Assembly (NCBI GenBank): GCA_963665275.2 | Contig: CAXXIN010000013.1 | Coordinates: 1 to 64,000, forward strand | Source: Negativicutes bacterium | GTDB lineage: Bacteria > Bacillota > Negativicutes > UBA1444 | Direction of reading: 5' to 3' | DNA: 64,000 bases | In this document: positions 1 through 64,000 of the stretch, piece by piece | Numbering within the stretch: the stretch's first letter is position 1 | Layout: each line of letters begins with the position of its first letter | Position numbers and translations under genes: made by a program | Notes under the pieces: model-generated | Seen by the model: only the letters and a program-made list of their open reading frames with translations | What the model was told of the DNA's origin: nothing | The model's database searches: none

Positions 1-8
1 TTCTGCTT

Positions 9-1268
9 GTGTTCGGAGCCCTCTATTTACTGCAACATGGCCCGCAGGTGTTTTTGAACAACTGGAATGCTCCCCACGAAGATTCTATTGCGATTGCACT
101 GTTCTTTGGCTTTTCAGCCGCAATGCTGGGAATTTCCGGGTTTGAAAGCTCGGCCAACTTTGTCGAGGAACAGGTGGAGGGTGTATTCGCGAAAACATTA
201 AAAAACATGTGGATAGCCGTCACTGTATTCAATCCGTTGATCGCCGTTTTGGCGCTCGGATTGATGCCGATTGCCCAAATCAGCTCCAACAAGGAGACTC
301 TTCTGTCTCACGTGGGTGACATTGCCGCTGGAAACTGGCTGGGTTTCGCTATCGCCGTGGACGCGACGCTGGTGTTGAGCGGGGCGGTGCTCACCTCTTT
401 CGTGGGAGTTGCCGGTCTTATTCACCGTATGGTTTTGGATAGATGTCTACCGCAGTTTTTGTTGAAAACTAATTCGCGCGGCGCTCATTACCGGAGCATT
501 ATCCTCTTTTTCATTCTCAATGTTTCCGTATTGTTGGCCACCCAGGGCCATCTTACCGCGCTGGCTGGAGTCTATACTTTGTCATTCCTGGCGGTGATGG
601 TGCTGTTTGGCCTGGGAAACCTTCTGTTGAAAATACGTCGGAGCGGCATAAGACGTCCGGTGTCCGCTTCGTGGTTTGGTGTTATTTTCGGCATTGTGGC
701 CATCTCTTTGGGCTTGGTGGGAAATATCATTATGAACCCGGTATATGTGGGATTGTTTCTAGAGTATTTCATTCCCGCAGGAATCATCGTCCTGGTGATG
801 CTTCATCGCATTGCAATTTTGAGCGCCTGCCTGTATGTTCTCCGTTCAATCAGTGAAAGGCTTACTTCCCTGACAGAGACGATCACTTGCTCCATCCAGA
901 ATCAAATTGCCTCTATCAATTCTCAACAGATTGTATTCTTTACTCGTGCGGGTGATTTGGCCAACCTCAACCTGGCGATGCTTTACGTGCGACAAAACGA
1001 ACATACCAATCGCATGAAAATTGTTACGGTGGTCGAGGACCCCTCAAAAGTTTCACCGGATCTTGCTGCGGATATTAGATTTTTGGATCGCGCTTATCCT
1101 GAGATTGATATCGAGTTCGTTGTTCATCAAGGAACTTTTGGGCCGGATACGATTCAGGAACTATCAGCGAAATGGTCAATCCCGCCGAATTTCATGTTCA
1201 TCGGCTCTCCGCAAAACGATTTCAAATATAGTCTGGCCGACCTTGGCGGTGTCCGCTTGATTATTTAG
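9..1268 (+). CDS. APC-family amino acid permease with C-terminal cytoplasmic domain (5' truncated by window edge)
   Basis: Many hydrophobic helices; GISGFESSANFVEE motif typical of APC permeases; soluble C-terminal domain. Confidence 0.85.
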   Translation: MFGALYLLQHGPQVFLNNWNAPHEDSIAIALFFGFSAAMLGISGFESSANFVEEQVEGVFAKTLKNMWIAVTVFNPLIAVLALGLMPIAQISSNKETLLSHVGDIAAGNWLGFAIAVDATLVLSGAVLTSFVGVAGLIHRMVLDRCLPQFLLKTNSRGAHYRSIILFFILNVSVLLATQGHLTALAGVYTLSFLAVMVLFGLGNLLLKIRRSGIRRPVSASWFGVIFGIVAISLGLVGNIIMNPVYVGLFLEYFIPAGIIVLVMLHRIAILSACLYVLRSISERLTSLTETITCSIQNQIASINSQQIVFFTRAGDLANLNLAMLYVRQNEHTNRMKIVTVVEDPSKVSPDLAADIRFLDRAYPEIDIEFVVHQGTFGPDTIQELSAKWSIPPNFMFIGSPQNDFKYSLADLGGVRLII

Positions 1269-1282
1269 CCGATAAGACTTCC

Positions 1283-2068
1283 CTACACCCCTTTGAACAC
1301 TGGGGGACGCTTTTCCAAGAAAGCGGTGATTGCTTCTTCATAGTCATGGCTATCGTACACTTTGCGCCGAAGACCTTGAATGCGTTCAAAATCGGACGGG
1401 CTGATCGGAAAAGCTTTGGATAAAATGCAAAACTGTTCTTTGATTACCTCGATCGATAACAACGAACGCGTGGTGATCGTGGAAGCCATTTTTAAAGTAA
1501 AATCGAGCAGTTGGTCTTCAGACACCAAATGATTCATGAGGCCTATCTGTAAGGCTCGTGCAGCCGGCACCGGTTCTGCGGTAAAAAACATCTCCTTGGC
1601 GATGTTTATTGGCAGACGGTTCATAAAATGCAGGATGCCTGTAGTATTGTAGGGAACGCCCAATTTGGCGGGCGTCATCGCAAATTGAGCGGTCTCATCG
1701 CCAATGACCATGTCGCAAGTCATGATCAAGTCGCACGCACCACCCCAAACAGTGCCATGTACCATGGCGATTACCGGCCAGGGATAATGTTCAACTGACC
1801 GCAACAACCTTGCCAGAGATTCATTATAACTTAACGGATCCCGCATTTTCCGCGGCAATTCCTGAACATCATGTCCAGCCGACCAAACTTTAACGCCCTC
1901 AGGCGCCCGCAATATTACAACCGGGATCTTTTCCGTTTGAAACCTGTCGAGTGCCCCGGTAATGTCGTCGACGAGCTCTTCACTGAGTGCGTTCAGCTTC
2001 TTGGGATTGTTCAACGTGATAATCCCGATTTTCTTGCGAATTTCAGTTTGTACCAGTGACATATTCAA
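1283..2068 (-). CDS. scpB: Methylmalonyl-CoA decarboxylase, biotin-independent crotonase family
   Basis: KVWSAGHDVQELP, VWGGACDL, MTPAKLGVPYN and FERIQGLRRKVYDSHDY match E. coli-type ScpB. Confidence 0.85.
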   Translation of the reverse strand: MNMSLVQTEIRKKIGIITLNNPKKLNALSEELVDDITGALDRFQTEKIPVVILRAPEGVKVWSAGHDVQELPRKMRDPLSYNESLARLLRSVEHYPWPVIAMVHGTVWGGACDLIMTCDMVIGDETAQFAMTPAKLGVPYNTTGILHFMNRLPINIAKEMFFTAEPVPAARALQIGLMNHLVSEDQLLDFTLKMASTITTRSLLSIEVIKEQFCILSKAFPISPSDFERIQGLRRKVYDSHDYEEAITAFLEKRPPVFKGV

Positions 2069-4125
2069 GACACCTCCACCACATTTAGGGACGCTTTTTG
2101 CGTCTCATTTTTTTCGGTCACTTTTTTCAGCACCATCGCCGTACGGCTCGGTGAATAAATCACAATTCCCGCGAAGTCAGGAAACTTGGAAACAGCACCG
2201 GATTCGAAGATTGTCTTGTGGCAGATACGGTTTTGTCCGCCATACTTTCCTTCGTCAGTGTCGAGTGCAACCCGGAAAGTGGCTGTTTCATGGATTGGAA
2301 GTTCAAACCCGGCGTAGGAATTCGCGGGATGGAAATTAAAGATGAATATGCAGTTCTTCTTTTTGTAAGCCACAAGCTTCTTCTCTTGATCGAGCCAAAG
2401 CAACTGCGGCACTCCGCCTCCCATGAGGCCTTCTTCTGACATGAACTGGATCATGTCGTGGTCAAAATTATTCAAATCTGTATAACGCAACAACGGATTG
2501 TCACGCAGGCTCCATTGCCTACGGCAGTGCTGGAAGCTCCATCCGTTGCCCTCACGGGGAAAATCGATCCACTCCGGATGTCCGAACTCGTTGCCCATGA
2601 AATTCAGATAGCCCTCACTGCCGAGCGAAATGGTGATCAATCGAATCATCTTGTGGAGTGCAACCGCCCGGTCTATGAGAATATTTTCGCTTGTTTTGTC
2701 CATTTGCCAATACATTTCTTTGTCGGCCATTCGGAAAATAAGCGTCTTGTCCCCTACCAGCGCCTGATCATGAGATTCCGCGTAGCCTATGCGTTTTTCA
2801 CCGGGACGGCCTGTGGACAGTTCGTGCCAAAGCTTGTGCAAGTCCCAGTCCTCGTCCTTGATCTGCAGGGTCTTGACCCAAAAATCCGGCATCCCCATGG
2901 CCAGGCGGTAATCGAATCCGATTCCACCATCCGCCACTGGAATGCACATGCCCGGCATGCCGCTCATATCCTCCGCGATGGAAATCGAATCAGGCCTAAT
3001 CTCCTTGATCAGTTCATTGGCAAGCTGAAGATAGTTCAGGGCTTCAATATCCGTATTCATGCTAAAGTATTTTCCATAATCATCGAAAGACGTTCCCAGG
3101 CCATGATCGTTATAAATCATGGAGGTGACACCATCGAAGCGGAATCCGTCGAAGTGATATTCCTCCATCCAGAATTTGATGTTGGACAACAGAAAATGAA
3201 TGACTTCATGTTTTCCGTAGTTAAACAATTTCGAGTCCCAAGCGCTGTGTTCGCCGCGTTTGCCAGCATGAAAGAACTGATGTGTGGTTCCGTCGAACTT
3301 ATTGATGCCTTCTGCAATATTTTTCACTGCATGGGACTGTACAATATCCATCAGAACCGCGATACCCATACCATGCGCCGTATCAATCAAAGACTTGAGT
3401 TCCTCGGGCGTTCCGAACCAGGAAGATGCGGCGAAATAGTTGGAAACATGGTAACCGAAGGACGCATAATACGGATGTTCCATAATGGCCATGATCTGAA
3501 CGGTGTTATAGCCGAGCGATTTCACCATAGGCAAAATATAGGCCTCGAACTCCTTGTAGGTCCCGATAGCTTCCTTTTCCTGCGCCATGCCGATATGGGT
3601 CTCGTAAATGAAAGGCGACTTGGTATTGTCGACGCGAAACTTCTTGTTCTTCCACTTGTACGCTGCTTGTGGCGCCCAGATTTGGCCGCTGAAATCATGG
3701 GTTGCCTGATCTTGGATAACCCGCCTGATGTATAAGGGAATACGATCGCGTTCGATTCCCCGCGCCCTGACCCGGACTTTGACTCTGGACGCGTGAACGA
3801 GCGCCTCTTTGCCTGGCAAATAGATTTCCCATACTCCGCCTTCTTTCCGTGTAAGCGGATGCGAATAGCGGTCCCAGCCATTAAAATCTCCGAGCAGAAA
3901 CAGCGCTTCGGCCGCAGGAGCCCACTCGCGGTAAAACCAACCATCTGATACCGGATGAAAGCCAAAAAAATTATGGCCGTTGGCAAATTCCTTCAAACTG
4001 CCGCCTTCGCCCAAAATTGATTTTTTCACATCCCGGTATCGGCGCATTCGCAGCTTCAGGTCTTTCTCGTAGGACCGCAGCCAAGGGTCTATGCTCAAGA
4101 TTTTTAAAGCAGCTTTTTCCATCAT
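2065..4125 (-). CDS. glgB: 1,4-alpha-glucan branching enzyme (GH13, eukaryote/Bacteroidetes-like subtype)
   Basis: FDGFRFDGVTSM, IAEDMSGMP, YAESHDQALVGDKT and YLNFMGNEFGHPEWIDFPR motifs; GGAGG RBS before ATG 4125/4122. Confidence 0.93.
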   Translation of the reverse strand: MMEKAALKILSIDPWLRSYEKDLKLRMRRYRDVKKSILGEGGSLKEFANGHNFFGFHPVSDGWFYREWAPAAEALFLLGDFNGWDRYSHPLTRKEGGVWEIYLPGKEALVHASRVKVRVRARGIERDRIPLYIRRVIQDQATHDFSGQIWAPQAAYKWKNKKFRVDNTKSPFIYETHIGMAQEKEAIGTYKEFEAYILPMVKSLGYNTVQIMAIMEHPYYASFGYHVSNYFAASSWFGTPEELKSLIDTAHGMGIAVLMDIVQSHAVKNIAEGINKFDGTTHQFFHAGKRGEHSAWDSKLFNYGKHEVIHFLLSNIKFWMEEYHFDGFRFDGVTSMIYNDHGLGTSFDDYGKYFSMNTDIEALNYLQLANELIKEIRPDSISIAEDMSGMPGMCIPVADGGIGFDYRLAMGMPDFWVKTLQIKDEDWDLHKLWHELSTGRPGEKRIGYAESHDQALVGDKTLIFRMADKEMYWQMDKTSENILIDRAVALHKMIRLITISLGSEGYLNFMGNEFGHPEWIDFPREGNGWSFQHCRRQWSLRDNPLLRYTDLNNFDHDMIQFMSEEGLMGGGVPQLLWLDQEKKLVAYKKKNCIFIFNFHPANSYAGFELPIHETATFRVALDTDEGKYGGQNRICHKTIFESGAVSKFPDFAGIVIYSPSRTAMVLKKVTEKNETQKASLNVVEVS

Positions 4126-4402
4126 GCAGCCTCCGTAGCCTTTGTTTGAGCTCGATTTCAATGAATAATAGTATTAAACACGGAAGTTGCTTTCCCCTCC
4201 ATTTATTATACGTCGAAACTCAATAACCTTTTGAACTCAATTGCGGAAGCACTAATTCGGCCAACAAGAACGAAACAACATCCATAAAAGTATTTGTTTT
4301 AGACCGTGGCAATCTCAGGCCGTAATGAAGTATACTAATCATAGAATTTTTGACGATACTTTCATGGATGATGTTAATTTTGAAAGAATGGTGAGGAATA
4401 AA

Positions 4403-5758
4403 ATGAGTATCAAATCGCTTACCCCGCTGGAAGGTCGGTATGGAGCCATTACCCAGCCTTTGGGCGACTATTTTTCGGAATGGGCGTTAATAAAATATCG
4501 GATTCATGTAGAAGTCGAGTGGCTCATCGCCATGGCAACCAATCCTGCTTTTGCTGAAATCCGCCAGTTCACTCCGGAAGAAACGACTTTTCTGCGCGAC
4601 CTTGTCAAGAATTTTGATGAGACGGCCGCTCTACGGATTAAAGAAATTGAACGCACTACCAACCACGATGTAAAGGCGGTCGAATATTTTCTCCGTGATA
4701 CCCTTGGAGCCATGTCACTGGCTGATGTACTGGAATTTATCCATTTCTCCTGCACTTCAGAAGATATCAACAATCTCTCCTATGCTCTGATGCTGAAGCA
4801 CGGCATTGAAGAGGTCTGGTTGCCGGCAGCGGAAGCTCTGGTGCAGACTGTTGCATCTATGGCGAAAGAAGAAAAAGCGATCCCCATGCTCGCCCACACC
4901 CACGGACAAGCCGCCTCGCCTACAACAGTCGGCAAGGAACTGGCTGTGTTTGTCTATCGCTGGAACCGCCAGCTGAAGCAAATCCGCTCCCAGGAATATC
5001 TGGGCAAATTCAACGGCGCTGTCGGCAACTTCAATGCACACAGCATCGCCTATCCGGAAGTGGACTGGGAAGCGGTTGGTAGTTCCTTTGTCGAAGGCTT
5101 GGGGTTGACCTACAACCCGCTGACAACCCAGATCGAATCCCACGACTATGTGGCCGAATCGTTCCATGCCTTGACACGATTCAACAATATTCTGCTCGAT
5201 TTCGACCGCGACATGTGGCTTTATATTTCCTATGGTTTCTTCAAACAAAAAACGATTGCCGGCGAAGTCGGCTCGTCTACCATGCCGCATAAAGTGAACC
5301 CCATCGACTTTGAAAACTCGGAAGCCAACGTGGGTCTCAGCAACGCGGTGCTCGACCACCTGGCCAATAAACTACCGATCTCCCGTCTGCAACGTGATCT
5401 CAGCGACTCTTCGGCGCTGCGCAATATTGGCACAGGCATCGCCCATTCCCTGATTGCGCTTACCTATACTTCAAAAGGCCTGAAAAAAACAGTAGTAAAT
5501 CAGGAAGTTCTTGCCGCACAGCTGAACCATGCTTGGGAAGTTCTGTCCGAAGCAGTACAAACCGTGATGCGCAAACACGGTCATGCCAATTCCTATGATA
5601 AACTGAAAGCCATTACCCGCGGCAAAGGCATCAGCGAGGAGGACATCAGGGCCTTTATCGAAAGTGTGGACTTGCCGGAAGCAGACAAAAAACGTCTGCT
5701 GGCCTTGACCCCCGCAAAGTATGTCGGGGTAGCCGAATCCTTGGTAAAACATATATAG
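4403..5758 (+). CDS. purB: Adenylosuccinate lyase (E. coli-type)
   Basis: TNHDVKAVEY, TSEDINN, SSTMPHKVNPIDFENSE and SRLQRDLSDS signatures; start moved to ATG 4403. Confidence 0.95.
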   Translation: MSIKSLTPLEGRYGAITQPLGDYFSEWALIKYRIHVEVEWLIAMATNPAFAEIRQFTPEETTFLRDLVKNFDETAALRIKEIERTTNHDVKAVEYFLRDTLGAMSLADVLEFIHFSCTSEDINNLSYALMLKHGIEEVWLPAAEALVQTVASMAKEEKAIPMLAHTHGQAASPTTVGKELAVFVYRWNRQLKQIRSQEYLGKFNGAVGNFNAHSIAYPEVDWEAVGSSFVEGLGLTYNPLTTQIESHDYVAESFHALTRFNNILLDFDRDMWLYISYGFFKQKTIAGEVGSSTMPHKVNPIDFENSEANVGLSNAVLDHLANKLPISRLQRDLSDSSALRNIGTGIAHSLIALTYTSKGLKKTVVNQEVLAAQLNHAWEVLSEAVQTVMRKHGHANSYDKLKAITRGKGISEEDIRAFIESVDLPEADKKRLLALTPAKYVGVAESLVKHI

Positions 5759-5836
5759 TAAAGCAAAACCTGCAAAAACCGATCTCGACTGGCACCGTTT
5801 TTTGCGGTGTCAGTTTTGTTTAAAAGGATGATTTTG

Positions 5837-6634
5837 ATGAACAGAGCCATATTTTTTGATATCGACGGGACTTTACTCGACGGCAGCCAAGGCCTCTACA
5901 AAATGAGCGCCAATACACGAAGCCAGATCCGGCGGCTTCAACAAGGCGGCGACTTTGTCTTTCTCGCTTCAGGACGACCCTTTGCCTTCTTGTACGAAGA
6001 TCTTTTGAGCTTTGGTTTTGACGGCTTCATTCTGATGAACGGCGCATGCATTACGCTTCATGATGAAGTGATCTACAAACAACCCCTGCCCCAAAAATAT
6101 GTTGATGCTGTTTGCCACACTTGTGAAGAAAACAAGATCGAATACATCCTGCTGGGGGAGCGGCACGTCTACCTCGATAAAAGATTTCATCACTTGGATG
6201 ACTTCTTCACGTCGTTCCGTATGCCTCGATCTAACTTTTGCGATACTTTTTCGTTAAATGAAATCACCGGTGAGACATTCAAAATGGAATTTTCGCCGCA
6301 GGATAAGCGTCAAAGCGCAATTTGCAGAGGATTCGTAACGCCTGGCATCGACTATTTGGAAGATCCGCGATTGAATTTTCATTTCGAGCTTTATGCCAAG
6401 CAAATTTCCAAAGCGACCGGCATCTTGAAGATCCTGGATTATCTGAAGATAGATCGACAAAACAGCTATGCGTTCGGCGACGGCAAAAACGACATCGAAA
6501 TGCTGGGCGCAGTCGGTCACAGTTTCGCCATGGGAAACGCCGCCGCAGAAGTCCAGGCGTTCGCTTCGCACGTCGTCGCTTCCGTAACGGATGACGGCGT
6601 CGCCAAGGGAATCGCGCAATATATCCTCGCATAA
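5837..6634 (+). CDS. Cof-type HAD-IIB hydrolase
   Basis: FFDIDGTL motif I, SGR, SKATG, FGDGKNDIEML. Confidence 0.92.
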   Translation: MNRAIFFDIDGTLLDGSQGLYKMSANTRSQIRRLQQGGDFVFLASGRPFAFLYEDLLSFGFDGFILMNGACITLHDEVIYKQPLPQKYVDAVCHTCEENKIEYILLGERHVYLDKRFHHLDDFFTSFRMPRSNFCDTFSLNEITGETFKMEFSPQDKRQSAICRGFVTPGIDYLEDPRLNFHFELYAKQISKATGILKILDYLKIDRQNSYAFGDGKNDIEMLGAVGHSFAMGNAAAEVQAFASHVVASVTDDGVAKGIAQYILA

Positions 6635-6651
6635 GGGCATTTTTACTCGAT

Positions 6652-6666
6652 GCAACCAACGGTTGC
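6652..6666. promoter_or_regulatory. Palindromic operator upstream of XRE regulator
   Basis: GCAACC-AAC-GGTTGC inverted repeat, plus a further GCAACC half-site at about 6693. Confidence 0.5.
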
Positions 6667-6774
6667 GGCGAACGGAAAGCAAAGTGTATAGTGCAACCGG
6701 CCTTTTTTTTCTATACTATGACCAGAATAGGACTTGCAAAATTCGTACTCTGGAAAAAAAGGAGCACTGCTGTA

Positions 6775-7512
6775 ATGAATATTGAAATTGCCAATCGATT
6801 AGTTAATTTAAGAAAGACTAATGGTTTTTCCCAGGAAGTCTTGGCCGAGAAGCTCGGGATTAGTCGCCAGGCAGTCAGCAAATGGGAACGGGCCGAGGCG
6901 TCTCCCGACACAGACAATTTAATATTACTCGCAAAGCTTTACAAAATATCCCTCGATGAATTGCTGTCAAGCGCAGAAGAGCCTACCACGACCGAGCCGC
7001 CAAACGAACCCGAAGACCTTCACAAATTAAACGGGATTCATTTAAAAAGCAAGGACAGTGAGGTATATATCGGCCGGAACGGTATCTACGCCGCTGATTA
7101 TGCCAAGCAAGAGAAGGTACATATCAAAGACACCGCCCATGTCAACATCAACGGGCAAGACTATACCTTTGCGGAAGCCCATAAAAAATGGGGGCACAAA
7201 CACCGCCATGCTGCCCAGGGTCCTATCGCCATGATTATCATTCTGGTTTATGTCGCTATTGGCGTCATCTATAATATCTGGCACCCCACGTGGCTGTTGT
7301 TCCTGCTTATTCCCATAAGCGGCGGCATTACTTCAGCGATTCAGCAGAAAGATTGGAAACCGTTTCCGTATCCCACTTTAATTGCTACAATATTTCTCAC
7401 TCTAGGCTTTCTGTATAATGTCTGGCACCCGGCCTGGGTTTTGTTTTTAACGATCCCCTTGTATTATTCCCTCGTCCATTATTTCCGGCAAAAAAGCACG
7501 CCAAAGAGTTAA
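6775..7512 (+). CDS. XRE-family HTH regulator with C-terminal membrane domain
   Basis: SQEVLAEKLGISRQAVSKWE HTH; C-terminal WHPxW-containing TM repeats; AAGGAG RBS. Confidence 0.88.
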   Translation: MNIEIANRLVNLRKTNGFSQEVLAEKLGISRQAVSKWERAEASPDTDNLILLAKLYKISLDELLSSAEEPTTTEPPNEPEDLHKLNGIHLKSKDSEVYIGRNGIYAADYAKQEKVHIKDTAHVNINGQDYTFAEAHKKWGHKHRHAAQGPIAMIIILVYVAIGVIYNIWHPTWLLFLLIPISGGITSAIQQKDWKPFPYPTLIATIFLTLGFLYNVWHPAWVLFLTIPLYYSLVHYFRQKSTPKS

Positions 7513-7544
7513 AGTCATTTCCGATATATAACAAGGAGGTCCAA

Positions 7545-8195
7545 ATGAAGGGACGATATCTTCTTACGGGGGTGCTTGCGCTCATGCTAACCATTGGTTG
7601 GTGTGGAAGCAGTTATGCAAAGCCAATCACCGAACCATCTGTATCCACGGTTAAGAATCTCATACGAGTACCGCTGGCAAGACAAAATGCAAATTACACA
7701 TGCGGCGTGGCTGCCCTGCAATCCATACTGGGCTATTACAACTTCGACAAGAGACTGGACGTACTATCCGCCGAAGTAAAACCTGACCAGGAGAATGGTA
7801 CCAATTATTTAAATATTGCCAGCTTCGCAAAATCGTTGGGAGTTGACGTCAACATCCGAACCAATATGACGTTGGATGAGCTCAAAAAGTACATTGATCA
7901 AAAAAAGCCGATATTATTAGCGATTCAGGCTTGGGCCGATTCCAAATCCAGTTATTCGTCCAACCAAAATGATGATGGTCATTACGTTGTCGCTATTGGC
8001 TACGACGACAAGAATTTTTACTTTATGGATCCTTCAACATTGGGGCATTACACATACATTCCTGCGGAGGAATTTGCATCACGTTGGCATGACTATGATT
8101 CTTACAGCAACCAGACCTTACTTCGGTTTGGCATGATTTTGACCAAACCGCTTGCCACTCCATACAATCCTGACGCAATTACACCCCTCGAGTGA
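7545..8195 (+). CDS. Secreted C39-like (papain fold) peptidase
   Basis: Signal peptide; QNANYTCG, GHYVVAIG and MDPS give a Cys-His-Asp triad. Confidence 0.85.
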   Translation: MKGRYLLTGVLALMLTIGWCGSSYAKPITEPSVSTVKNLIRVPLARQNANYTCGVAALQSILGYYNFDKRLDVLSAEVKPDQENGTNYLNIASFAKSLGVDVNIRTNMTLDELKKYIDQKKPILLAIQAWADSKSSYSSNQNDDGHYVVAIGYDDKNFYFMDPSTLGHYTYIPAEEFASRWHDYDSYSNQTLLRFGMILTKPLATPYNPDAITPLE

Positions 8196-8209
8196 TCCCG
8201 ATAAGGCCA

Positions 8210-8262
8210 ACAGAGAAGTCCATGCTGGATCAGCTCCTGCATGGACTTCTCTGTAAAAAAAA
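8210..8262. terminator. Intrinsic terminator between convergent genes
   Basis: ACAGAGAAGTCCATGC...GCATGGACTTCTCTGT hairpin followed by an A-run. Confidence 0.7.
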
Positions 8263-8297
8263 CGTCAACGGACTCAGTCCGTGCCTCGCTCACAGGC

Positions 8298-8504
8298 TCA
8301 GTCTATCCCGTTAATCAATATTATACCGGCAAATATCACCAGCCCAAATAGAATGCTCACTGTACCCGCAAATAATACTATCAGCCTGTTTTTCTTTTTG
8401 ATCCCATAACCAATTCCTGCTACTCCAGCTATAAAATATAGTATGCAAAAGTCCAGCCGCGTGAGAAAACCAAAATCTATCAAACTCTGCTCAATCTGTC
8501 GCAT
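8298..8504 (-). CDS. Small two-TM membrane protein
   Basis: 68 aa, two hydrophobic segments, GGAG RBS. Confidence 0.55.
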   Translation of the reverse strand: MRQIEQSLIDFGFLTRLDFCILYFIAGVAGIGYGIKKKNRLIVLFAGTVSILFGLVIFAGIILINGID

Positions 8505-8622
8505 TGCTTCGTCTCCATTTCATAAGAAGTTCCATTTATTGTTCTTCATTCCAATAAAGCACTTTCAGCAACCGACGGTCCGAGTCCTTACCCTTTGGGA
8601 TCAAACTTCGTGCATAATGGCA

Positions 8623-10380
8623 TTAATGCTCGAAATTCAGGTGCAGATTACAACGTCCGTTCTTATTCGAAAAATCAACCTTGTCGGCATAACGCACCAC
8701 CAGATAGCCAGACAACCTGGCAAAAGCATCTTCATCATTCAACATTTCTTCTGCGGTCGGCCGAGTAGTAGATAATACAGGCAAGACCCCTTCGTATTCA
8801 ATATCTACATTTAAATTAAACTCTTCAAAACTAGCGTCGATATTTATATTCCCCTGTACCAGCTGAAATTCTGTCAGGGTCTCGATGCATTGCGCCACTG
8901 CCGACGTAGTTCTTGACACAACATCAGCGCGCGCCCCCCATAAGCCGCCGCATTCACGAAAAAACACAAACACCGCTTCCATCGCATCAGTTTCCGGTTC
9001 AATAACCAGTTTCTGATGCGTTGCTATGCCTATACGGAACAGCAAATGCAGTGAAATCGCCATAATGGTACCCAATGCCAGCGCATTTTTCGTCAACGGC
9101 TGCAGCCACAGGGGAAATGAATCGCCGAATCCGGGTACAATCACAACGCCAAAACCAAAAGTCAGCGATATGCCAAGGACAAACATGCGTCGCGCATTCA
9201 GCATGCGTGAGGAACAGATTTGCATGGCCGTTGGTACGACAAACGCAATTTCAACCATCAAAATTACACCGATGACCGGCTGTGGCATGATGGCAAACAA
9301 AGCGGCTATTTTGGGCAAAAAAGCGAATACAACAAAAGAAAGTCCGGTTCCAAAAGCAATTTTTCGGCTGGTAGCCCCCGTTGCAACCGATAATCCAACA
9401 CTACCCGAGCTAGTGGTTTGGGCCATCGTGCCCAGCAATCCACCCAGCATCGTCCCGAGGCCTTCGGCAAAAAGCCCATCTCCGACAGATTTCACATCCA
9501 GACGTTTCCATCCGTCGTCATTGACTTTCTGGCAAGTCGTCAAATTGCCGATGGTTTTGATGCTGGAACAAAAAGCGGCAACAATGAACGGCAATACAAG
9601 CGAAGAATCAAAGGCAATCCCTACATGGTCCAAACTGGGCAAAGCAACCCAGGGCGCATTGAGGAACTTTTCCACCTTGTCGGCAGGCAGCAGGCCGAAC
9701 ACGTAAGACCCCACATAACCGAAAACGATTCCGGCAATGATCGAATACTCCCGCATTCGTTTGCTGCCCCAAATATGCATGCCGATGATCAGCCCGAGTG
9801 CGGAGACTGACAACAGCGAAACCGACAGACTCCCATTTCCCTGCGCATCAAGGCCGATGAAGTTGGGCAAGGCATAGGTAATAAAGGTGATCGACATCAG
9901 AGTGACAATCAGCCCTGTAATCTCCACCGGAAATAAAATCCTCAGCCGATGAATGATTCGACTGAGAAAAGACTGGAAAACGCCTGCAAATAATGTCATC
10001 CCGCACATCAGGGGGAATCCGCCCGCCTGAACCGCCATAATGGATGCCGGAAAGTACGGCGTCCCGGTTTCATGCGCGCAAAAATATCCCGACCCGACTG
10101 AGCCCCTTCGCCAAGCTTGCAAAATCGTTCCAACGCCCATGGATATCATCATCATACTGACCACAGTCTGAGCCATTTCGACCGTTCCGCCAACGGCAGC
10201 CACGATCAATACCGGGAAAATCAAATCCACCGAAAGCATGATCACCTGCTGCGCAACCAGCGGAATTAGCGAAGGTGCGGGAATGGAATCGGACACCCCA
10301 TAGATCAGATTGGCCGGCCTGATGGATTTTGACTTAACCTGATCCTCGGATTCGGCCACGTGAGGCGGGTTTCGGTTCAA
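8623..10380 (-). CDS. NCS2 (xanthine/uracil) permease with extra C-terminal HATPase-like domain
   Basis: NCS2 helices (LFPVEITG, AEGLGTMLGGLLG, TGATSRK, MPQPVIG) plus about 130 aa soluble alpha/beta tail. Confidence 0.85.
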   Translation of the reverse strand: MNRNPPHVAESEDQVKSKSIRPANLIYGVSDSIPAPSLIPLVAQQVIMLSVDLIFPVLIVAAVGGTVEMAQTVVSMMMISMGVGTILQAWRRGSVGSGYFCAHETGTPYFPASIMAVQAGGFPLMCGMTLFAGVFQSFLSRIIHRLRILFPVEITGLIVTLMSITFITYALPNFIGLDAQGNGSLSVSLLSVSALGLIIGMHIWGSKRMREYSIIAGIVFGYVGSYVFGLLPADKVEKFLNAPWVALPSLDHVGIAFDSSLVLPFIVAAFCSSIKTIGNLTTCQKVNDDGWKRLDVKSVGDGLFAEGLGTMLGGLLGTMAQTTSSGSVGLSVATGATSRKIAFGTGLSFVVFAFLPKIAALFAIMPQPVIGVILMVEIAFVVPTAMQICSSRMLNARRMFVLGISLTFGFGVVIVPGFGDSFPLWLQPLTKNALALGTIMAISLHLLFRIGIATHQKLVIEPETDAMEAVFVFFRECGGLWGARADVVSRTTSAVAQCIETLTEFQLVQGNINIDASFEEFNLNVDIEYEGVLPVLSTTRPTAEEMLNDEDAFARLSGYLVVRYADKVDFSNKNGRCNLHLNFEH

Positions 10381-10418
10381 AATTCATTCCTCCATACAGT
10401 GTAAAAAATTAGCATGAT

Positions 10419-10898
10419 TTACGAAGCAATGCCCCCAGCACCTTTGCCGTACTTTTGTAAAGCAATCAGATTCGTTTTTCGCCACTGCAAACGGTCGTAA
10501 AATTCGAGGCCTTCAGCATTATTGCGATCAGCCAATAAATCCATGCGTGTTACGCCTTGTAGTTTCGCCCACTCTTCCAGTGCGCCAAGCAATTTCTTAC
10601 CGATCCCTAGACCGCGAAACCCTTCTGCAACAACAACGTCCTCAACAAGAGCCTTCCAGCCACCCTCTGCGGTTGAAATCAAAATCTGAGCGGAACACAT
10701 GCCGATAACCTTCTGGCCTTGCTCTGCTACCAGCAAACAGCGACCCGTTGGATATTTTAGAAACATCTCCAACCCAGAACGTTGTTTGTCCATGTCCACG
10801 GAAAAATCTTCTTCAACCGTAAATAGCAATGAAATCAGTTCCGCCATGGCCTCAATATCTGCTGGCTGCGCAAGGCGAATTACCAAACCTGTAGTCAT
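10419..10898 (-). CDS. GNAT N-acetyltransferase
   Basis: VVAEGFRGLGIGKKLL acetyl-CoA motif; N...FY motif. Confidence 0.9.
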   Translation of the reverse strand: MTTGLVIRLAQPADIEAMAELISLLFTVEEDFSVDMDKQRSGLEMFLKYPTGRCLLVAEQGQKVIGMCSAQILISTAEGGWKALVEDVVVAEGFRGLGIGKKLLGALEEWAKLQGVTRMDLLADRNNAEGLEFYDRLQWRKTNLIALQKYGKGAGGIAS

Positions 10899-11107
10899 GA
10901 ATACATTCCCCTCCCAGAGCGTGATGCTTTTCCCATTAGAATTCTTTTCCCGCTGTTTTTCCTGTTGAGTCCTTCATGATCCCGTACCCGTTGCAAACGC
11001 CTCCGATAATCAAATTATTATATTGCGTGACCAGGTACTAATTCCCTAATACTTTCAGCTAAAACAAACATTATCCCTCCAAGATTTGCCGAATTTTTAG
11101 CGGCCAT

Positions 11108-12595
11108 TCACCAAGGCTTTTTGTCATATACCACTCGGTTACGTCCTTGTGCTTTTGCCTGATACAAGGCGGCATCGGCTTCTGCCAAAAGGTTGGTCAT
11201 GCTCCCTTCTTTCTTTGCGTGGGCAACCCCGATACTGATCGTAATGGCCAGTTCTCCGGAGCTCGTCGTCATCTTTCTGTCAGCAACCACTTTGCATAAT
11301 CGTTCAAATATGGTGTCGATATCCATATCGACATTGATTGGTGCAATCAAAAGAAATTCTTCTCCACCCCATCGCGCGACAACATCATATTCCCTAACGC
11401 CTGTGACCAGAATCTTTGAAACCTGGCACAGAACTTCGTCTCCGATCTGATGACCCCAGGTATCGTTTACCTTTTTGAAGTGATCTATATCACACATCCC
11501 AATAGCCAGACCCGTTCCATAGCGCTTGCTGCGCGCCAGTTCTTTGGTCAGTTGATCAACGGCAGCGCGTCGATTCAGCAAGTCGGTCAATGGATCGTGG
11601 GTAGCTTGGTGAGTCAATGCACACTGACTTTCCAACAGTAAAGCATTGGCTGTTTTCAGCGTTTCTTGTTGAGCCTTTATTTGGCTCAGGCTCATCGTCA
11701 GGCGGAAGCCGAGGAAGGTAATCAACAGATATACAGCCCCCACAACACACATGAAGACAAGATACGCTTTCTCATCCACCGGACGCAAGCTGAAAAACTC
11801 AATATTTGTGTTTTGCAATTTTTCTCTTTGTACAGAGTAATTTGTTCGCCCAATTTGCACTCTGGTCTTATCCAGAGAAATTCCTGCTGGTTCGATAGCT
11901 AGATTGCCAAACTGGTGTGAATCTTGAATTTCTTTCACTTTATTTTGTTCGATCGGCAACACCATCTTGTACAGGAGTTCTGGGGAAGATGTTGCGAATA
12001 CTATCCCGTCTTCAGTGATCAGGCCAAGTACACTATTCGGATTCGCCGGCTTAAGCATATCCGCCATCTTTTTTACGCCCACACTCAGCCCCACTATGCC
12101 GATTGGAGTATTGTTCTTGTAAGACAAATGAGGGGCACTAAAAAACATCCGCGGGGTCTGCAAATTTCTCCCGATTCCGGGATATACATAGGTGCTGCCA
12201 TGGATAGCCTTTTGAAAATACGGCCGGTATCGGTAATTTTGCCCCACGGAGACAGCACCGCTGCCTGCCAGCTGTGTCCCGTTCACGTCCATGACGAATA
12301 GCGAGTCTGCTTCAAGAAAATATCGCAGCGTGTCCATAGAGGCCTGCGTCTCCGGACCGATTTCGCGTTCGGCTGCCAAATCAATTATATCGAGCGCTTC
12401 AACAGCGCGGATTGCATCTCGATATCTTCGCAACAGCGCTTCAAGTTCGCTTTTGACAGGAAAGTTTTCATGCTCTTCAACGCCTTTAACTCTTTCACCA
12501 TAAAAATCATGGGCGAAAAGCAAAATCGGAATAATGCCTACCAAGGCTAGCGCAAGAACTAACAAAATTCTTTTGGGGAGATCTATCCGAATCAC
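11108..12595 (-). CDS. Membrane diguanylate cyclase with Cache sensor domain
   Basis: TM-Cache (YRPYF)-TM; HDPLTDLLNRR, DIDHFKKVND, RxxD I-site, GGEEF. Confidence 0.92.
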   Translation of the reverse strand: MIRIDLPKRILLVLALALVGIIPILLFAHDFYGERVKGVEEHENFPVKSELEALLRRYRDAIRAVEALDIIDLAAEREIGPETQASMDTLRYFLEADSLFVMDVNGTQLAGSGAVSVGQNYRYRPYFQKAIHGSTYVYPGIGRNLQTPRMFFSAPHLSYKNNTPIGIVGLSVGVKKMADMLKPANPNSVLGLITEDGIVFATSSPELLYKMVLPIEQNKVKEIQDSHQFGNLAIEPAGISLDKTRVQIGRTNYSVQREKLQNTNIEFFSLRPVDEKAYLVFMCVVGAVYLLITFLGFRLTMSLSQIKAQQETLKTANALLLESQCALTHQATHDPLTDLLNRRAAVDQLTKELARSKRYGTGLAIGMCDIDHFKKVNDTWGHQIGDEVLCQVSKILVTGVREYDVVARWGGEEFLLIAPINVDMDIDTIFERLCKVVADRKMTTSSGELAITISIGVAHAKKEGSMTNLLAEADAALYQAKAQGRNRVVYDKKPW

Positions 12596-12841
12596 CTCTT
12601 CCTGTCAATTGACTTGATAATTGTATTTAGATGAAAACCATCTTTTTCACCTTGGTCGATCCAATCTACTGCTTGTCGCACCATTTCTTGTCTATGAGAC
12701 TTTATTATTTTCCAGCATTAAACAAATATGATTCACGTTCAAAGTTGGAAAGTCAGCAATCCGAATCAAAAAACACCTTCCAGTTATTATATAATTAGGC
12801 AAACAGAGTAAAGACCGACGAAGTTCAAAGGGGAATAAAAA

Positions 12842-13726
12842 GTGAGTTATATTCCTTTCATTGAGAAAACGATCGATTATATTGAAGAAAATATCAGAGA
12901 CGATATTAGCTTGGAGAAAGTGGCTTTTCTGGCCGGGTTCTCTAAGTTTCATTTTCTGCGTGTTTTTAAGGCCGTTACCGACAACACTGTAGCAGATTAC
13001 ATAAGAAAAAGACGGCTGACTCTCGCTGCCAATGACTTGCTCGGTTCACAGAAAGGGATTCTGGAAATCGCCATGACCTACAGATACAATTCCCAGGAGG
13101 CATTTACCCGGGCTTTCAAGGACAGATATAAAACAACACCCATGGCCTACCGAAATAACAACTTTCCTTTTGTGAACAGTGAAAAGGCGATCCTGTCCGG
13201 CCAAGTGATGGAGTTTAATAGGAACTTGGATTGCACGCCGTTAATCCCACGCATCGTCCAGTTAGACGCCATTACCGTATTAGGATTTCAAATTAGCAAC
13301 AGGGCGCCGGGCGCCACGTCTTCCTTGTGGAATCGATTCGATCAGAATCAGCATCGAATAAAACACCCAACCCAGCCTCCTGCTTATTATGGCATCGAAA
13401 AACTCGGTGCTTTCCCTCCCCATGGTTCTGTCGTGGAATATATGGCCTGCCAGTCGGTGGAACACTTGCACGAGATGCCTGAAGACATGACAGCGGACTC
13501 CATTCCACCAAATCAATATGCTGTTTTCTCTATTACCGCTGTTCCGGAGTATCTGCAAAAAGCCATCATGTGTATCTATAGCAAATGGCTGCCGGAATAC
13601 GGACTCTATCCAGTGGGAGACTATGACTTCGAATATTATGACGAAGCCTATCGACAAAACGATCCAAAAAGTCATTTGGATTTTTATATTCCCATTCAAT
13701 CCATCAGCAAAAAAAGGGGGAAATGA
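12842..13726 (+). CDS. AraC-family regulator with GyrI-like effector domain
   Basis: N-terminal AraC HTH (FSKFHF, SQEAFTRAFK); C-terminal IYSKWLP...DFEYY...FYIPI. Confidence 0.92.
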   Translation: MSYIPFIEKTIDYIEENIRDDISLEKVAFLAGFSKFHFLRVFKAVTDNTVADYIRKRRLTLAANDLLGSQKGILEIAMTYRYNSQEAFTRAFKDRYKTTPMAYRNNNFPFVNSEKAILSGQVMEFNRNLDCTPLIPRIVQLDAITVLGFQISNRAPGATSSLWNRFDQNQHRIKHPTQPPAYYGIEKLGAFPPHGSVVEYMACQSVEHLHEMPEDMTADSIPPNQYAVFSITAVPEYLQKAIMCIYSKWLPEYGLYPVGDYDFEYYDEAYRQNDPKSHLDFYIPIQSISKKRGK

Positions 13727-13727
13727 C

Positions 13728-14615
13728 ATGCTGCACCTAAAGATCTCACTATTGATACTGATCGGTTGTTTGCTTGCCGGAAACGATCCTGCCTACGCGG
13801 GGCCTGTGAAACAATATTATTACAGGCAATTGGTTTACAACCATGTATCGCCATTTTACCCCATCCGGGGAATTTACGAAATTTCGTCGGAAGCAGCGCA
13901 AAACGCCCCCCACTATATTTTCAAATTGGACGATCAGGGACGTATTCAGGAAATCATCAATAATAACACCGAAAACGAAAAATGGCGGAACCATCCATTA
14001 ACCCATTTGCAGGTTTACCGCACAGTCGTTGAATACACGAAAAATCAAGAAATTCGCACTTTTTTCGATGTGAAAGGCACTCCAGTGGTCAACATCCGGA
14101 ACGCTTTTAAAGAAATCTACACCTATGACGCCACCGGCCTCAAACTCTCTTTGGAGTTTTTCGACAGTAACGGCCAACCTGTCAACAACATTTGGGGCAT
14201 AGCCCGATATGCCTGGACAAAAGCCAATGACATGATTGTGGAAAAAAGATATAGTTTGGACGGCAAATCAATGCCGATATCACCCTACTTTCCTTTTTTC
14301 ATTACTGGCCTTCAAATGGACGGCAACGGTTATTCAGTAGCTCACTACAACTTAAACGAGGAGTTGAAAATCTCCAACAACAAAGATGGAGTATCAGTTT
14401 ACCGCGACAAATACGATGTCAATGGCAATCACGTGGACTATGCCTACTTCAACGAAAGCGCCCAACCTGTGCTGACAGCCTCCAAGTTTGCCAAGTGCCA
14501 GAAGTCTTATAACGATTGGGGCAATGTGATCATGATGACTTTTTTTGATCTCAATGACCATATTGTTCGCGAGCAGCTCTTCCAATACGATGAGCACGGA
14601 AAACTGATTCAGTGA
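13728..14615 (+). CDS. Secreted hypothetical protein with YD-like beta repeats
   Basis: Start ATG 13728 after GGGGG RBS; signal peptide; repeated YDxxG...FFDxxG units. Confidence 0.7.
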   Translation: MLHLKISLLILIGCLLAGNDPAYAGPVKQYYYRQLVYNHVSPFYPIRGIYEISSEAAQNAPHYIFKLDDQGRIQEIINNNTENEKWRNHPLTHLQVYRTVVEYTKNQEIRTFFDVKGTPVVNIRNAFKEIYTYDATGLKLSLEFFDSNGQPVNNIWGIARYAWTKANDMIVEKRYSLDGKSMPISPYFPFFITGLQMDGNGYSVAHYNLNEELKISNNKDGVSVYRDKYDVNGNHVDYAYFNESAQPVLTASKFAKCQKSYNDWGNVIMMTFFDLNDHIVREQLFQYDEHGKLIQ

Positions 14616-14637
14616 CATTGGCGTGACACTTCTTTTC

Positions 14638-14692
14638 AAATGCCGTTAGTTGTGATGCGTCTTCTGCGCATCACAACCAACGGCATTTTTTT
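14638..14692. terminator. Bidirectional intrinsic terminator
   Basis: AAATGCCGTTAGTTGTGATGCG...CGCATCACAACCAACGGCATTT between convergent genes. Confidence 0.75.
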
Positions 14693-14715
14693 CAATCCTG
14701 CATTGTTACCGAATA

Positions 14716-16017
14716 TTATTTTTTTGCCCCACGCATGATCCCGTACGCTTCTCCCATATAAATGTGCTTATATGAATTTGCGTCAATGGCGGGCGCGGTT
14801 AATTCAAAACCGGCTTGCGGTTGGAAGAGCATTACAATATCCGAGCCGCCAAACAGGAAATACCCGAGCGGATCTCCCTTTTTGACTATGGCGCCGACTT
14901 TAACAGTTTCTTCGAAGTTGACGGAGGAGACTTGCGACATGCCGATCGGCAGTACGGCAACCAACCCATATTTTCCCGTATCGACAATAACACAGGCGCG
15001 GGTTTCGATTGACTGCCAGCCGGGAATTTGGTCTTGCAACTCATACTTGCGAAGTTTTTCATTCCAGACGGTAATCCCGCCTGCCGCATCATCGGCGAGG
15101 ATCGTGCGGACTTCTTTGACGGTTCCGCTTACAGGGAAGTGATACCGGTGATAATCATTTACATCAAGGAAAGTGTGCGTTAAAACGCCGTTGGCGAATT
15201 GTCCGGCATAAGCGCTGCCCACCCCGAGAATATCATCCACGGAATTAAAGTTGGCTGATTTTAGCCGCACCCCTTTGGACTGTTCAAATCGGGAGTTTGC
15301 GTCAATTGTCCATATGCCCTGTGGCGCCGAGTCCGCAGGAGAAACAACGACGGCTTCATTCGCCTTTTCAGCAATGGGACGGGCGTCCGGCGAACTTAAG
15401 CGGCGAGCAAAAAAATCATTGAAAGTAGACCATTTCTCAGGGCTTTCATACCAGCCATTGTTCATGCCAAATCTTTCATCGGCGAGAGTTTTTTTATAGA
15501 ATTCTTCGTTCCAGGAAGCATTGGTACTTAAATATTCACCCCAGTGTTTGGTGAAGACGATCATCCAGGAACGGAAAGGTTCGACGTATTGAAGTGAATT
15601 GTAGTAGTGGCCCTTGCCTTTGAGTTCATCCAAAGGTTGGTCGATAACAAAGTAGAAGTAGTCTAGGCTTTGATCAATGCTCTCGTATAATTTGGGATGG
15701 CGCTCCGCAGAAGGCAGGATATTGAAAGGCATGGCAATTGTTGCCCAATCAATGAACTCGTAGAATTCTTCCAACGTTTGAGCCGGATTCGTTTCCCTGT
15801 CCGGATTAATCTGTTTGGCCTGTTTGATGGATTGGACAAGCATGCGTTTGAAGTCGGCGTTGTGCTCGACCATTGTTATCAGCGCTTCGGTATCCGGCGC
15901 ATGTTTTTTGATGCTTTCAGCGGCATAGACGTTGTTGATGTCGGAGAAAACCACCCCGGTACACACTGATAAGGCAATGATTACGCTAACAATGATGCTA
16001 AAAAGTTTCTTGAACAC
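14716..16017 (-). CDS. Phosphatidylserine decarboxylase-family pyruvoyl enzyme with signal peptide
   Basis: FNDFFAR, SPADS, DYHRYHFPVSG and FGGSD self-cleavage motif; N-terminal signal sequence. Confidence 0.85.
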   Translation of the reverse strand: MFKKLFSIIVSVIIALSVCTGVVFSDINNVYAAESIKKHAPDTEALITMVEHNADFKRMLVQSIKQAKQINPDRETNPAQTLEEFYEFIDWATIAMPFNILPSAERHPKLYESIDQSLDYFYFVIDQPLDELKGKGHYYNSLQYVEPFRSWMIVFTKHWGEYLSTNASWNEEFYKKTLADERFGMNNGWYESPEKWSTFNDFFARRLSSPDARPIAEKANEAVVVSPADSAPQGIWTIDANSRFEQSKGVRLKSANFNSVDDILGVGSAYAGQFANGVLTHTFLDVNDYHRYHFPVSGTVKEVRTILADDAAGGITVWNEKLRKYELQDQIPGWQSIETRACVIVDTGKYGLVAVLPIGMSQVSSVNFEETVKVGAIVKKGDPLGYFLFGGSDIVMLFQPQAGFELTAPAIDANSYKHIYMGEAYGIMRGAKK

Positions 16018-16168
16018 TAACGCCGCCTCCTCTTTTATCCTGGAATGCCTAACTTGAGATTAAATTTCGTCGTTGTGTCCCACTATACCTGCCACTGTGG
16101 CAATTGACATACTATATAATGTTGGTATCTGAAACGAATTGGCTCAAGCGCAAAGGAGATGTTCACGA

Positions 16169-17417
16169 GTGGAAAACTATAGAACTGTCGGTGAATTTGA
16201 AAAGCAAGAATCGGTCTTGCTGATCTGGCCCCGTTCCCCCTATGCAACCTCACACCTTAACAACGACATTGTCAGCACAAAGGTTGTACAGGCAATCGTC
16301 GGGGAAGTTGACGTCATTGTTTGCTGCTTCGATGAGACCGTAGAGCAGCGGGCGCAAAAATCCCTGACCCACTATGGGGTTGACATCGCCCTGATCCGCT
16401 TTGTTCTATTTCCTGCCGAAATCATGTATCCGCGGGACTTTGGCGCCGAGGTCATGCTCGGCAATCTCGGAAACCGTGCAAGAGCCGATTTTCGCTTTAA
16501 CACGTATGGCTTCGCTGCCGAGGAGGACGACATTTCACTTCTTTTGCGCGGGTTTGGTAATTTTCATGCAAATCTTGTGGGAATAACGGCTAGCATTCCT
16601 TCCAGTTTAATCAGCGAAGGGGGCGACCGTGAATTTAACGGCTGTGGTGTCATGATGGCCATACATGAGACGGAAGTTACGAAACGCAATCCCGAAAAAT
16701 CGACAATGGAAGTTGAGCAGGAACTAATGCGTGTATTTCATCTCAATCAGATCATTTGGATTCCTCAGGGCTCTTATGACGATGAGTCCCCCGCTTTCCG
16801 GCGCGATTCCCTCGGTCGACGGCCGCTTGAACTCCTATCGCAGTTCCTCAGCCAACGGACACATTGATGAAATCTGCCGCTTTGTTAGAAAAGACACGAT
16901 TATTATCGCGCATATTTCCGAAGAAGAAGCCAAGGCCAGCAAATTGCATGCTCTGAACAAAGTGAGGCTCGACATGGCGTATGAAGTCGTAAAAAACGCC
17001 AGGAATCATGACGGCAGGCCTTTTACCATTCTCAAAATGCCTGTACCCGAATCGATCTATGTTGATCTTTATCCAGAAGATGACGTTTTTTCTCTTTGGA
17101 GCAAGGCCAGCGACATTATGGGCGGAGTTTTATTAGATGGAACGCCATTTCCAGCTGCACCAATCAATGTGCTTCCGGCACTAAGCTATTGCAACTTTTT
17201 GATCACTAACAACGTGGTCGTTGCTCAGAAGTACTATGAGGAAGGAATGCCGGAAATAATTCGGGAAAAAGATGAAAAGGCGCTACAAGTTTTGCAAACT
17301 GCTTTTCCAGACCACCGCATTGTTCAAATAAATACATTGTCACTAAACTTGTACGGTGGTGGAGTTCATTGCCATACTCGAAATATACCTGCAGCAGTGG
17401 CTTACGATCGTTTCTAA
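16169..17417 (+). CDS. Agmatine deiminase-family protein, split by a 1-nt frameshift
   Basis: YPRDFG, SEGG, NGHIDE, SYCNF and GGGVHCHT motifs spread over two frames; extra C in the C5 run at 16788-16792. Confidence 0.85.
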
Positions 17418-17454
17418 CCAGCGGTATTCCGTATCGACAGGCGAATATTCTTAG

Positions 17455-18477
17455 TTACGCTTTGAGGATCCACCCGCCGGGAGCTTCCACATCGCCAAAT
17501 TGAATCCCGCAAAGAATGTTGTAGAGCTTCGCGGTGATCGGCCCAACTTCGGTCTCACTGTGAAAGACATGAAGCCTGCCCTTGTATTGAATTCCGCCGA
17601 TCGGCGTAATGACGGCTGCGGTTCCGCAGGCCCCCGCTTCCTTGAACTCATCAAGGTTGTCAATCAGAACATCCCGTTCTGTCGCTTTCATGTGCAAGTA
17701 CTCCCTGGATAAATGGAGTAGCGAATACTTTGTGATGCTGGGCAAAATAGAAGGAGAAGCGGGCGTGACAAACTCATCATCCGTGGTGATACCAAAGAAG
17801 TTGGCTGCACCGACTTCTTCGATTTTCGTGTGGGTCAACGGATCGAGGTAGATGCAATCTGCAAAGCCGCTTTCTTTCGCCAATTTATTGGGATAAAAAC
17901 TAGCCGCGTAATTGCCGCCCACTTTCGCCGCTCCTGTGCCGTACGGAGCTGCCCTGTCATAGTCACTAACCACGAAGTTGACAGGCATCAGCCCTCCCTT
18001 AAAATAGGGACCCACCGGAAAGCAGAAAACGGAGAACAGATATTCCGGCGCTGGCCCGGCGGCGATGTAATTTCCGACACCCAGCATGAATGGTCTGATA
18101 TATAAAGTTGCGCCGGACCCATAGGGGGGAACGTAGCACGCGTTGGCCCGCACCACTTGCAATACTGCCTCCAAAAATTTTTCTTCCGGAATTTCCGGCA
18201 TACTTATCCGACTGGCGCTGCGGTTGAACCGTTTAGCGTTTTCAGCGGGACGGAAAAGCTGAATATCACCGGATTTTGTTCTATAGGCCTTCAAGCCTTC
18301 GAAGCACTGCTGACCATAGTGCAATGCCGGCGAACACTCGCCGATCGAAAGGTTATTGTCCGTTACCAACCGTCCTTCGCCCCACTGCCCATCTTTCCAG
18401 TTTGAAATGTAACGGAATTCAGTTTTCAGATATTTAAACCCAATATTGTTCCAATCGACGTTTGCCAGCTCGCTCAT
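17455..18477 (-). CDS. ilvE: Branched-chain amino acid aminotransferase
   Basis: LHYGQQCFEGLKAY, AKVGGNYA (PLP lysine), EEVGAANF, GTAAVITP. Confidence 0.95.
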   Translation of the reverse strand: MSELANVDWNNIGFKYLKTEFRYISNWKDGQWGEGRLVTDNNLSIGECSPALHYGQQCFEGLKAYRTKSGDIQLFRPAENAKRFNRSASRISMPEIPEEKFLEAVLQVVRANACYVPPYGSGATLYIRPFMLGVGNYIAAGPAPEYLFSVFCFPVGPYFKGGLMPVNFVVSDYDRAAPYGTGAAKVGGNYAASFYPNKLAKESGFADCIYLDPLTHTKIEEVGAANFFGITTDDEFVTPASPSILPSITKYSLLHLSREYLHMKATERDVLIDNLDEFKEAGACGTAAVITPIGGIQYKGRLHVFHSETEVGPITAKLYNILCGIQFGDVEAPGGWILKA

Positions 18478-18619
18478 AATCAATTTCACTCCCCAAATCA
18501 ATGATTTATCGACTTCTCCTGAAATTTCTCCATCTTATTCACTCGAGAGATGTATTTCAATGGGCATTCTTATTGATACAATTGTTCCCATCCCCTTCGT
18601 GAAAGAGTTGAATAGATAC

Positions 18620-18934
18620 TCAGCCTTGCAATTTAGCTATTATTGAATTAAATTCTTCATCAGTTGCTATTTCGCCAGACAGACAAGGGTACTCTTTATT
18701 TTGCCAATAGGATAATTTTCTCATGTTTTTTCTGACTATTTTTTCTGCAAAATCCCTAGTCATGGAAGAGTCTAAGCTCATAAAAAACTGTACTCCCCCT
18801 TCAAAGATCTCTTCACAAGATTTAATTTGTTTATCTTCGTTGACACAGTGAATACAGAACGATTCACTGTCTGTTTCTAATCCAATAACACTATCACTAT
18901 CTAAGGGCATTGAGCAAGCTGCGCAGAATTTCAT
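18620..18934 (-). CDS. Zinc-ribbon domain protein
   Basis: FCAACSMP and FCIHC pairs, LSYW; typical of small putative zinc-ribbon proteins. Confidence 0.7.
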   Translation of the reverse strand: MKFCAACSMPLDSDSVIGLETDSESFCIHCVNEDKQIKSCEEIFEGGVQFFMSLDSSMTRDFAEKIVRKNMRKLSYWQNKEYPCLSGEIATDEEFNSIIAKLQG

Positions 18935-18964
18935 GTTTTGACACCGTCCTTTTTTATCACTTTC

Positions 18965-19731
18965 TTACATATCTAACAGTCGGTAATGGTGTTCGGACAA
19001 AGGGGTAAATCCATGTTTTCGGTATAGCGATATAGCCGGCAAGTTATCTTTTAGGACCTGCAAATACAATTGATCTGCACCATTACACAAAGCCCACCCG
19101 GCAAGAGCGCGGAGCAGCGCTGCCGCCGCCCCTTTCCCCCGGTGTTCTGCGTCAACGACAATATTACTCAATCCTGCCCACCCTCTCTCTATACCACTAC
19201 ACTTCCGAGTGCGATTAACTTCCCGTTATCACAGAGGCTAACAAACGACTTCTTGGGACCAATCGCGGAAAATATATGGATATACCCATCATAACGAGCA
19301 GGCGAGTAACCTTCTAATCTCATAAAATCATAAATCCACTCACTACTCGCTTCTCCCGCGAACTCAGCTGTAAATCGATCAGACTCCGCGGAGAGAGCAG
19401 GCATCACCTCACTACATGATGCGATCATCGTGTAGCATTCAAACATCTTACGATATCCGCTAGAATGCAGGATATCATCTAATTCTGCTGGTGATGCCTC
19501 GCCGATATAGAAGCAAGGCAAAAGCGATCGTTGCCTATAAAAATTCTCTACAACTTCCAGCCATTCCCCGTACTCAGGAAAAGCGCCGCAGGTATACACA
19601 GAATTTGCCCGCTTTGTTACGCCCAGATTTGCCCGCAATCTCCACTCTCCCAGCGTTTGCTGGATGTACGAAGGCCAACTATTGGCTGCGAGTTCTTCAA
19701 TGAATCGAACAAGTTTTATATCGCCCCGCAC
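18965..19731 (-). CDS. GNAT acetyltransferase, split by a frameshift near 19190
   Basis: N-part GVTKRANSV; C-part HRGKGAA...YLQV..N..A..LY..GF; the frames join near VV-ERGWAG. Confidence 0.75.
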
Positions 19732-19801
19732 AGGTTCCTCTCCTTTTCAGCTACTACGCTCTGCCACATCACTGCATACGCTTAAATTTAGCACACAACC
19801 C

Positions 19802-20070
19802 AAAAACTCCTGCCAAATCATTCAATAATTGGGCAGGAGTTTTTTTTACGAACGCACCGCCTATAAATACCGCTACAAAGTTGCGCAACTCAAAGAAGTA
19901 GCCGGGACTCACTATCCACTCCAAACCCTACACTTTGAAAAATTCCAATCCAAAGGCGCCGGTGTGTTTGGTTTTATAGAGCGACTTTATCTCCGGAGAT
20001 TTCAACCGCGAGGAAAGGCGCTCCCGCGCCGCCGCGACAAATGCCAGCGACAGTCCGAAAGCGCCTCTAT
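19802..20070 (-). pseudogene. Decayed copy of the rlmH 3' half and its terminator
   Basis: 20011-20065 reads GAFGLSLAFVAAARERLS, 44 of 55 nt identical to 27056-27111 by manual alignment; residual IYR-AF codons near 19850-19870; terminator 19802-19847 resembles the rlmH terminator. Confidence 0.7.
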
Positions 20071-20104
20071 GATCTTACATTGGCTTTGTTTGTTCCAGAA
20101 TCAG

Positions 20105-21250
20105 TTACTTCGTTACCAGTGCTTTCACATTATCAATCAACGCCGCATCCCCTTTTGTCACTAAGACAGAGTAGAGACCCTCGGTAGTTGCTTGTGAAAG
20201 TACATAATCTCTAAAAGCATTAAATTTAGCGGAGTTTAGATCGGATTCCCTCATGCCGTATTCCGATTTTGCTATATCGCTCAATTTTCCAATGATCACA
20301 GTGGACATTGGTTCGGTGAGTATATAATCATGATCGCCCAGATGTGTAATATAACCTTCTATGGCCAATGGATGCGGCAGAGTATCGCCCTGTTCAGATA
20401 GTAACCCCATGGCAACAGGATCTTTACCGGCAATCATGGCTGCGGCCTTAATCCAGCCCACGATTTGTTTTTCATCATTCTTGCTATAAGGGGGAGTATG
20501 CGCACAAGCCATGGCAACGATTACTTCTTTAGGAAAACCGCGATAAATGGCTTCGGCAATACTTAAAACATGATGTGAACCCGTTCCGGCAACAGCGTAT
20601 TGAGGTGTAAGGGCATAATCGGACTGCCATTGAAAAACCCAAGGTTTATTCATGTCATGCAGAATCTCCGAAGCCAGCATAATATCTTTGTCTGCCGCAA
20701 AATGAAATACATCTTGGTAGGCATTATAAATACCAAGGGCAATTTTCACATTGGCTGCCGTATGAGTGACCAATCCGCCAGGATAGGCATGGTGGCTCAT
20801 ATAGCCGCTGCCGGGGGCTGAGTAGAAGGGCTGAGCCGGTTTTTGCGGATCAGCGACAGGAGGCAAAAACTGATCATACGTAGCATCCGCCTTCACATAT
20901 CCGGCTACCACAAGTTGTTGTTTGAGAATTTCTTTATCGGCATCCGATGTAAATCTTTGCAGGACAGATGCAACCGGATTTTTCAAATAATCGGCAGTCA
21001 TCTTGCGTAATGTGGAGTCGGAAATTTCATCCGTAACTTTCAACAAATAATTATAGCTGTTCATGACATACTCTGATTTTTCCGCCATTGCAATCGGGGT
21101 AAGCTTTTGACAATCATCAAACGTTATGGGCTTAATACTTTTGGCCATGGCTGAGTTTGTGCCACCAAACAGTATGACAGATAGCATCCCAACAATAATG
21201 AACAATTTTACCATGCTTTGACTAAATGCTTGCTTTGAATATGAATACAC
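20105..21250 (-). CDS. Exported HD-domain metal-dependent phosphohydrolase
   Basis: Signal peptide; SHHAYPGGLVTH, ILHDMNK, GSHH, ACAH and GDHD metal ligands. Confidence 0.8.
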   Translation of the reverse strand: MYSYSKQAFSQSMVKLFIIVGMLSVILFGGTNSAMAKSIKPITFDDCQKLTPIAMAEKSEYVMNSYNYLLKVTDEISDSTLRKMTADYLKNPVASVLQRFTSDADKEILKQQLVVAGYVKADATYDQFLPPVADPQKPAQPFYSAPGSGYMSHHAYPGGLVTHTAANVKIALGIYNAYQDVFHFAADKDIMLASEILHDMNKPWVFQWQSDYALTPQYAVAGTGSHHVLSIAEAIYRGFPKEVIVAMACAHTPPYSKNDEKQIVGWIKAAAMIAGKDPVAMGLLSEQGDTLPHPLAIEGYITHLGDHDYILTEPMSTVIIGKLSDIAKSEYGMRESDLNSAKFNAFRDYVLSQATTEGLYSVLVTKGDAALIDNVKALVTK

Positions 21251-21400
21251 CTAAATCCCTCCCTATAAAGCTTCATGAGGCAATTGTATTCTTTATAGAG
21301 ATATGCAGGGTTAAAAGCGTGTTAAGTATATGTAAACTGAATCTTCTCGAAATAATACTAAGCTAGCTCCCGTGATCATTAATCAACCTTCCCTTCCTAT

Positions 21401-21452
21401 TAGAGAAAGCATCCACAATTTGCCCAAAGGCAAGTTATGGATGCTTTCTCTA
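21401..21452. repeat. Hairpin repeat copy 1 (terminator-like)
   Basis: AAAGCATCCA...AAGTTATGGATGCTTT; homologous to 24349-24399. Confidence 0.7.
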
Positions 21453-21490
21453 TAAAAATCGCTATTCTTTGCTACTATTTTACTCCAGTT

Positions 21491-21553
21491 GGTAATCCCG
21501 CCTGCCGCATCATCGGCAAGGATCGTGCGGACTTCTTTGATAGTTCCGCTACA
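21491..21553 (-). repeat. 63-bp fragment duplicated from inside the PSD-family gene
   Basis: Matches 15070-15133 with 3 substitutions and 1 indel. Confidence 0.9.
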
Positions 21554-21572
21554 CCAATCTCCATATCATAGA

Positions 21573-23158
21573 CTAACGATCAAACTCAATCTTCACCTCG
21601 AACATCCGGTTCCAGGGATGAGTAGCCCGCAACCCCTGAATGTTATATTCAGGAAAGTGTTTGCCAGCAAATGCTTTTAAACCTTCTGTCGTAGCCTCCT
21701 TCGATTTTGGGCCGCAAAGAACCCAAATCCACCGGACTGACGCCGCCGGGCTGCATAACATCCCGCTTCACAGCCTGACGAACGTTGGCTTGGTAAGCCC
21801 AGTCATCCAAGCAAGCGGACAAAGATCAGCCGTTCCCGGTCTTGGGGCGAAGTCAAGGCGGACAGAATTCCCTGAGAAATAGCGTAACCGGTGCTATTGC
21901 CGGCCGTATTCCAGCCGGCGTAAGCAGCCAACTTGGACAACAACTTCCGCTTTGGCAACCTCCGCCATCAACGAATTATCCGCCCCGTTGCTAAAAGCGG
22001 CATCATCCAGAGTTAGGCGTTTTCCCCTATCCAGATAGCCGGCCATCTCATCAACAAAAACCTTGACTTCCGGCCGTAAGTGCCTCCGTATTTTCAGGGA
22101 CAGCGGCTTCCAAAGTCACGCCGTTGAGCGGCATGCCGACCGCGATAATCAGATCGGCCCGCTCCGGCGCCGAAGTTTTGTAGCCGCCGGTAACCAGAAT
22201 GTTGGCGTCCAGCAACTCGCCGAAGGTATTGCCCTGATACGCCGGCACAGTCCGAGGAACCGGTTCCCGGGCTATAGAAAGCGTAAACAAAGGGAATTTG
22301 GCAGGTAAGGTCATTGACTGCCCGGGTTAAGAGAAGCATACCCGTTTCATCGGCCGAGGCAAAGTTAGCGTAGCGAGTGTTTGGGCAGAACTGCCCGTTA
22401 AGGCCGCCATATCCCGCACTTCTCTGTGGGACTGGCAATAAGGCCAGGAATCATCCCGTCCGATAATAAAATAGCGGAAAATTTCCTGGCCCGTCATTTC
22501 CAGCATTTTGATATTGGCCCGGTAATTTTTCCCCCGCCGATCCATCCAGTCCTTCAGGTCGGCCTGAGGAATGGCGGCGGTCAGTTGCTGCACTTCCTGC
22601 TGTTCCTCTTTGGCTAATGACCTTCCATTTCCTTCTTGTCCCACAAAGCAGTCAAACGATAAATCTGATAACCGTATTTTTCATAATAGGGCGCATCAGT
22701 CCCGCCGGCGCTATATTTGGGCGTCCGCATAATGGTGGAAAAGCCATAGACCGGGACACTGGGATTTTCCGTTTTAAACTCGGCAAATTTAGCTCACCCG
22801 GCGGGCAATGACGTCCTCGGAAATTTCATGACTCCGCGACGGGACCAGTCCCCCGTAAAGCAGGGAATCCGCCGACAATACCACGGCATCTGCTTCCCGG
22901 GCATGGGCGAAAACCCATTCCCATAATTTATCCGCATCCCCAGGAACGGCCCCGGGTAGACAAGAGTTCTACCGGGGGCGTCAATACTTCATAACCGGCC
23001 GCCTGCAAAGTATCCACAGTATATTGCAGGCAGACCGGCCGGTCATCGATGGGCACAAACAAAAACGTAGCGGCTGCCGCCGGGGCGGCGGTGAAAAAGC
23101 TTGGCAGCAACACCAACGCCAAGCCCCATACCCGCAGTTCTTTCCATATTTTTCTCAT
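21573..23158 (-). pseudogene. DUF4127-family secreted protein, multiply frameshifted
   Basis: FVPIDDRPV N-terminus, YGGLVPSR, IGRDD, YAGWNT and PWNRMFEV pieces in successive different frames. Confidence 0.75.
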
Positions 23159-23379
23159 GAGTCAGTACCTCCCCTACTTTTATCAACGTCTTTTGCGTAG
23201 ATCTCGCAATAGTTTAAAGCATCTCTTTCTGACCACAAACAATTAATTTTACCATAAAAATACAAAGTTCCTGCAAATTGAAAAGACATTTTACAGGAAC
23301 AAGGAAACTTAATGTAATCTGCAGAATATAATTTTGTGATACTCACGTTTATTGGCGCCAGGTAATTATTTATGAAGGA

Positions 23380-24291
23380 GTGGACGGAATGAAAAGAATG
23401 CTGGTGGTTGCTCTTGTATTAGCCTTTATGGTAAGCGTAGCGCCGTTCGCGGCGACCGCGTCAGCGGAAGGTCAAAAATTATCGGCCGAACAACTTAACC
23501 AGATTACAACGGAAATACTCAATACGCTGCGTGATGAGCCAACCGGCGGCCAAATAATTGCCAGAAGTGAGCTTGATGCGATGCTGGCTAAATACGCCCG
23601 CGGCATTTCCGGCGGCGGCATGATGTATACCAAGATAGCCAACGGTGATTTTGAAAAAAGAAACAACAAATGGGAACTGGGTAAAGAAGTGACCCGCATG
23701 GAAAACTGGGTGCAAATGGCAGGAGGCTCGAATCCCTCCATGCGCATGGAAATTTTAACTTTGGCGGGCGGAAACAAGCCTGTGGGAAATATTGACGTGA
23801 CCCTGATCAAATACGATGATAATTTCACCTATATGTACACATGGGTAAAGTGGGAAAAAGAAGGTACATTAATAAAAATTCCCAAACAATTCTTTAAAGG
23901 CCTTCCAGATCCGACGCAGCATAAAGTTCCCGAGGATAAGACTCCTGATGGAAAAGCAATTCTTTTCGACGACCAGACAGTAAACGAACAGCTTTGCAAG
24001 GTTTATAGTCGCACCGGCGCCAATCCCAAATTAGGTGATCCTCAATCAAGTTATCACTGGTTTTCCACAGATAAAGGATTTGATATTATCGACGCCTCAT
24101 ACCAGCGGGACGGCAACAAAATTAAGCAAAAATCAATGATTACCTTTGAACGGATTGGCAGCGGTCTGGACGCCAGTTTTTTCAATCCGCCTTCTGATGT
24201 AAACTTTAAAGAAAGTGGCCCTTCTAGTGATTCAGGCAAGCCTGAAGACAGCAATAAACCAAAAATGAAGTTTAATCCCTTTGGTTTTTAG
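23380..24291 (+). CDS. Secreted hypothetical protein, C-terminal LolA/DUF4412-like beta fold
   Basis: Signal peptide; VNEQLCKVY...WF...LDASFFNPP pattern. Confidence 0.65.
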   Translation: MDGMKRMLVVALVLAFMVSVAPFAATASAEGQKLSAEQLNQITTEILNTLRDEPTGGQIIARSELDAMLAKYARGISGGGMMYTKIANGDFEKRNNKWELGKEVTRMENWVQMAGGSNPSMRMEILTLAGGNKPVGNIDVTLIKYDDNFTYMYTWVKWEKEGTLIKIPKQFFKGLPDPTQHKVPEDKTPDGKAILFDDQTVNEQLCKVYSRTGANPKLGDPQSSYHWFSTDKGFDIIDASYQRDGNKIKQKSMITFERIGSGLDASFFNPPSDVNFKESGPSSDSGKPEDSNKPKMKFNPFGF

Positions 24292-24348
24292 GTGAGTGGC
24301 ATATCGTCTTTTCCGGGCTGCAATTTACTAAGACCAATAATGTACATT

Positions 24349-24399
24349 TAAGTAAAGCATCCATAACTTACCAAAAGTAAGTTATGGATGCTTTACTTA
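24349..24399. repeat. Hairpin repeat copy 2 (bidirectional terminator)
   Basis: TAAGTAAAGCATCCATAACTTAC-CAAAA-GTAAGTTATGGATGCTTTACTTA perfect arms. Confidence 0.75.
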
Positions 24400-24455
24400 T
24401 AAATATCGGTCCAACGGCGAAACTTATACTTTTATTATGTCTTTTAGAAGCAACA

Positions 24456-25295
24456 TTATATCATAGGATTAAAAATACTATTATCAACGCGTCCAAATCC
24501 GATGGGGAACCCTTCAAGATGCCAATATGAATCATAATAAGTGACCTTTTGGTGCTCACCTACCAACTCATTATGACATTTTATTAGAGAAGCAACTAAG
24601 TTTACATGCTCCCGTACTATTTCATCATTTAAAATTGTGTGAAAGGTTGGAAAGCCGATTGTCTTGAGATAGCTGTTATTGAATTTTACCATTTCAGGCA
24701 AGTGTACCACTATCATAATAAATCCATCATTTATGATAGTGCTGATAAGCTCAATTATCTCTGTATCTAAATCACTATAGTAACGGTTTTGTATTTCCCT
24801 TAGAGACAAAACAAACATTGAACAACTGTCATGCAACCAAGAATACCATGGCGTATTTTTTAGTGATGACTGCGAGGATGGTTTGTAAATATCCAAATAC
24901 TTTACGTTCGTTATGTATCGTTCCTCTAATAATGCACTTTCAGCCGATTTGTACTCAGTTTTAGGAAGCATATCGCCAGTAGCTGCATATATAGACATGA
25001 AAAAGGCATTATGGTTTTTTAAAATACTTCCAAGTTCACGTAATGCAACTAACTGCCGACGTTTTTGCTCTTTTTCTCTAATTACTTCTTGCACCCTATC
25101 ATACAAAGTTATTACTAAGATACTTCCAATTAAGCCAGACCCCATATTTAGCAGCCCGTTATTTAGCCACGATTGCGTATACTCGGTAAGATTTAACCAA
25201 TTAGGACAATATTGCTGATAATACGCAGCAAATAGCATTATAAAACCCAGAACCCCAATTCCTATAAGAATAAAACTAAAATAATTCGATAACAT
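24456..25295 (-). CDS. AT-rich hypothetical protein with two N-terminal TM helices
   Basis: Two hydrophobic segments then a charged helix; AAGGAG upstream; composition unlike the core genome. Confidence 0.7.
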   Translation of the reverse strand: MLSNYFSFILIGIGVLGFIMLFAAYYQQYCPNWLNLTEYTQSWLNNGLLNMGSGLIGSILVITLYDRVQEVIREKEQKRRQLVALRELGSILKNHNAFFMSIYAATGDMLPKTEYKSAESALLEERYITNVKYLDIYKPSSQSSLKNTPWYSWLHDSCSMFVLSLREIQNRYYSDLDTEIIELISTIINDGFIMIVVHLPEMVKFNNSYLKTIGFPTFHTILNDEIVREHVNLVASLIKCHNELVGEHQKVTYYDSYWHLEGFPIGFGRVDNSIFNPMI

Positions 25296-25351
25296 TTCGA
25301 TGTGTTTTTCTCCTTCTGTAATTCTTCTATATAGTCCTCATTATCCGAGAC

Positions 25352-25406
25352 GTTGCTAGGGGACGGGGTTGTACACAAAATGTCACCAACTCCGTTCCCA
25401 TGACAC
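25352..25406. repeat. Inverted pair of REP-like elements
   Basis: GGGGACGGGGTTG facing its near-complement CAACTCCGTTCCC, ending TGACAC; GC-rich islet in AT-rich DNA. Confidence 0.5.
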
Positions 25407-25425
25407 CCATCATTTCTGAACCATA

Positions 25426-26862
25426 TTATAACTTTTCAAGTAACAATCGCTCTAATTCAAGCATACTTAACAATGAGCGATGTACCACTTCTGGAGTTAC
25501 AAAAAGAATTCTTCCATGCATTAAGTCATTTCGTTCTTTATCCTGCCTTATTTTTGTTATTAGGCTATTTATCATTCTTGATTCAACTTTTGAAACTATT
25601 TTATGACTTAATAAAAATTTTGAGAAAGAAAAAACGGATGGTGGTTTCTTTGGTAAAGAATCTGGTATTTTAATTTCTTTATTTTCCGCGACAATAGGGC
25701 AAACTTCGCATATCCCTGCCCCTTCATAATATTTGTTGAAGTGCTCAACTATGTTATGTTTCTCACATAATTTATTCCCCAGGGATACCAACATAGCTTC
25801 AAAAGATGAGTTTATGTTATAGAAAGCCTCTGTTGGCAGACCATTCTGCAAGTTAATTTTCGCTGTGATTTCCAAGTTTTTGTATAGAGGCAATGGTTCT
25901 GTACCATTAAGATTTTGCATTAGTTCAGATATTTGGGGGGTGCTAAGAAAATTGATAGTGTTCACGACATCCGCTAAGGCATTTCCACCAAAGGACATCG
26001 CAATTGAAGACTTAATTTGTATACCTGCCCCAGTAAATAATGAAGTATGAAAATTTCCAATATGATTAATTACTACTCGTGAAATAAAAGAAGTCGGTTC
26101 AATGTTTAATATATATTGGTTAAACAAATTAATAACTTCTAAAGCTCTACCCATATTACTAAATTCATATCCTTGCATTTCAAGCGATGGTCCCTGCCAG
26201 TATCCATTGGTACTTGTTGACCCCTTCATACGAATTGTTAAATTCGTAAAGAACCGGTTACCAGCTAGGGATACAACATCATCTTTAAATTTATGCTTTA
26301 AAGTCACATTTATGGCGTTATAAATATTTGCCACTGGATAACTTCCCTCTGGTAGAGGGATAGCAAATGGCAATTCAAATGAATATTCATAATATGGAAG
26401 AAGTCCGTTTTCGAAGTCCGTAACTAAAGGTTCAAAAGATTCTATGAAGCCAAAAAAAATTTGTTTTTTCTCATCCGCTGCTAGATTTTTGATTCTATGC
26501 TTGATACACTCGCAAATTTCGATTAGTATTGGATCAAATTGCTGTTTGTCATTGAAATAGTAATACGTAAGACATTCTAAGTATCGTTCTAAATGGCAGA
26601 TAAACTGTTCTTCTGAGCAAGGCAATTCTTTAGATTGAAAAGGTACTATTTCAAAATACTTATCATAGAGTCTTTTTGCGTCATAATAACAGTCTAATTC
26701 ACTTGCGGAAAGTGCTGCATAAGAAATTGATAAAAGGAAAAAGGTAAATCTAGCACCGTTTTTAAACTTACTATCAAAATTGTTGTTGAGTACAGTTAAT
26801 CCTGCTTTCACTGATTCAATATATTTTTGAGTTTCCCAATATTTCAGAGCTGGTATATCCAC
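25426..26862 (-). CDS. AT-rich protein with C-terminal HEPN-like RxxxxH motif
   Basis: RNDLMH in a helical C-terminus; CEVC; probable GTG start 26862 after AAGGAG. Confidence 0.65.
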   Translation of the reverse strand: MDIPALKYWETQKYIESVKAGLTVLNNNFDSKFKNGARFTFFLLSISYAALSASELDCYYDAKRLYDKYFEIVPFQSKELPCSEEQFICHLERYLECLTYYYFNDKQQFDPILIEICECIKHRIKNLAADEKKQIFFGFIESFEPLVTDFENGLLPYYEYSFELPFAIPLPEGSYPVANIYNAINVTLKHKFKDDVVSLAGNRFFTNLTIRMKGSTSTNGYWQGPSLEMQGYEFSNMGRALEVINLFNQYILNIEPTSFISRVVINHIGNFHTSLFTGAGIQIKSSIAMSFGGNALADVVNTINFLSTPQISELMQNLNGTEPLPLYKNLEITAKINLQNGLPTEAFYNINSSFEAMLVSLGNKLCEKHNIVEHFNKYYEGAGICEVCPIVAENKEIKIPDSLPKKPPSVFSFSKFLLSHKIVSKVESRMINSLITKIRQDKERNDLMHGRILFVTPEVVHRSLLSMLELERLLLEKL

Positions 26863-26895
26863 ATTGTGCCACTCCTTTTTCATATGTTACTTACG

Positions 26896-26958
26896 ATAAT
26901 AGCAAAAGGACTCCCGCCAAATTTCTACAAAAATTAGCAGAAGTCCTTTTGCTATTAT
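26896..26958. terminator. rlmH terminator
   Basis: ATAATAGCAAAAGGACT...AGTCCTTTTGCTATTAT inverted repeat overlapping the rlmH stop. Confidence 0.8.
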
Positions 26959-27122
26959 AAATGATACTTCTCGCCCCGCGCGATCTTGAACGCCCTATAT
27001 ATCTGCTCCACGAGCAGCAGTCTGATCATCTGGTGGGTGAAGGTCATGCGGGAAAAGGAAAGACGCTCTCGCGGCCGCCGCAACCACCGCAGACGACAGC
27101 CCAAAAGCGCCACCGATCAAAA
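26955..27122 (-). CDS. rlmH: 23S rRNA m3Psi1915 methyltransferase, 3' exon (one extra base at 27073-27074)
   Basis: FLIGGAFGL then, after a +1 shift, [38 protein letters not shown]-stop. Confidence 0.92.
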
Positions 27123-29001
27123 ATCGAGTAGGAGGGGGCGGCGAGCCCCCGACCTCTCACACCACCGGACATGCGGGTCCGCATCCGGCGGTTCCCAAGG
27201 ATTGACGAAGTTTTCCATAGTGTGCAAGCAAACTCAACAGCCCTTGACGTTCCCAATAGGTAACGTCGAGGGCATTATTTGTGTTGCGGGGCCATGGCCC
27301 AGGGTCCCTTGCTGGATTTGGCCATCATCCACGCCGCCCACTCCGGTACGCCCAGCGCCCGGAGGTTTCGGAAACGTGTCCACGCCCTCTTCCATTGTTT
27401 CCAGAGGCACATGCGCAGTCGCCGCCGTAACCATTGGTCCAGTTCCCCGCAATGCTTCTTGGCCGATGCCACATGGAAATATCCAATCCAGCCCCGCAGA
27501 TACTGGTTAACCTGCCGGATTCTTTCTTCCATCGCCACGGACCATGTTCGGTTCGTGAGTTGTCGGATTCTCTCCTTGCAACGCTCCAGCGTCTTTGGCG
27601 CTAACCGGATGGTTCCCGCTTTGTCGTTCAAGAAACTAAAGCCAAGAAACTTTCGCTTCCACGGTCGGTCTACTGCACTCTTCTCCCGGTTTACCTTGAG
27701 TTTGAGCTTGCCTTCCACAAACCGGACCACCGATTCCATCACCCGAACTCCTGCCCGCCTGCTTCGCACGAACAAGTTGCAGTCGTCCGCGTAGCGGACG
27801 AACCGATGCCCGCGCCGCGCCAGTTCCCGGTCCAAGTCATCGAGCAGAATGTTCGACAATAGCGGACTCAACGGACCGCCCTGCGGCGTTCCCTCTGTTG
27901 TCCTACTTACTACGCCACATTCCATGACTCCGGCGCTTAAGTAACTGCGGATGAGTTTCAGAACTCGTTTGTCTCCCACTCTTCGCGCCACCCGCGCCAT
28001 CAACATGTCGTGGTTGACCCGGTCGAAGAATTTCTCTAGGTCCATGTCCACGACAAACCGATAGCCTTCCCGGATGTGTTCCTGCGCCCGCCGGATTGCG
28101 TCATGCGACCGTTTCCCCGGCCGGAAGCCGTAGCTTTCCGGGCTGAAGTAAGGATCGAATATCTGGGTCAGTGTCTGCAGAAGGGCCTGCTGGATCAGGC
28201 GATCCAATACGGTTGGGATACCCAGCGCCCGCGTCCCGCCTCCGGGTTTTGGAATGTCCACCCGTTTCACGGGTTGCGGCCGGTAAGTTCCCGTTCGGAG
28301 CTGTTCTTTAGTTGTTTCCCAGTTGGTCTGGAGATATCCCGCCAGTGTGGCGGTATCCATCCCGTCGACGCCGGGAGCTCCTCCGTTTTGTTTCACCCGC
28401 TGGTAGGCGCGTTTCATGTTTTCCCGCTCCAGCGTTTTCTCCAGCAGTTCACCAGGGTCTTCGCGAGAGGGCAGGTCCACTTGTGCCGGTGATGGGCTCA
28501 GCGCTCCGGCATACTTTTGCGGCTTCACCGCTACTTTTTGCCGTAAGCCTTCTTCTGAAGTTGGCTGCTGTAATTGCTCATCACGCGAACGCATAGTTTC
28601 CCTCTCTTTCTTTGGGTTCGGCCCTTCCGGCGCGGCGTCCCGCTCTCCGTACTATGGCCTCGGCTGACTCCTGCGATTTCAGCGCCGCCTCACGGCGGCG
28701 GTTGCCGACTCAGTCGGCGTGACCGCAGGCCTCCCCGGATAAGAACGTCATCTTTCCACTCATGCACCTGCCCAAGTTTACTGCTTCAGCCCTTGGCGGC
28801 TTCGGACTTCGTCTTCTCGTGCAGACTCGTCCGGCTGAAACAGCCTCAAATTGGGTTCGTATACCTCAGGTCGAGCATTTGCCTCCAGCTTCCTTCAGAT
28901 TCCGTCTCGCGACGGACACCCTTGCTCTTGGCTAACGGTAGGCGCTCGCCAGCCCCCGCTCGGGACTTTCACCCTATAGACGACGCCCATGCCGGGCGTA
29001 C
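27123..29001 (-). mobile_element. Group II intron, class IIC, 1879 nt
   Basis: 5' GTACGCCCGGCATGGG; domain V GAACCGCCGGATGCGGACCCGCATGTCCGGTGGTG with CGC triad; domain VI ending CTACTCGAT; RT ORF inside. Confidence 0.95.
27275..28594 (-). CDS. ltrA: Group II intron reverse transcriptase/maturase (no endonuclease domain)
   Basis: GAPGVDG, IPKPGGGTRALGIP, DLEKFFD, GTPQGGPLSP, RYADD, FLGF; native C-terminus probably continues to 27157 after an extra base in G4 at 27288-27291. Confidence 0.95.
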   Translation of the reverse strand: MRSRDEQLQQPTSEEGLRQKVAVKPQKYAGALSPSPAQVDLPSREDPGELLEKTLERENMKRAYQRVKQNGGAPGVDGMDTATLAGYLQTNWETTKEQLRTGTYRPQPVKRVDIPKPGGGTRALGIPTVLDRLIQQALLQTLTQIFDPYFSPESYGFRPGKRSHDAIRRAQEHIREGYRFVVDMDLEKFFDRVNHDMLMARVARRVGDKRVLKLIRSYLSAGVMECGVVSRTTEGTPQGGPLSPLLSNILLDDLDRELARRGHRFVRYADDCNLFVRSRRAGVRVMESVVRFVEGKLKLKVNREKSAVDRPWKRKFLGFSFLNDKAGTIRLAPKTLERCKERIRQLTNRTWSVAMEERIRQVNQYLRGWIGYFHVASAKKHCGELDQWLRRRLRMCLWKQWKRAWTRFRNLRALGVPEWAAWMMAKSSKGPWAMAPQHK

Positions 29002-29317
29002 ACGTGATGTCGCCGTGCCCGGCAGTACCGAGCGCGGCGATTTTTTTTGAAAGTTCTTCAGACGACAAGGGTTGCCCCACCACATCGAGCACGATGAGAT
29101 AGGTGGATGCCGGGACTTTTTTCAGCAGGCGTTCGCCTTCCGCCGCGAGAGTTTTGTCTTTCTCCGCAGGTGACGGATCATCCGGCATGCGTTCTTCATC
29201 GATCTCGATGATTTCCAGTTTGCAAAGAGGCCCCAGGCGTTTGACAAATTCACGGATGCCTTCCGTCAGGTATTTTTCTTTGATTTTTCCGACGGCAACG
29301 ATCCGAATTCTATTCAC
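29002..29317 (-). CDS. rlmH: rlmH 5' exon (105 codons + 1 nt)
   Basis: IVAVGKIKEKYL...EGERLL...SSEELS...GDIT; follows htrA as in other Firmicutes. Confidence 0.93.
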
Positions 29318-29320
29318 AGG

Positions 29321-30439
29321 CTACTCGTTGGGGATTTCGCTGAGTTGAGCCTGCGCCGTGAACTGACTGCCATTGCGAACAACCACCACAGGAACGGTAG
29401 CTCCCACGCCCTGCGCTTCAATGATCGAGCGCAGCTCAGCCAGACTATTCGTTTCCTGCCCCGCCAGCTTCAGAATGACATCTCCTACACGGACTCCAGC
29501 TCGGTCAGCCGGCGAATTTGCTACGATGCGGAACACATACAGGCCCTTTTCGATGTTCAGCTGATAGCCATAACGCTGCGCCGAACTCTTGTCGAACGCC
29601 ACCACGCCGAGATAAGGCCGGACCACTCGCCCTTTCTCGATCAGCGATTGAATAATCGGCTTGGCGGTATTAAAAGGGATGGCGAAGCCGATGCCCTCGA
29701 CGCCGCCCACCGCAATCTTGATGCTGTTGATGCCAACGACTTCCCCGTCAGCATTCGCCAACGCTCCGCCGCTGTTGCCGGGATTGATGGCCGCATCCGT
29801 CTGAATCAGGCGGAAGCGCCGTTCGCCGATATCCAGCGTCCGATTCAGCGCGCTGATAACACCGGCGGTCACGCTGCCCTGAAGCTCCAAGCCGAGCGGG
29901 TTGCCGACGGCAATCGCGGGTTCCCCCACTTGCAGGCTGTCAGAATCACCGAAACGAGCTGGTTGCAGCCCGGTCGCCTCGATCTTGACCACAGCCAAAT
30001 CCGTCGCCGGGTCAACGCCCTGTACCTTTCCCGGCACAGTCCGACCATCGGACAAGGAGACCACGATTTCCTGCGCCTCGGCCACCACGTGGTAATTGGT
30101 GACAATATGGCCGCTTGCGTCGTATATGACTCCGGAGCCGCTGCCACGTTCGACCAGCGTTTTGCGATTGAACATGTCACTGACATAGGCCTTGTTCGTA
30201 ATGCCCACAACCGAAGGGCCGACGATCTGAGCGGCCCGCACAATCGGGGTATTCCGGGCTGGCGAGAGGGCAGCTTTGGCTGTCGGGTTCACTACTTCAT
30301 TTTTCAGCGCAGATACCGCATCAGGCAAGGATTTTCCGATAAAAAAAGGTCCATATCCCAAAACCAACCCGCCGCCGATCACAGCGCCCAACAAAGCGAT
30401 GATCAGGACCGGTGCGTATTTTTTGTAAATCAATTTCAT
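29321..30439 (-). CDS. htrA: HtrA-family serine protease with PDZ domain
   Basis: TNYHVV, DLAV, QTDAAINPGNSGG, C-terminal PDZ. Confidence 0.93.
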   Translation of the reverse strand: MKLIYKKYAPVLIIALLGAVIGGGLVLGYGPFFIGKSLPDAVSALKNEVVNPTAKAALSPARNTPIVRAAQIVGPSVVGITNKAYVSDMFNRKTLVERGSGSGVIYDASGHIVTNYHVVAEAQEIVVSLSDGRTVPGKVQGVDPATDLAVVKIEATGLQPARFGDSDSLQVGEPAIAVGNPLGLELQGSVTAGVISALNRTLDIGERRFRLIQTDAAINPGNSGGALANADGEVVGINSIKIAVGGVEGIGFAIPFNTAKPIIQSLIEKGRVVRPYLGVVAFDKSSAQRYGYQLNIEKGLYVFRIVANSPADRAGVRVGDVILKLAGQETNSLAELRSIIEAQGVGATVPVVVVRNGSQFTAQAQLSEIPNE

Positions 30440-30509
30440 AGATATTCCTCCCTTTTGAAGAAAATTTTGTTGTGCGTGTCCAGTGTCTTTTCGGTAGAAC
30501 TCAAAGGGG

Positions 30510-31286
30510 CTAAAGAGAAAAACTGACTGTGTCTGACGGATGCGTCAGGTGCAAAAACAAGTCCTGTTCCAGGCGCACTCCCTGTCGGTCAAGAACCTGC
30601 TGCACGGTCGACAGGGCCAGGTCGGGGCAATTGTTATGCTGACTTAGGTGCGCCAAAAAAACGTGCATCCCCGCTTTCTTGCCGATGCGAGCCAGGCAGC
30701 GGCCGGTGTCCAGATTGGATAAATGCCCGCGATTGCCCATGATGCGTTTTTTAAGGTAGTCTGGATACGGACCGTTACGAAGCATAGTCACGTCATGGTT
30801 CGACTCGAGCACCATCAGGTCGGCGTTGGCGATATCCTGCTCCACCCGCTCCGATACGCAGCCCATATCTGTTGCAACTACACACTTCATATCGCCGTGG
30901 CGGAACGAATAGCCCACAGGTTCTGCGGCATCGTGCGAGATCGCGAACGGTTCGACGAATACGCCGCCGATCTCCAGACGATTTCCCAGCTCACGCCGAA
31001 ACTCAGCCTCCACGTGATGCTTGGGCTGAAACGCGTCCCAGGTCCGCCGCCGCGTAAAAACCGGGACTTTAAACTTACGCGTGAAGACCGGCAACCCACT
31101 GACATGGTCGCTGTGCTCATGCGTAACCAGGATGGCGTCTAATTCGGAAGGATCCAGCCCAACCCCGCGCAGGCCTTTTTCAACGCGCCGGGCGGATATG
31201 CCGGCGTCCACGAGGAACCTCACGCCGCCGATTTCGAGGAAGACCGCATTGCCAGTGCTGCCACTGGCGAGAATATGTAATTGCAT
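30510..31286 (-). CDS. walJ: MBL-fold hydrolase YycJ/WalJ
   Basis: LASGSTGN, THEHSDH, ESNHD, GHLSN, AHLS; upstream of htrA-rlmH. Confidence 0.88.
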   Translation of the reverse strand: MQLHILASGSTGNAVFLEIGGVRFLVDAGISARRVEKGLRGVGLDPSELDAILVTHEHSDHVSGLPVFTRKFKVPVFTRRRTWDAFQPKHHVEAEFRRELGNRLEIGGVFVEPFAISHDAAEPVGYSFRHGDMKCVVATDMGCVSERVEQDIANADLMVLESNHDVTMLRNGPYPDYLKKRIMGNRGHLSNLDTGRCLARIGKKAGMHVFLAHLSQHNNCPDLALSTVQQVLDRQGVRLEQDLFLHLTHPSDTVSFSL

Positions 31287-31373
31287 ACTATATCGTTTCG
31301 TCCCATCTGTCACAGATTCCTGCCAACAATAAGAAAAGACCCGGTCGAGCCGGGTCCGATTCAACCACTATTG

Positions 31374-31802
31374 TTAGTGTTTGCCGCTTTGAGTCTGACA
31401 CGCGGGACAGACGCCGTAAAAATAAAATTGTTGTCCTTCCAGTCGATACTGGGTGCGGGCTTCAATTTCCCGCGATACCTTGGCGGCGTCGATGTCAAAC
31501 ACATCATCCACACGGCCGCATTGCGTACAGCGGACATGGGCATGATCCGACATATCCGCATCATAGCGGAAGCTGTCTTCGCCAGCGTTGAGAATCTGCA
31601 CCAAGCCGATTTCATTAAGGATATCGATAGTCTTGTAAACTGTGGCCAAGCTCATTGTAGGATAGGTCGCCTGCAAGCTGTTAAATATCATTTCCGCGTT
31701 CGGATGTTCCTTGGTATTCGCCAGCACTTCGTAAACCGCCAAGCGTTGGGGTGTCACCTTGAATCCGTTCCCGCGCAGTAATTCAGTTAAGTTCTTAACC
31801 AT
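31374..31802 (-). CDS. Fur-family regulator, PerR-like
   Basis: TPQR, EHPNAE, SLATVY, HAH, CxxC...CxxC. Confidence 0.88.
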   Translation of the reverse strand: MVKNLTELLRGNGFKVTPQRLAVYEVLANTKEHPNAEMIFNSLQATYPTMSLATVYKTIDILNEIGLVQILNAGEDSFRYDADMSDHAHVRCTQCGRVDDVFDIDAAKVSREIEARTQYRLEGQQFYFYGVCPACQTQSGKH

Positions 31803-31844
31803 ATCATGCTCCTTTGTGCAAAATGAGTTTGTCTTCAATTTTAG

Positions 31845-31862
31845 ATGAAAATCGATATTCAT
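31845..31862. promoter_or_regulatory. Near-palindromic candidate Fur/Per box
   Basis: ATGAAAATCGATATTCAT dyad about 45 bp upstream of the Fur-family gene. Confidence 0.4.
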
Positions 31863-31901
31863 TAATTGTTGATTCGATTGTATAATTTTCGATTCTGCCT
31901 G

Positions 31902-33233
31902 TCAATAGACCCTTTTCCACTCACCGGTACGGAAACGCTGCCATAAGACGACGCTGCGGACCAAGAAATCAAGAGCAGTAAGGATCCAGACACTAACGAT
32001 GTTCCAACCCAATACCTTCACAAACAGATATACCAACGGCATGCGGAAAACCCAGACCCCAAGAATGGTGACATACATCGGCCAGCGAGTATCTCCCGCG
32101 CCGCGCATCGCCCCCGCCAAAACATAGGTCAGGGCAATCGTCGGTTGCTCGAAGGCGGCGATCATGACGCAGTAAGTTCCCCAATAAATAACGTCTGGAT
32201 CCGTAATGAACAGGGCTGTCAGAGGTTCGGCAAATATCAGGAAAATTGCCGCCATGATGGTCATCGTGGTCACAGCCAACCAGCCGGTGACGCGTACGAG
32301 CCGCTCCGCCAAGCGGGAGCGGTTGCGTCCGAGCGACCGAGCCACCAGCGTCATCACGGCCACCGAAAAGCCGAATCCCGGCAAAAACGACAACGACTCC
32401 ACCTGCAGCGCGATCTGGTGAGCCGCGAACTGAACCGCGCCAACGCCGGTGAGCATGAAGGTAAACGTTATGCGCCCCCCTTGGAGAGCCGCCTGTTCCA
32501 TTGCCGCCGGCAGGCTGATACGCAATATTTTTTTGACCGAATCCACCCGCCACTCCAGCAGGTCCTGCCACCGCAGCGCGATCTGCGGATTCAGCTTCAA
32601 GACCGCCAAGGCTACCAAACCGCCCAATAGCTGCGCCAACCCCGTACTCCAGGCGACACCCATGACTCCGAGGCGCGGCAGTCCCACGCCAAAAATCAGC
32701 AGATAAGAAAGCACTAGGGCGACGAGGTTGCTGAACGTGCCGATAAAAAAAGCGGTACGCGTCTTGGCAAGCCCGCGAAGCACCGCATTGCCGATCGACA
32801 TCATCAAAAAAACCGGCGTGAATAAAAATAGGATCTCCAATAACCGCCCGGCAGTTTCAGCTACCGCCGGTTCCGCTCCGATGATCCGAAACAGGGGGCG
32901 TGCGCCAAAAAATCCGGCTGCGGCAACCAGACTGCCCAGCAGGGCTCCCAGAGAAAGCGCCTGGCCCGTTGTCCGCCGCACTTCCCCCCATTGACCGGCG
33001 CCGCTCTCGCGTCCGACAATTGCGGAAGCGCCGGTTCCAAAAGCCGAGACGACCATTGCGCTCGCCAGCTGTACCATCGTGGCAATGCCGACCGACGCCA
33101 GAGCGACGGCGCCCAACCTGCCCACCATCGCGGTCGTCAGTACCCCTGTCAGCATTACACCGGACATTTCCAGGATAACCGGCCAGGAAAGCCCCAACAC
33201 TCGTTGCATCATAATTTTGTCATATTTTTTCAT
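31902..33233 (-). CDS. MATE-family efflux transporter
   Basis: Twelve-TM pattern, MVGRLG, RGAGDT. Confidence 0.92.
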   Translation of the reverse strand: MKKYDKIMMQRVLGLSWPVILEMSGVMLTGVLTTAMVGRLGAVALASVGIATMVQLASAMVVSAFGTGASAIVGRESGAGQWGEVRRTTGQALSLGALLGSLVAAAGFFGARPLFRIIGAEPAVAETAGRLLEILFLFTPVFLMMSIGNAVLRGLAKTRTAFFIGTFSNLVALVLSYLLIFGVGLPRLGVMGVAWSTGLAQLLGGLVALAVLKLNPQIALRWQDLLEWRVDSVKKILRISLPAAMEQAALQGGRITFTFMLTGVGAVQFAAHQIALQVESLSFLPGFGFSVAVMTLVARSLGRNRSRLAERLVRVTGWLAVTTMTIMAAIFLIFAEPLTALFITDPDVIYWGTYCVMIAAFEQPTIALTYVLAGAMRGAGDTRWPMYVTILGVWVFRMPLVYLFVKVLGWNIVSVWILTALDFLVRSVVLWQRFRTGEWKRVY

Positions 33234-33336
33234 GATCTGCTGCTCCTGTACCGAATTCCAAGAAAATTACTGCATCTATTATACACCCTACGATTTTTCG
33301 AAAGGAAATCTGGCATCGACAGCGAAACAAACTGAT

Positions 33337-35478
33337 ATGGAAAAGAAATTATTGTTCGCTCTGGATATAGGAACCCGCAGCATCGTCGCACTGATCGGAG
33401 AAAAAACCGAGGCGGGAATCCGCGTGCTTGCCGCCGAACGCTACGAACACACGACCCGGGCCATGCTCGACGGTCAGATTCATGACGTGCCGGAAGTGGC
33501 CAAAGTGATCCGCAGCCTTAAATTGAAACTAGAAAAAGACTTCGGCCCGCTCCGGCAAGTCGCCATCGCGGCGGCCGGTCGTTCTCTTTCGACTCTCAAC
33601 GCCACTGCCGAATTGGATGTGCACAGCCGCGGTTACCTGACGCAACAGGAGGAGCGTACGCTGGAGCTGACGGCGATTCAGTCCGCCCAGAAACAGCTGG
33701 CCACCTCCCGGGTAGTCAACGATCCTGCCAGCTATTATTGCGTGGGACATAGCATCGTGAATTTCTCACTGGACGGAACCATTATGAAAACCCTGGTGGG
33801 ACAGCGCGGACACAACGCTTCGGTGGAGATCATCTCCACGTTCCTGCCCCGGCAGGTCATCGACTCCCTCCAAGCGGCCGTTCAAACTGCCGGTCTGGAG
33901 ATCGGCACCCTGACACTGGAGCCCATTGCCGCCATCAATGTCCTGATCCCGCCGACGATGCGTCATCTGAATCTGGTGCTGGTGGATGTCGGCGCCGGCA
34001 CTTCAGACGTTGCCGTAACCCGGAACGGATCAGTCGTCGGCTACGGCATGGTTCCAATCGCCGGGGATGAGATTACCGAGGAACTATCGGGTCAGCATCT
34101 ACTCGATTTCAAAGTGGCGGAAGTTCTGAAACGCCGCTTGAATCGCAACGTAAAACACGTAAACTATGTTGACATCCTGGGACTGAAGCACAGCGTCCCA
34201 CCAGATGAAATCATCCGCGGCATCACTCCGGCCGTAACTGATCTGGCGCAGGCCATCGCCGCCCAGATCATGCTGCTGAACAACGCCGTCCCGCAGGCGA
34301 TCCTGCTGGTTGGCGGAGGAGCGCTGACCCCCTTGCTGCCGGAAATTCTGGCCCAAGTTATGGAGATGCCCCGGGAACGGGTCGCGGTCCGACGGCCAGA
34401 TGCCATCGAAGATATCCAGGGCGTCAGCGCCGAATTTTGTACGCCGGACGCGGTAACTCCGCTGGGAATCCTCAAAATCGCCGGCGCCGAAACGCTGAAT
34501 TTTTTAAATGTCGTGCTGAATGGCCAGCCCCTGCGACTGTTTAATCTGGGCGGACTCACTGTCGGCGATGCTCTATTGGCCGCCGGCATCGACGCTCGTA
34601 GCTTGGCCGGGCGACCCGGTCTGGGCATCACACTCAACATCAACGGGCAGCGCCTCTTCCTTCCCGGATCACACGGTCAACCAGGCCAGTTGACTACGAA
34701 TGAAAAGCCCGCCAATTTCAGTGACCCGGTCGCCGAAGGCGACGTCATCCTCGTCGAAAAGGGAGTGGACGGGCAAAGCCCTCAACCCTCTCTGGCAGCT
34801 CTGGCAGACTTGCCTGCGCCGTTCACTATGATACTGGAAGGAATTCAGCGCCAGGTCTCCCCCCTGATCTTCATTAATGAAAAGCCTGCATCCGCAGCCG
34901 AGAAGCTTCAGGACCGCGACACAGTCCTCTGGAGTCCGGCGGATACCGTAGAACGGGTTTTCCGTTCTGCCCAGATCCCGCTGGAACCACAACGTTTCAC
35001 TTATATCATCAACAACACGGAGCGGGTTCACTCAGTCTGGCCGGGTTTTTCCGTCAATGGCCGGTCGGCCGCAGCGGGATCGGCCATTTCGGCGGATGAT
35101 GACCTGCGCCTGGTTTCCCCCGCCCCTCCTTCAGTCAGTGATGTCATCGGCTTCCGCCAGGAAGATGTCGAACCGATTGAGGTCTTCTTCAACGGCGTTT
35201 CCTGTGCCGTTCCCACACGTCGCTTCAGTCTGAGCCTTAATGGCGCCGAAGCCGGTCTGGCGGATACGGCGCCGGACAACAGCGTCATCGAGTTTGTCCT
35301 ATCGCCCCCAACGCAGCCGACACTGGCCGATGTCCTGCTCGCCGCCGAATTCAATCCTGGCGAAGTGCCGACAACCAGCGGACTCACTGTAGTCGTCAAC
35401 AGTAAAGTGACCGAATATACGGCCTGCGTCAAAAACGGGGACCGAATCGATATCGTAACGCGGAATCCACAGCGATAA
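33337..35478 (+). CDS. FtsA-like actin-fold ATPase with C-terminal ThiS/MoaD-like repeats
   Basis: ALDIGT, LEPIAA, VDVGAGTSD, AGDEIT, VGGG; repeated xN(G)...GDxIxI units. Confidence 0.85.
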   Translation: MEKKLLFALDIGTRSIVALIGEKTEAGIRVLAAERYEHTTRAMLDGQIHDVPEVAKVIRSLKLKLEKDFGPLRQVAIAAAGRSLSTLNATAELDVHSRGYLTQQEERTLELTAIQSAQKQLATSRVVNDPASYYCVGHSIVNFSLDGTIMKTLVGQRGHNASVEIISTFLPRQVIDSLQAAVQTAGLEIGTLTLEPIAAINVLIPPTMRHLNLVLVDVGAGTSDVAVTRNGSVVGYGMVPIAGDEITEELSGQHLLDFKVAEVLKRRLNRNVKHVNYVDILGLKHSVPPDEIIRGITPAVTDLAQAIAAQIMLLNNAVPQAILLVGGGALTPLLPEILAQVMEMPRERVAVRRPDAIEDIQGVSAEFCTPDAVTPLGILKIAGAETLNFLNVVLNGQPLRLFNLGGLTVGDALLAAGIDARSLAGRPGLGITLNINGQRLFLPGSHGQPGQLTTNEKPANFSDPVAEGDVILVEKGVDGQSPQPSLAALADLPAPFTMILEGIQRQVSPLIFINEKPASAAEKLQDRDTVLWSPADTVERVFRSAQIPLEPQRFTYIINNTERVHSVWPGFSVNGRSAAAGSAISADDDLRLVSPAPPSVSDVIGFRQEDVEPIEVFFNGVSCAVPTRRFSLSLNGAEAGLADTAPDNSVIEFVLSPPTQPTLADVLLAAEFNPGEVPTTSGLTVVVNSKVTEYTACVKNGDRIDIVTRNPQR

Positions 35479-35483
35479 TCCAT

Positions 35484-35608
35484 AAAAAAAAGCAGACCTT
35501 TTATTGGCCTGCTTTTTTCGCCCGGTAATCCGGGTCAGGTTGCAGCGATGACAATGGGAGGCCAAGCGCAGGGTCTTCCCGAAAATCATGATCGCATGCA
35601 CCCTATCT
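35484..35608 (-). ncRNA. Candidate small RNA
   Basis: Extended -10 TGnTATAAT at 35623-35615; three hairpins; terminator with U8; no convincing ORF. Confidence 0.5.
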
Positions 35609-35776
35609 GAAGATATTATAACACATAGCATTTTAATTTTGTAAATCGATTGCAAATAATTGTTTTTTCTTATCTATTATGTAACGCCCAGCAAGTGATT
35701 TGTCGCAAATCAGAAAGCGTGCACTTTTTTTCTTGAGTAATCAGTCTACTGCGTGAATGTCGATGGAGGATAGCCA

Positions 35777-38377
35777 ATGCCGGATCAAACCCCTGGAAAC
35801 AGACTGGGCAAATTGCTACGGACACAATCCCCTGTATTCTTTTTACTGCTGCTGGCTTTCTGTCTGACGATAGTCGGAGCTGCCTGGTATGAAGCGAATA
35901 CCCGCATCGATCGTGAATATCGTATCGAAATGGATGCCGTGTACCTGGAAGGCAGCAACTTGGCACGGTCTTTTGAAGATCACGTCCAACGCTCCCTTCG
36001 CGAAGTGGATGACACTCTTCTATCGCTCAAATTTAGTTACGAATCTCTAAATCAAATTTCCCGGCAGCAAATAACCCCGGATATCGTAGACTATATGCAG
36101 AAACGGCGCAATCTCCTGCTCGAACGGGTCTTCCTGCTCGACGTCGACGGCAATGTCCTGGCGGGAACGACCGCATTGACGCAGATCTCTGATGCCACAT
36201 TCAGAGAATTATACGACGCTTATGCAAAATCCAGCAATAGCCAGCTTTTTATCGGCAAACCGATTTACAACCATTCATTGGAGCGGTGGGCGCTCCCGGT
36301 TGGACGACGCCTGAACCATGCGGATGGCTCTTTCGCCGGCCTGGCCTGCGCGTTGCTCAACCCCTATTATTTTTCCGACTATTATCGGCAGATGGTTCTC
36401 GGGCATGACAAACAAGTTGCACTGATCGGCCACGACGGCATCGTGCGCGCCTGGCAGCACACGACTCGGGACAACGTCGGGAACGACCTCAGCGCCAACC
36501 CCGTCTTTCCTCCATGGGAAAAAGCTCCGTTAGGCCAGTTTGAAGCAACTGACCCCCAGGATGGGTTGCATCGTTTCTATATCTATCGTTCCTTGCTTGA
36601 ATTCCCCCTGATCGTCTCGGTCGGCATATCATCCGAAGACGCGTTGGCTAATTTCGATGAACGCCGGAGGTCATATTATACGGATGCGCGTATCTTCACC
36701 TTCTTTGTTGCTGGCTTCTTCTGTCTCTTCCTGTTTCAATTGCACCGAAAAAACTGCGCAGCTCAGGATCTGGAGAGGCGCAACAAGTTGCTGTCTTCCC
36801 TGCATGAGACTTCACTTGGAATCATGAACCGCCGGGACGTCGTTGATTTGCTCGAGGCTATCATCAACAAGGCCTGTGAAATCACCGGAGCTTCGACCGG
36901 CAGTGTCCTCCTGTTCAACGAGGAACGTACCGAGCGGGTCCGTGTGGTCGCAACCGGTCCAGCCAAGGAACTGCTAGGGTCCCGTCACGCCATCGACGAA
37001 GGCGCGGCCGGCCAGGTTTGGAAAACAGGCCATACCGTCCTGATCAACGACTATAAGAACTGGGAGCACCGCGTGTCTGCCGCGGCCAGTCTGGCGGAAG
37101 CCGTCGCCTACTTTCCCCTGAAAAGCACCGGAGAAATCGTTGGGATCATCGGCTTGTGGCATACGGAGCCGGGGCGTCGTTTTCTGGAAAGTGACATGGC
37201 AATGCTGGACCAGATCGCCAATCTGGCCTCCATCGCTTACGAGAATGCGTTCCTCTACCGCGAAGCGCAACGTGAAATCACCGACCGCAGACAAACGGAG
37301 GAACTGCTGCTGTTTCAAAACTTTCACGACTCCTTGACCAGTCTTTACAACCGCGCATATTTTGAGGAAGAACTCCAACGCATGGACAAGAGGCTTAGCG
37401 GCTCGGTCGGTTTGATTATGCTGGATCTGGACGGACTGAAATTAATCAACGATACCCTGGGACATGATCAAGGCGATGTTCTCCTGGCCTGTGCCGCCCG
37501 TATTCTATCTGTCAGTTTTCGCAGCGCTGATGTCGTGGCCCGGATTGGCGGTGATGAATTCGCCGTTTTGCTGAACCCGGCGGATGACGCAACCATGCAG
37601 GCGGCTTGCATCCGGGTTCGCCAAAAAATCGAGGAGTTCAACTCCAGGCAAAAACAAGCCCCCATCAGCCTCTCGATCGGCTATGCCGTTGCGGATGATC
37701 CTGCCGTCCCGATGCGTGAACTATTCCAACGAGCGGACAACAACATGTACCGTGAGAAATTGCATCGACGACAAAGCACCCGCAGCGCCATCGTCCAGAC
37801 GGTGATGAAACTGCTTGAGGCGCGCGACTATATCACCGAAGGGCATGCAGACCGCCTGCAGGCCATCGTAGCCAGGATGGGAACCGATCTGTTTTTTTCA
37901 GCGGAAAAATTATCGGATATGCGACTGCTGGCCCAATTCCATGATATCGGCAAAGTCGGCATCCCTGACAGCATCCTGTTGAAGCCGGGCCCGCTGACCA
38001 CTGGAGAAAAAACCGAGATGCAGCGCCATTCCGAGATCGGTCACCGTATAGCCCAGTCAGCGCCTGATCTCATCCCGATCGCGGACTGGGTGCTGAAACA
38101 CCACGAGTGGTGGGATGGCAACGGCTACCCGCTGGGTCTGTCCGGCGAAGAGATTCCTCTGGAAAGCAGGATATTGGCGATTGCGGATGCTTATGACGCC
38201 ATGACCAGTGATCGGCCTTACCGACAAGCTCTCTCACATACCGTAGCCTTGGCTGAAATCCGCAAGTGCGCCGGTACGCAGTTTGATCCCGAGTTGGTGA
38301 ACAAATTCATCATGCTCTATGAAAAAACCGGCCCCGACAAAGATTCCGGTGAAACCGATACGAAAGGAGAAGCATAA
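35777..38377 (+). CDS. Membrane Cache-GAF-GGDEF-HD-GYP signalling protein
   Basis: TM-Cache-TM, GAF, GGDEF with RxxD, FHDIGK, HHEWWDGNGYP. Confidence 0.92.
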   Translation: MPDQTPGNRLGKLLRTQSPVFFLLLLAFCLTIVGAAWYEANTRIDREYRIEMDAVYLEGSNLARSFEDHVQRSLREVDDTLLSLKFSYESLNQISRQQITPDIVDYMQKRRNLLLERVFLLDVDGNVLAGTTALTQISDATFRELYDAYAKSSNSQLFIGKPIYNHSLERWALPVGRRLNHADGSFAGLACALLNPYYFSDYYRQMVLGHDKQVALIGHDGIVRAWQHTTRDNVGNDLSANPVFPPWEKAPLGQFEATDPQDGLHRFYIYRSLLEFPLIVSVGISSEDALANFDERRRSYYTDARIFTFFVAGFFCLFLFQLHRKNCAAQDLERRNKLLSSLHETSLGIMNRRDVVDLLEAIINKACEITGASTGSVLLFNEERTERVRVVATGPAKELLGSRHAIDEGAAGQVWKTGHTVLINDYKNWEHRVSAAASLAEAVAYFPLKSTGEIVGIIGLWHTEPGRRFLESDMAMLDQIANLASIAYENAFLYREAQREITDRRQTEELLLFQNFHDSLTSLYNRAYFEEELQRMDKRLSGSVGLIMLDLDGLKLINDTLGHDQGDVLLACAARILSVSFRSADVVARIGGDEFAVLLNPADDATMQAACIRVRQKIEEFNSRQKQAPISLSIGYAVADDPAVPMRELFQRADNNMYREKLHRRQSTRSAIVQTVMKLLEARDYITEGHADRLQAIVARMGTDLFFSAEKLSDMRLLAQFHDIGKVGIPDSILLKPGPLTTGEKTEMQRHSEIGHRIAQSAPDLIPIADWVLKHHEWWDGNGYPLGLSGEEIPLESRILAIADAYDAMTSDRPYRQALSHTVALAEIRKCAGTQFDPELVNKFIMLYEKTGPDKDSGETDTKGEA

Positions 38378-39126
38378 TGTTGCAGCAAGCCCAGCCTCAT
38401 AAAATCGCCCTTGTAACCGGTGGAGGCACGGGAATCGGTCGCGCCGTTTCCCTCGCCCTGGCAGCTCTGTCGATAGATGTAGCCGTAAACTATTCCCATT
38501 CGGAAGCAGAAGCCCGAGCTACCGTCAAAGATATCGAAGCCTGTGGCGCCCGCGGCTGGATCGTGCGCGCCGATGTCGCAGACGATGCGGCGGTCCGCGA
38601 GATGGTGCAGGCGGTCATCGGGCATTTCGGCCGTCTTGACTATCTGGTGAATTGCGCCGGCAAAACTGTTTATGTGGACATGGATGATCTGGAAGGACTC
38701 AAGTCCGAATACTGGGATCAGATCATGGATGTCAACGTCAAGGGTCTGTTCTCTGTCTGCCGGGCAGCAGCACCTCATCTGAAAGCTACCCAAGGCAGCA
38801 TCGTGAATATCACTTCCGTCGGCGGCATCACCGGCATGGGCAGTTCCATTGCCTACGCAGCTTCCAAGGCCGCCGCCATCAGCGTGACCAAATCCCTGGC
38901 GCGGGTATTGGCGCCGGAAGTCAGGGTCAACAGCGTCGCCCCGGGGATCGTCCTGACTCGCTGGGTGGATGGACGGGAAGAACATGTGAGAAAGCTTGGC
39001 GAACACACGCCGCTTGGACGCTGCTGTAGAGCGGAAGATGTGGCGGATGTCGTCGTTCCCCTGTTAGTCTCAGCTTCGATGATGACGGGGCAGACGGTCG
39101 TCGTCGACGGCGGCGCGTTTATGTAA
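38377..39126 (+). CDS. SDR-family oxidoreductase
   Basis: TGGGTGIG, NCAG, YAASK. Confidence 0.92.
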   Translation: MLQQAQPHKIALVTGGGTGIGRAVSLALAALSIDVAVNYSHSEAEARATVKDIEACGARGWIVRADVADDAAVREMVQAVIGHFGRLDYLVNCAGKTVYVDMDDLEGLKSEYWDQIMDVNVKGLFSVCRAAAPHLKATQGSIVNITSVGGITGMGSSIAYAASKAAAISVTKSLARVLAPEVRVNSVAPGIVLTRWVDGREEHVRKLGEHTPLGRCCRAEDVADVVVPLLVSASMMTGQTVVVDGGAFM

Positions 39127-39142
39127 AAACCGTCGTAAAAAG

Positions 39143-39185
39143 AAAGCGCGGCATTGACATATAAATTGTCGATGCCGCGCTTTTT
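39143..39185. terminator. Bidirectional terminator
   Basis: AAAGCGCGGCATTGACA...TGTCGATGCCGCGCTTT. Confidence 0.75.
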
Positions 39186-39199
39186 ACTTACGCTAAATC

Positions 39200-40558
39200 T
39201 CAAATTTTCGGGAGGCAGGTCAGACTGTCAGCTAGGTCTTGCTCCGCACAAGGCACATCGACCATTTTTCCGGCCAGATAGTTGTCGTAGGAGGCCAGAT
39301 CCAGCAGTCCATGACCAGACAGGTTAAACAATATCGTGCGGGATTTCCCCTCTTCACGGGCAGCCAGCGCTTCGTCTATCGCGCCCTTGATCGCATGAGA
39401 GGACTCGGGCGCGGGCAGAATTCCTTCCGACCGTGCGAACAAGACCGCAGCCTCGAAGACTTCTTTCTGATTATAGGATTTGGCTTCGATATGGCCGTGA
39501 TGATACAAAGCGCTCACTAGCGGCGAGTCTCCGTGATAACGCAGGCCGCCGGAATGAATACCCGCAGGCATGAAGGCATGCCCCAAGGTATACATTTTCA
39601 TGATGGGCGTCAATTTTGCCAAGTCACCGAAGTCATACGCGTAAACGCCGCGGGTCAGCGTTGGGCAAGCCGAAGGTTCCACCGCGACCGCCCTGACTTT
39701 ATTCCCCTTTAACCGATCCGCTACAAAAGGAAATGCCGCTCCCCCGAAGTTGCTTCCGCCGCCATTGCAAGCAACCACAACATCGGGATAGTCACCGGCC
39801 TTTTCCATTTGCGCTTTTGCTTCCAGCCCGATGATCGTCTGATGTAATATGACATGGTTCAGCACGCTGCCCAGTGCATAGTTGGTATCGCTGCGCCCTG
39901 CCGCATCTTCGACTGCTTCCGAAATGGCAATCGCCAGACTGCCGATAGAATCCGGATTCTGGGCCAACACAGCTCGCCCGGCCGCCGTACGATCCGAAGG
40001 ACTGGGAATGACCGAACCGTTGAAAACCTCCATGAAGGATCGGCGATACGGTTTTTGCTGATAACTGACCTTTACCATGTACACCATGCATTCCATGCCG
40101 AAATAGTTGCAGGCCATGCTGAGGGCGCAGCCCCATTGTCCGGCGCCGGTCTCGGTCGCCAGGCGCTTGATCCCCGCCTGTTTGTTGTAGTAGGCCTGAG
40201 CCAGGGCGGTATTCAGCTTGTGACTGCCGACCGGGCTGGCGCCTTCATATTTAAAATATATTTTCGCCGGCGTATCCAGCGCTTTTTCCAATTCATAAGC
40301 CCGAACCAGCGGAGACGGACGCCATAGCGTATATTTTTCACGTACTTCATCCGGAATCTCGATCCAGCGTTCCTTGCTCATTTCCTGTTCGATGAGAGCC
40401 ATCGGGAAAATCGGGGACAGATCGGCGGGTCCGACCGGTTGCAAGGTCCCGGGGTGCAACGGTGGATCCAGCGGTTCCAACAGGTCAGCCTGAATATTGT
40501 ACCAAGCCTGTGGCATTTCACTTTCACTCAAATGGATCTTGCGGATTCTCGACATCAC
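39200..40558 (-). CDS. trpB2: Tryptophan synthase beta chain type 2 (TrpB2)
   Basis: [46 protein letters not shown]. Confidence 0.93.
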
Positions 40559-40589
40559 TTCATCCCCCTCAATTTTTTATTCGAAAACA

Positions 40590-41258
40590 TTACCGGTATC
40601 GAATCACCACAGCGGTAACCGCGACAATCAGCGTGAGCACCAGGTAGTCCTGGCTGCGAAATGCGATCTGTTGGGTGAAAGTGCGTTTGGCACTGCCAAA
40701 TCCGCGCAGCTCCAAGCTCATTGCCATGGTTTCCGAACGGGTGATGGCCCTGAGCACCATTGGTTCCACCAATGCGGCATACGCTACGATGCGTTTCAGC
40801 GGGTTGCTGCTCTGCACATACCCACGGCAAATCTGTGCTTCCCGCACCGCGTGACTTTCCGCGATAAAGTCCGGCATAAAACGCAAAGCTGAGGTAAACA
40901 TAAAAGCATATTCATAAGGAATCTTCACCTGACTGACCAACGCCGCCGTCAGGTTGGGCAGTCGGGTCGTGCCCAACATCAATAGCACCGCCACCGTCAT
41001 AACCATCATTTTCAGGCCACTGGCCACAGCGATAGAAACTGCAACGTCAAAGGGCAGCTGAATGACGGAAAAAAACGCCGCCACCATCAACAAGCCAAAG
41101 AGTCCCTTCGCCAATTTGCGCAGTTGCCCGGCATAGGCAAGCAAAGCGATTTCAACGACCAACATGACTGCCAGCGGCGCTGGGTCCCAGATCAAAACGG
41201 TCCAGACCGATACGGCAATCGTCAGTAATAGATTACACAGAGGCGCCAGCGTCTTCAT
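40590..41258 (-). CDS. ecfT: ECF transporter T component
   Basis: ALRFMP, AQICRG, SLELRGF. Confidence 0.9.
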   Translation of the reverse strand: MKTLAPLCNLLLTIAVSVWTVLIWDPAPLAVMLVVEIALLAYAGQLRKLAKGLFGLLMVAAFFSVIQLPFDVAVSIAVASGLKMMVMTVAVLLMLGTTRLPNLTAALVSQVKIPYEYAFMFTSALRFMPDFIAESHAVREAQICRGYVQSSNPLKRIVAYAALVEPMVLRAITRSETMAMSLELRGFGSAKRTFTQQIAFRSQDYLVLTLIVAVTAVVIRYR

Positions 41259-42075
41259 CCGTTTTCCCTCCCAGCCGGTATTGTATGCGAACAGCCAATT
41301 CCTCCACGGAACGAACCGCACCTATAACTTGGGCAAGTTTGGCGGCGATAGCCGCCGCATCAGGAACCCGCAGGCCCCAGGTTCCCACATCGTGCGCAGG
41401 ATCAGCGAACAAATCCACCGTTGGTCCATCATAGACCTTCTCTCCCTGATGCAGAACCACGGTGCGCCGGGTATGCTCCAGCAACATTTCCATGTCATGT
41501 GTTACAAGGATCACACCGATTCCCTGCTGATTCAGTTTCCCCAGCAGCTCCATCAGTTGCATTTTTTCATTGGCATCCTGTCCGCTGGTAGGCTCATCAA
41601 GAATCAAGAGTCTTGGTTTCAGCGCCAATGCCGAGGCAATAGCGATCCTCTGACGGAAGCTGCGGGCCAAAGCGCGCGGATAGGCATCAGCAACCTCTGT
41701 CAATCCGGTCATGGCCAGAGCGTCATCCACCGCCGACTGCCGCTCGGCATCGCTCCAATCCATTTGCTCCGGTCCATACGCAACTTCAGAGGCCACAGTA
41801 TCCCGAAAAATCTGGCGATCCGGGTTCTGGAACACGTAGCCGACGGATCTCGCCATCACCGCAGGCCCACCCTCTTTGGCCGGTTTTCCGTCCAGCATTA
41901 CCTGACCTGCTGCCGGTTTTTCCAACCCCACCATCAGGCGGGTCAACGTTGTTTTTCCACTGCCGTTTCGACCGGCCAATCCTATGAACTCCCCGGCCTC
42001 AATGGACAGGGTAACGTTTTTTACTACCGGCGCGTGGCCGGGATAAGCAAAAGAAATCTGTTGAATTTCAAGCAC
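41233..42075 (-). CDS. ecfA: ECF transporter ATPase
   Basis: GRNGSGKT, FQNPDRQ, LDEPTSGQD; degenerate signature LARS. Confidence 0.9.
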   Translation of the reverse strand: MLEIQQISFAYPGHAPVVKNVTLSIEAGEFIGLAGRNGSGKTTLTRLMVGLEKPAAGQVMLDGKPAKEGGPAVMARSVGYVFQNPDRQIFRDTVASEVAYGPEQMDWSDAERQSAVDDALAMTGLTEVADAYPRALARSFRQRIAIASALALKPRLLILDEPTSGQDANEKMQLMELLGKLNQQGIGVILVTHDMEMLLEHTRRTVVLHQGEKVYDGPTVDLFADPAHDVGTWGLRVPDAAAIAAKLAQVIGAVRSVEELAVRIQYRLGGKTDEDAGASV

Positions 42076-42934
42076 TAAGTGAAAGCCTCCTCATTGGCGG
42101 AAGACTAGCGTTGATTTCTACGGCTGCCTCATCGGCTGAAGTCCAGGACGAAAACTTTCTTGTTTCGGTCTCCAGCGCAGCCTTCAGTCGCCTTAGCGCA
42201 GGAACTGCCGATGCATAAACCTGTTCAGACAACATTCGGGCCAGAACCTCGTCCAGCGTTCCTGTGAGCGCGACCCGCCCCGCTTCCATGACCACCATCC
42301 GGTCTGCATGCGGCAGCGCCTGGGCCAGATCATGATCCGCCACTACCACCGTAATTCCTTTTTCCTTATTCAGTCGGGCCAACAAAGCATACAAGTCTTC
42401 GGAACCCTCCGGATCCAAAGCGGAGGTCGGCTCGTCCAGCACCAAAATCTTCGGCTGCGACGCCAGTACCGACGCCACCGCCAACCGTTGCTTCTGTCCG
42501 CCGGACAACGCGGATAATTCACGTTCCTCGAGTCCAGTCAGTCCGACCGCCGCCAAGGCTTCAGCTACCTGTACACGGATCAGTTCTGCAGGAACCGCCG
42601 TGTTTTCCAAGGCAAACGCCACTTCATCAAATACAGTCAAAGCCACCAATTGACTCTCGTAGTCCTCCATGACAAACCCCACCCCAGCGGCAATATCCGA
42701 CACCGGCCGATCGGTCGTTACCTGCCCGTCCACCCGCACCTGCCCCGACATGCTGCCCCCGAAAAAATGCGGCACCAGCCCGGTCATCGCCATGCACAGC
42801 GTCGTTTTTCCGCTGCCGTTGGCGCCCGCCAGAATCGTGAACGACCCGACAGGGATCGACAAAGTCACCTGATCCAGTCCGGTTCCCGTCTTGGGATAAT
42901 GATAAGAAAAATCTTCAAACTGGACTGCATCCAT
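42068..42934 (-). CDS. ecfA: ECF transporter ATPase
   Basis: GANGSGKT, LSGGQKQR, LDEPTSALD. Confidence 0.9.
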   Translation of the reverse strand: MDAVQFEDFSYHYPKTGTGLDQVTLSIPVGSFTILAGANGSGKTTLCMAMTGLVPHFFGGSMSGQVRVDGQVTTDRPVSDIAAGVGFVMEDYESQLVALTVFDEVAFALENTAVPAELIRVQVAEALAAVGLTGLEERELSALSGGQKQRLAVASVLASQPKILVLDEPTSALDPEGSEDLYALLARLNKEKGITVVVADHDLAQALPHADRMVVMEAGRVALTGTLDEVLARMLSEQVYASAVPALRRLKAALETETRKFSSWTSADEAAVEINASLPPMRRLSLSA

Positions 42935-43494
42935 TATTTATCCTCCATCCCCAGCAATTTACGGGCCGGATAGTACAACAACTGGGCAATGACCGTATTG
43001 GCGATGGCTGTGAATACAACCACCGGCAACATCCCGTAAATATAAATCTGAGTCGGCACGTTCATCAGAACTTTAAAGGTGGTGATAAAAGTTAATCCAC
43101 TGGCCACTGTGGTGAGAAAAGTAATCACAGCCGGGCGAATGCTGACGGCTTTAATTTTCAGTTCAAACGGCAACGACATCAAGAGCACGCAGGCCAAAGC
43201 GCCGATCGGCTCCGACAGCAGGTTGATATGAGGCATCGGTGACTTGGAAGTGATCGTGTTGATGGCTCCGGCCACGATCCCGATGGCTACCGCTTTGGGC
43301 ACACTGGGATGAATCACGAGAATCGTAATGCAATACATGGTAATGATCCAGTTGATGCTGACTCCGGCAAAACTGGGACTGACCAACCGCATAATCGCCC
43401 CAATGGCGAGCAGCAAAGCAGACACAGCCACCCAACGGAATTTGCCCCCTTGCGACGCTACTTGTTTCATTTCTACCGGTTTGTTGTTTTCCAT
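42934..43494 (-). CDS. trpP: ECF S component, TrpP-like tryptophan transporter
   Basis: About 186 aa membrane protein (ALLLAIGAI..., NLLSEPIGA); first gene after a Trp T-box. Confidence 0.75.
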   Translation of the reverse strand: MENNKPVEMKQVASQGGKFRWVAVSALLLAIGAIMRLVSPSFAGVSINWIITMYCITILVIHPSVPKAVAIGIVAGAINTITSKSPMPHINLLSEPIGALACVLLMSLPFELKIKAVSIRPAVITFLTTVASGLTFITTFKVLMNVPTQIYIYGMLPVVVFTAIANTVIAQLLYYPARKLLGMEDK

Positions 43495-43524
43495 CGTTGA
43501 CTCCTCCTTCTGCAATTTAAAAAT

Positions 43525-43805
43525 ATAAAACCCCTCGCCTCTACTAAATGTAGGGACGAGGGGTTAACCCGCGGTACCACCCTGCTTGGCTCTTGTCGAG
43601 CCCGACTTGGTCAAAGTACGGGACAATTCTGTCCGATACCCGCTTCCCATGTTAACGGAGGAAGTTTGCCGGCAGCGCCTACCCCGCTATTAGCGGATCG
43701 GACTGCATCTCTCAGGCCCATTCGTCGTGTTGAGTCACGCTGGTCTTCCACTGACACCAGCTCGCTGAGGCTCTCTCGCACGAGTACTCTTCCTGATCAT
43801 TGACG
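43525..43805 (-). promoter_or_regulatory. T-box riboswitch with Trp (UGG) specifier
   Basis: AGAGTA and CAGCGAG stem I motifs, GAA-TGG specifier (43720-43718), AGGGTGGTACCGCG T-box (43583-43570), terminator CCCCTCG...CGAGGGG-TTTT. Confidence 0.93.
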
Positions 43806-43873
43806 TTAAAAATGTTTTATTGAATGTAGTGTAACAGCCGCCGGATTTCTTGTCAAGCACAATTGTCGAAATT

Positions 43874-46411
43874 TCATCGTTGCCACAGGATCTGCGATGA
43901 CTCAAGCGGCACTGCTGCTTCAGGGTGGTACGGAATAATCCGCGCTGTGTAATCGGATGCCGGTCGGGCATCAGAAACCGCCGCACCATAAACGAAAGCG
44001 CCGATTGTCCCCGTCAGTTTCCGAAGTCGCTGCATTTCCACCGCGACGGGTACGCCGCTATCGACTCCCTGAGCATAAAGTTCCACGCGGACCGCAGCCG
44101 GGTCGAGTACGTTCAGGTATAGCTGGATCTCGAATATATGGCTGCCCGAATCGTGCATCACGCTCATTTCACCAAAATGCAACGCATGCCAATTTTCTTT
44201 TATGGCGGACAGCCAGTTGGCAATACCCGCGCCGCCTTGCGCAACTCGTTTGTGGTATGCAGAAGCCGCGGGGAGGTAGCGCTGTTCGGTATATTCCCGC
44301 ACGGTCCTATTGGCGGAAAATTGAGGCGTCAGCCGGGCCATGCTTTCCCGAATCTTTGCCAGCCAGGCGATTGGCATGCCGTTCTTGTCGCGGGTATAAA
44401 ATGCAGGAACGACCTCGTTCTCAAGCAAATTATAAAGTTCTTCGGCTTCAATCGCATCCCATGCCGGCGTGTCATCATGTTCCCGCCCGTCTCCCAGCGC
44501 CCACCCCACTTCCGGAGCGTAGGCTTCCGCCCACCATCCGTCTAGTTCCGACAAATTGAGCCCGCCATTAACCAGCACCTTCATCCCGCTGGTACCGCTG
44601 GCTTCCCATGGTCGCCGCGGCGTATTCAGCCAGACATCCACTCCCTGCACCAATTGTTCCGTCAACAGCATGTCATAATCACTCAAGAACATTACATGGG
44701 AACGGGCCTCGGGTCGCCGGACAAACTGGACCCATTCCCGCAACAGGGCCTGCCCCGCTTGATCCGCAGGGTGCGCCTTGCCTGCCAGAATCAGCTGGAC
44801 GGGACGCTGCGGATCAGTTAGCAGACGCAGCAGCCTTTCCGGGTCATGCAGCAACAAGTTTGGTCTCTTGTAGGTGGCGAACCGTCGCGCAAAGCCCAGC
44901 GTCAAAACGTCAGGGTCAAACAGCAGTCTCGTCCTGGCGCATTCTTCAAGAGGTTCACCCGTCACGGCCCATTGGCGGGCCAACCTTTCACGGGCAAAAT
45001 TGATGAGAGTTTTACGGGCTTCTGTACGCAATTGCCACAACTGGGCATCAGTGACACCGTGCATATCCTGTTCCAATGTTTCGATCGTCCCCAGCCAGCG
45101 GTCCTTGCCGCAGGCCCCGGTCCAAAAATCATCGGCCAGTTTCGAGTCCCAGCTCGGGGTATGAACTCCGTTGGTAACATACCCGACAGGCACTTCCGCT
45201 TCCGGCCAGCGCGGGAATAGCGGAGCAAAGATGTGACGGCTCACTTCACCATGCAAACGACTGACCCCATTAACCGCCCCGCTCCCACGGATTGCCAGAT
45301 AGGCCGTGTTGAAACTTTCCGAAGGGTCGTTCGGGTTTTGTTGCCCCAGAGCCAACAACTCAGGCAGAGTGATTCCGAGCTCTCGTTCGGCATACCCGCC
45401 AAGGTATTTTTGAATGAGAATGGGGTCAAAACGATCAAACCCTGCAGCCACCGCGGTATGGGTTGTAAAGATATTGCCCGCCCGTGTAATTGCCAGCGCC
45501 GTTTCAAAAGGCAGTCCTGATCCTTGCATGAAACTTCCGGCACGTTCCAACACGGCAAAAGCGGCATGCCCTTCGTTCAGGTGGCACACTTCCGGTTGGA
45601 TGCCCAGCACAGCAAGCAGCCGCCAGCCGCCGATTCCTAGAATCAGTTCCTGCGTGAGGCGCAGTTCCTGGCCGCCGCCATAGAGTTCACTGGTAATCCC
45701 GCGATGAGCCGGGAAATTCGCCGCATCATTACTGTCCAACAGAAACAGCTTTACTCGGCCGACCTGGGCCTGCCAAGCTCGCAGCCACACAGAATAGCCC
45801 GGCAAGGAAATTTCCAGCCGCAGCCACTCGCCGTTCGATTGGCGCAAGGGCGTGATCGGCAGTTGGCCGGGGTCGTTATAAGGGAAGAGCGCTTGCTGCG
45901 CTCCCTCCTTGTCAATCACTTGGCGAAAATAGCCTTGTTGGTACAGCAGCCCGACGCCGACTACCGGCACACCCAAATCACTGGCGGCTTTAAGTTGATC
46001 CCCTGCCACATTGCCGAGTCCGCCGGAGTAAATCGGCAGCGCCTCGCTCAACATGAATTCCATGCTGAAATAAGCAACGCCGCTCAAGGGGGACTGCGAA
46101 TGATTTTGTTGAAACCAAGTCATTGATTCGGCTACAGTTCGTTTGACCTTCACCAGCTTGTCCACTGTTTTCCTGAACGCGGCATCGGCCATCAGGCGCT
46201 CGATTTGGTCCCGCGAGACGGTTTGCAGGACAACCCAGGGGTTATGCGTGAGATCCCACAACTTGGGATCGAGTTGCCGCCAAACTTCGTCAGTTGCGTG
46301 ATTCCATGTCCAGCGCAGATCGAGCGCCAGTTCTGCCAGCAAATCGAAGCCCTCAACTTCCGTAGGAAGCAGACTGTGCAATGGGTGAATGAAACGCAGT
46401 GGTTTACTCAT
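43874..46411 (-). CDS. glgP: Alpha-glucan phosphorylase
   Basis: YFSMEF, YSGGLG, HLNEGH, ARRFATYKR, EASGTSGMK. Confidence 0.95.
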   Translation of the reverse strand: MSKPLRFIHPLHSLLPTEVEGFDLLAELALDLRWTWNHATDEVWRQLDPKLWDLTHNPWVVLQTVSRDQIERLMADAAFRKTVDKLVKVKRTVAESMTWFQQNHSQSPLSGVAYFSMEFMLSEALPIYSGGLGNVAGDQLKAASDLGVPVVGVGLLYQQGYFRQVIDKEGAQQALFPYNDPGQLPITPLRQSNGEWLRLEISLPGYSVWLRAWQAQVGRVKLFLLDSNDAANFPAHRGITSELYGGGQELRLTQELILGIGGWRLLAVLGIQPEVCHLNEGHAAFAVLERAGSFMQGSGLPFETALAITRAGNIFTTHTAVAAGFDRFDPILIQKYLGGYAERELGITLPELLALGQQNPNDPSESFNTAYLAIRGSGAVNGVSRLHGEVSRHIFAPLFPRWPEAEVPVGYVTNGVHTPSWDSKLADDFWTGACGKDRWLGTIETLEQDMHGVTDAQLWQLRTEARKTLINFARERLARQWAVTGEPLEECARTRLLFDPDVLTLGFARRFATYKRPNLLLHDPERLLRLLTDPQRPVQLILAGKAHPADQAGQALLREWVQFVRRPEARSHVMFLSDYDMLLTEQLVQGVDVWLNTPRRPWEASGTSGMKVLVNGGLNLSELDGWWAEAYAPEVGWALGDGREHDDTPAWDAIEAEELYNLLENEVVPAFYTRDKNGMPIAWLAKIRESMARLTPQFSANRTVREYTEQRYLPAASAYHKRVAQGGAGIANWLSAIKENWHALHFGEMSVMHDSGSHIFEIQLYLNVLDPAAVRVELYAQGVDSGVPVAVEMQRLRKLTGTIGAFVYGAAVSDARPASDYTARIIPYHPEAAVPLESSQILWQR

Positions 46412-46753
46412 GCTATTCCCTCCCAAAGCGACTCTGCACCAAAATGGAAAATGTAATCTTCCATACAATGCCGTGCCGTTAATGCGCATGCTATTGGTTG
46501 TCACTAGTTACTTTCTGATTTTCTTCAATAAATCCTGCCGTCTTATCCGTATTCCTCCTCGCCACTTTGAGGGTTAGATTCTGCATGCCGACCCTATTGG
46601 ACTTCAGCCCGTCAGCTACTTCTGGCCACAACGTCGGTACTCGGCAACCTTCCCAGTCAAAATTCCACTTCCTCGTAAGAGGAGGCGTGGCAAACCACGT
46701 CGAAACAAATATACATATCACATCATCTTATTTTGTTCAGGGAGGTCCCCCGA

Positions 46754-49237
46754 ATGAATTTTAATCTCGTCTCCGGTTCCGACAATGCCGAGCTTCAGAC
46801 CCGAATCTTATGGAATGGGCTATCCGAGTCGCTGCCGTATGTCCTTTTGGATGACCTGCCCCATCTGATATGGGTCAAGGACCCGCAGGGACGTTATGTT
46901 TACATCAACGCCGCTTATCGCCGCTTTCACGGCCTCTGCGATTTCAATGAACGGATCGGTTTAACCGATGCGGATATCTATCCGGAATCAGCCGCGTCAA
47001 GATATCGACAGGAAGATCTCCAAGTTTTCACAACCCGCCTGCCCCTCAACATCGAGGACCGGCACGTGCAAGAAAGCCCCCATTCCCCAGCTATATATGA
47101 TACCAGCAAGCGCCCCATTTTTTCGCCGGATGGCAGTGTCGTAGGCGTTTACGGAATATCGCGAGATATCACCGCCAGCAGAGCGCAAGACGAACAAACC
47201 GCCCACCAGAACAGGCTGCTGGCCGCGTTGCACGAAGTTTCATTAGAACTAATGCAGCAGCACGATTTGCAGGTTTTGCTGCCGATCATTCTGCAGCGCT
47301 CGGCGGAAGTCGTTGGCGCTCCAGTCGCCCTTATGCATTTCTTTGACCCAGAGAGCGATTCCCTGAAGATACTACACGCCTGGGGAGCCGAAGTCGCGGC
47401 TTCGTCGAGTTATCATGTCAAAAAAGGCCAAGCTTTGGCAGGTCGGGTCTGGCAACTCGAAAGCGTCGTCGTGTTGGAAGACTATCAAACCTGGGAACAC
47501 CAACATCCCACTCCGTACCTGCAAAATGTCCGGGCGGCGGTCGGGGTTCCCATTCGTTCCAACAATCAAATCGCCGGTGTTGTCACCCTCATTCACACCG
47601 ATCCGAAGCAACGTTTTTCGTCTCTGGACGTGGCCACGCTCGAACAATTCAGCGCGCTGGCTTCAGTCGCCCTCGAAAATGCCAGACTGTTCGAGGACGC
47701 TTCCGCCGAACTTCGCCAGCGGCGGGCGAGCGACGAACGCTATCGCGCACTCGTCCAGCAGTCTTCGGAGGCGATTCTGCTGATTGACCCCCCCACTCGC
47801 AATCTGTTGCAGGCCAACGAACGTTTTCTGGTGCTCACCGGTTATTCGGCAAGCGAGATCCTGTCGCTCACCCTCTACGACGTCATCGCCGACCAAAAAC
47901 GCTGGATTGACCACAACATCGATGTCGTCCTGCCCCGCGACCGCAAACTCCCACCGCAGACGTTAAGCTTCCTTTGCAAGGATGGCTCGACTTTCGACCT
48001 GGAACGAAGCGCCTGCCTAGTCTCCATCGAAGACCGTGATGCAATAATGATGGTAGGTCGAGATATTTCCGATCGTCGCCATAACCGTCTCGCCGAGTTC
48101 CTGCACGAAACAACTATCGACATTCTCAGACACCGGGACCAGGATAAAATCCTTGAGGTTTTAGTTGGAAAAGCAGTGAGTCTCGCCGGAGCTCCCGCCG
48201 GCTATTGTCTGCTCCTAGATGAATACGCCGGCGAAATGCGCATTGCTACCGCCGTCGGCTTCGATGCCGGTTTTCTCTCGACCGGAATAAAAAAAGGCGA
48301 GGGGCTGTCCGGTTATGTATGGCGATCAGGTGAAGCTCTAGCCGTCGACGATTATAAACACTGGGATGGACGCCTGACCGCGTCCCGCTTCAATCGGGTT
48401 TTCTCCGCAGCAGCTTTTCCACTCAAAAATTCATCTGCTGAAGTAATCGGGGTGCTGGCCGTCATTCACTTTGATCCCGCCAAACGGATTCACAAAGACG
48501 ATTTTACTTGTCTGGACGAAGTCGCCCGCCTGACTTCCCTGGCTCTCGACAGCGCCCGCCTATACAATACAGCGCGTGTGGAAATCGCCACCCGGGCAGA
48601 AATCGAAATGCAACTACGCGGCGCTTATGAAAAATTGGACAGCACTTATGACACCACACTGGAAGGTTGGGCCCGAGCGCTGGATTTGCGTGACTGCGAA
48701 ACTGAGGGGCATAGCCGCCGAGTGGCCTCGGTAGCTGTAGCGATGGCCCGGGTCATGGAATTGCCGGAAGATCAGCTTATTCATATTTGGCGAGGCGCTC
48801 TGCTCCACGACATTGGCAAGCTCGGAGTGCCCGATTCCATCCTGCTGAAACCGGCTTCGCTCACTGAAGAAGAATGGCAAATCATGCGTCTGCACCCTGT
48901 TTATGGCTACGACTGGTTACTCCCCATCGAATACCTGCAGCCTGCGCTCGCGATTCCCCGTAGTCATCACGAGCGTTGGGACGGCGCCGGCTATCCTGAC
49001 CGGCTGCGTGGGGAAGAGATTCCTTTGCAGGCCCGTATTTTCGCCCCGATCGATGTGTGGGACGCCTTGTCCTCCAATCGTCCGTACCGCCGCAGCTGGC
49101 CGGCCGACAAGATCCGCGAACATATCCGAGCCCTCGCCGGATCCCATTTTGATCCGGCAGTCGTGGAAGTCTTTCTCTCCCTTCCGCCTTCAGCGCTGGT
49201 CCTTCAGGAGAAATCCCCTTACAAAACTCCCTTCTGA
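46754..49237 (+). CDS. PAS-GAF-PAS-GAF-HD-GYP phosphodiesterase
   Basis: PAS (KDPQGRY...SRDIT), two GAFs, LLHDIGK, HHERWDGAGYP. Confidence 0.92.
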   Translation: MNFNLVSGSDNAELQTRILWNGLSESLPYVLLDDLPHLIWVKDPQGRYVYINAAYRRFHGLCDFNERIGLTDADIYPESAASRYRQEDLQVFTTRLPLNIEDRHVQESPHSPAIYDTSKRPIFSPDGSVVGVYGISRDITASRAQDEQTAHQNRLLAALHEVSLELMQQHDLQVLLPIILQRSAEVVGAPVALMHFFDPESDSLKILHAWGAEVAASSSYHVKKGQALAGRVWQLESVVVLEDYQTWEHQHPTPYLQNVRAAVGVPIRSNNQIAGVVTLIHTDPKQRFSSLDVATLEQFSALASVALENARLFEDASAELRQRRASDERYRALVQQSSEAILLIDPPTRNLLQANERFLVLTGYSASEILSLTLYDVIADQKRWIDHNIDVVLPRDRKLPPQTLSFLCKDGSTFDLERSACLVSIEDRDAIMMVGRDISDRRHNRLAEFLHETTIDILRHRDQDKILEVLVGKAVSLAGAPAGYCLLLDEYAGEMRIATAVGFDAGFLSTGIKKGEGLSGYVWRSGEALAVDDYKHWDGRLTASRFNRVFSAAAFPLKNSSAEVIGVLAVIHFDPAKRIHKDDFTCLDEVARLTSLALDSARLYNTARVEIATRAEIEMQLRGAYEKLDSTYDTTLEGWARALDLRDCETEGHSRRVASVAVAMARVMELPEDQLIHIWRGALLHDIGKLGVPDSILLKPASLTEEEWQIMRLHPVYGYDWLLPIEYLQPALAIPRSHHERWDGAGYPDRLRGEEIPLQARIFAPIDVWDALSSNRPYRRSWPADKIREHIRALAGSHFDPAVVEVFLSLPPSALVLQEKSPYKTPF

Positions 49238-49247
49238 ATATTCCAAG

Positions 49248-49303
49248 TTAGATAATAAGGGGAGCCCTTCTCAAAATTGAGAAGGGCTCCCCTTATTATC
49301 TAA
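49248..49303. terminator. Perfect 27-bp inverted repeat between convergent genes
   Basis: TTAGATAATAAGGGGAGCCCTTCTCAA-AA-TTGAGAAGGGCTCCCCTTATTATCTAA. Confidence 0.7.
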
Positions 49304-49315
49304 GCATTGTCAGTT

Positions 49316-50113
49316 TTATTTCACCGGCTTGCGGTAAAAGAACGGCATATAGTGTTGGAAACCGATGTCCCGGAAATTCAGGATGGCCTCCGTGCCGCCG
49401 ACGAACAGAACGCCGCCGGGGCGCAGCGCTTCCAGAAAGCGGCGATACAGTTTGTCCTTGGCTTCTTCCGTAAAGTAGATGACGACGTTACGACAGGAAA
49501 TCAAGTCGAATCCGCTGTCATACTTGTCCAGCAGCAGATTGTGATGCTGAAAAACGATCCCATCTTTCACTTCTGGATTCACGCCGTAACGATCCTTGTC
49601 AACCTGCCTAAAATGCTTCGCCAAGCGCGGCGGCGTGACATTTTTCAGTTCGTTGTTTTGGTAAATGCCTTCTTTGGCTTTGGCCAACATCTTCACATCC
49701 AGGTCACTGGCCAGAATCTGGTGCTTCACTCGCGGCGTAACATCCGACAGCATAATGGAAAAAGAATACGGTTCCGCCCCAGTCGAGCACCCTGCGCTCC
49801 ATATTTTGAGGCGCGAGCTTTGCTGCAGCAGATCCGGAATGACCTTCTGTTCCAATTCCACGAATTTTTCCGGCGTCCGAAAAAACTCCGTGACGTTGAT
49901 CGTCAAATAATCGATGAAATAACGATATAGAGCTTCATCTTTATCAATCAGCTGAAAAAACTCCATATACTTGGAAACATTATGGCGGGTCATCAGGTTG
50001 CTGATCCTTCGCTGCATCTGGGCCGGTTTGTAGTGATTCAGGTCGATTTGGGCCTTGGTGTTGAACTTCGTCTTGAATTCTTCCCAGTCACGGTCCATTA
50101 TTTCTGCTGCCAT
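49316..50113 (-). CDS. cheR: Chemotaxis methyltransferase
   Basis: TINVTEFFR, WSAGCSTGAEPYS, CRNVVIYF. Confidence 0.95.
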   Translation of the reverse strand: MAAEIMDRDWEEFKTKFNTKAQIDLNHYKPAQMQRRISNLMTRHNVSKYMEFFQLIDKDEALYRYFIDYLTINVTEFFRTPEKFVELEQKVIPDLLQQSSRLKIWSAGCSTGAEPYSFSIMLSDVTPRVKHQILASDLDVKMLAKAKEGIYQNNELKNVTPPRLAKHFRQVDKDRYGVNPEVKDGIVFQHHNLLLDKYDSGFDLISCRNVVIYFTEEAKDKLYRRFLEALRPGGVLFVGGTEAILNFRDIGFQHYMPFFYRKPVK

Positions 50114-51273
50114 GCCGTCCCTCCATTATCAGCCGACAAGTCACTGACAGACCCGCCAACCCATATTTTAACTGGTCTTGAAGCCATCTCTAACGGATCG
50201 CCGCTCCAGACCACGATATCTGCATCGCGTCCTGGCGCCAGCATCCCTACACGGTCGGAAATCCCCAGAATCTCAGCGGGATCGCGAGTCACGGCCCTGA
50301 GTGCAGCCATCGGCGACAAACCGAATCGAACTGCCAGTCCTGCATAAACTGACAGGAACATATTGGGAACCACCGGATGGTCGCTGATCAGCGCGAACTG
50401 CACACCATGCGCTGCCAATACGGCTGGCGTCCGGTAGCTCTTGTCTTTCAACTCCATTTTCGCCCGGGTGATAAGCTGAGGGCCGATCACAACCTTGGCC
50501 TGGCGCTGCGCCAGTTCGGATGCGATCAGATGCCCTTCGGTGCAATGGTCGAGCACGATGTCGACGTCGAACTCGCGCGCAATTCGCAACGCCGTCATGA
50601 TATCATCCGCCCGGTGAGCATGGGCCCGCAGCGGCATTTCGTGGCGCAGCACCCGCAGCACCGCATCCATGCCGAAATCCGGCGTGAATTCTTTGGTGCC
50701 TTTTTTCTTCAGGTACTCGCGGGCTTTCTGCAGTGTCTCCCGAATCAGGTACGCCGTCGCCATCCGTGTCACCGGCGCTTTCTGTTTGTCGCCGTAAACA
50801 CGTCGCGGATTCTCGCCGAAGGCAATTTTGAGGCCGGCATGCCGTTTGAGGATCATGGACTCCACCGTTGGACGGCGAACCGTCTTTACCACGACGCACT
50901 GTCCACCAACAGCATTGGCGCTGCCGGGAGCTATCATAACCGTGGTCACGCCGCCGGCCAGAGCATCATCAAAAGCGATATCCGTCGGATTGATGGCATC
51001 CAGTGCATCCATAGCGGGAGTCACCGGTCCACTCATTTCATTGCCATCTTCCGCCGACCACTCGGTCGGCTCAGAATAGACCCCGAGATGTGTGTGTGCA
51101 TCGATCAGGCCCGGCATCACCACTTTGCCTGTCGCATCGTAAATCTCGCAGCCCTCGGGAATCGGCAGGTTCTCGCCAACAGCGACGATTTTTCCGCCTT
51201 CCACCAACACGCAGCCCGTCTCCAGAACTGCTCCGTCCATCGTATAAACTTTACCGCCAGTAATCGCCAGCAT
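50098..51273 (-). CDS. Amidohydrolase (metal-dependent)
   Basis: MPGLIDAHTH, KIAFGENP, HAHR, SDHP. Confidence 0.9.
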   Translation of the reverse strand: MLAITGGKVYTMDGAVLETGCVLVEGGKIVAVGENLPIPEGCEIYDATGKVVMPGLIDAHTHLGVYSEPTEWSAEDGNEMSGPVTPAMDALDAINPTDIAFDDALAGGVTTVMIAPGSANAVGGQCVVVKTVRRPTVESMILKRHAGLKIAFGENPRRVYGDKQKAPVTRMATAYLIRETLQKAREYLKKKGTKEFTPDFGMDAVLRVLRHEMPLRAHAHRADDIMTALRIAREFDVDIVLDHCTEGHLIASELAQRQAKVVIGPQLITRAKMELKDKSYRTPAVLAAHGVQFALISDHPVVPNMFLSVYAGLAVRFGLSPMAALRAVTRDPAEILGISDRVGMLAPGRDADIVVWSGDPLEMASRPVKIWVGGSVSDLSADNGGTAWQQK

Positions 51274-51287
51274 CGCGTTCTTCCTTT

Positions 51288-52124
51288 CTAATCCTGCCAT
51301 TTTCGCAGTACAGTTTCCAGCACCATCACCGTGCTGACGGTTCCGATCCCACCCGGGACCGGCGTAATAGCCGACGCCACCGCGCTGACGCTTTCATAAT
51401 CGACATCACCGACAATAGAGCCGTCCAACTCGTTGATGCCCACATCCACCACCACAGCGCCCGGTTTGATCATCTCCCCGGTAATCAGGCGGGGCTTGCC
51501 GACGGCTGCCACTACCATGTCAGCCTGCCGCAGAAAATATTCCAAATGGGGGGTTTTCGAATGGCAGACCGTTACTGTCGCATCCCGCGCCAGCAAAAGC
51601 TGAACCAACGGCTTGCCGACGACATTGCTGCGTCCGACGATCACGGCATGTTTGCCGGCGATAGGGATCCCGTAGTAATCCAGAACTGTCATGACCGCCC
51701 TCGGCGTGCATGGCGCCCAGGGGCTCTTGCCTGCCGCCACCAGTCCGACATTGAGGGGATGCATGGCATCCACATCCTTATCCGGATCGATGCTGCGGGC
51801 CACGATGTCCGCATCGATCTGCGCCGGCAACGGCATCATCGGCAAAATGCCACTGACCACTGGGTTTTGGTTAAGCTGGCCGATCAGTTCCAAAATTTCC
51901 GTCTGCGTCGTTTCCCCAGACAACGCAGCCAGGTGATAGTTGATCCCCAGACTGCTGCACAACTTGCCGAGCCATTCCGCATAAATAATGGAGGCATGAT
52001 TGTCACCCACGAGGAGCACTGCCAGTCCGCATTCGACATTTTTCGCCTGCAGGCGTTTCGCTTTTTCGGCCAGCCGGGCCCTTACGGCGGCAGCTGCCGG
52101 TTTCCCTTCCAGAATCAGAGCCAT
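51288..52124 (-). CDS. folD: Methylene-THF dehydrogenase/cyclohydrolase
   Basis: KDVD, PCTP, GRSNVVGKP, DVGIN, TPVPGGIG. Confidence 0.95.
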   Translation of the reverse strand: MALILEGKPAAAAVRARLAEKAKRLQAKNVECGLAVLLVGDNHASIIYAEWLGKLCSSLGINYHLAALSGETTQTEILELIGQLNQNPVVSGILPMMPLPAQIDADIVARSIDPDKDVDAMHPLNVGLVAAGKSPWAPCTPRAVMTVLDYYGIPIAGKHAVIVGRSNVVGKPLVQLLLARDATVTVCHSKTPHLEYFLRQADMVVAAVGKPRLITGEMIKPGAVVVDVGINELDGSIVGDVDYESVSAVASAITPVPGGIGTVSTVMVLETVLRKWQD

Positions 52125-52139
52125 CGCGCGGAAACCCTC

Positions 52140-53810
52140 CTAAAACAATCCGGAAATCCGGCCTTCATTATCCACATCGATCTTCTCAGCCGCCGGCACG
52201 CGAGGCAACCCCGGCATGGTCATGATTTCACCCGTCAGCATCACCACGAAGCCTGCGCCAGCAGAAACCTTCGCTTGCCGGACCGTTATGCAAAATCCTT
52301 GTGGCCGCCCCAGCAGCGTGGGATCATCCGACAACGAATACTGGGTCTTGGCCATGCAGACAGGAAAATTCCCGTAGCCCATGGCCGTGAGTTTTTCGAT
52401 GCTTTGCTCCGCCTCTTTCGTGAACAGCGCATCCTCCGCACCGTATATTTCCCGGGCAATAGTCCGAACTTTTTCCTTGAGAGGCATTTCCAGCGGGTAA
52501 ATCGGCTGGTAGGAGCCCTGATCTTTTTCCAGCAGGGCCAGCAGTTTCTCGGCCACGGCGATGCCACCATCGCCGCCGTCGCTGAACACCTTCGACTCTG
52601 CCGCCGGCACGCCGTGCCGTTCACAGATGGACAGCACTGCGGCCAACTCAGCTGCGGTGTCCGTCGGGAACCGGTTGACGGCTACCACGATGGGCAGGCC
52701 AAACTTCTGCATGTTTTCGATATGCTTCTCCAGATTGCCGGCTCCATGCACAACAGCCTGCACATTTTCCACGCCAAGCTCAGCTTTTGGAACACCGCCG
52801 TGCATCTTGAGCGCCCGAACTGTGGCGACCAGTACGACGGCCGCCGGTTTGAGGCCGCCCATCCGACATTTGATATCGAGGAACTTTTCTGCGCCGAGAT
52901 CTGCGCCGAAGCCTGCTTCCGTCACCGCATAATCCGCCAGCTTGAGTCCCATCCGGGTCGCCGACAGGCTATTGCAGCCATGCGCGATATTCGCGAATGG
53001 ACCTCCGTGGATGATGGCCGGCACATTTTCCAGCGTCTGCACCAGATTGGGTTTGATGGCTTCCTTGAGCAGCGCCGCCATCGCGCCGTGCACCTTGAGC
53101 GCGCCTGCAGTGACCGCATCGCCGGCATAAGTATACCCGACCACGATCCGGGAAAGTTTTTCTTTCAAATCCGAAATGTCTTTTGAAAGGCAGAGCACCG
53201 CCATGACTTCCGAGGCCACGGTGATATCGAAGCCGTCTTCGCGTGGCACTCCATGGGCTTTGCCGCCCAACCCGACGACGATATTGCGCAGCGCGCGGTC
53301 ATTCATGTCCACCGCCCGCCGCCAAACGATCCGACGTGGGTCAATGCCCAGAACATTGCCCTGTTGGAGATGGTTGTCAAGCGCAGCCGAAAGCAGGGCA
53401 TGCGCTGTCGAAATCGCATGGAAATCCCCGGTAAAATGCAGGTTGATGTCTTCCATCGGCACTACCTGAGAATAACCGCCCCCTGCCGCACCGCCCTTGA
53501 GTCCCATGCAGGGGCCCAGAGAAGGTTCGCGGAGCATGATGATGGCTTTTTTGCCCAGTTTAACGAGAGCCTGGGTCACCCCGATGGTCGTTGTCGTTTT
53601 GCCTTCTCCGGCAGGCGTCGGCGTGATCGCCGTCACCAGGATCAGCTTGCCATCGGGCCGCGACCCGATGTCCTTCCATAGATCCAGCGATAGTTTGGCC
53701 TTGTAATGCCCGTAATTTTCAACGTGCCGGCTGTCTATTCCCAAAGCTGCGGCTATTTCGCCGATAGGTTTCATGTGGGCGGCCTGGGCGATTTCGATGT
53801 CACTAAGCAA
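52140..53810 (-). CDS. fhs: Formate-tetrahydrofolate ligase
   Basis: [42 protein letters not shown]. Confidence 0.97.
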
Positions 53811-53926
53811 CGGTGATCCCTCCTTGTATCGCAATCAGAATTCCAGAATCAGACGTTTAGGAAAGTTACTTTCAGTATCTGTTTCTTTCGTGAGAATCGA
53901 TGCTTTTTCCTGCAGAACCGCCGGCA

Positions 53927-55654
53927 CTATTTCGGCCGCTTGCGCCGCAAAAGTTCCCGCACTTCTGCCACATCCCTCGTATTCAAAACATCAGCAGGTT
54001 CCAGCCAACCTTTGCGGGCAATGCCAATCCCGTAGGAAACGACGGACAGTTCTTCCGTAGAGTGCGCATCCGGATTGACGGCCAAAAGCACGCCCGCTTC
54101 TTTTGCCTGACGGCACCAGCGCCAATCAAGATCGAGGCGGTAGGGGCTCGCGTTAATCTCGATTATCGTGGCGGTTTCCGCAGCCGTCCTGAGGATCGCG
54201 TTCAGATCGACCGGGTACCCTTCTCGGGCCAGTAGCAGTCTGCCTGTGGGATGTCCCAGCATCGTCAGGTACGGACTCTGCATCGCTTTCACGATCCGCT
54301 CGGTCATGGCCCGTTCCTCCATGCCGAAAGAAGAGTGCACAGAACCGATTACAAAATCAAATCCGGACAGTACTTCGTCGGAGTAGTCCAACGAACCGTC
54401 CGGTAAAATATCACTCTCTATTCCGGCAAATATTCGAAAATCCGGATGCGCCGCATTGTACTCATCGATTTCACGGCGCTGATCCGCCACGGCTTCGTCC
54501 TTGAGCCCGCCGGCATAAAAGGCGCTCCGGCTGTGGTCGGTGATCCCGATATAGCTCCAGCCGATTTTCCGGGCGGCTGCCGCCATCTGCGCCACTGTTG
54601 CCCGGCCGTCCGACCAGGTCGTGTGCAGATGAAAGACGCCACGCAACTGGTTTTCCTTCACGAGTTCCGGTAGCGTCCCGGCCAGCGCGGCTAAAATTTC
54701 ATCGCCGCCTTCCCGTAGTTCCGGCTCGATATAGGCCATCCCCAACAACCGGTACAGAGCTGCTTCATCCTCAATCGGAACCTGTGAACCGTCAGTGCGT
54801 TCCACACCGTATTCGTTGATTTTCAAACCCATATCCCTTGCCAGACCCCGCAGGTTCACGTTGTGTTCCCGGCTTCCAGTGAAATGATGCAATGCGCAGG
54901 GGTACTCCTTCGGCGTCACCGCCCGCACATCCACATTCAGTCCGTTTCCCAGGGTGACGCTGGTTTTGGTCGGACCTTGGGCGATCACGGACAGCAGGCC
55001 GGGAAGTTCGATCACCGCCTGCATCACTGGCGTCGAATCTATTGCTCCCACCACGATGTCGATATCCCCAATGGTTTCCTTTTGCCGGCGGATGCTGCCG
55101 GCTACCGCGGCCGCGCTTACCCCCGGGATTTTCGCCAACTGCATGACGATTTTCTCCGCCACCGGCCGGGCATCGCTGATCAGATACCGGCCCTGAAAAC
55201 GTCGCAGGGATTCGATTCCTGCCAGTATCTTCGTCTGCGTTTTGGCGCCGAATCCAGGAAGTTCCACCAGTCGGTTTTCCTTGCAGGCATATTCCAGTTC
55301 GCCAATGGACGCTACTCCCAGCTTCGAATGAATGGCCAGCGCTTTTTTGGCGCCCAGGCCGGGAATCTTGACCATTTCGAACAGCACAGGGGGAATCGAC
55401 GCCTTGAGATCATCATGGTAAGCAATGCGACCGGTTGCAATAAATTCCGCTGCTTTGGCTGCGATCGCCTTGCCGACGCCCGGAATATCTTCCAGCCTGC
55501 CCTCTCGGGCCAACACTGCCGGATCTTCATCCAGCTGCTCAAAAACGCGGGCCGCAGCTTCGTAAGCGCGGATTTTAAAAGGGTTATCACCCTTCAGCTC
55601 CAACCATGCGGCAATATCCAGGAATAAACCGGCGAGTTTTTCCTTGTCACTCAT
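53927..55654 (-). CDS. polX: DNA polymerase X with PHP domain
   Basis: NPFKIRAY, GSIRR...GDID, HFTGS, HLHTTWSDG, TDHS, DAH. Confidence 0.95.
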   Translation of the reverse strand: MSDKEKLAGLFLDIAAWLELKGDNPFKIRAYEAAARVFEQLDEDPAVLAREGRLEDIPGVGKAIAAKAAEFIATGRIAYHDDLKASIPPVLFEMVKIPGLGAKKALAIHSKLGVASIGELEYACKENRLVELPGFGAKTQTKILAGIESLRRFQGRYLISDARPVAEKIVMQLAKIPGVSAAAVAGSIRRQKETIGDIDIVVGAIDSTPVMQAVIELPGLLSVIAQGPTKTSVTLGNGLNVDVRAVTPKEYPCALHHFTGSREHNVNLRGLARDMGLKINEYGVERTDGSQVPIEDEAALYRLLGMAYIEPELREGGDEILAALAGTLPELVKENQLRGVFHLHTTWSDGRATVAQMAAAARKIGWSYIGITDHSRSAFYAGGLKDEAVADQRREIDEYNAAHPDFRIFAGIESDILPDGSLDYSDEVLSGFDFVIGSVHSSFGMEERAMTERIVKAMQSPYLTMLGHPTGRLLLAREGYPVDLNAILRTAAETATIIEINASPYRLDLDWRWCRQAKEAGVLLAVNPDAHSTEELSVVSYGIGIARKGWLEPADVLNTRDVAEVRELLRRKRPK

Positions 55655-55660
55655 TACTCG

Positions 55661-57625
55661 CTACCTCGACTCAAAATAGACCTTGACCTCCGCCCCCCAC
55701 GGCGCCGCTGAATTCGGGGGCAGGCTTTGACGAACAGCAACCCCGCTTCCTTCGGGCAGCAACGAAAAACCTGCCTGTTTTAAAAGCAACGCCGCTTCCC
55801 GAATGGTCCTGCCTCTAACATCCGGCACAAGGATTTTCCCCTGCGTCTGAACCGGCAGCGATTTCATCGGAGTTACCGGTGCGCGCTGAGCCGTTTTGGG
55901 AGGCTGGAACGCGGGAAGGGCCTGCGACGGACGCAGTCCCAGAATCCTGACGACCTGAGTCATTGCCTCGGCGAACACCGGCGCGGCGATTTCACCACCA
56001 TAGTAGAGCCCCTTCGGGCTGTCAATCACGACCATCCCTGCCAACTGAATGTCTTCCACCGGCCCGATGCCGACAAAAGAAGCGATATAGCGACCGGGAT
56101 CATAGCCGGCGCCATTGTCCCGCAACCTTTCGGCCGTCCCTGTCTTGCCGGCGAAGCGGAACCCCTCTACTCTCGCCCTTTTACCGCCGCCTTCGGTCAG
56201 CACCTTCTCCATCAGTCCGACCATTTCATTGGCCACTTCCGGCGATACGACTTGCCGAACCAACTGCGGGGCGGAGTAACTGACCAATAGACCGTCACTG
56301 TCGCGAATTTCCTTGATAATATGAGGTTTCAGCAATTTTCCCTCATTGGCCAACGCGGAGACTGCCGTGATCATCTGCAACGGAGTGACTGCGATCGCCT
56401 GCCCTATTCCCATGGTAGCGACATCGGCTGGTTGCATTGCTTTCAGGCTAATGAGGATCCCGTCCTCTTCCCCGGGGAGTTCGATTCCTGTTGCTTTGCC
56501 GAACCCGAAGGCCTCCGAATACTTCAGCATCCGGGCTCCGCCCATACGCTTCGCGACTTCAGCGAATCCGGTGTTGATGGAGTACTTCACGAAATCCGAA
56601 AAAGGCATCCGTCCGTAGCTACCGCCGTCCCAGTTCTGGATTACCCGGCCGCCGACATCGATAGCGCCGGTATCGTTGAGCACTTCATTCGCCGTAACCA
56701 CTTTTTCCTGAATAGCCGCCGCCGCCACAACGGACTTGAAGGTGGACCCCGGCTCATAGATCGATGCAATCGCCCGATTTCGCCAGATGTTCTCCGGAAA
56801 GCGGAAGAAGGAATTCGGGTTGAAAGCAGGCCGGCTGGCCATGGCTAGAATTTCGCCGGTCTTGGGGTTCATCACGATCATGGTAGCCGCCTGCGCCCCC
56901 GTGCGTGCAAGGGCATTGTCCAGCGCCTGTTCCACCGCGAACTGAACCGCATTGTCGATCGTCAAATAGATGGATTGACCGGACTTGGGCTTCTGAAAAG
57001 CGAAAATTGATTTGAAAATCGGGATTCCCTTGCTGTCGGTGTCCAGAATCTGTTTGTGGGTCTGCCCACGGATCGAATCATCCATCGCCATCTCGATACC
57101 GGTCAGCCCCTTGTCATCAGTGCCGACGAAGCCCAAAATGTGAGCAGCCAAAAAGTCATTGGGATAGACGCGCCGACTCTCTTCCAGAAATCCCAGGCCG
57201 CGAATTTTGTCCCTGGCAATCGCCTCAGCCACTCGCTGGTACTCGTCAGGTTCCAAGGTCCGTTTCAGCCAGATGAAAGCCCCCTTCACCTTCAGCCGAT
57301 CCTGCAGCAATTTTTCGTCCATGTTGAGCAGTTGCGCAAGCTGTTTCGCCAACTTGTCCGGTTCTTTTACTTCCCGTGGATCGGCATACAGAGACTTGGC
57401 CATATGGCTGATGGCCAGTTCCTTGCCCTTTCTGTCATAGATCGCCCCGCGCGGAGTTTTCAGACTGCGGCTCTCCTGCAGCTGTTCACGCGCCCGCTCG
57501 GACCATATCCGCCCGTCCACGAGCTGAACCCAGGCCAAGCGTCCTGCCAGCAGGAACAATAGGCCGACAAGCAAAAGGCATAATTTCTTAAAGCGTTTTC
57601 CTGAAGGCAAATTACTTACAGACAA
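55661..57625 (-). CDS. Class B penicillin-binding protein (FtsI/SpoVD-like) with PASTA domain
   Basis: RGAIYDR, STFK, SIN, KTGT; probable TTG start 57625. Confidence 0.92.
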   Translation of the reverse strand: MSVSNLPSGKRFKKLCLLLVGLLFLLAGRLAWVQLVDGRIWSERAREQLQESRSLKTPRGAIYDRKGKELAISHMAKSLYADPREVKEPDKLAKQLAQLLNMDEKLLQDRLKVKGAFIWLKRTLEPDEYQRVAEAIARDKIRGLGFLEESRRVYPNDFLAAHILGFVGTDDKGLTGIEMAMDDSIRGQTHKQILDTDSKGIPIFKSIFAFQKPKSGQSIYLTIDNAVQFAVEQALDNALARTGAQAATMIVMNPKTGEILAMASRPAFNPNSFFRFPENIWRNRAIASIYEPGSTFKSVVAAAAIQEKVVTANEVLNDTGAIDVGGRVIQNWDGGSYGRMPFSDFVKYSINTGFAEVAKRMGGARMLKYSEAFGFGKATGIELPGEEDGILISLKAMQPADVATMGIGQAIAVTPLQMITAVSALANEGKLLKPHIIKEIRDSDGLLVSYSAPQLVRQVVSPEVANEMVGLMEKVLTEGGGKRARVEGFRFAGKTGTAERLRDNGAGYDPGRYIASFVGIGPVEDIQLAGMVVIDSPKGLYYGGEIAAPVFAEAMTQVVRILGLRPSQALPAFQPPKTAQRAPVTPMKSLPVQTQGKILVPDVRGRTIREAALLLKQAGFSLLPEGSGVAVRQSLPPNSAAPWGAEVKVYFESR

Positions 57626-57630
57626 AATCT

Positions 57631-58701
57631 CTACGAACCTTTCTCCTGCAATAGTTCCCCGAATTCTTTGTCCACCCGGGCTGCCACCTTGCGATGCGGG
57701 CCGGCCCAAATCGCCGTCTGCAGCTCGTCGCGGCCCATCCATCGGGTTCCGTCAGCAGTTTTTTTCTGTATCCGCGGCGCCTTGCAATGAAAAATGCGCA
57801 TCCGCCATTCGCGGTGACTGAACGTGTGTGTCAAAGAGAACCACTCCGGTTCCAGCGACACCTCATGCCCCGTCGCCTGAAACCTTGCTTCAAGCAGTTC
57901 GATGCCCTCAGCGGAGGGAAACTCCCACATGCCGGCCAGCAAGCCTTTGGCGGGACGTTTCATGGCCAAAACCCGGCCGTCGGCGATTAAAATTCCAGTA
58001 TATACTTCCACGATCCGCACCGGAAGCGAACTCTTTTTTCGCGGCAGTGATCCCTGCACCCCGCTCTGGCGTGCACTGCAAAATTCTTTCCAAGGGCATT
58101 CCTCGCAGCAAGGATTCCTTGGCAGACAAACGATCGCGCCGAGTTCCATCAAGGCCTGGGTGATGTCCCCGTAGCGGGGGATTGTCGCCATCATGGCCCG
58201 AATCGTCGTATCAATCCGACGTCTCGCGCCTGCCTGCTCAATCAGATCCTCGATCTTCAGCAGCCGGCTGAGTACGCGGAGCACATTCCCGTCAATAGCC
58301 GGTTCCGGCTTGTTATGCGCGATGCTGAGGATCGCGCCTGCCGTGTAAGCGCCGATACCGGGCAGTGAAACCACCGCCTCGTGGGAGTCCGGCATTTGTC
58401 CGCCGTAACGCTCCACGACTTCCCGAACGCCGCGCTGCAGGTTACGGGCGCGGGAATAGTAGCCCAGTCCCTGCCAGAATGACATCAGTTCTTCTTCCGG
58501 TGCGCCGGCCAACGCCTGCATATCCGGAAACCGCTCCAGAAAACGTTGATAGTAAGGGATAACCGTTTCGACCCGGGTCTGTTGCAACATGATCTCAGAT
58601 ACCCAGATCCGGTATGGGTCGTTATCCGAGCGCCACGGCAAATTCCGCCGCGACCGGTCGTACCAGTCCAGCAGGCTCGTCGTCAGCTGTTCATCTGTCA
58701 T
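57631..58701 (-). CDS. mutY: A/G-specific adenine glycosylase
   Basis: SEIMLQQT, GLGYYSRARN, LPGIGAYT, FeS cysteine motif. Confidence 0.95.
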   Translation of the reverse strand: MTDEQLTTSLLDWYDRSRRNLPWRSDNDPYRIWVSEIMLQQTRVETVIPYYQRFLERFPDMQALAGAPEEELMSFWQGLGYYSRARNLQRGVREVVERYGGQMPDSHEAVVSLPGIGAYTAGAILSIAHNKPEPAIDGNVLRVLSRLLKIEDLIEQAGARRRIDTTIRAMMATIPRYGDITQALMELGAIVCLPRNPCCEECPWKEFCSARQSGVQGSLPRKKSSLPVRIVEVYTGILIADGRVLAMKRPAKGLLAGMWEFPSAEGIELLEARFQATGHEVSLEPEWFSLTHTFSHREWRMRIFHCKAPRIQKKTADGTRWMGRDELQTAIWAGPHRKVAARVDKEFGELLQEKGS

Positions 58702-59918
58702 CGTCCGTGCTGCGCCAATCGCTCTGCCAGGGTCTGTTTGGGCCGAAGGGAGGTCTGTTTTTGCGGCGCGTCACCGCCGGGCTTTTTGCCCCGCCGGGCC
58801 GACTCCACAGCTACGCTGAACAGCAGCCCCATCGCCCAGATGTTGACGAACAGGGCAGTCCCGCCGTAACTGAAAAAGGGCATAGGCACACCGGTAACCG
58901 GCAACAGGCTTAGCACCATGGCAATATTGCCGACTGCCTGCCCCACAATCATGAACACGATTCCGATCGCCAGGATGCGTCCCCGCCCGTCGGAAGACTC
59001 CAGCGCGATGCGGATGCCGTAACAGGCCATGGCTCCGATCAGCAACAACACGAGCACGGCGCCGACGAACCCTGTTTCCTGCGCCCAGATCGCGAAAGCA
59101 AAATCGGTGTGGGCCTCCGGCAGATAATAAAATTTACTTGCCCCCATGCCCAGCCCGGTTCCCTTAAGTCCGCCGGAGCCGATCGCCAGCAGGGACTGCA
59201 GCGGCTGATAGCCGCTGGTCTGCGAATATCCTTCCGGATTGAACCAGGCCAGAATACGTTCAGCTCGGTAGGCCGCGCGAAAAGTGAGCCAGAGGACCCC
59301 TGCGCTGCCGCACACAGCCAGTAGGATCTTTTCCCGGTTCGGAATGCCTGCCACCAGGTAGGGAACCAGGCACATCGCGCCGATGATCATACCGGTCCCC
59401 ATATCCGGCTGGATGGTCACCAAGGCGGCCATCGCCCCGGTCACCAACAGCGGGTATGAGAATAGCGAAACGGACCTGCGATCCAGCCGGGGTCCGATGT
59501 ATGCCGCCGCCAGCAATACAGCGACCAGCTTCGCCAGCTCGGACGGCTGAAACGTCGTAATCCTGCTCAAAGAAAGCCATCGTCGCGCCCCGTTGGCTTC
59601 GATGCCAAAAAAAAGAACGGCGATCAACAACCCGATCGTCACGATCGCGCAGATCGATATGCGTTTCAAAAACCAGTTGTAGCCCTTGCTGATGATAAAG
59701 GCCATACCGGCCAAACCGATGGCGGTAGCGGCAAAATGGCGTTTCAGAAAGTACAGGCTGTCGCCGAGCAGCTGCGATCCCAATACAAAACTGGCGCTGA
59801 ACACGTTGACCGTGCCGACCAGAAACAGCAGGATCGTCACAAAACCCAGCCCCTCGAGAGGGCTCGCCCATATCCGCGGCCAAAACCCCACGCGGACCGG
59901 CGTCTCCATCTCAGCCAA
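58698..59918 (-). CDS. ftsW: SEDS protein FtsW/SpoVE
   Basis: GARRW, QPSELAK, QPDMG, LPEAHTDF, SYGGT. Confidence 0.88.
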   Translation of the reverse strand: MAEMETPVRVGFWPRIWASPLEGLGFVTILLFLVGTVNVFSASFVLGSQLLGDSLYFLKRHFAATAIGLAGMAFIISKGYNWFLKRISICAIVTIGLLIAVLFFGIEANGARRWLSLSRITTFQPSELAKLVAVLLAAAYIGPRLDRRSVSLFSYPLLVTGAMAALVTIQPDMGTGMIIGAMCLVPYLVAGIPNREKILLAVCGSAGVLWLTFRAAYRAERILAWFNPEGYSQTSGYQPLQSLLAIGSGGLKGTGLGMGASKFYYLPEAHTDFAFAIWAQETGFVGAVLVLLLIGAMACYGIRIALESSDGRGRILAIGIVFMIVGQAVGNIAMVLSLLPVTGVPMPFFSYGGTALFVNIWAMGLLFSVAVESARRGKKPGGDAPQKQTSLRPKQTLAERLAQHGR

Positions 59919-60591
59919 TCTCAGTCGCCTCCTCCGTCACTTTGCAGAACCGCGCCTCACAAAAGTGCACAGGCAACCCCGCTGCAGAAAACTTCTCCTC
60001 ATATTCTGTCATGATGGGCTGACTCTCCAAATTACCGGCATGAAAATCATACGACACAGCCAGTAGGTCCATGCCTACTGCCTCAAACGAACCCAGTGAA
60101 TAGTCGAACAGATCCCGATTATCCGTTTTCAGACGAAGGACTCCTGTCGGCGCCAGCACCTGCCGGTAAAGAGCCAGGAAATCTTCGTGCGTCAGCCTTC
60201 TTTTATCATGGCGGTTTTTCGGCCAAGGATCACAAAAATGGATGTAGAGACCGTCGATTTCGGCCGGAGCAAACAGTTGCGTCAAAAACTGCACATCGCC
60301 CAGGATGAATTTCAAATTATCCAGCCCCAGTTCACGGGCCTTTCGTACCGCCTGCACGAGCACGCCGGGCTCCTTCTCCATGCCGATAAAACAAGCCTCT
60401 GGATGTTTTTGCGCCATCTCGCGCAGAAACTGCCCCTTGCCGGTTCCCAGTTCGACGTACAGCGGCCCCGCTACAGGAAAACTGTTCTTCCACTCACCGC
60501 GCCCGGCAAAATTTTCGTCAAAAACCACCACGGTTCCAACAAATCCCCGCAGGATTTCCTCCATGCCGGGTCTTCTTCGCAAACGTCCCAT
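59911..60591 (-). CDS. trmB: tRNA (guanine-N7) methyltransferase
   Basis: ELGTGKG, DPWPK, KTDN, TEYEEKF. Confidence 0.95.
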   Translation of the reverse strand: MGRLRRRPGMEEILRGFVGTVVVFDENFAGRGEWKNSFPVAGPLYVELGTGKGQFLREMAQKHPEACFIGMEKEPGVLVQAVRKARELGLDNLKFILGDVQFLTQLFAPAEIDGLYIHFCDPWPKNRHDKRRLTHEDFLALYRQVLAPTGVLRLKTDNRDLFDYSLGSFEAVGMDLLAVSYDFHAGNLESQPIMTEYEEKFSAAGLPVHFCEARFCKVTEEATEIG

Positions 60592-60605
60592 CCGCCGGGA
60601 TACAC

Positions 60606-62492
60606 CTACTTTCGATTTCGTTCCAGTCCGTATTTTTCCAGATACCGATATAACGTCACTCGGCTCACTTCCAAATTGGTAGCCAGCCGGCTGATGTTGC
60701 CGCCGCAGGATTTCCACGCCTCAACAAATGCGCCCCGGTCGCGTTTCCACACTTTTCCCCAGTCACTGCCGCCCGGCAACGTCAAATCGCTCGGCTGAAT
60801 CACAGAACCATGCGCGTGGAAGAAACCCTGCTCCAGAACTCCCTGCAGTTGCTTCACATTGCCGGGCCAGTCATAATTTGACAGAAGCACGGCAGCGGCT
60901 GTCGACAATTGCTTGGCTTCCGTAGGATGCTGTTCCGACAGTTCCTTCAGGATATCTGCGGCGATCAGAGGGATATCTTTCTGGCGGCGCCGCAGGGAAG
61001 GAGTACGAATGATTGACTGTGCAACAATAAAATAAAGCTCTTCCGAAAACAGGTCCCGAGAGACCAGGCGTTTCGGATCCAAATCAGCTGCGGCAATAAC
61101 CCGCACTTCTTTTTCCTGTTTCAAAACAGCCGCCAGTTCATCGCCCAACGCGACTGTCAGCTTGTCAATTTCATCAATGAACAGGGTTCCACCCCGGGCC
61201 AGTTCAATTTTGCCTGGAATGCGGGCATCGCCGGAACCCGCCTGGCCGAATAGTTCCTGCGGCAGCAGCTCCGGCGGCGTATCGCCGCAGCGCACCGTGA
61301 TCAGCGGCCCTGCCGCATGGGGTCCCGCCTGATGAATGCCATGCGCCAGCCTTTGCTTGCCAGTGCCAGGTTCGCCGACAATCAGCAAGTGCTCCAGATG
61401 CCTGGCTGAGCGGGCTGCCTTGTCTTTCATCGCCAAAAATCGCGGCGAATCTCCCACGAGGCTGGCCAGGCTATATCGAGCCTTATACTGCGATGCGTAG
61501 GCCAAGAGCGTCTTCATGTCTTCGATCGGCGCCGACACCACCGTCACGTTCCCCACTTCACCGTCACGATAGTTGGGCCAGATGCTGGCGATATCTTCAT
61601 ACGTCTTGTTGCCGATAATCCAGACGAACTCGCGATTGAACGACGGGATTCCCAAGAAGCCCCTGGGAATCTGGGTATGACGGTAATTCAGCACGGCATC
61701 GTTCAAATCCAGCCGGCTTTCCATGCTGTGATTGCGTTTGATTCCCCGAACCAGGCGGTCGGTCCCCAGACGATTCGAGTATAAGACTTCGCCATCAGGC
61801 GCCACCTGATAGATAACCAATGGGACTTTGTCCAGAATACTTTCCCGTTCGCGGATGCGCTCTTCGAGTTCCAGCGCTTGTTCCAGCGACTGTTTCAACG
61901 TCAGCAGCAACGCCATCATGGCATCCATGGTTAGCTGACGTCCTGCCTCCCCATCCATGATCACCAGTGACAGCAAATACCGGACTTCGCCGCCTGCCAT
62001 GATCGGAGCTGTCGCCGCGTCCGAATCATGGCAGGCTTCGATCCAGATCTCCGGCCCGAATAAAACAAACGGCGTTTTATGCGTCAGGGCAATGCTGATA
62101 CTTGATGCGCCGATATCCTTTTCTCCCAGACGGGCCCCTTCCAATTCGCCCGGCGTCCGTTGATAAAAAGACATCGCATAACTTTTCAGCACATACGAAT
62201 CCCGGTCCAGCAGCAAGATGCTGATGTTGTTATGGCTGAGAAATTCACGTAGGCTCTCATAGAAACCATCGAGCTGCCTGATCAGCGGTCGAGCGGCAGC
62301 AAGTCTCTCGCCGCGCTCCGTCTCCGTCAACCTCGCCAACGGTCCGAAAGCTTTGGCGGATACTCCGGCAGCACGGCTTTTGGTCCAAGCCTCTGCCACC
62401 CACGGATGTACATTGGGATCTATGACTCCCTGCGTCATGAATTTCTGATAATACGTCTGCAACTTTTCCCGGGTTCGCTGTTCGCGGATCAT
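60606..62492 (-). CDS. AcoR-like enhancer-binding protein (GAF-AAA+-HTH) lacking GAFTGA
   Basis: GEPGTGK, GTLFIDEI, WPGNVKQL, SRVTLYR; ELFG followed by QAGSGD. Confidence 0.85.
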   Translation of the reverse strand: MIREQRTREKLQTYYQKFMTQGVIDPNVHPWVAEAWTKSRAAGVSAKAFGPLARLTETERGERLAAARPLIRQLDGFYESLREFLSHNNISILLLDRDSYVLKSYAMSFYQRTPGELEGARLGEKDIGASSISIALTHKTPFVLFGPEIWIEACHDSDAATAPIMAGGEVRYLLSLVIMDGEAGRQLTMDAMMALLLTLKQSLEQALELEERIRERESILDKVPLVIYQVAPDGEVLYSNRLGTDRLVRGIKRNHSMESRLDLNDAVLNYRHTQIPRGFLGIPSFNREFVWIIGNKTYEDIASIWPNYRDGEVGNVTVVSAPIEDMKTLLAYASQYKARYSLASLVGDSPRFLAMKDKAARSARHLEHLLIVGEPGTGKQRLAHGIHQAGPHAAGPLITVRCGDTPPELLPQELFGQAGSGDARIPGKIELARGGTLFIDEIDKLTVALGDELAAVLKQEKEVRVIAAADLDPKRLVSRDLFSEELYFIVAQSIIRTPSLRRRQKDIPLIAADILKELSEQHPTEAKQLSTAAAVLLSNYDWPGNVKQLQGVLEQGFFHAHGSVIQPSDLTLPGGSDWGKVWKRDRGAFVEAWKSCGGNISRLATNLEVSRVTLYRYLEKYGLERNRK

Positions 62493-62512
62493 CGTGCACC
62501 CCCTGTTCTTGT

Positions 62513-62530
62513 ATTATTTTATAAAATAAT
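62513..62530. promoter_or_regulatory. Perfect 18-bp palindrome in divergent promoter region
   Basis: ATTATTTTATAAAATAAT. Confidence 0.45.
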
Positions 62531-62614
62531 TTTAGAAAACACCAACATGTAGAAGGAATATTGATTCTTTCGTAGAATTAAATACCCGAGAAGATCATAG
62601 CGGAGGTGCACCCC

Positions 62615-62893
62615 ATGCTCGTTGACGGTATCAAAGTTGTCGCCGATCCTACTCTGACCAACGAAGAAATTACCTATTTTGTTGCGGAAGAAAAACGCCT
62701 GTGGGAAACTCAAAATAAAAAACTCGGAGTGCTGGAGCTTGCCCTTGACGGCGAGGAAGTCATCGTGAAGGCGACTGAGAAGTCTCCCATCCGGCGCATC
62801 CGCCGTATCACCGGTTACCTGAGCGCCATCGACAACTTCAATGATGCCAAAGTGGCCGAGTGCAATGCCCGGGCCAAACACATCGCCCAGTAA
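62615..62893 (+). CDS. Small protein with class III ribonucleotide reductase (NrdD) C-terminal glycyl-radical motif
   Basis: RIRRITGYL...FNDAKVAE...R..H; GGAGGT RBS before ATG 62615. Confidence 0.8.
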   Translation: MLVDGIKVVADPTLTNEEITYFVAEEKRLWETQNKKLGVLELALDGEEVIVKATEKSPIRRIRRITGYLSAIDNFNDAKVAECNARAKHIAQ

Positions 62894-62961
62894 AAACCCG
62901 GTCTAAGAGAAATAAACTGGCTTTGCCCGCTGTAGCCCGGAGAAACTCTCCCGGGCTTCTT

Positions 62962-63978
62962 TTATTGGAGAACCAGGTGATTGTTCTGAAGCAGATCCAC
63001 CTCCAGGGGCGGATCAATGCGAGTCCCCGACGCAGCCTGGAAAATCCTGATGACCGGTCTTGTCGGAAATCCCCGGTTCTGAGCCACAACCACGCCCTGC
63101 CTGCCGTCATTCAGACGGACAGTCGCGCCAGTCTGACAAATCGGAATCAAACTGATGAATTCCCTGACGAGTTCGCCGTCAAACCAAGTTTCGGCTTTTA
63201 CGTCCAATAGTTCCATTGCCTCCTGAATATTCATCCGCAGGGAGAAAGGATGGCCACCGGACAGCGCTTCCAGGCAGTCGGCCAGTCCCACGATACGGGA
63301 AAACTCGTGAATATCACCTTTTAAAAGGCGATGCGGATACCCTGACCCATCCGAGCGCTCATGATGACAGAGGATCACCCCGCGCGAAAGCGGCGAAATC
63401 TCCCAGCTGTCTTTTACACGCTTGTAGCCAATCACGGCATGCTGCTCATAAAGAAGCTTTTCCTCTAACGTCAAAGCACTCCGTTTTGCCAGCATGGCCT
63501 TGGGCATTCCCGCCACCCCGATATCGTGAAGCAACGCGCCCATGCCCAGTTTTTTCAACTTATCGGCATCATATCCCAAATGATTCCCCAGCAATAGGGA
63601 GAGAAATGCGACATTGACCGAATGACCCAAAAAACCTCCTCCGTGGCAGCGCAGTTCGTAGATATTGACCAGAATTTCCTTGTTGGCAAGAACCTCGTCG
63701 ATAAGCGACTGCACTGTCTGCCTCACCAATAAATAGTCAGGCCGATTGTCCAGCTGGCACTGGGCATAGATCTGGTCCAACGACTGCTCGGCGCTATGAC
63801 GCATTTCGTCAGAGACGCCTGCGGGGATTTCGAGGTCGGCGGTGATGGAATCCTCAACATAAACGTAGCCGACGCCGAGGGCTTTCAGGCGTTCCACAAA
63901 CCGGGGAAGTCCAGCAGTGCCGACGCCCAGCAGAACCCTGCCGCTTTCCGGATCGATGATATCCCGGGTCAGCTTCAT
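62962..63978 (-). CDS. HD-GYP domain protein
   Basis: HSVNVA, LLHDIG, HHERSDGSGYP, TRPVIR C-terminal domain. Confidence 0.9.
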   Translation of the reverse strand: MKLTRDIIDPESGRVLLGVGTAGLPRFVERLKALGVGYVYVEDSITADLEIPAGVSDEMRHSAEQSLDQIYAQCQLDNRPDYLLVRQTVQSLIDEVLANKEILVNIYELRCHGGGFLGHSVNVAFLSLLLGNHLGYDADKLKKLGMGALLHDIGVAGMPKAMLAKRSALTLEEKLLYEQHAVIGYKRVKDSWEISPLSRGVILCHHERSDGSGYPHRLLKGDIHEFSRIVGLADCLEALSGGHPFSLRMNIQEAMELLDVKAETWFDGELVREFISLIPICQTGATVRLNDGRQGVVVAQNRGFPTRPVIRIFQAASGTRIDPPLEVDLLQNNHLVLQ

Positions 63979-64000
63979 CTCTTCGTTCAGTTCGTCAACC

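Follow-up and report, generated by a model that had tools for sequence, protein, structure and literature searches.

Among the closest described systems, the class IIC group II introns B.h.I1 of Bacillus halodurans and O.i.I1 of Oceanobacillus iheyensis are described as small ribozymes that form only a 3–4 bp EBS1–IBS1 pairing, recognize a stem-loop of the 5′ exon and insert behind terminators (PMC1702495, PMC4424553); for B.h.I1, the spacing between hairpin and insertion site is given as 3–11 nt (PMC1702495). By reading terminator structure, class C introns are said to keep out of coding sequence (PMC7306698, PMC8919778). Bacterial housekeeping genes interrupted by group II introns in the sense orientation are reported all the same, namely recA in Geobacillus kaustophilus (cited in PMC7306698) and groEL, whose stop codon is the site of IIB1 introns (PMC12584367). 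A further connection comes from Lactococcus lactis, where loss of the methyltransferase RlmH is reported to raise retrotransposition of Ll.LtrB 20.1 ± 1.5-fold and to leave retrohoming unchanged, an effect that was complemented (Waldern et al. 2021, PMC7938551). According to the same source, ribosomes bind intron RNA more weakly once RlmH methylation is lost, with replication-fork-linked retrotransposition up 20-fold. IIC introns depend on this replication-fork-linked process, the endonuclease-independent route.

The window analyzed here, a 64,000-nucleotide stretch from a Negativicutes bacterium, contains an intron within the coding sequence of rlmH. We consider it fairly probable that a class IIC intron entered this gene by reverse splicing, using a terminator-like coding hairpin, and that expression of the gene now requires splicing. 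The locus resembles the recA and groEL cases in being a sense-orientation interruption of a bacterial housekeeping gene, but homing in those cases is to a specific sequence, whereas the present intron belongs to the structure-targeting class C. It also resembles rlmH::ISS1 of L. lactis, where a mobile element likewise disrupts this gene; that system, however, combines a laboratory transposon insertion with a plasmid-borne IIA intron, while here the genome is natural and the disruptor is itself a IIC intron.

The gene lies on the reverse strand. Exon 1 (29002–29317) starts with a GTG codon at 29317 and comprises codons 1–105 and the first base of codon 106; exon 2 (26955–27122) begins with a U acting as IBS3 and ends with a TAA stop codon at 26955–26957. 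Both were delimited with the PF02590 profile and an alignment of nine relatives. The first exon matches model positions 2–100 (77.5 bits) and the second positions 108–154 (63.2 bits), both above the cut-off, in different assembled frames because of one extra C. Exon 1 ends in ...GACATCACGT at 29002 and exon 2 opens with TTTTGATCGG at 27122. Joined, they read ...GDIT|FLIGG... and are colinear with nine uninterrupted relatives (159–161 aa, 77.8–84.9% nucleotide identity), relative to which the insertion has no target-site duplication. The sequence-only reading had rlmH break after 29002 and resume at 27122, with removal of 27123–29001 restoring the junction; both the breakpoints and the nine relatives agree with it. 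When the sense-oriented intron is excised precisely, the conserved frame continues from one exon into the other. The full-length family match of the joined exons identifies the product as RlmH (a SPOUT methyltransferase responsible for m3-pseudouridine 1915 of 23S rRNA), and the genomic context is conserved as well: upstream of the gene are an HtrA-type protease (Trypsin_2 and PDZ domains) and an MBL-fold hydrolase, and htrA–rlmH adjacency is described in Gram-positives (PMC12826053). The PF02590 profile search found no second copy in the genome.

The interrupting element (27123–29001, reverse strand) is a complete group II intron of 1879 nt as assembled and 1878 nt in each of three other copies in the genome. 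All four share the 5′ end GTACGCCC... and the 3′ end ...CTACTCGAT and have unrelated flanks, which fixes the limits of the intron. Shifting the boundaries upstream by two bases (GUGUA...CUCG) would likewise leave the frame intact; this alternative was rejected because, where it calls for GU in front of GUACG, related introns have UU or CU, and these bases covary with EBS1. The core of ribozyme domains I–IV (28621–28916, reverse strand) is covered by RF02001 (129.6 bits at 28744–28916), which we take to be the O.i.-type model, and RF01998 (66.4 bits at 28621–28704). Domains V and VI (27123–27193, reverse strand) were located with RF00029 (44.2 bits) and an alignment. All three scores exceed the gathering score, so that the covariance models bear out the earlier group II assignment over domains I–VI. 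At the catalytic-triad position, domain V carries CGC where the RF00029 consensus has AGC, presumably a IIC hallmark, and the bulged A of domain VI lies 7 nt from the intron 3′ end.

The intron-encoded protein points the same way. The RT/maturase frame (27275–28594, reverse strand; RVT_1 and GIIM) is 439 aa long as assembled, with one extra C in a C-run at 27288–27291 cutting it short relative to the other three copies, in which it encodes 478 aa and stops 34 nt before the intron end (equivalent to about 27157 in the window). A domain search of the 478-aa protein returned RVT_1 and GIIM only, with no endonuclease domain. Its best solved relatives are the Geobacillus stearothermophilus GsI-IIC RT (PDB 6ar1, E 6.2e-173) and other group II RT/maturases, in keeping with the class C lineage. 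Residues 50–465 align with this enzyme, including the RT, the maturase/thumb and the C-terminal DNA-binding part, again without an endonuclease. Unlike GsI-IIC, the protein has an N-terminal extension of about 45 residues and its frame runs through domain V; the intron itself starts with GUACG and has one copy within a coding gene. Taken with the Rfam domains, this endonuclease-less protein supports the class IIC assignment of 27123–29001 already proposed in the sequence-only reading.

The GUACG start, which departs from the canonical GUGYG, had also been pointed out before and is real: it is found in all four own copies and in 8/8 copies at 92–94% identity from two congeners, and both copies at 77% identity have GUGCG. 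Judged by this distribution, it is a lineage variant present in copies that clearly moved, and gives no ground for excluding the element from the class. In a small alignment, A3 accompanies GGU(A)... in domain I, whereas introns with G3 have GGA(A)... there, a pattern on which no claim of epsilon–epsilon′ compensation for the GUACG start is based.

The genome's four copies differ by 0 substitutions and 1 indel, suggesting that the intron was recently active and that the three copies outside rlmH evidently moved recently. These three follow terminator hairpins, as do, behind terminator-like hairpins, 9/9 copies with flanks in relatives; the mapping of further copies thus shows the mode of insertion described for B.h.I1 and O.i.I1. 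The rlmH copy departs from these two systems in using a codon-made hairpin that lacks a U-run and sits midway through a conserved frame, yet it too sits shortly downstream of a stem-loop, and an equally stable one. EBS1 (ACGA, 28817–28820, reverse strand) lies in a terminal loop of domain I, and across four intron lineages the letters of this loop covary with those of the 5′ flank (EBS1/IBS1 ACGA/UCGU, GACA/UGUU, ACAA/UUGU and AUAA/UUAU). This substantiates the earlier placement of EBS1, from which three of four pairs with ACGU had been predicted. IBS1 at rlmH (ACGU, 29002–29005, reverse strand) forms those three pairs; in the other three copies it reads UCGU, UCGU and GUGU, and the first base of the 3′ exon is U. 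Upstream of IBS1 the flanks of the own copies share no common sequence, and the pairing is thus of the 3–4 bp kind without IBS2.

The coding hairpin (TCGCCG.GCTCGGT-ACT-GCCGGGC.CGGCGA, 29010–29040, reverse strand) precedes the insertion site by 8 nt, a spacing inside the ranges given for B.h.I1 (3–11 nt) and observed in relatives (4–11 nt); for the other three copies it is 3–6 nt. Its codons encode I-A-A-L-G-T-A-G-H-G-D. A small GCCG-GGCA-CGGC hairpin had been proposed at this place; its letters are present, but the minimum free energy fold is larger, with 13 pairs, one 1x1 mismatch, a 3-nt loop and two G-U pairs. With RNA parameters the hairpin (−23.7 kcal/mol) is as stable as the three terminator targets (−22.8 to −26.1 kcal/mol), while DNA parameters give −12.9 against −14.0 to −17.7. 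A simple terminator scan did not call it because it lacks a T-run. Equally stable hairpins at free CGT|T sites are rare (14 of 6000 sampled sites and 56 of 31,035 enumerated ones, the latter a hand count from the printed site list). The structure is kept in 8/8 congeners, with two compensatory pairs. By its stability, rarity and conservation, the earlier idea that a coding hairpin mimics the usual target is supported, although for the 13-pair, genus-conserved structure and not for the four-pair one, and we infer that this hairpin directed the insertion into rlmH. Of the 56 free sites that are as good, about 11 likewise fall within long open frames, and in four congeners the hairpin is preserved together with ACGT|T but the site is empty; the hairpin thus allows insertion but does not compel it.

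The assembly requires some caution. At 27073–27074 (reverse strand) it has CC where 9/9 relatives have one C, a +1 frameshift that changes the frame of exon 2 after ...AVVAAA, and 5/67 conserved frames are split by frameshifts at short homopolymers. A 3331-nt contig of run X1 lacks one base at 27073 and is otherwise identical over 26700–27151 (452 bases); contigs of runs X1, X5 and X6 lack the extra C at 27288–27291, but these collapse all copies and are not specific to the one in rlmH. Given the X1 contig and the proportion of split genes, both extra Cs, in exon 2 and in the RT gene, are probably assembly errors. If the frameshift in exon 2 were real, rlmH would be a pseudogene irrespective of splicing. 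The sequence-only reading had missed both insertions. An assembly with such indel errors, and a 1.9-kb repeat present in four copies, could in principle have led the assembler to misplace the intron in a gene that is in reality uninterrupted. We regard this as extremely improbable: in X1 and X5, two runs that differ in label, sample and study, contigs extend past the end of exon 1 to cover 27 bases of the intron start, and in X1 also past exon 2 to cover the intron's final 29 (overlaps shorter than the 31-letter bridging rule); no intron-less joint 27122→29002 was reported in the X1, X5 and X6 contigs; both junctions fall, to the base, at an IBS1/IBS3 match that follows a hairpin; and the genome has no second rlmH. 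Raw reads of a further run, X23, gave no alignments. The ratio of intron to flank depth (about 6–9 in X1 and 8–10 in X5) includes the summed contigs of other organisms, and for this reason was rejected as a measure of intron copy number.

In the reading we favor, a class IIC intron, of the kind usually found behind Rho-independent terminators, would have reverse-spliced into the sense strand of rlmH, guided by a stable stem-loop, here the genus-conserved 13-pair coding hairpin, and by a short IBS1/IBS3 match (ACGU|U facing EBS1 ACGA). As the insertion is clean, the single-copy gene could be expressed only from transcripts in which the intron is excised and the exons are ligated. The ribozyme in rlmH is letter-for-letter identical to that of the other three copies, the intact RT/maturase encoded by those copies could act on it in trans, and the 5′ exon retains the stem-loop that IIC ribozymes would use to hold it; at least partial splicing is therefore expected, and RlmH would be reduced rather than abolished. 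In an unspliced mRNA, 35 codons can be read into the intron before a stop, and a ribosome doing so may disturb folding of the ribozyme. Of six RNA runs screened by sampled words, none contains the locus, each having at most 0.07 of the words. Two features speak against splicing, an IBS1 that is one pair short and a stem with a mismatch and two G-U pairs; in B.h.I1(X), a mispaired stem with an IBS1 weaker by one pair is reported to have given no ligated exons in vitro (PMC1702495). They lend some weight to a rather unlikely alternative, a plain knockout by ectopic retrotransposition, in which little or no exon ligation takes place in this context and a dead rlmH is starting to decay, tolerated because RlmH is dispensable. 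The complete L. lactis rlmH::ISS1 knockout is indeed described as viable (PMC7938551), class C introns are described as seldom transcribed and as avoiding coding sequence (PMC7306698), and the assembled gene has its frameshift in exon 2 and a truncated RT frame in the intron. However, the X1 contig lacks that frameshift in a sequence otherwise identical over 452 bases, the assembly is error-prone (five of 67 genes split), the exons are free of gaps and stops relative to their homologs apart from one extra base, and the ribozyme is the same as in three copies that evidently moved recently.

The locus would represent a natural case in which the terminator-structure rule leads a class C intron into a conserved gene. 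It suggests that a stem-loop and 3–4 paired bases suffice without a U-run, making coding hairpins a liability, and it offers a convenient natural substrate for the question of in vivo IIC splicing in an mRNA. The identity of the gene is suggestive but possibly coincidental: rlmH encodes the one rRNA methyltransferase experimentally linked to the control of group II intron retrotransposition, and its knockout in L. lactis raises this process 20-fold (PMC7938551). We mention as a quite doubtful speculation, by analogy with that system, that the intron gates its own restrainer: poor splicing would lower RlmH, lift the restraint and let the intron spread, with the rlmH copy, lying in a transcribed operon and not behind a terminator, as the expressed master copy. 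Were this so, the burst of identical copies would be explained, and a natural retroelement would be disabling its own host control. A 2025 review describes it as unknown whether RlmH control of introns extends to other Gram-positives (PMC12826053); a strain with a split rlmH would permit testing it beyond L. lactis.

Across the class, rlmH was detected in 390 of 401 genomes. Going by the best E-value of each genome, and among the matches listed, a full-length match is absent only in G000, G013, G027, G226 and G375. In G226 a frameshift or stop separates adjacent pieces, and the pieces in G375 and G027 and one in G013 stop at contig ends; no Rfam families were found beside the pieces in G013 and G027. 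Among the matches listed for these 401 genomes, there was no further rlmH split by an intron. A simple correlation between rlmH status and intron load was rejected, since at least seven intron 5′ ends lie at contig ends in the congener G011, whose rlmH is intact.

Directly after the rlmH stop codon lies a long perfect inverted repeat (26897–26957). The simple terminator scan made no call on this palindrome, and in the Rfam search each of its strands gave a sub-threshold match to a palindromic miRNA model; it is likely the operon terminator.

In the window, rlmH lies on the minus strand, as do the genes upstream of it for an MBL-fold hydrolase (30510–31364) and an HtrA-type protease (29321–30439). 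Its first exon runs from a GTG at 29317 to ...GAC ATC ACG T at 29002, past which the frame continues for 35 codons into foreign sequence (a 140-aa ORF). The RlmH model PF02590 matches in two parts (positions 2–100 at 29003–29311; positions 108–154 at 26961–27101), and a profile search of the whole genome returned these two places only. Between them, on the same strand, lie three Rfam matches exceeding their gathering scores: RF02001 (28744–28916; 129.6 bits), RF01998 (28621–28704; 66.4 bits) and RF00029, covering domain V/VI (27123–27193; 44.2 bits), with the 3′ limit exactly at ...CUCGAU. The genome carries four copies of the element (the rlmH copy, two on contig C7 and one on C3), with no substitutions among them. 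They share their ends, GTACGCCCGG... and ...CTACTCGAT, and have unrelated flanks, which fixes the intron at 27123–29001.

Removal of the intron restores rlmH at the junction, as an earlier sequence-only reading had claimed: the joined DNA aligns there without a gap to nine uninterrupted rlmH genes (eight of the same genus, one of a sister genus; 77.8–84.9% identity). The same comparison revealed no target duplication at the intron site, which is a signature of reverse splicing. The frame would equally survive a shift of both boundaries by two bases; this placement was rejected because related introns are preceded by UU or CU, not GU, before GUACG, and these bases covary with EBS1, the intron loop that pairs with the last four bases of the 5′ exon (IBS1).

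The assignment to class IIC, made in that reading, is borne out by the Rfam matches, by the terminator-type targets of other copies and by the encoded protein. Intact copies encode 478 aa with RVT_1 and GIIM domains only; the best solved relative is the GsI-IIC RT (6ar1; residues 50–465 aligned, E 6.2e-173). The domain V triad position reads CGC, which we take to be a hallmark of class IIC. In the intact copies (one at positions 1535–2971 of locus L002), the RT/maturase ORF extends 13 codons beyond the GsI-IIC RT end, crossing domain V, with its stop codon 34 nt short of the intron 3′ end.

The proposed EBS1, ACGA at 28820–28817, is complementary to UCGU. The lineage in congeners G003 and G011 carries GACA at this loop position, with flanks ending in UGUU, GGUU or UGCU; one G010 copy has ACAA after UUGU, and one G011 copy has AUAA after UUAU. 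Since these four loop/flank pairs covary, the assignment is confirmed, and pairing with the rlmH exon end ACGU comes to 3/4, as proposed. The non-canonical GUACG start is present in all four own copies and in 8/8 copies at 92–94% identity (two copies at 77% begin with GUGCG); it therefore characterizes a clearly moving lineage and is no defect of the rlmH copy.

Right in substance, the sequence-only reading overlooked two assembly frameshifts. In exon 2 the junction frame diverges, and the conserved C-terminal end ...YHL lies in another frame, owing to one extra C at 27073/27074 (GCGGCGGCCGCG versus GCGGCGG-CGCG in 9/9 relatives). This is quite probably an assembly error, because a 3331-base contig from sequencing run X1 matches 26700–27151 with one base omitted at 27073 as its sole difference, because, in comparison with congener G007, 5 of 67 conserved ORFs are frameshift-split, for the most part in short homopolymers, and because completeness is only 92.6% despite the 20 contigs. 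The split ORFs are at 18968–19746 in the window and, elsewhere in the source genome, at C13:92517–93796, C12:91810–92387, C5:37698–38556 and C3:133068–134229. The assembly thus appears to carry indel errors, and frameshifts in this genome need caution. The other frameshift, an extra C in the C-run 27288–27291, shortens the RT ORF of the rlmH copy to 439 aa, with the loss of about 30 residues that align with the GsI-IIC RT C-terminus. This C is missing from all run contigs, which merge every copy and drop rare variants, and so say nothing of the rlmH copy.

Mis-assembly of the intron into rlmH would make the junction an artifact. X1 contigs continue past exon 1 into 27 bases of the intron start and past exon 2 into 29 bases of the intron end; these overlaps fall below the 31-letter bridging rule, which is to be expected when a k-mer contig runs into a repeat. 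A contig from run X5, of another sample and study, crosses the exon 1 junction with no mismatches over 626 bases, and the contigs of runs X1, X5 and X6 gave no intron-less joint. Given the contig overlaps and the base-exact site, mis-assembly is very unlikely.

The three other own copies, which the earlier reading had suggested mapping, sit 3–6 nt past hairpins (−22.8 to −26.1 kcal/mol), and a T-run follows two of these; the 5′ exons end in TCGT, TCGT and GTGT, and the first 3′-exon base is T. In G003, G010 and G011, 9/9 copies with readable 5′ flanks follow terminator-like hairpins (−19.8 to −30.6 kcal/mol). G011 has at least seven intron 5′ ends and at least seven 3′ ends at contig ends (L050, L057, L060, L063–L073), 91–94% identical to the rlmH intron yet with GACA as EBS1, which suggests that a sister intron, its specificity retargeted, has expanded independently.

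That a coding hairpin in rlmH mimics such a target held up, but the small GCCG-GGCA-CGGC hairpin first proposed is not the best fold. Folding of the 45 bases before the site gives TCGCCG.GCTCGGT-ACT-GCCGGGC.CGGCGA (29010–29040, minus strand), with 13 pairs and one mismatch (−23.7 kcal/mol with RNA parameters, −12.9 with DNA parameters), equal in stability to the three terminator targets. Free CGT/T sites in the genome (slash, intron position; n = 31,035) average −8.2 (sd 4.1); −23.7 is reached by 14 of 6000 sampled sites and, by our own count, by 56 of all 31,035. The insertion site lies 8 nt past the stem, within the 4–11 nt of relatives' introns and the 3–11 nt described for B.h.I1 (PMC1702495). 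All eight congeners with the locus have the hairpin (−20.3 to −26.1). Two stem positions change from G-C to A-U between two subclades (sites in L028–L036), the 5′-arm base each time non-synonymously and the 3′-arm base synonymously, and 88.4% of cells in the alignment are paired, versus 28–42% with the partner slid. These compensatory changes suggest selection on RNA or DNA structure inside rlmH. Outside the family the hairpin is mostly missing (−2.9 to −15.2 at 19 of 21 loci); in L007 and L008, which belong to another genus, the homologous place has a different hairpin, of 11 pairs (−24.7). Four congeners retain both hairpin and ACGT/T with rlmH uninterrupted, and about 11 of the 56 equally stable sites fall in long open frames; the site therefore permits insertion without compelling it.

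Most likely, a recently active IIC intron retrotransposed ectopically onto this terminator-like coding hairpin. Since rlmH is single-copy, RlmH is obtainable only after splicing, and from sequence we lean slightly towards predicting that splicing is productive. The ribozyme is identical to that of the other copies, RT/maturase could be supplied in trans by three intact genes, and the 5′ exon carries a stem-loop of the kind that B.h.I1 is described as needing to hold the exon for ligation (PMC1702495). On the other hand, ribosomes would translate into the intron, and the same source describes a naturally occurring copy, its stem mispaired and its IBS1 weakened by one pair, that gave no ligated exons in vitro. 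A functional knockout of rlmH is the less likely rival explanation, rising at most to a substantial minority possibility if inefficient splicing is counted as knockout.

The element in rlmH is a genuine and well-defined class IIC intron, unusually placed. Class C introns are described as inserting after terminators or at attC sites, thus avoiding coding sequence, and bacterial group II introns as interrupting important genes only occasionally (PMC4424553, PMC8919778, PMC7306698); in the literature searched on group II introns and rlmH, we found no report of an intron in rlmH. Two points give it interest: the target is a natural coding hairpin, and RlmH has been linked to restraint of intron spread. 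An L. lactis rlmH::ISS1 knockout is reported to have raised Ll.LtrB retrotransposition 20.1 ± 1.5-fold, with retrohoming unaltered and the effect complemented by rlmH; the authors ascribe the effect to lost m3-pseudouridine and to ribosomes binding intron RNA less strongly (Waldern et al. 2021; PMC7938551). For other Gram-positives, a 2025 review treats the effect as an open question (PMC12826053). The placement could be coincidental: comparable coding sites number about a dozen, rlmH among them, no other insertion-split rlmH was found among the 390 rlmH-bearing genomes of the class, and G011 has at least seven intron copies with rlmH intact. A bolder and improbable reading, in which the intron gates the very gene that restrains its spread, is open to direct test.

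The class has further rlmH genes that are broken. That of G013 is divided into N- and C-terminal parts on separate contigs (L046, C273; L045, C29), the C-terminal part preceded by an unrelated ORF; in G027, positions 40–154 are present twice, at contig ends (L047, L048); in G226 the gene is broken by a stop or frameshift (L076, L077). No Rfam families were found in the scanned G013 and G027 stretches beside the broken genes.

Directly downstream of rlmH, a low-GC island (24000–27000; 33–38% GC versus 53–60% around) is probably acquired DNA; its 485-aa ORF (25426–26883, minus strand) had no match in Pfam or PADLOC. A long perfect inverted repeat after the rlmH stop (26897–26957), within which the X5 contig terminates, gives sub-threshold matches to a plant miRNA model on both strands and is likely the operon terminator.
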